The position numbers were made by a program, and so were the translations under genes. From positions 1 to 9,967 of IMG/VR virus record IMGVR_UViG_648276669_000002: a DNA stretch of 9,967 bases; one strand, given 5' to 3'. Origin of the DNA: a virus (Duplodnaviria > Heunggongvirae > Uroviricota > Caudoviricetes). The notes under the pieces were generated by a model. It worked only from the letters and a program-made list of their open reading frames with translations. It did not search any database and was not told the origin of the DNA. Of this stretch, positions 1 to 9,967 are shown piece after piece; within the stretch, counting starts at the first letter, position 1; each line of letters begins with the position of its first letter.

Positions 1-113
1 TGCCTGGCTATTTTCGATTTGGTCTGGATTATTGGTAGTGCCTGTTCTTTCAAAGCGCATGATATTTGTGCATCCCATGCCTTTTCGAGAATGGCTAATT
101 GTTTTTTATTCAT
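1..113 (-). CDS. Partial gene (N-terminal 37 codons only, runs off the window); unknown product, downstream neighbour of the helicase in the replication/nin operon
   Basis: Minus-strand ATG at 113..111 overlaps the helicase stop (112..110) as ATGA; open frame continues to position 1 ([37 protein letters not shown]...). Too short for the ORF track. Confidence 0.4.
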
Positions 114-1486
114 ACGTCAGCCCCTTGTGCATATCGTCTGCCACGCGCAGCAGGTGCATTTGATGCTGTGCAAATCTGTCTGGCTTCATCCTGGTCACAT
201 GCAACAAAGTGTCCGTTGCAGAACCGCTGGTAAACCGTACCAAGCGAGCCAAAACGGTTTTTCGTCACAATGATTTCAGCAAAGGGCGCGGCGCTACTGT
301 TCTCGTCATATACCGCTTCCCGATAGAGCATGATGATTGAGTCTGCGTCCTGCTCAATGCTTCCTGAATCACGCAAATCTGCGTTTGTCGGGCGTTTGTT
401 TGGTCGCTTCTCAACATCGCGTGAAAGCTGGCTTAGGGAGATAACAGGCGTTTTCAGGTCTTTCGCCATCGCCTTCAGGCTTCCGGAGATGTGAGCAATT
501 GCAAGGTCGTTGCGGTCTGCTTTCGGCTTCTCAATCAGGCCAAGATAATCCGCCATGATGAGTGACAGGTTTGGATTTTCCTGTTTGTGCCGTTCTGCGA
601 TTGAGCGAATTTCTTCGACCGATAACCGCGAGGCATCGACTACCCATACATCCAAATCTGCAAGCTGACTCATGCCGTTAGCAACACGCGCCCAGCCTTC
701 GTCATCCATCGATGCAGGATTTCGCAGCACGCTAACCGACATCCTCCCGGCGTTGGCAATACTTCGCTCTGCAATCTGCAATGCGCTCATTTCCATTGAG
801 AAAATCAATACTCCGCGCCGGACGTCAGAACCAGGAATAACACGACTTGCAACGCCTTCGGCAATCTTCAGCGCCAGTTCGGTTTTCCCCATACCAGGAC
901 GAGCGGCGATAATCACCAGGTCTTCTGCGTTCATCCCTCCGGTGATTGCGTCAAGTTCTTCGATTCCGGTCTTCAGGGTATCTGACTCTTCTCCGTTCCT
1001 CAGACGCCTGTCAAGCGTGTCAGTGTAGTCAGTGATGATTTCCCCTAACCGTACAGGTTTAACCTCGTCACGGGGCTTTCTGATAGCTGAAAGACGCTTT
1101 ACAAGTTCATCCATCGCCTGACTCGATGCGTCGATGGTTCCGCTCTGAATTGGTTCACGCATTTCATCCATGATTTCCAGCACCAGACGGCGGTGATAGT
1201 TATCCGCGACCATTCCAGCATATCCCTTCAGGTTTGCGGCACTCGGGCAGTTTTTGCTGGTCATCAGGATTGACGTGAAATGCTCCTCTCCGCACTCCTC
1301 GGCAACCATCAGCGCATCGATTAGGTTTCTGTTTCTCGCCTGCTTGCGGATAACCTCGAAGGCTTTCCTGTAGAGCGGAATTGAAAACGCTTCCGGCTCC
1401 AGCGTTGCCAGAACGTCGCTGGCGGTTGGAGTTAATCCACCAATCAGCAGGCCACCGATAACGCTCGCTTCGATATCCTGTCTCAT
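110..1486 (-). CDS. DnaB-family replicative DNA helicase (phage P22 gene 12-type)
   Basis: 458-aa ORF with a DnaB-like N-terminal domain and a RecA-fold C-terminal domain carrying Walker A (ARPGMGKT). Its ATG (1486..1484) overlaps the stop of the upstream O-like gene as ATGA. Confidence 0.9.
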
Positions 1487-2304
1487 GCAATTCCCCTGTC
1501 TGCAAACTTCCCTTCACGAACTCCCGTTAACGAATCTTCTCTCAGCAGGTAATCAAAATCAGCCGTCCAGCCCGTGTCGTTGTCTCCGAAGTAAAACGGC
1601 TTGGCCTGATGCACAAACGCCCTGACATACACCCTGAAACCGTCCACGTTTGGCGTTTTCAGTTGCGGGATGATTTTTTTCAGGCGGCGTTTGCGTTTCT
1701 CGTTGACCGCAACAGCGTGTGGAAGTCTGTCACCGACTTCGGTGTTGTAGGCGTTCAGGAAGGATTCGTAGTCGATTCGTTCTGCCTTGCGACGTTCAGG
1801 TTTAACCTGCCCATCGCCGCCCCCGTTAGGGGGTAAGGGGGTATTTGTATTTATTGTCTTTTGTATATTGTCTTTTGTGTTTAGCTGACTTGGCTTATAC
1901 CCATTAGCTGACTTGGCTAATGTTTTATTAGCTGTTTTAGCTAATGTTAAGCTGTCCTGGCTAATCCACTGCGAAACCACCTTGTTCACTCCGATTTTCA
2001 CGCCATCAGCAATGAGGAATTTACGCTCAATAAGCTGGCGCTTGGCAGCGCAAACATGAGTGTGATGAATACCTGTCATGGCTGCTATCTGCGTGTTTGT
2101 GAGTCGATCCATCGGCTTATTGAATCCGTATGTCTTGCGCATGATAGCGAGCATCACCTTCAACTGCCGGACGGTTAAATCAGCCATCAGCAGACTGTCG
2201 GTAATCTCGTTAGCAACGCGCATGAAACCATCTTCGGTATCTGCCACGCGATGCTCCACGACCTCAAGTTGAGGCCTGTAATCAGCTAACTTAACGACGC
2301 CCAT
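1483..2304 (-). CDS. O: Replication initiator, lambda O-like
   Basis: 273-aa ORF whose N-terminal domain ([27 protein letters not shown]) matches, as I recall it, the lambda O DNA-binding domain (LTKRQFKVLLAILRKTYGWNKPMDRIT). AGGAG RBS 6 nt upstream of the ATG at 2304. Iterons sit inside the coding sequence, as in lambda. Confidence 0.9.
1854..1965. repeat. Replication origin inside the O-like gene: four iterons AGCTG-N6-GCT(A/T)AT plus a tandem TTGTCTTTTGT repeat
   Basis: Iteron copies at 1883-1898, 1906-1921, 1930-1945 and 1950-1965 (agctgacttggcttat / agctgacttggctaat / agctgttttagctaat / agctgtcctggctaat); TTGTCTTTTGT at 1854-1864 and 1868-1878. Lambda ori likewise lies within O as iterons next to an AT-rich tract. 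Confidence 0.7.
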
Positions 2305-2452
2305 GTTTCACTCCTGCTTTGGCTAGTCTGTAAACACCAACAAGGCGCTCTGCGAACGCCCTGTTATTTGCTGCGGCTACCACTAATCCCTCAGGTGAAT
2401 CAGGGTGTCGAATCTCTTCTTTTTCCTGGTATTTCTTACGACGTTTTGTCAT
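2291..2452 (-). CDS. Small basic hypothetical protein (53 aa) between cII and O
   Basis: ATG at 2452..2450 preceded by AGGAG (revcomp of 2456-2460); [53 protein letters not shown]. Its 3' end overlaps the O start by 14 bp out of frame. The ORF track starts it at 2497, which would overlap the cII stop. Confidence 0.4.
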   Translation of the reverse strand: MTKRRKKYQEKEEIRHPDSPEGLVVAAANNRAFAERLVGVYRLAKAGVKHGRR

Positions 2453-2455
2453 AAT

Positions 2456-2529
2456 TACTCCTGTGGATTGATCCAGTCTTTCTACATCAGGCCTCAAAAC
2501 TGTTGCAGCAGTCTTGAGGCTTTTCTTTT
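2456..2529 (+). ncRNA. Candidate OOP-like antisense RNA covering the cII 3' end
   Basis: A strong plus-strand intrinsic terminator (2491-2529) sits antisense to the last ~14 codons of cII. A -10-like CATAAT at 2450-2455 lies about 70 nt upstream. Same geometry as lambda OOP RNA. The 5' end is inferred, not seen. Confidence 0.35.
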
Positions 2530-2765
2530 GTCAGCACCTTGGCTACTTTCTTTGCCAGTTCCGCCAATTCCTCGTCTTCAACACCCCACTCCAGCACAGC
2601 CAGAAGCATGGCCATCTTTGGGATAAAGCTGTCTTTCCATCGCGAAATTTGCGATTCATTAATCCCTAACGCGTCGGCAACCTTTCGCTGACCACGTACA
2701 GCAATTCGATTTAGGATGTTGCTTGTAATTGCATTCGCTTTCTTGCGAGTACTTGTAAGTTGCAT
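2487..2765 (-). CDS. cII: cII-like transcriptional activator (P22 C1 / lambda CII family)
   Basis: MQLTSTRKKANAITSNILNRIAVRGQRKVADALGINESQISRWKDSFIPKMAMLLAVLEWGVEDEELAELAKKV... aligns with lambda CII as I recall it (SQISRWK, LLAVLEWGV). Start at ATG 2765 with RBS region ttaaggaaatacttacatATG. The ORF track extends it falsely to 2852 across nutR. Confidence 0.85.
   Translation of the reverse strand: MQLTSTRKKANAITSNILNRIAVRGQRKVADALGINESQISRWKDSFIPKMAMLLAVLEWGVEDEELAELAKKVAKVLTKEKPQDCCNSFEA
2491..2529 (+). terminator. Rho-independent terminator, plus-strand specific, overlapping the cII stop codon
   Basis: Arms gcctcaa (2491-2497) and ttgaggc (2514-2520) with an inner actg/cagt stem, followed by ttttctttt (2521-2529). 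The minus-strand side has no T-tract. Confidence 0.7.
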
Positions 2766-2775
2766 ATGTAAGTAT
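2743..2775 (+). promoter_or_regulatory. Candidate pRE-type CII-activated promoter, antisense to cro
   Basis: TTGC-N6-TTGT at 2743-2756 inside the first cII codons, followed 8 nt later by atgtaagtat, the same -10 region context as the lambda pRE sequence I recall. A perfect TTGC-N6-TTGC also occurs at 2719-2732, so exact placement is uncertain. Confidence 0.35.
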
Positions 2776-2823
2776 TTCCTTAACAAATAAGAAGTTATAC
2801 GCACCAACTGATGCGCGTTGTAT

Positions 2824-2866
2824 TCCCGCATTTCGGCGGGAATGAGGACCATGACTGTTAAAGAGC
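2824..2866 (-). promoter_or_regulatory. nutR: boxA (2856-2866) and boxB hairpin (2824-2841) between cro and cII
   Basis: Minus-strand reading gives GCTCTTTAACA (boxA consensus CGCTCTTTAACA), a 14-nt spacer, then TCCCGC-CGAAAT-GCGGGA. The 18-bp boxB is identical to the copy downstream of PL. Confidence 0.75.
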
Positions 2867-2873
2867 AATTTGC

Positions 2874-3059
2874 TTATGCCGCTTTGCGATAAGCACTTTC
2901 TTGATACTTCAGGGCGCCAGCTGTAACGACTTCCAGTCGATAGGCGTCTTTCTCTGGGATGACTTCCTTCCACTGAGAGACTGCTGCATCGCTAATGCCT
3001 AACGCTTTAGCTACCGCACGCTGGGTTCCGAAGTGGTCGATAACATCTTTCTTGTACAT
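2874..3059 (-). CDS. cro: Cro repressor (P22 Cro-type)
   Basis: 61-aa MYKKDVIDHFGTQRAVAKALGISDAAVSQWKEVIPEKDAYRLEVVTAGALKYQESAYRKAA, nearly identical to P22 Cro as recalled. GGAG RBS 7 nt upstream; divergent from cI across the operator cluster. Confidence 0.9.
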   Translation of the reverse strand: MYKKDVIDHFGTQRAVAKALGISDAAVSQWKEVIPEKDAYRLEVVTAGALKYQESAYRKAA

Positions 3060-3073
3060 AGACTCGCTCCGAA

Positions 3074-3139
3074 ATTAAAGAACACTTAAATTATCTATCA
3101 AAGGAATCTTAAGTCAAGTTTATTTAAGATGTCTTAACT
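3074..3139. promoter_or_regulatory. OR1-OR2-OR3 operator cluster with divergent PR and PRM
   Basis: Three 18-bp near-palindromes AT(T/C)(A/T)AAG-N4-CTTAA(A/G/C)T at 3074-3091, 3097-3114 and 3122-3139. PR on the minus strand: -35 TTGACT (revcomp of 3112-3117), 16-bp spacer, -10 GATAAT (revcomp of 3090-3095). OR3 abuts the cI ATG, which has no Shine-Dalgarno, consistent with a leaderless PRM transcript. Confidence 0.75.
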
Positions 3140-3790
3140 ATGAATACACAACTGATGGGTGAGCGTATTCGCGCTCGCAGAAAAGAACTCAAGATTAGGC
3201 AGGCTGCCCTTGGCAAGATGGTTGGCGTGTCTAATGTTGCTATTTCCCAATGGGAGCGTTCTGAAACTGAGCCCAATGGCGAAAACCTATTGGCCTTAGC
3301 CAAGGCTTTGCAGTGCTCCCCTGATTACTTGTTGAAAGGAGAAGATAGTCTTTCAAACATTGCCTATCACAGCAGGCATGATCCAAGAGGTTCGTATCCT
3401 CTAATTAGTTGGGTAAGCGCAGGATGTTGGATGGAAGCTGTAGAGCCATATCATAAGCGTGCAATAGATAACTGGTACGATACAACCGTAGATTGTTCAG
3501 AAGATTCGTTTTGGCTGGACGTAAAGGGTGATTCGATGACGGCTCCAGCCGGTCTTAGCATCCCGGAAGGGATGATAATACTAGTCGATCCTGAAGTAGA
3601 ACCTCGTAATGGGAAGCTGGTAGTGGCAAAGCTCGAAGGAGAAAACGAGGCAACTTTCAAGAAGTTAGTTATTGATGCTGGCAGAAGGTTTCTAAAACCA
3701 CTTAACCCACAATATCCGATGATTGAGATCAACGGGAACTGCAAAATCATCGGTGTAGTTGTCGATGCAAAAATAGCAAACCTTCCATAA
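3140..3790 (+). CDS. cI: CI-type prophage repressor, P22 C2-like (HTH plus S24 LexA-like autopeptidase domain)
   Basis: 216 aa, near-identical along its length to P22 C2 repressor as recalled (MNTQLMGERIRARRK...GVVVDAKIANLP). HTH QAALGKMVGVSNVAISQWER; C-terminal domain with GDSM and downstream Lys. Confidence 0.95.
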   Translation: MNTQLMGERIRARRKELKIRQAALGKMVGVSNVAISQWERSETEPNGENLLALAKALQCSPDYLLKGEDSLSNIAYHSRHDPRGSYPLISWVSAGCWMEAVEPYHKRAIDNWYDTTVDCSEDSFWLDVKGDSMTAPAGLSIPEGMIILVDPEVEPRNGKLVVAKLEGENEATFKKLVIDAGRRFLKPLNPQYPMIEINGNCKIIGVVVDAKIANLP

Positions 3791-3810
3791 GGGGCATTCG
3801 CCCCTTTTTT
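3791..3810 (+). terminator. Rho-independent terminator directly after cI
   Basis: ggggc-attc-gcccc hairpin (3791-3804) followed by tttttt (3805-3810), starting 1 nt after the cI stop. Confidence 0.7.
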
Positions 3811-3853
3811 CTTTCCTTTAAAAATCAAAGCAAAACTTAAACTTCGCAATAAA

Positions 3854-3907
3854 ATTTAAGTTTTCTTCAAAAACACTCTTGACCACCAATTAAAGAAATC
3901 TTAAATT
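3854..3907 (+). promoter_or_regulatory. OL operators and PL promoter
   Basis: OL1 ATTAAAG-AAAT-CTTAAAT (3889-3906) and OL2 ATTTAAG-TTTT-CTTCAAA (3854-3871) match the OR pattern. -35 TTGACC (3879-3884), 17-bp spacer, -10 TAAATT (3902-3907), directed at N. Confidence 0.55.
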
Positions 3908-3953
3908 TAAGTCATCAGCAGGACGCTGGTAGCCAAACGGAACAGATTGGCAG

Positions 3954-3994
3954 GCTCTTTAACATTGATGGGATTGTCCCGCCGAAATGCGGGA
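3954..3994 (+). promoter_or_regulatory. nutL: boxA (3954-3964) and boxB hairpin (3977-3994)
   Basis: GCTCTTTAACA, 12-nt spacer, then TCCCGC-CGAAAT-GCGGGA, identical to the nutR boxB; about 45 nt downstream of the PL -10 and about 110 nt upstream of N. Confidence 0.75.
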
Positions 3995-4101
3995 ACCAAA
4001 GAGTAGTTGGCTTTGGGGTGACGTGAAGTGCAGCTGCACGACGGCAACCGGAAGATAAGCACCCGGCGCGTCACCGCCAAAGTCAATCATCGGAGGTCAA
4101 C

Positions 4102-4374
4102 ATGACAGTAGTCATTACATATCTGGCTGACGATAACGCCAGAAATAGCCGCAGAGCACGCAGACAGGCTCAACGTGAACAGGCAATGCAAGAGCAGCGA
4201 CTGGCGCGAAAGATTGCGCTAAAGCTCTCTGGTTGCGTCAGAGCAGATAAAGCAGCATCACTCGGAAGCCTTCGCTGTAAGGAAGAAGATGAACGCAGTG
4301 GAAGTATTTGCCTGCCAAACGTAGCTCTTTACGCGGCAGGCTACAGGAAATCAAAACAACTGACGGCGAGGTAA
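4102..4374 (+). CDS. N: N-like transcription antiterminator
   Basis: 90 aa with GGAGG RBS. N-terminus MTVVITY and C-terminus LPNVALYAAGYRKSKQLTAR resemble P22 gene 24 product as recalled. Arginine-rich motif NARNSRRARRQAQREQ near the N-terminus. First gene after PL/nutL. Confidence 0.8.
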   Translation: MTVVITYLADDNARNSRRARRQAQREQAMQEQRLARKIALKLSGCVRADKAASLGSLRCKEEDERSGSICLPNVALYAAGYRKSKQLTAR

Positions 4375-4376
4375 TT

Positions 4377-4670
4377 ATGGATATTTCATGTATTGAACAA
4401 TTACTAATTGAGAAAACGAAAGAAATGCTTGATGTATTGGACATAAAAATATCTGAGTTAAAAGATACACCCGCGACACAACTTATTCTCGAACGTAGTC
4501 GAAATAAATTCTTAGAGTTAAACCCTGACGTTCAAAATATAGCATCTAAACTGCTGGCTACATTGATTGAGAGAAATGCATTGTTATCGATGTCATCAGA
4601 TGAACGAAAAAAACTGGCGAACGAAGATGCTGCAACCATCCGCCAGGCATTCGAAATTTTGTTTTCTTAA
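4377..4670 (+). CDS. Hypothetical protein (97 aa), predicted helical, no recognisable family
   Basis: ATG at 4377 two nt after the N stop, with GAGG RBS inside the N 3' end; MDISCIEQLLIEKTKEMLDVLDIKISELKDTPATQLILERSRNK... The ORF-track start at 4308 would overlap N. Confidence 0.6.
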   Translation: MDISCIEQLLIEKTKEMLDVLDIKISELKDTPATQLILERSRNKFLELNPDVQNIASKLLATLIERNALLSMSSDERKKLANEDAATIRQAFEILFS

Positions 4671-4835
4671 TTACTTACTGTTTATTCTGATAATCTCATC
4701 AAGAATTTTTTCATAAACAACTGTGATTGGCTTTCCGTCAATGCCAGGGGCAAGATTACCGGCTCTGATAAGCTCAACAATAATCTGTTGAGCGGCTTCG
4801 TGTGGGTTGGTTTTAGGATTAACAATATCTGTCAT
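4671..4835 (-). CDS. Hypothetical small protein (54 aa), convergent with the PL operon
   Basis: Minus-strand ORF ending 1 nt from the stop of the 97-aa gene; MTDIVNPKTNPHEAAQQIIVELIRAGNLAPGIDGKPITVVYEKILDEIIRINSK. Weak RBS (AAGAAGGG). The alternative start at 4940 adds a Cys/His-rich 35-aa extension encoded by the direct repeats, which looks non-protein-like. Confidence 0.4.
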   Translation of the reverse strand: MTDIVNPKTNPHEAAQQIIVELIRAGNLAPGIDGKPITVVYEKILDEIIRINSK

Positions 4836-4975
4836 AACAAAGCCCTTCTTTTGACTGTGGAAACAACAGTCTACCCATTTCCTTTGACTGTGGAAAGTGA
4901 AGGAACCACCGAGCCTGATGTGGTTAAAAGACAGGCACAATCTTTACTACCGCAATCCACTATTTAAGGTGATAT

Positions 4976-5068
4976 ATGGAAGAAGAATTTGAAGAGTTCG
5001 AAGAGCATCCTCAGGATGTGATGGAACAATACCAGGACTATCCGTATGACTACGACTATTGATAAAAA
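4976..5068 (+). CDS. Possible 30-aa highly acidic micro-ORF overlapping the ral start
   Basis: AAGGTGA RBS then ATG 4976; MEEEFEEFEEHPQDVMEQYQDYPYDYDY; stop at 5066-5068 overlaps the ral start out of frame. Lambda has a comparably small ORF (orf28) near ral, from memory. Confidence 0.3.
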
Positions 5069-5246
5069 TCAATGGTGTGGACAATTCAAGCGATGCAATG
5101 GATGCAAGCTGCAATCGGAATGCATGGTTAAGCCTGAAGAAATGTTTCCTGTAATGGAAGATGGGAAATATGTCGATAAATGGGCAATACGAACGACGGC
5201 AATGATTGCCAGAGAATTTGGTAAACAGAATAACAAGGCTGCCTGA
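5046..5246 (+). CDS. ral: Ral-family restriction-alleviation protein
   Basis: 66 aa, MTTTIDKNQWCGQFKRCNGCKLQSECMVKPEEMFPVMEDGKYVDKWAIRTTAMIAREFGKQNNKAA; matches lambda Ral as recalled nearly residue for residue. Four Cys in CX6CX2CX5C spacing. Confidence 0.8.
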   Translation: MTTTIDKNQWCGQFKRCNGCKLQSECMVKPEEMFPVMEDGKYVDKWAIRTTAMIAREFGKQNNKAA

Positions 5247-5382
5247 TGGTGGCCTTTATTTTTGGCATAAACAACAGAATAAACACTGCACTGTGTATTC
5301 ATTCCAACGAGTGAATACACGGAGCAATGTCGCTCGTAACTAAACAGGAGCCGACTTGTTCTGATTGTTGGAAATCTTCTTT

Positions 5383-5408
5383 GCCCTCCAATGTGAGGGC
5401 GATTTTTT
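5383..5408 (+). terminator. Rho-independent terminator in the ral-ea10 spacer (tL2-like position)
   Basis: gccctc-caatgt-gagggc hairpin (5383-5400) followed by gatttttt (to 5408). Confidence 0.65.
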
Positions 5409-5428
5409 ATCTATGAGGATATGAATAG

Positions 5429-5797
5429 ATGTCAAACATCAAAAAATACATCATTGATTACGACTGGAAAGCGTCAATAGAAATTGAAATCGACCATGAC
5501 GTAATGACAGAGGAAAAACTTCACCAGATTAATAATTTCTGGTCAGACTCTGAATACCGACTCAATAAACACGGCGCTGTATTAAATGCTGTATTAATCA
5601 TGCTGGCGCAACATGCTCTGCTTATAGCAATTTCGAAAGACTTAAATGCATATGGTGTTGTTTGTGAGTTCGACTGGGATGATGGAAATGGTCAGGAAGG
5701 ATGGCCTCCAATGGATGGTAGTGAAGGAATAAGAATTACCGATATCGATACATCAGGAATATTTGATTCAGATGATATGACTATCAAAGCCGCCTGA
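5429..5797 (+). CDS. ea10: Ea10-like protein (lambda early-left operon protein of unknown function)
   Basis: 122 aa, MSNIKKYIIDYDWKASIEIEIDHDVMTEEKLHQINNFWSDSEYRLNKHG...; matches lambda Ea10 as recalled and sits in the same place (ral - ea10 - cIII). GAGGA RBS. Confidence 0.75.
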   Translation: MSNIKKYIIDYDWKASIEIEIDHDVMTEEKLHQINNFWSDSEYRLNKHGAVLNAVLIMLAQHALLIAISKDLNAYGVVCEFDWDDGNGQEGWPPMDGSEGIRITDIDTSGIFDSDDMTIKAA

Positions 5798-5872
5798 GCG
5801 CGGCTTTACCGCATACCAATAATGCTTCACGAGAGGCATTTTCGTTATGCAATCAAATATAAGGAGTTACCC

Positions 5873-6007
5873 ATGATGCACTTTCAGCTCGCGGGTAGCG
5901 GCGTCATGTCCGCTTTCTACCCGCACGAATCTGAATTATCACGCCGAGTTAAACAATTAATCAGAGCAGCAAAGAAACAACTGGAGGCGTTATGCGCAAT
6001 GAAATAG
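5873..6007 (+). CDS. cIII: cIII-like protein (FtsH inhibitor family)
   Basis: AAGGAG RBS then ATG 5873; 44 aa MMHFQLAGSGVMSAFYPHESELSRRVKQLIRAAKKQLEALCAMK. The ESELSRRVKQLIRAAKK helix parallels the lambda CIII core ESLLERITRKLRDGWKR. The ORF-track start at 5822 is an upstream extension. Confidence 0.65.
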   Translation: MMHFQLAGSGVMSAFYPHESELSRRVKQLIRAAKKQLEALCAMK

Positions 6008-6144
6008 CCATTAATCACCAGATGCTTCGTGCTGCACAGAACAAAGCAGTAATAGCCAGATTTATTGGTGATTCAAAAATGTGGCTTGAAGCAAATAAAG
6101 CGATGAAATCAGCTATCAACCTTCCGTGGTATCGCAGGAAATGA
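5992..6144 (+). CDS. kil: Kil-like small protein (50 aa); not in the ORF track
   Basis: GGAGG RBS then ATG 5992, overlapping the cIII 3' end by 16 nt in another frame; MRNEIAINHQMLRAAQNKAVIARFIGDSKMWLEANKAMKSAINLPWYRRK. The IARFIGDSKM segment resembles lambda Kil (IATFIGDEKM, from memory); lambda kil also overlaps cIII. Confidence 0.5.
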   Translation: MRNEIAINHQMLRAAQNKAVIARFIGDSKMWLEANKAMKSAINLPWYRRK

Positions 6145-6299
6145 GTTTTACAGATAACTGGTCAGACGAAGAATTCATTCGTCAGATGAAAGAATTAATC
6201 GGTAACGAAGGAGATATTCATGTCACTTGCAACCACAGTGAAGGAGAGCAAGTTACAGAGACGCATGTACACGCAGAAAGCTCTCTGGTATCGCCATAA
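6141..6299 (+). CDS. Small hypothetical ORF (52 aa), translationally coupled to kil; not in the ORF track
   Basis: ATG 6141 overlaps the kil stop as ATGA; MSFTDNWSDEEFIRQMKELIGNEGDIHVTCNHSEGEQVTETHVHAESSLVSP. Confidence 0.3.
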   Translation: MSFTDNWSDEEFIRQMKELIGNEGDIHVTCNHSEGEQVTETHVHAESSLVSP

Positions 6300-6398
6300 T
6301 GGTGACCGCGAAGGAATGCGGGTATGCCTTAATTTGTCCCGAGTCGAAGTATTAAATCAGCGTTATTTCCTTGGGCCGTGTCCATTCTGAGGTGAATT

Positions 6399-7106
6399 AT
6401 GGATTTGAACAAATTCGATGAGCCATTCAGCCCTGAAGATATCGAATGGCGAATACAGCAAAGCGGTAAAACACGCGATGGCAAGGTGTGGGCTATGGTG
6501 CTGGCTTATGTCACGAACCGGGCAATCATGAAACGCCTGGACGATGTTTGCGGCAAAGCAGGATGGCGCAATGAATACCGCGATATTCCCAACAACGGCG
6601 GAGTTGAATGCGGCATATCAATCAAGATTGATTCCGAATGGGTAACCAAATGGGATGCTGCTGAAAACACGCAGGTAGAAGCCGTCAAAGGTGGTCGTTC
6701 AGGTGCAATGAAGCGTGCTGCCGTTCAGTGGGGAATCGGTCGGTATCTGTATAACCTTGAGGAAGGTTTCGCACAAACATCTCTCGATAAAAAGCAGGGG
6801 TGGCACAGGGCAAAACTGAAGGATGGAACAGGATTTTACTGGCTCCCTCCATCGCTGCCGGGATGGGCAATCCCAGCATCAGATAACAAACCATCACCAG
6901 AAAATACCAACCAGAAATCTCCATCGGTTGACTGCGAACAAATCCTGAAAGACTTCAGCGATTATGCGTCAACAGAAACTGATAAGAAAAAACTCATCGA
7001 GCGTTATCAGCGTGACTGGCAATTAATGGCTGGCAACGAGGAGGCGCAGGCTAAATGCGTTCAGGTAATGAACATCAGAGTTAACGAACTAAAACAGGCG
7101 GCATAA
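6399..7106 (+). CDS. Single-strand annealing protein, Rad52/Sak-like family (recombinase)
   Basis: 235 aa with GAGGTGA RBS. Segments DIEWR, GKAGWRNEY and RSGAMKRAAVQWGIGRYLYNL resemble the Rad52-family annealing core as I recall it. Occupies the bet position, immediately upstream of ssb. Confidence 0.65.
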   Translation: MDLNKFDEPFSPEDIEWRIQQSGKTRDGKVWAMVLAYVTNRAIMKRLDDVCGKAGWRNEYRDIPNNGGVECGISIKIDSEWVTKWDAAENTQVEAVKGGRSGAMKRAAVQWGIGRYLYNLEEGFAQTSLDKKQGWHRAKLKDGTGFYWLPPSLPGWAIPASDNKPSPENTNQKSPSVDCEQILKDFSDYASTETDKKKLIERYQRDWQLMAGNEEAQAKCVQVMNIRVNELKQAA

Positions 7107-7613
7107 ATGGCAAGCAGAGGCGTAAATAAGGTGATTATCCTTGGTCGGGTAGGACAAGCCCCGGAAGTTCGATACTCACCATCAGGAACAGCGTTAGCTA
7201 ACCTGACAATAGCCACATCAGAACAATGGCGAGATAAAAATACTGGCGAGCAAAAGGAATTGACTGAATGGCATCGTGTTGCTGTATCCGGGAAACTGGC
7301 TGAGGTCGTGGGGCAGTATGTGAAAAAAGGTGATCAGATTTATTTCGAGGGAATGCTGAGAACCAGAAAGTGGAAAGACCAGTCAGGGCAAGACCGTTAC
7401 ACAACCGAGGTTCATGTCGGAATTAATGGCGTGATGCAAATGCCTGGCGGCATTGGCGACAGCAAACAACAAGCAGCCAGCAGGCAATCACAGAAGCCAC
7501 AGCAGCAATCATCACCAGCACAACACAACGAACCTCCGATGGATTTTGACGACGATATACCCTTTGCACCAGTAACTCTCCCCTTCCCTCGTCACGCTAT
7601 TCACGCAATTTAA
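7107..7613 (+). CDS. ssb: Single-stranded DNA-binding protein with a 15-residue extension past the canonical DDDIPF tail
   Basis: 168 aa; the OB-fold domain parallels E. coli SSB closely ([10 protein letters not shown]..., [18 protein letters not shown]). A Q/P-rich linker ends in [11 protein letters not shown], then [15 protein letters not shown] before the TAA at 7611-7613. Confidence 0.95.
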
Positions 7614-7621
7614 GGACTTAC

Positions 7622-8170
7622 ATGAATCACTTAATGGTTGACCTTGAAACAATGGGCAACGGGCCATACTCGCCAGTTATTTCTATTGGGGCGGTATTCT
7701 TTGACCCGAATACCGGAGAAACAGGAGAAGAGTTCTCGGTAAATATCTCGCTTGAGTCATCAATGCGATATCGGGCGCGTCCTGACGCTTCAACGATTTT
7801 ATGGTGGATGGAACAGAGTGAAGAAGCCAGAAAATCGCTAACCAGCAACACTCAAGAGCTTTCAACGGCTCTTTCATGGTTATCTGAATTCATCATAAAG
7901 AACGCCAACCACAAATTCGTTCAGGTTTGGGGGAATGGAGCATCATTTGACTGCGTTATTCTCCGCAACAGTTATTCGCTGACAGGGCAGCCAGTTCCGT
8001 GGCAGTGGTGGAATGACCGCGACGTAAGAACAATCGTCGAACTTGGGAAGGTAATAGGATTCGACCCTAAGCGAGATATGCCATTCAAAGGAACTCGCCA
8101 CAACGCGCTTGATGATGCCATTCACCAAGCCAAATACGTTTCAGCGATCTGGAAAAAGTTAGCTAAATAA
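7622..8170 (+). CDS. DEDDh-type 3'-5' exonuclease (DnaQ-like fold)
   Basis: 182 aa with AAGGA RBS. Exo I-like VDLET near the N-terminus, internal FD, and C-terminal H-x4-D (HNALDDA). Confidence 0.75.
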   Translation: MNHLMVDLETMGNGPYSPVISIGAVFFDPNTGETGEEFSVNISLESSMRYRARPDASTILWWMEQSEEARKSLTSNTQELSTALSWLSEFIIKNANHKFVQVWGNGASFDCVILRNSYSLTGQPVPWQWWNDRDVRTIVELGKVIGFDPKRDMPFKGTRHNALDDAIHQAKYVSAIWKKLAK

Positions 8171-8186
8171 TCAACAGGAGAAAACC

Positions 8187-8480
8187 ATGCCAGCGCCTCT
8201 GTATGGTGCGGACGACGCGCGCCGCTGTTCCGGCAATTCCGTATCGGAGGTGCTGGATAAATTCAGAAAAAACTACGACCGGATAATGTCGCTACCGCAG
8301 GAAACGAAAGAGGAAAAGGAATTTCGCCACTGTATATGGCTTGCAGAGAAAGAAGAACGCGAGCGAATTTACCAGACATCAATCCAACCATTCCGCAAAG
8401 CCACATATACCCACTTCCCTGAAATTGACCCGCGCCTGCGTAATTACCGCTCACGTTATGGCGCTATCAGTAATGACTGA
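8187..8480 (+). CDS. Hypothetical protein (97 aa)
   Basis: AGGAG RBS 6 nt before the ATG; [51 protein letters not shown]...; no family recognised. Confidence 0.6.
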
Positions 8481-8490
8481 GGAATTTACC

Positions 8491-8655
8491 ATGAGAGGAC
8501 TTGCATACAATCCCGGCATTCTTCCGGCAGAAATGATTATTCGCCAACGCGTAAAGCCAATGCCATCGAGAGAGGAATTGCTTAAGAGAAATTCTTTTCC
8601 ATCAGTAAATCAAAACAAATATCTGAATGCGATGTGGCGGAGTGGGAAGAAATGA
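8491..8655 (+). CDS. Hypothetical small protein (54 aa)
   Basis: GAGGA RBS then ATG 8491; [54 protein letters not shown]. The ORF-track version (8341..) is an in-frame upstream extension overlapping the previous gene. Confidence 0.4.
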
Positions 8656-9539
8656 AACAAATGTCACTAATTGAGATGGATGGATTTCTGAAAGGTAAAT
8701 GCATCCCACGAGATTTAAAGGTTAACGAAACAAACGCTGAATATCTTGTCCGTAAGTTCGGTGAACTTGAATCAAAACTCAACGAGCAGCGTGAGTATTA
8801 CGAGGGCGTTATCTCGGATGGGAGTAAGCGTATTGCTGAACTGGAGAAAAGCGAAGAGCAACTCATCAACGAGCGTGACCATGCTGAGTATGCTTTAGCT
8901 GATATGTATTTTGCAGCAACCGGGAACAGGCCGGAATGGAGTAACTGTTTCAGTTTTTCAGATGCAGTAGATGCCGTAGTTGACAGAATTGCTGATTTAG
9001 AAGTTAAACAGCCATCGCCAGTAGTACCGGAAGAAAAACCAATGCCGAACCCTCTTAGCATGTATGCGGTTGATGCGGTTGCAGCTATTGCAGAGGTGAG
9101 AGGCTGGAACGCCTGTCGTGCCGCCATGCTTCATGGTGCCAAACCTGTAAGCCAAACTTACAACTTGCCACAAACGGAGTTTGAACAGGTTGCTGACCTC
9201 TACAAAATGCAATTTGATGACGGTCGCACTTGTGCCTTTCACACTGATGCGCAAAAGGCTGCTCAATGGCTTCAGACGTGCGACGGAAACAGAGTTCAGG
9301 AATACGTGAAGCTGGAACGGTTGCAGAATGCGCTGTCTGGCAACTATCCGGTAACTCCGGATGGTTGGATAAGCTGTAGTGAGCGAATGCCAGATGATGG
9401 TCAGCACGTAATTATTTTATGTGATGGCGCATTCGTTCTTTATGCGCAATATCGAGACGGTGAGTTTTTTGATGTTGTCCGCAATGGTGAGGAGTTCTTC
9501 GAAACGCAGAGCCGCAATGTAACTAGACTGGCCCCCTGA
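8652..9539 (+). CDS. DUF551-domain phage protein; 3' end interrupted by IS2, with the last codons and the stop supplied by the IS2 end
   Basis: ATG 8652 overlaps the previous stop as ATGA (the ORF track uses ATG 8634). C-terminal region [40 protein letters not shown] is DUF551-like. The final residues (T)RLAP and TGA are encoded by tagactggccccctga, the IS2 terminus. Confidence 0.65.
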
Positions 9540-9967
9540 ATCTCCAGACAACCAGTATCACTTAAATAAGTGATAGTCTTAATACTAGTTTTTAGACTAG
9601 TCATTGGAGAACAGATGATTGATGTCTTAGGGCCGGAGAAACGCAGACGGCGTACCACACAGGAAAAGATCGCAATTGTTCAGCAGAGCTTTGAACCGGG
9701 GATGACGGTCTCCCTCGTTGCCCGGCAACATGGTGTAGCAGCCAGCCAGTTATTTCTCTGGCGTAAGCAATACCAGGAAGGAAGTCTTACTGCTGTCGCC
9801 GCCGGAGAACAGGTTGTTCCTGCCTCTGAACTTGCTGCCGCCATGAAGCAGATTAAAGAACTCCAGCGCCTGCTCGGCAAGAAAACGATGGAAAATGAAC
9901 TCCTCAAAGAAGCCGTTGAATATGGACGGGCAAAAAAGTGGATAGCGCACGCGCCCTTATTGCCCGG
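9524..9967 (+). mobile_element. IS2 (IS3 family) left end, partial; the element runs off the window
   Basis: TAGACTGGCCCCCTGAATCTCCAGACAACC... from 9524 matches the IS2 left terminal inverted repeat as recalled, followed by insC with its characteristic leader. Confidence 0.85.
9615..9967 (+). CDS. insC: IS2 transposase OrfA (InsC), C-terminally truncated by the window edge
   Basis: [117 protein letters not shown] matches IS2 InsC as recalled; HTH then leucine-zipper region. Confidence 0.9.

Follow-up and report, generated by a model that had tools for sequence, protein, structure and literature searches.

The DNA between N and ral in this lambdoid prophage, positions 4377-4975 of the 9,967-nucleotide stretch that we analysed (the window), is best explained as an exchangeable two-gene cargo module that sits in the sieB slot on a sieB/sas-type control cassette. 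The second of its two genes is oriented against the PL operon and is presumed to be cargo expressed in the lysogen.

The window is presented in the PL direction, and its gene order starts with replication genes, cII and cro (minus strand), then cI at 3140-3790. The genes at and around the interval, with the promoter that precedes them, are as follows.

3879-3907, PL-like promoter TTGACC-17-TAAATT upstream of N (promoter scan)
4102-4374, plus strand, gene for the antiterminator N, 90 aa, next upstream in the PL operon (Pfam N_peptide 6.9e-15; phrog_271 6.6e-31)
4377-4670, plus strand, gene of 97 aa, here called the plus gene (ATG 4377, stop 4668-4670; open reading frame list)
4671-4835, minus strand, gene of 54 aa, here called the minus gene (ATG 4835-4833, stop 4673-4671; phrog_27767 9.6e-10)
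4976-5062, plus strand, orf28 homologue, 28 aa, acidic, downstream neighbour (phrog_16060 7.1e-19)
5046-5246, plus strand, ral (restriction alleviation), downstream neighbour (Pfam Ral 7.6e-48)

The layout proposed in an earlier, sequence-only reading of this DNA held up. The plus gene starts 2 nt downstream of N (N ends at 4374, ATG at 4377), and it forms a convergent, abutting pair with the minus gene, their stop codons (4668-4670 and 4673-4671) touching with zero bases between. As that reading also supposed, PL read-through would cross the minus gene antisense, because a scan of the plus strand found no terminator-like site between N and ral, the first one lying at 5235-5256. With stops that abut and no terminator found between the two genes, the locus has the geometry of an excludon, a pair of converging genes with overlapping transcripts and mutually exclusive expression. 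Further downstream, orf28, which is present in the lambda annotation, has a homologue in the window that overlaps the start of ral. The stretch 4377-4975 is 100% identical to E. coli MS 16-3, for which RefSeq gives exactly these two coding sequences, both "hypothetical" (WP_000354998.1 and WP_000129979.1), and in whose record kil is annotated downstream.

In lambda, sieB (34482..35036, plus strand) lies between N and ral, antisense to PL, and abuts N, so that its placement in this interval by the earlier reading agrees with the lambda annotation. HK140 carries an N of the window's type (273 nt; region ~97% identical), then directly an antisense P22-type sieB, then ral. Judging from this gene order, the pair occupies the sieB slot of lambda and HK140, with the minus gene in the place and orientation of sieB, because both phages have an antisense sieB abutting N there. 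The control region upstream of the minus gene has these features.

4831-4953, plus strand, sas-like RNA region, positional homologue of P22 sas, the antisense RNA that turns off translation of SieB (alignment to published P22 sas)
4843-4849, minus strand, Shine-Dalgarno sequence GAAGGG preceding the minus gene, where conservation stops ahead of the cargo join (junction comparison)
4846-4863, no strand assigned, gene-proximal repeat copy with its 14-nt core at 4850-4863 (sequence repeat; predicted hairpin)
4868-4873, minus strand, -10-like hexamer TAGACT, flanked by the repeats and part of a candidate sieB-type promoter for the minus gene
4879-4905, plus strand, distal repeat copy with its core at 4883-4896, within predicted stem-loop B (folds; RNAalifold)
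4903-4975, no strand assigned, 100% identity to lambda 34430-34358, marking where the exchangeable module ends on the left (DNA comparison)
4904-4936, plus strand, conserved 3' domain, candidate pseudoknot (variants keep pairing)

The window and two other loci, L002 and L003, match lambda and HK140 exactly as far as window position 4903 and diverge beyond it; in the same three sequences the cargo junction falls directly after ...CAGTCAAAAGAAGG. An annotated boundary sequence of CUS-3, bsq5, is irrelevant here, since it is placed between cI and N. The module has a GC content of 34-40% vs 51-54% for N, a low value that is typical of acquired cargo and suggests a foreign origin. For 4377-4843, no DNA or protein match was found among 50,697 phage genomes, and tblastn with the plus protein, the minus protein and diverged forms of the latter gave no match in the same set. 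The pair is present in 6 of 5426 complete E. coli genomes.

The direct repeats upstream of the minus gene are real: there are exactly two copies of TTTGACTGTGGAAA (4850-4863 and 4883-4896), their period is 33 nt, and the similarity extends to 18 nt, 17 of them identical (4846-4863 and 4879-4896). Allowing up to 2 mismatches, 0.08 matches to TTTGACTGTGGAAA are expected by chance, and two copies arose in 0 of 200 shuffles. They are not novel, however, being a variant of a motif repeated in the lambda/P22 sieB-sas control region. In IMG/VR contigs and reference phages, a conserved anchor (…AACCACATCAGGCTCGGTGGTTC, cargo direction) precedes several sequence classes, most of which show two direct repeats 33-34 bp apart with TAnAnT between them, followed by a Shine-Dalgarno sequence and a start codon; in a minority of anchor-bearing sequences the second repeat copy has diverged. 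The motif found twice is ACCCCTACAG in lambda, P22/HK140 and a third class, TTTCCACAGTCAAA in the class of the window, and TCCCCAACA in another, while in L154, a diverged form of the window class, the two copies read CTTCCACAGCCAAA and ATTCCACAGTCAAA and the spacer is different. By this comparison, the window's 14-bp repeats correspond to the twice-repeated CUGUAGGGG of P22/lambda sas, as its class-specific counterpart. Compared by eye, DnaA, LexA, sigma-E and sigma-32 motifs, as well as a plus-strand promoter with TTGACT as its -35, gave no assignment of the repeats that holds across the lambda/P22 class.

Between the repeats, all five element classes have a TAnAnT hexamer in the same position (TAAACT, TAAAAT, TAGACT, TAATCT and TAGCCT), and in the window a weak -35, TTTCCA (4896-4891), stands 17 nt upstream of TAGACT. 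This candidate promoter of the minus gene scores 8/12 to consensus, under the threshold of our scan, which likewise misses the sieB and sas promoters of HK140. A minus-strand ATG at 4878-4876 (MGRLLFPQSKEG...) was rejected as the start of the minus gene, being out of frame in the window; in L002 and L003 the matching ATG shares the reading frame of the cargo.

The sequence of P22 sas, given in Table 2 of a 2026 paper, is that of the PL-direction strand from just inside the sieB start codon to …CUUUACUACCGC, and it crosses the Shine-Dalgarno sequence and both repeats, CUGUAGGGGU occurring twice (PMC13397905). The RNA is described as made during infection, as antisense to sieB, and as a switch of sieB translation (PMC3224144, PMC12197685, PMC13397905). 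Over its final 50 nt, P22 sas aligned to the window with one mismatch, and the window region, 4831-4953, spans the minus-gene start codon, the Shine-Dalgarno sequence, both repeats and the conserved 3' domain; the 5' third is class-specific, with the two-repeat layout kept. On this alignment, the DNA preceding the minus gene and the region ahead of sieB in lambda/P22 are homologous, and in the window the PL-direction strand of this DNA corresponds to sas. Ranade and Poteete are said to have described sas in 1993 as an infection-made antisense switch of sieB translation, in agreement with the later accounts.

Rfam holds no family for the sas-like region. In each class, the PL-direction strand is predicted to fold into two hairpins with a repeat copy at or beside each tip, and the stems differ in sequence between classes. 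In predicted stem-loop A, on the plus-strand RNA of the window, GACUGU (4853-4858) pairs with ACAGUC (4866-4871). Predicted stem-loop B reads UUCCUUU-G-ACU-[GUGGAA]-AGU-GAAGGAA in the window and UUCUCG-C-UGUA-[GGGG]-UACA-CGAGAA in lambda and P22; RNAalifold gave it 6 consensus pairs, 4 of them changed on both sides. The 3' domain would form a hairpin, AACCAC/GUGGUU (4904-4909 with 4920-4925), whose loop GCCUG (4913-4917) can pair with CAGGC (4932-4936). Both helices vary yet stay paired (AACCCGC/GCGGGUU, CGCGC/GCGCG, GCCGGG/CCCGGC), and their G-U wobbles are legal on the PL-direction strand only. Pairing in the second helix reaches 97.9%, and its one covarying pair probably stems from just one event in evolution. 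We consider the predicted structure plausible, not proven, because folding energies are just modestly better than those of shuffles (z = -1.4 to -1.8; lambda -0.35).

Comparison of the minus gene with its L154 homologue indicates a real gene under purifying selection, since the differences fall 17/8/33 by codon position and dN is 0.29 (dS saturated). Its product is mildly acidic and without a hydrophobic segment, and AlphaFold2 (AF2) places helices at residues 11-24 and 37-53 (pLDDT 83, pTM 0.65), a model from which we predict, with fair confidence, a soluble helix-loop-helix. An acidic soluble hairpin of 54 aa is unlike known exclusion or abortive-infection effectors. The protein matches the PHROG 27767 profile (E = 9.6e-10 over residues 1-38), and together with its diverged 57-aa and 60-aa forms it matches PHROG 27767 / 17494 only; these families are without an assigned function, and membership therefore explains nothing. 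In an HMMER search of 1.84 billion representatives, its single true relative was P0015 (58 aa, 61% identity). Further matches, to proteins of 1696, 424 and 2326 aa, were rejected as artefacts because weak 'PGIDGK'-like repeat matches sum over up to 25 stretches; these are long, eukaryotic-looking repeat proteins.

The plus protein is acidic and is predicted, at lower confidence, to be all-helical, with four helices in its AF2 model (pLDDT 73.6, pTM 0.34). It belongs, as a divergent member, to a family that Enterobacteriaceae prophages encode directly after N and that has 36 clusters of relatives, all annotated hypothetical and confined to prophages of Escherichia, Shigella, Citrobacter, Salmonella and Edwardsiella. 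Over the full length it is 26-31% identical to members of the MDLSK type and 97% to a near-identical variant, P0010. Three records have the plus gene split by a +1 frameshift within an A-run, with a 79-aa C-terminal open reading frame left beside an intact minus gene.

Searches of Pfam, NCBIfam, PADLOC and PDB sequences returned nothing significant for either protein, and Foldseek found no match below E = 0.3 in PDB (both models) or in BFVD (minus model). Neither protein matched a toxin or antitoxin family in Pfam, NCBIfam or PADLOC, and the same three resources revealed no HEPN or other recognisable defence effector, a point on which the fold searches were uninformative. Thus the original impression that neither protein resembles anything recognisable survived the profile-HMM and structure-prediction checks then proposed, which revealed no homology of either protein to characterised phage early proteins. 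For the plus gene this has to be qualified: nothing characterised matched it, but it is not an independent oddity, its family accompanying that of the minus protein. By hhalign, the minus and plus families show no similarity to lambda SieB (probabilities 1% and 0.1%). The two proteins are not inverted paralogues of each other either, Smith-Waterman scores between them being equal to those of shuffles.

The minus family comprises four diverged forms, whose proteins share 61%, 41% and ~27% identity, and each lies beside a convergent partner that is homologous to the plus protein and abuts the minus-family gene or overlaps it by up to 14 nt.

Window: minus protein 54 aa, partner 97 aa
L154-L157: minus protein 58 aa, partner 58 aa
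L014: minus protein 57 aa, partner 54 aa
L002 / L032: minus protein 60 aa, partner 99 aa

In Smith-Waterman comparisons with the plus protein, the 58-aa and 54-aa partners score 70 and 90, respectively, vs ~26±5 when shuffled, and 0 of 1000-2000 shuffles scored as high. The similarity falls in the C-terminal half of the window's plus protein, whose C-terminal two-helix part (~residues 44-97) is what it has in common with the short partners elsewhere. The partner diverges faster than the minus protein, at ~36% identity (20/55 aligned residues) vs 61%. The pair is also found in L155, where the N gene does not precede it.

The same control element is reused by other cargo. The sequence-only reading had suggested a survey of related prophages for variable cargo in this interval, and such cargo was indeed found behind the same element: an exact-match scan for the double repeat in IMG/VR gave 31 loci, and the repeat element is present in 12 of 5426 E. 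coli genomes. At least seven types of small open reading frame, judged unrelated by eye (profile comparison covered types A, A' and C alone), follow the element and a Shine-Dalgarno sequence in other prophages. These have the following lengths.

54-60 aa: the family of the window and its diverged forms
84 aa; 67-71 aa; 80 aa; 95 aa: further types
92-94 aa: type E, YmfI family (NCBIfam 4.6e-25)

Type C was rejected as a member of the minus family, with an hhalign probability of 1-2%. Nearly all cargo types have a convergent partner of their own, and types B, C and E each have a specific one. In an isolated Hafnia phage, the same element stands upstream of a 90-aa minus-strand gene, a further open reading frame outside the typed cargo. 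In the e14 prophage of K-12, the same anchor precedes ymfI, with one repeat-like motif between anchor and start codon, and ymfI and ymfJ run towards each other and overlap. Among the convergent excludons with overlapping transcripts in an RNA-seq survey are ymfI-ymfJ (e14) and sieB-ydaF (Rac) (PMC12288877); on SOS induction in K-12, ymfJ is strong and ymfI weak. Like the window pair, these overlapping pairs are convergent and lie in the early-left region of lambdoid prophages; their proteins are different, and ymfI is a type E cargo that elsewhere stands behind the window-class repeat element.

A gene set against the PL operon was originally expected to be on in the lysogen and off on induction. 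The control region fits this expectation, since its homology to that of sieB/sas would supply a known mechanism, and on that homology silencing of a lysogen-expressed minus gene by PL-derived antisense RNA on induction appears well supported. In a lysogen, CI would hold PL off, and the 54-aa protein would be made from the weak sieB-type promoter between the repeats. Upon induction or infection, N-antiterminated transcription from PL would first yield the 97-aa plus protein and then run antisense through the minus gene, giving a sas-like RNA of ~4831-4953 that would mask the Shine-Dalgarno sequence and start codon of the minus mRNA and so stop further synthesis. Minus protein already made would most likely be neutralised by the plus protein, as SieB is by Esc and Tha by Ith. 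The outcome would be a lysogen factor, most plausibly directed against other phages, that leaves the phage's own lytic growth unharmed. By analogy with these systems, the minus protein is probably a lysogen-expressed anti-phage factor and the plus protein its early-expressed antagonist. As a whole, the account of cargo that is on in lysogeny and off in lysis under sieB/sas-type control, with the plus protein as antagonist, is our best explanation, and one we hold tentatively, at slightly less than an even chance.

SieB aborts lytic growth of superinfecting heteroimmune phages, and Esc, an in-frame internal product of sieB, inhibits the full-length protein. The window pair shares with the sieB-esc-sas system of P22 and lambda the slot between N and ral, the orientation antisense to PL, an abutting PL-direction gene (N for lambda sieB vs the plus gene in the window), homologous upstream control DNA, a near-identical sequence for the 3' domain of sas and a twice-repeated motif. 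In contrast to that system, its cargo has no SieB similarity and is a 54-aa soluble hairpin rather than the 184 aa of lambda SieB, and the repeat sequence and the 5' third of the sas-like RNA are class-specific. Esc lies in frame within sieB, whereas the candidate antagonist of the window is a separate gene on the opposite strand; the minus protein lacks an internal Met from which an in-frame product of the Esc kind could start.

The second parallel comes from Staphylococcus aureus phage 80alpha, in which the gene for the HEPN RNase defence protein Tha is switched off by Ith, a small inhibitor encoded antisense to it (PMC11087260). There too a prophage gene expressed in lysogeny, as the minus gene of the window would be, has a small partner gene encoded on the other strand, although host, phage group and proteins are unrelated. 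A type II toxin-antitoxin system, by comparison, needs a co-directional bicistronic operon and a recognisable toxin or antitoxin fold, whereas the window genes converge and match no toxin or antitoxin family.

The main rival to an antagonist role holds that the two genes are unrelated and merely travel together between the end of N and the sieB/sas element, the plus gene being an early PL gene (for example, for host takeover or anti-defence) and the minus gene serving lysogenic conversion; antisense control would still apply. The module boundaries coincide with conserved sequences, and with a conserved recombination boundary on either side of the pair, the fact that the genes are inherited together says little by itself about functional coupling. 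Moreover, a plus domain of the MDLSK type, joined to another module, is also seen next to type B cargo where the minus family is absent, and such fused forms have many members; the plus-family domain thus cannot be solely a dedicated antagonist. The frameshifted plus genes, which persist beside intact minus genes, point the same way. Against this, the pair stays together across the deep divergence of the minus family and in different backgrounds, such as L155 with no N preceding, even where the partners are shortened to 54-58 aa, and cargo types B, C and E each come with a specific convergent partner. Weighing these points, we regard mere co-travel as possible, though unlikely.

The roles could also be reversed, with the plus protein a Kil-like host toxin and the minus protein, together with antisense transcription, protecting the lysogen from leaky PL. 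PL operons do carry host-toxic genes, among them the kil annotated downstream in MS 16-3; with the genes converging, transcription of the minus strand could hinder leaky plus expression, and a frameshifted plus gene beside an intact minus gene fits toxin inactivation in a domesticated prophage. Neither protein, however, matches a toxin or antitoxin family, and it is at the start of the minus gene, rather than at the plus gene, that the conserved antisense RNA region is directed, which indicates that the minus gene is the one needing silencing in lytic growth. We therefore judge this reversal improbable. That the minus open reading frame makes no functional protein and its transcript alone acts, as an antisense RNA damping PL read-through, might be suggested by its very short length and few relatives but is very hard to credit, given a frame that is open in four diverged forms with a Shine-Dalgarno sequence at a fixed distance, substitutions concentrated at third codon positions, a structure prediction that is confident for the size, and a PHROG family match.

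For the cassette with factor and antagonist that we prefer, the control principle, sieB with its sas RNA, is already known; what is new, at least to us, is the set of cargo proteins and how widely the platform is used. In a bolder and rather doubtful extension, the sieB/sas cassette would be a portable platform, on in lysogeny and off in lysis, with at least seven captured, mutually unrelated families of very small proteins, most of them accompanied by an early-expressed convergent partner, and the window pair its minimal module: two hairpins of ~55 aa, encoded tail to tail and forming a heterodimeric four-helix bundle, one a lysogen-expressed anti-phage or host-modulating factor and the other its off-switch, with the repeats acting as kissing loops of a pseudoknot-ended antisense RNA.

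Whatever the roles of the two proteins, many different small genes make use of the cassette as a general platform, and the anchor with its two repeats offers a sequence handle for harvesting lysogen-expressed cargo that is labelled 'hypothetical' or missed by annotation. To our knowledge, sas-type antisense RNAs have been little studied since 1993, and the repeats and conserved 3' domain suggest a defined structure for them. The convergent partner beside nearly every cargo points to a recurring design of factor plus off-switch. Should the small proteins turn out to act in exclusion, they would rank with the smallest exclusion factors known, and if the bolder extension is true, the window pair would represent an undescribed class of miniature exclusion/self-immunity modules.

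Two features were noted within and just upstream of the minus gene, the 54-aa convergent ORF of the window:
4686-4711 and 4764-4789: direct repeat of 26 nt within the minus gene, its copies 81% identical
4878-4819, minus strand: short ORF (MGRLLFPQSKEG…) from an ATG inside the control element

The copies of the repeat lie 78 nt apart, which corresponds to 26 codons, and a likeness was also found between the two predicted helices of the minus protein (…QQIIVELIRAG… versus …EKILDEIIRIN…). Given this repeat and the similarity of the predicted helices, the helical hairpin of the protein may have originated by duplication of one helix. In the window, the short ORF and the minus gene are in different frames, and the former terminates just within the latter; in comparison loci L002 and L003, the ATG of the control element is in frame with the cargo gene. 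In some variants, this ATG could open an upstream ORF or serve as an alternative start.

The plus gene, which faces the minus gene, also varies among relatives. A variant of the module present in L009, L033 and E. coli 214-4 (NZ_CP025840.1) carries a T-to-A change and one additional A at the site of window positions 4442-4444, and the resulting A8 run shifts the frame of the plus gene at around codon 23. A 79-aa ORF spanning the C-terminal part of the gene is still open in this variant, and the minus gene is intact. In L003, L012, L016, L020, L028, L029, L035 and L036, where the cargo is of the 84-aa type, the plus-family domain beside it carries a fused C-terminal extension (…ASEAVRQQAQVMINQAETISRE…); the extension lies on the strand opposite to the cargo and overlaps its 3′ end by 62-98 nt. 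The extension is unfused in L011 and L031, forming an ORF of its own (56-64 aa) that overlaps the cargo by 95-119 nt.

An exhaustive HMMER search also returned long, eukaryotic-looking repeat proteins (P0014, P0016 and P0017), which we rejected as relatives. Their very high scores (E = 2.6e-46 for one of them) were the sum of up to 25 weak repeat-unit matches, a pitfall when the query is very short.

Further features lie in the control element, downstream of it, and in other genomes:
Window 4904-4936, plus strand: possible pseudoknot (predicted pairing) within the sas-like region, in its conserved 3′ part
Window 4976-5062, plus strand: orf28 homologue, 28 aa, very acidic (MEEEFEEFEEHPQDVMEQYQDYPYDYDY)
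L158 3423-3500: region upstream of ymfI in cryptic prophage e14 of E. coli K-12
L159 1215-1586: region of Hafnia phage vB_HpaM_Meifeng with the repeat element

In its 3′ part, the sas-like region can fold into an AACCAC/GUGGUU hairpin whose loop is complementary to CAGGC further downstream, and together these could make a pseudoknot. Both helices show coordinated changes among lambdoid variants and e14, and their G-U pairs are legal on the PL-direction strand only. The orf28 homologue shares 17 nt with the start of ral and is kept in lambda and many relatives.

In e14, the conserved anchor found ahead of sieB and the window minus gene also lies upstream of ymfI, but with a single repeat-like motif; ymfI converges on ymfJ, with a 63-nt overlap. 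L007, L037 and L025 carry the repeat element in a context without an N gene, with a 96-aa (MRRGPMRGKFRF…) or 146-aa protein as the PL-direction partner and a 3′ domain of a variant type (AACCCGC/GCGGGUU hairpin). The window class of the element further occurs, at 81-83% identity, in two isolated phages, Salmonella phage MS2 LVA and vB_HpaM_Meifeng, the latter with a 90-aa minus-strand hypothetical gene directly downstream. Its presence in a Hafnia phage therefore indicates that the range of the element is wider than E. coli prophages.

Follow-up and report, generated by a model that had tools for sequence, protein, structure and literature searches.

ExoI, RecQ, PriA, chi, DnaG, RecO and other proteins bind the free C-terminal ...DDDIPF of E. 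coli SSB. In this interaction the partners grip the side chain of the terminal Phe together with its free carboxylate (PMC5872125). In a stretch of phage DNA of 9,967 nucleotides, which is called the window here, the ssb gene encodes the same peptide and then continues for 15 codons before the stop. The question is what an SSB of this kind can dock, and whether the residues beyond the Phe are meant for a protein of the host, for a protein of the phage or for nothing at all. An earlier reading of the locus from its letters (the sequence-only reading) started from the premise that partners need the free carboxylate of the last Phe, which is right and belongs to established knowledge (PMC5872125), and it offered three explanations: host SSB-interacting proteins are not recruited, a phage partner is docked through the new tail, or a stop codon has been lost.

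The ssb gene and its surroundings

The ORF at 7107..7613 (+ strand, 168 aa plus stop in the ORF list) is an intact SSB gene of a lambdoid prophage recombination module. Its product matches PF00436 over residues 6-104 (Pfam, E=1e-35) and is assigned to phrog_44, 'single strand DNA binding protein' (E=9e-64), and the counterparts of the gene in the phages HK75, mEp235 and epsilon34 are annotated as SSB. Its ATG abuts the stop of the upstream gene (TAAATG), which encodes a single-strand annealing protein of the Rad52/Rad22 family (6399..7106, + strand, PF04098, E=5e-26). Downstream, the gene of an Rv2179c-like (DnaQ-type) 3′-5′ exonuclease (7622..8170, + strand, PF16473, E=6e-73) starts 8 nt past the ssb stop, and the gene of the anti-RecBCD protein Abc2 follows (8187..8480, + strand, PF11043, E=2.5e-62).

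The recombination module is flanked, according to Pfam, by genes of a DUF2528 protein (5429-5797) and a DUF551/Ead-Ea22-like protein (8634-9539). By eye, a DnaB-like replicative helicase with the Walker A sequence GMGKT (110-1486) and a replication-initiator-like ORF (1483-2304) can be recognised on the minus strand, together with a cI-like repressor (3140-3790, plus strand) and a Cro-like ORF (2874-3059, minus strand). Judged in the same way, the window covers the putative immunity and early regions of a prophage.

The protein begins with an OB-fold ssDNA-binding domain (residues 1-113, 7107..7445, + strand), which is delimited by an AF2 model and by alignment with solved chains. In the model, computed from a 42-sequence alignment, this domain is confident: pLDDT is 81-90 for residues 11-100, and the strands are arranged as in an OB fold. 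Residues 1-116/130 align with the solved enterobacterial SSB chains 1EQQ (E=5.6e-56), which we take to be E. coli SSB, and 7F2N. The domain is followed by a disordered linker rich in Q, P and S (residues 114-142, 7446..7532, + strand), which varies among homologues and has a pLDDT of ~30-42, and by the acidic tip with its DDDIPF end (residues 143-153, 7533..7565, + strand), which has the same sequence as in the solved enterobacterial chains. The Phe codon of IPF lies at 7563-7565 and the stop at 7611-7613, so the two are separated by the 15 codons of the extension (residues 154-168, 7566..7610, + strand), a conserved linear motif. The whole of residues 114-168 is left disordered by AF2 (pLDDT ~30), which is consistent with a linear motif.

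The internal position of DDDIPF, followed by 15 extra residues, is therefore confirmed by the ORF at 7107..7613 and by its Pfam assignment as SSB. The protein has the OB-fold domain and the disordered linker ending in an acidic D-D-D-I-P-F tip of a bacterial-type SSB, and it lacks the C-terminal Phe with a free carboxylate. Compared with E. coli SSB, the OB domain (E ~1e-56), the disordered Q/P-rich linker and the identical tip are alike, whereas the Phe of E. coli SSB is terminal and that of the window's SSB is followed by 15 conserved residues. No PDB chain carries the extension: when the tip-plus-tail profile was run over all PDB chains, plain tips were all that it matched.

Conservation of the tail and its spread over other SSBs

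In nucleotide sequence, the ssb gene is 98.6-99% identical to those of HK75, mEp235 and mEpX2 and 99.8% identical to that of one E. coli chromosome. The same 15-residue end is found in HK75, mEp235 and mEpX2, and in epsilon34/g341c, the last at 88.6% nucleotide identity; it is also identical in ECP1 and HZ41, which carry a different ssb allele (~73-74% nucleotide identity to the window), and in CP-1639, where the match between ssb and the window is confined to the last 85 nt (90.6%). Nucleotide conservation among these lambdoid alleles may partly come from recombination at module boundaries and not from selection. When an 84-nt probe spanning the tip-tail junction was required to be covered over at least 80% of its length, the junction was detected in 299 of 5426 complete E. 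coli genomes.

The extension is also present in 111 of the 120 closest protein clusters (90% identity) of a 5.8-billion-protein collection. In those 111 clusters its length is constantly 15 aa and its sequence takes 29 variants, for example SPVGLQYGKHRVYAL, with conservative substitutions and with P2 and L5 invariant. The clusters derive from Escherichia, Salmonella, Klebsiella, Citrobacter, Enterobacter, Kluyvera, Pluralibacter, Phytobacter and Proteus. When 42 of them were aligned, the tip and the extension stayed in register, and the linker before them was free in sequence and in length.

The tail is under purifying selection at the protein level. From 85 distinct nucleotide versions, pN/pS was computed as 0.35 for the extension (pS 0.59), as 0.26 for the first eight codons of the extension and as 0.14 for the tip, pS being 0.6-0.9 overall. 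The invariant Pro and Leu of the tail are encoded by three to four different codons. Stop-codon loss, or with it a pseudogene or an error of sequencing or assembly, has in its favour the unusual position of DDDIPF and nothing else; it is contradicted by the recurrence of this end, unchanged or with conservative substitutions, in many hundreds of sequences from independent genomes, phages and plasmids and by the purifying selection on the extension, so that its probability is negligible. The stop-codon loss put forward by the sequence-only reading is refuted by the fixed length of 14-15 aa, by this selection and by the occurrence of the tail in many SSB families and genera, and an artefact of sequencing or assembly is excluded by the identical ends in several phages and in the 299 E. 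coli genomes. That reading had also held that it would fall if related phages commonly carried the extension with demonstrated normal function; of these two points, common occurrence of the extension has been found.

Fragments of the gene were met as well. At one locus of E. coli EC931 (L007, 1501-1559), the last 59 nt of ssb, comprising the tail codons and the stop, abut a truncated holin gene of the lambda family; abc2 lies downstream and IS5 nearby, in what is a rearranged and decaying prophage. In a protein of 120 aa (P0121), an unrelated N-terminal segment is joined to the last ~35 residues of SSB (the end of the linker, the tip and the tail), which looks like another product of deletion and fusion in which the composite motif was retained.

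Beyond the close relatives, the tail can be written as [AS]-P-[IVL]-[GT]-L-[PQ]-[FY]-x3-4-h-x-x-h-COOH, where h is a hydrophobic residue and the length is 14-15 residues, and the full composite form is [DE][DE][DE]-I-P-F followed by this motif. Members of this class have 14-15 residues directly after [IVL]PF, with Pro in position 2, Leu in position 5, Phe/Tyr in position 7 and hydrophobic residues at the C-terminus. The extension of the window fits the class, and its TLPF version is the common subtype of Enterobacteriaceae prophages. After an acidic tip, the tail is found on at least six unrelated SSB families in lambdoid, T1-like and rV5-like phages and in IncN conjugative plasmids. The 310-aa SSB of the rV5-like phages nieznany and Mt1B1_P17 ends in the tip and the tail, the SSB of the T1-like phage ACG-M12 ends in ...QFEDDIPF-APIGLQYGMSNIYVL, and the same composite end closes the SSB of the IncN conjugative plasmid pNDM-ECS01, an example of the ssb genes of conjugative-plasmid leading regions. 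These rV5-like, T1-like and IncN carriers have no recognisable domain in common with the SSB of the window. On pNDM-ECS01 (L253, 2569-3354), the tailed ssb stands back to back with a gene of a SprT-family zinc metalloprotease, near antirestriction genes.

The breadth of the class was measured by several searches. A search of 1.84 billion cluster representatives with the tip-plus-tail profile gave 39 proteins at E<=1e-3, of up to 406 aa, and about 35 of them extend past IPF. A degenerate DNA pattern was found in at least 120 viral contigs, with tails of 14-15 aa in 28 variants among the matches listed; the carriers among these listed matches include PF00436 SSBs of at least two subclades, the 243-aa SSB family phrog_743 and a 155-aa protein with a weak match to phrog_24909 only. 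Other tail carriers are assigned to phrog_3284, phrog_2544 and phrog_4477, whose profiles stop at the tip. Among records that match the tip, the tail is covered in 195 of 757 from phages and in 133 of 892 from plasmids, most of the plasmid records covering the tip alone. The pattern occurs in 32 of 185,579 species-representative genomes, from Enterobacterales and from Vibrio, Pseudoalteromonas, Glaciecola and Oceanisphaera. Tailed SSBs of enterobacterial or gammaproteobacterial type also stand in records labelled 'Chryseobacterium sp. 18061' (L251), a Parasphingorhabdus MAG (L248) and 'Campylobacter phage' A110a and A135 (H208 and H217), and these non-gammaproteobacterial labels are likely due to contamination, binning error or mislabelling.

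In about 250 loci, every tail-like ORF end comes after a tip, except for fusions to HNH genes and two chance matches. Because the tail always follows the tip in these sampled loci, save where an endonuclease is inserted, tip and tail behave as one composite C-terminal motif. The subtypes of the tail differ between elements of Enterobacteriaceae, Morganellaceae and Vibrio/Alteromonadales; a strict tracking of host clade by subtype was considered and proved only partly true, several subtypes coexisting among E. coli elements. A different post-tip extension, ...DDDIPF-[IL]GHGYGVCRKAIYAIS or RRRGYGFYRHAIYAIA, is carried by four further proteins (P0143, P0146, P0148 and P0152); judged by its sequence, it may be a second subtype, which has only the ...H/K-A-I-Y-A-I end in common with the main motif.

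The HNH endonuclease at the tip-tail junction

In a sample of about 100 loci, all SSBs that end at the canonical tip beside a Rad52-like gene are followed by an HNH gene, which belongs either to the phrog_2340 family (with forms of 100%, 91% and 47% identity) or to the unrelated HNH_3 type, as in ES18. The phage Sf6 provides the clearest case. Its ssb, gp27, is of the same family as that of the window and lies in the same recombination module, but it is interrupted, whereas the ssb of the window is not: gp27 ends ...NFDDSDIPF at a stop, the HNH gene gp26 starts nine bases on, and the C-terminus of gp26 consists of the identical 14 tail residues. When endonuclease-free alleles (the window, ECP1, CP-1639) are aligned at the junction with endonuclease-bearing ones (Sf6 and the loci L090 and L071), the HNH cassette is seen to open with a stop right after the Phe codon (TAGGAG..., which doubles as a ribosome-binding site), to have no stop of its own and to run in frame into the tail codons; one subtype of the cassette retains the Ala codon (...PDEA-PVTL...). 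In Sf6-type alleles the SSB gets a free IPF end and the tail is moved onto the nuclease. In the window the insertion site TTT|GCA (7563..7568, + strand) is unoccupied and there is no interruption of the Sf6 type, that is to say, it is the empty-site allele.

Since the tail is found on a nuclease as well as on SSBs, its origin has to be considered. In one account it is a scar: most of the HNH gene would have been lost by an in-frame deletion, leaving a canonical ssb joined to the final 14-15 codons of the nuclease. The identical 14 residues at the end of Sf6 gp26 agree with this, as do decayed endonuclease genes with SSB-HNH and HNH-exonuclease fusions. Against it, HNH homologues in other phages align to gp26 residues ~2-137/151 only, and the phrog_2340 family profile covers residues 1-143 and stops before the tail at 146-159. 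The relatives of the nuclease, at 34-86% identity, end otherwise: the 77 HNH homologues, some of them 82-86% identical, end soon after ...WHKxNKPIY with short variable ends, and the tail is present among them only in copies inserted at the junction. Furthermore, diversified tails are carried by many SSB families for which no tail-bearing HNH protein is known, and the HNH-borne tails vary too, as in P0181 and in P0186, the latter identical to a known variant of the SSB tail. Because the HNH relatives elsewhere are without the tail, the tail is native to SSB, and the account as a scar is rejected as highly unlikely.

The decayed genes themselves (P0170, P0173, P0212, P0219 and P0222) are of two kinds: some products join an SSB N-terminus to an HNH C-terminus and the tail, and others join an HNH N-terminus to the C-terminus of the downstream 3′-5′ exonuclease. 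Such fusions suggest frequent deletions around the insertion site.

Genes of the phrog_2340 family immediately follow ssb in lambdoid, T1-like, rV5-like and Certrevirus phages. Close relatives of gp26, with a stop of their own and no tail, lie right after ssb in prophages of Cronobacter and others, and members of the family are also neighbours of ssb in ACG-M12, nieznany, Mt1B1_P17 and DU_PP_IV. Insertion recurs at the same codon boundary and the flanks of occupied alleles are altered, which gives comparative support for homing. The tip of occupied alleles reads DD[SQ]DIPF or DDEIPF, and such a change would be expected if the target of the nuclease had been altered. By this comparative evidence, the phrog_2340 HNH genes are a candidate homing-endonuclease family living at the 3′ ends of ssb genes. 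They resemble the free-standing HNH homing endonucleases that occur beside or within conserved phage genes (intronless homing, e.g., relatives of I-KsaII). Unlike in the usual free-standing case, the nuclease captures the last 15 codons of its host gene in frame.

Among complete E. coli genomes, 99 carry the Sf6-type HNH gene and 10 a second type. In RefSeq, among the E. coli matches listed, the Sf6-type gene is an intact ORF of 159 aa without an annotated feature (for example L008, 1067-1546, E. coli HZDC01). In rV5-like phages, annotations of the HNH gene after the tailed SSB disagree on its start (1474-1968 in L102, 1561-1968 in L103); the longer L102 form, which runs over the tail codons in a different reading frame, has probably been extended too far.

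What the composite end may dock, and what it means

In the tailed SSB, the carboxylate of the Phe would be replaced by a peptide bond. Since the carboxylate is absent, binding of the tailed SSB to the host SSB interactome in general is expected to be weak or altered, and it may reasonably be inferred that host SSB-interacting proteins are not recruited by the window's SSB in the canonical way. A mixed tetramer with host SSB, which the sequence-only reading had considered, seems plausible because the OB domain aligns with the solved enterobacterial SSB chains.

The explanation that we favour, with a probability of roughly 0.55, is that tip and tail may work together as a composite docking motif whose target is a host factor. 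The composite peptide would dock a specific factor common to the hosts of these phages and plasmids. That the docked factor is a specific one is implied by the tail being conserved on phage and plasmid SSB scaffolds which are unrelated to each other, and the tip is likely to be part of the binding epitope, because it is still under strong selection although it is internal. Because the canonical carboxylate is absent, docking through the composite end would retarget the SSBs of mobile elements to the host factor, and the SSB-coated ssDNA of the element would gain privileged or selective access to the host replication and repair machinery.

That the partner should be a protein of the host and not of the phage has to be weighed against the second explanation of the sequence-only reading, by which a phage partner is docked; the tail would then be a cognate handle for a phage-encoded protein, either the neighbouring annealing protein or the exonuclease. 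The ssb gene abuts the Rad52-like gene (TAAATG) within the recombination module, and dependence of an annealase on an SSB C-terminus is documented in HK620, where stimulation of Sak4 depends on the last six residues (NDYPPF) of the phage SSB HkaK (PMC5928155). HkaK is likewise a phage SSB of a recombination module with a C-terminus that serves the cognate annealase; it differs in that it is not of bacterial type and its Phe is terminal, and the tail of the window's type is not tied to one annealase family. The tail module accompanies three families of annealing proteins (Rad52-like, Erf and Sak4/AAA_24) or none, and the downstream gene may be an exonuclease or Abc2. It is also found in rV5-like and T1-like lytic phages and in IncN plasmids without a recombination module, and no phage gene co-occurs consistently with the tail in the gene neighbourhoods of the sampled loci. 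Docking of a phage partner is therefore possible but disfavoured, indeed quite unlikely, and a host partner is indicated. Among phage SSBs, T7 gp2.5 has an acidic tail with an essential terminal Phe. It docks its partners by this tail, but its Phe must be the last residue, and that of the window's SSB is internal.

It could also be supposed that the tail has no positive partner, and that it is a cap which keeps the SSB of the element away from SSB-interacting nucleases and helicases of the host, an autoinhibitory flap and/or a hydrophobic degron at the C-terminus limiting the level of SSB. A blocked Phe carboxylate is indeed expected to weaken canonical docking (PMC5872125), and all variants of the tail end in hydrophobic residues. 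A cap, by contrast, needs neither a fixed length of 14-15 residues, nor invariant Pro, Leu and aromatic positions, nor a pN/pS of 0.26-0.35 across unrelated scaffolds, and the tip is under strong selection despite its internal position; such a function is considered unlikely. An intramolecular target of the tail is unlikely as well, since the carriers have folded domains that bear no relation to one another. Docking of the tail on its own OB fold was examined as a separate candidate and rejected, AF2 having left residues 114-168 at a pLDDT of ~30 and the carriers having unrelated folded domains. A translocation signal for a T4SS, suggested by the transfer of F-plasmid SSB (PMC8406263), was also looked into; nothing relevant was found, and it is inapplicable to phages.

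As for the host factor of the favoured composite docking motif, one lead is offered by the beta clamp. The hexapeptide motif that binds the beta clamp is QL[SD]LF or QLxLxL (QLSLPL), with Gln at 1 and hydrophobic residues at 2, 4 and 5/6. Set against this motif, P-[IV]-[GT]-L-x-[FY] fits the hydrophobic positions, with Pro in place of the usual leading Gln, and the likeness covers no part of the last eight residues of the tail, so the resemblance is put forward only as a lead. In a stronger version, of which we are doubtful, the composite end would be a dedicated hijacking motif of mobile elements, in which a promiscuous, carboxylate-dependent peptide has been converted to one that binds a particular host hub, either the beta clamp or one SSB partner held independently of the carboxylate. 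The ssDNA of the element would then receive privileged replication and repair, or shielding from host nucleases, while specialised homing endonucleases would parasitise the DNA of the motif and Sf6-type alleles would steal the tail.

Some observations bear on how far the tail is needed. An SSB-borne tail is not essential for Sf6, IME10, N7 and about 109 E. coli prophages, since they carry the split allele, and some relatives have a plain IPF end without an endonuclease gene (Enterobacter prophages with Sak4). The coexistence of several tail subtypes among E. coli elements fits only loosely with a single rigid pocket in the host.

The gene was already annotated in several phages; the tail, how widely it occurs and its connection with a putative ssb-specific homing endonuclease appear to be undescribed. 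The extension is not described in the full-text literature searched by topic and by sequence string, most papers of subscription journals being outside its reach. A 2025 survey of lambdoid recombination modules (PMC12315714) reports that these SSBs had not been studied by experiment, and the passages matched by the search contain no mention of the extension. The only earlier trace is the annotation of Sf6, where 14 residues are noted as common to gp26 and 'E. coli SSB'; the odd C-terminus of gp26 is now explained. The sequence-only reading missed both the tail as a widespread motif and the junction as an insertion site of homing endonucleases.

For two decades, studies of the SSB interactome and of its inhibitors have been built on the rule that the Phe must be free at the terminus, and a conserved extension after the tip would surprise a specialist in SSB. 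Natural, widespread and selected SSBs with an internal Phe imply either a new binding mode or a new partner. The class, made up of SSBs from mobile elements of Gammaproteobacteria, is large, accounting for about a quarter of the tip-bearing SSB genes in the phage collection, for about 5% of complete E. coli genomes and for IncN resistance plasmids. In addition, the probable target of an ssb-specific family of homing endonucleases has been identified, and an HNH gene has been flagged which occurs in about 100 complete E. coli genomes and which, among the matches listed, is left unannotated by NCBI's pipeline. For recombineering, the tail is relevant in that the matching of annealase and SSB tail determines portability. 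Either outcome, a new binding mode or a new partner, would show how phages and plasmids compete with the host SSB network or avoid it.
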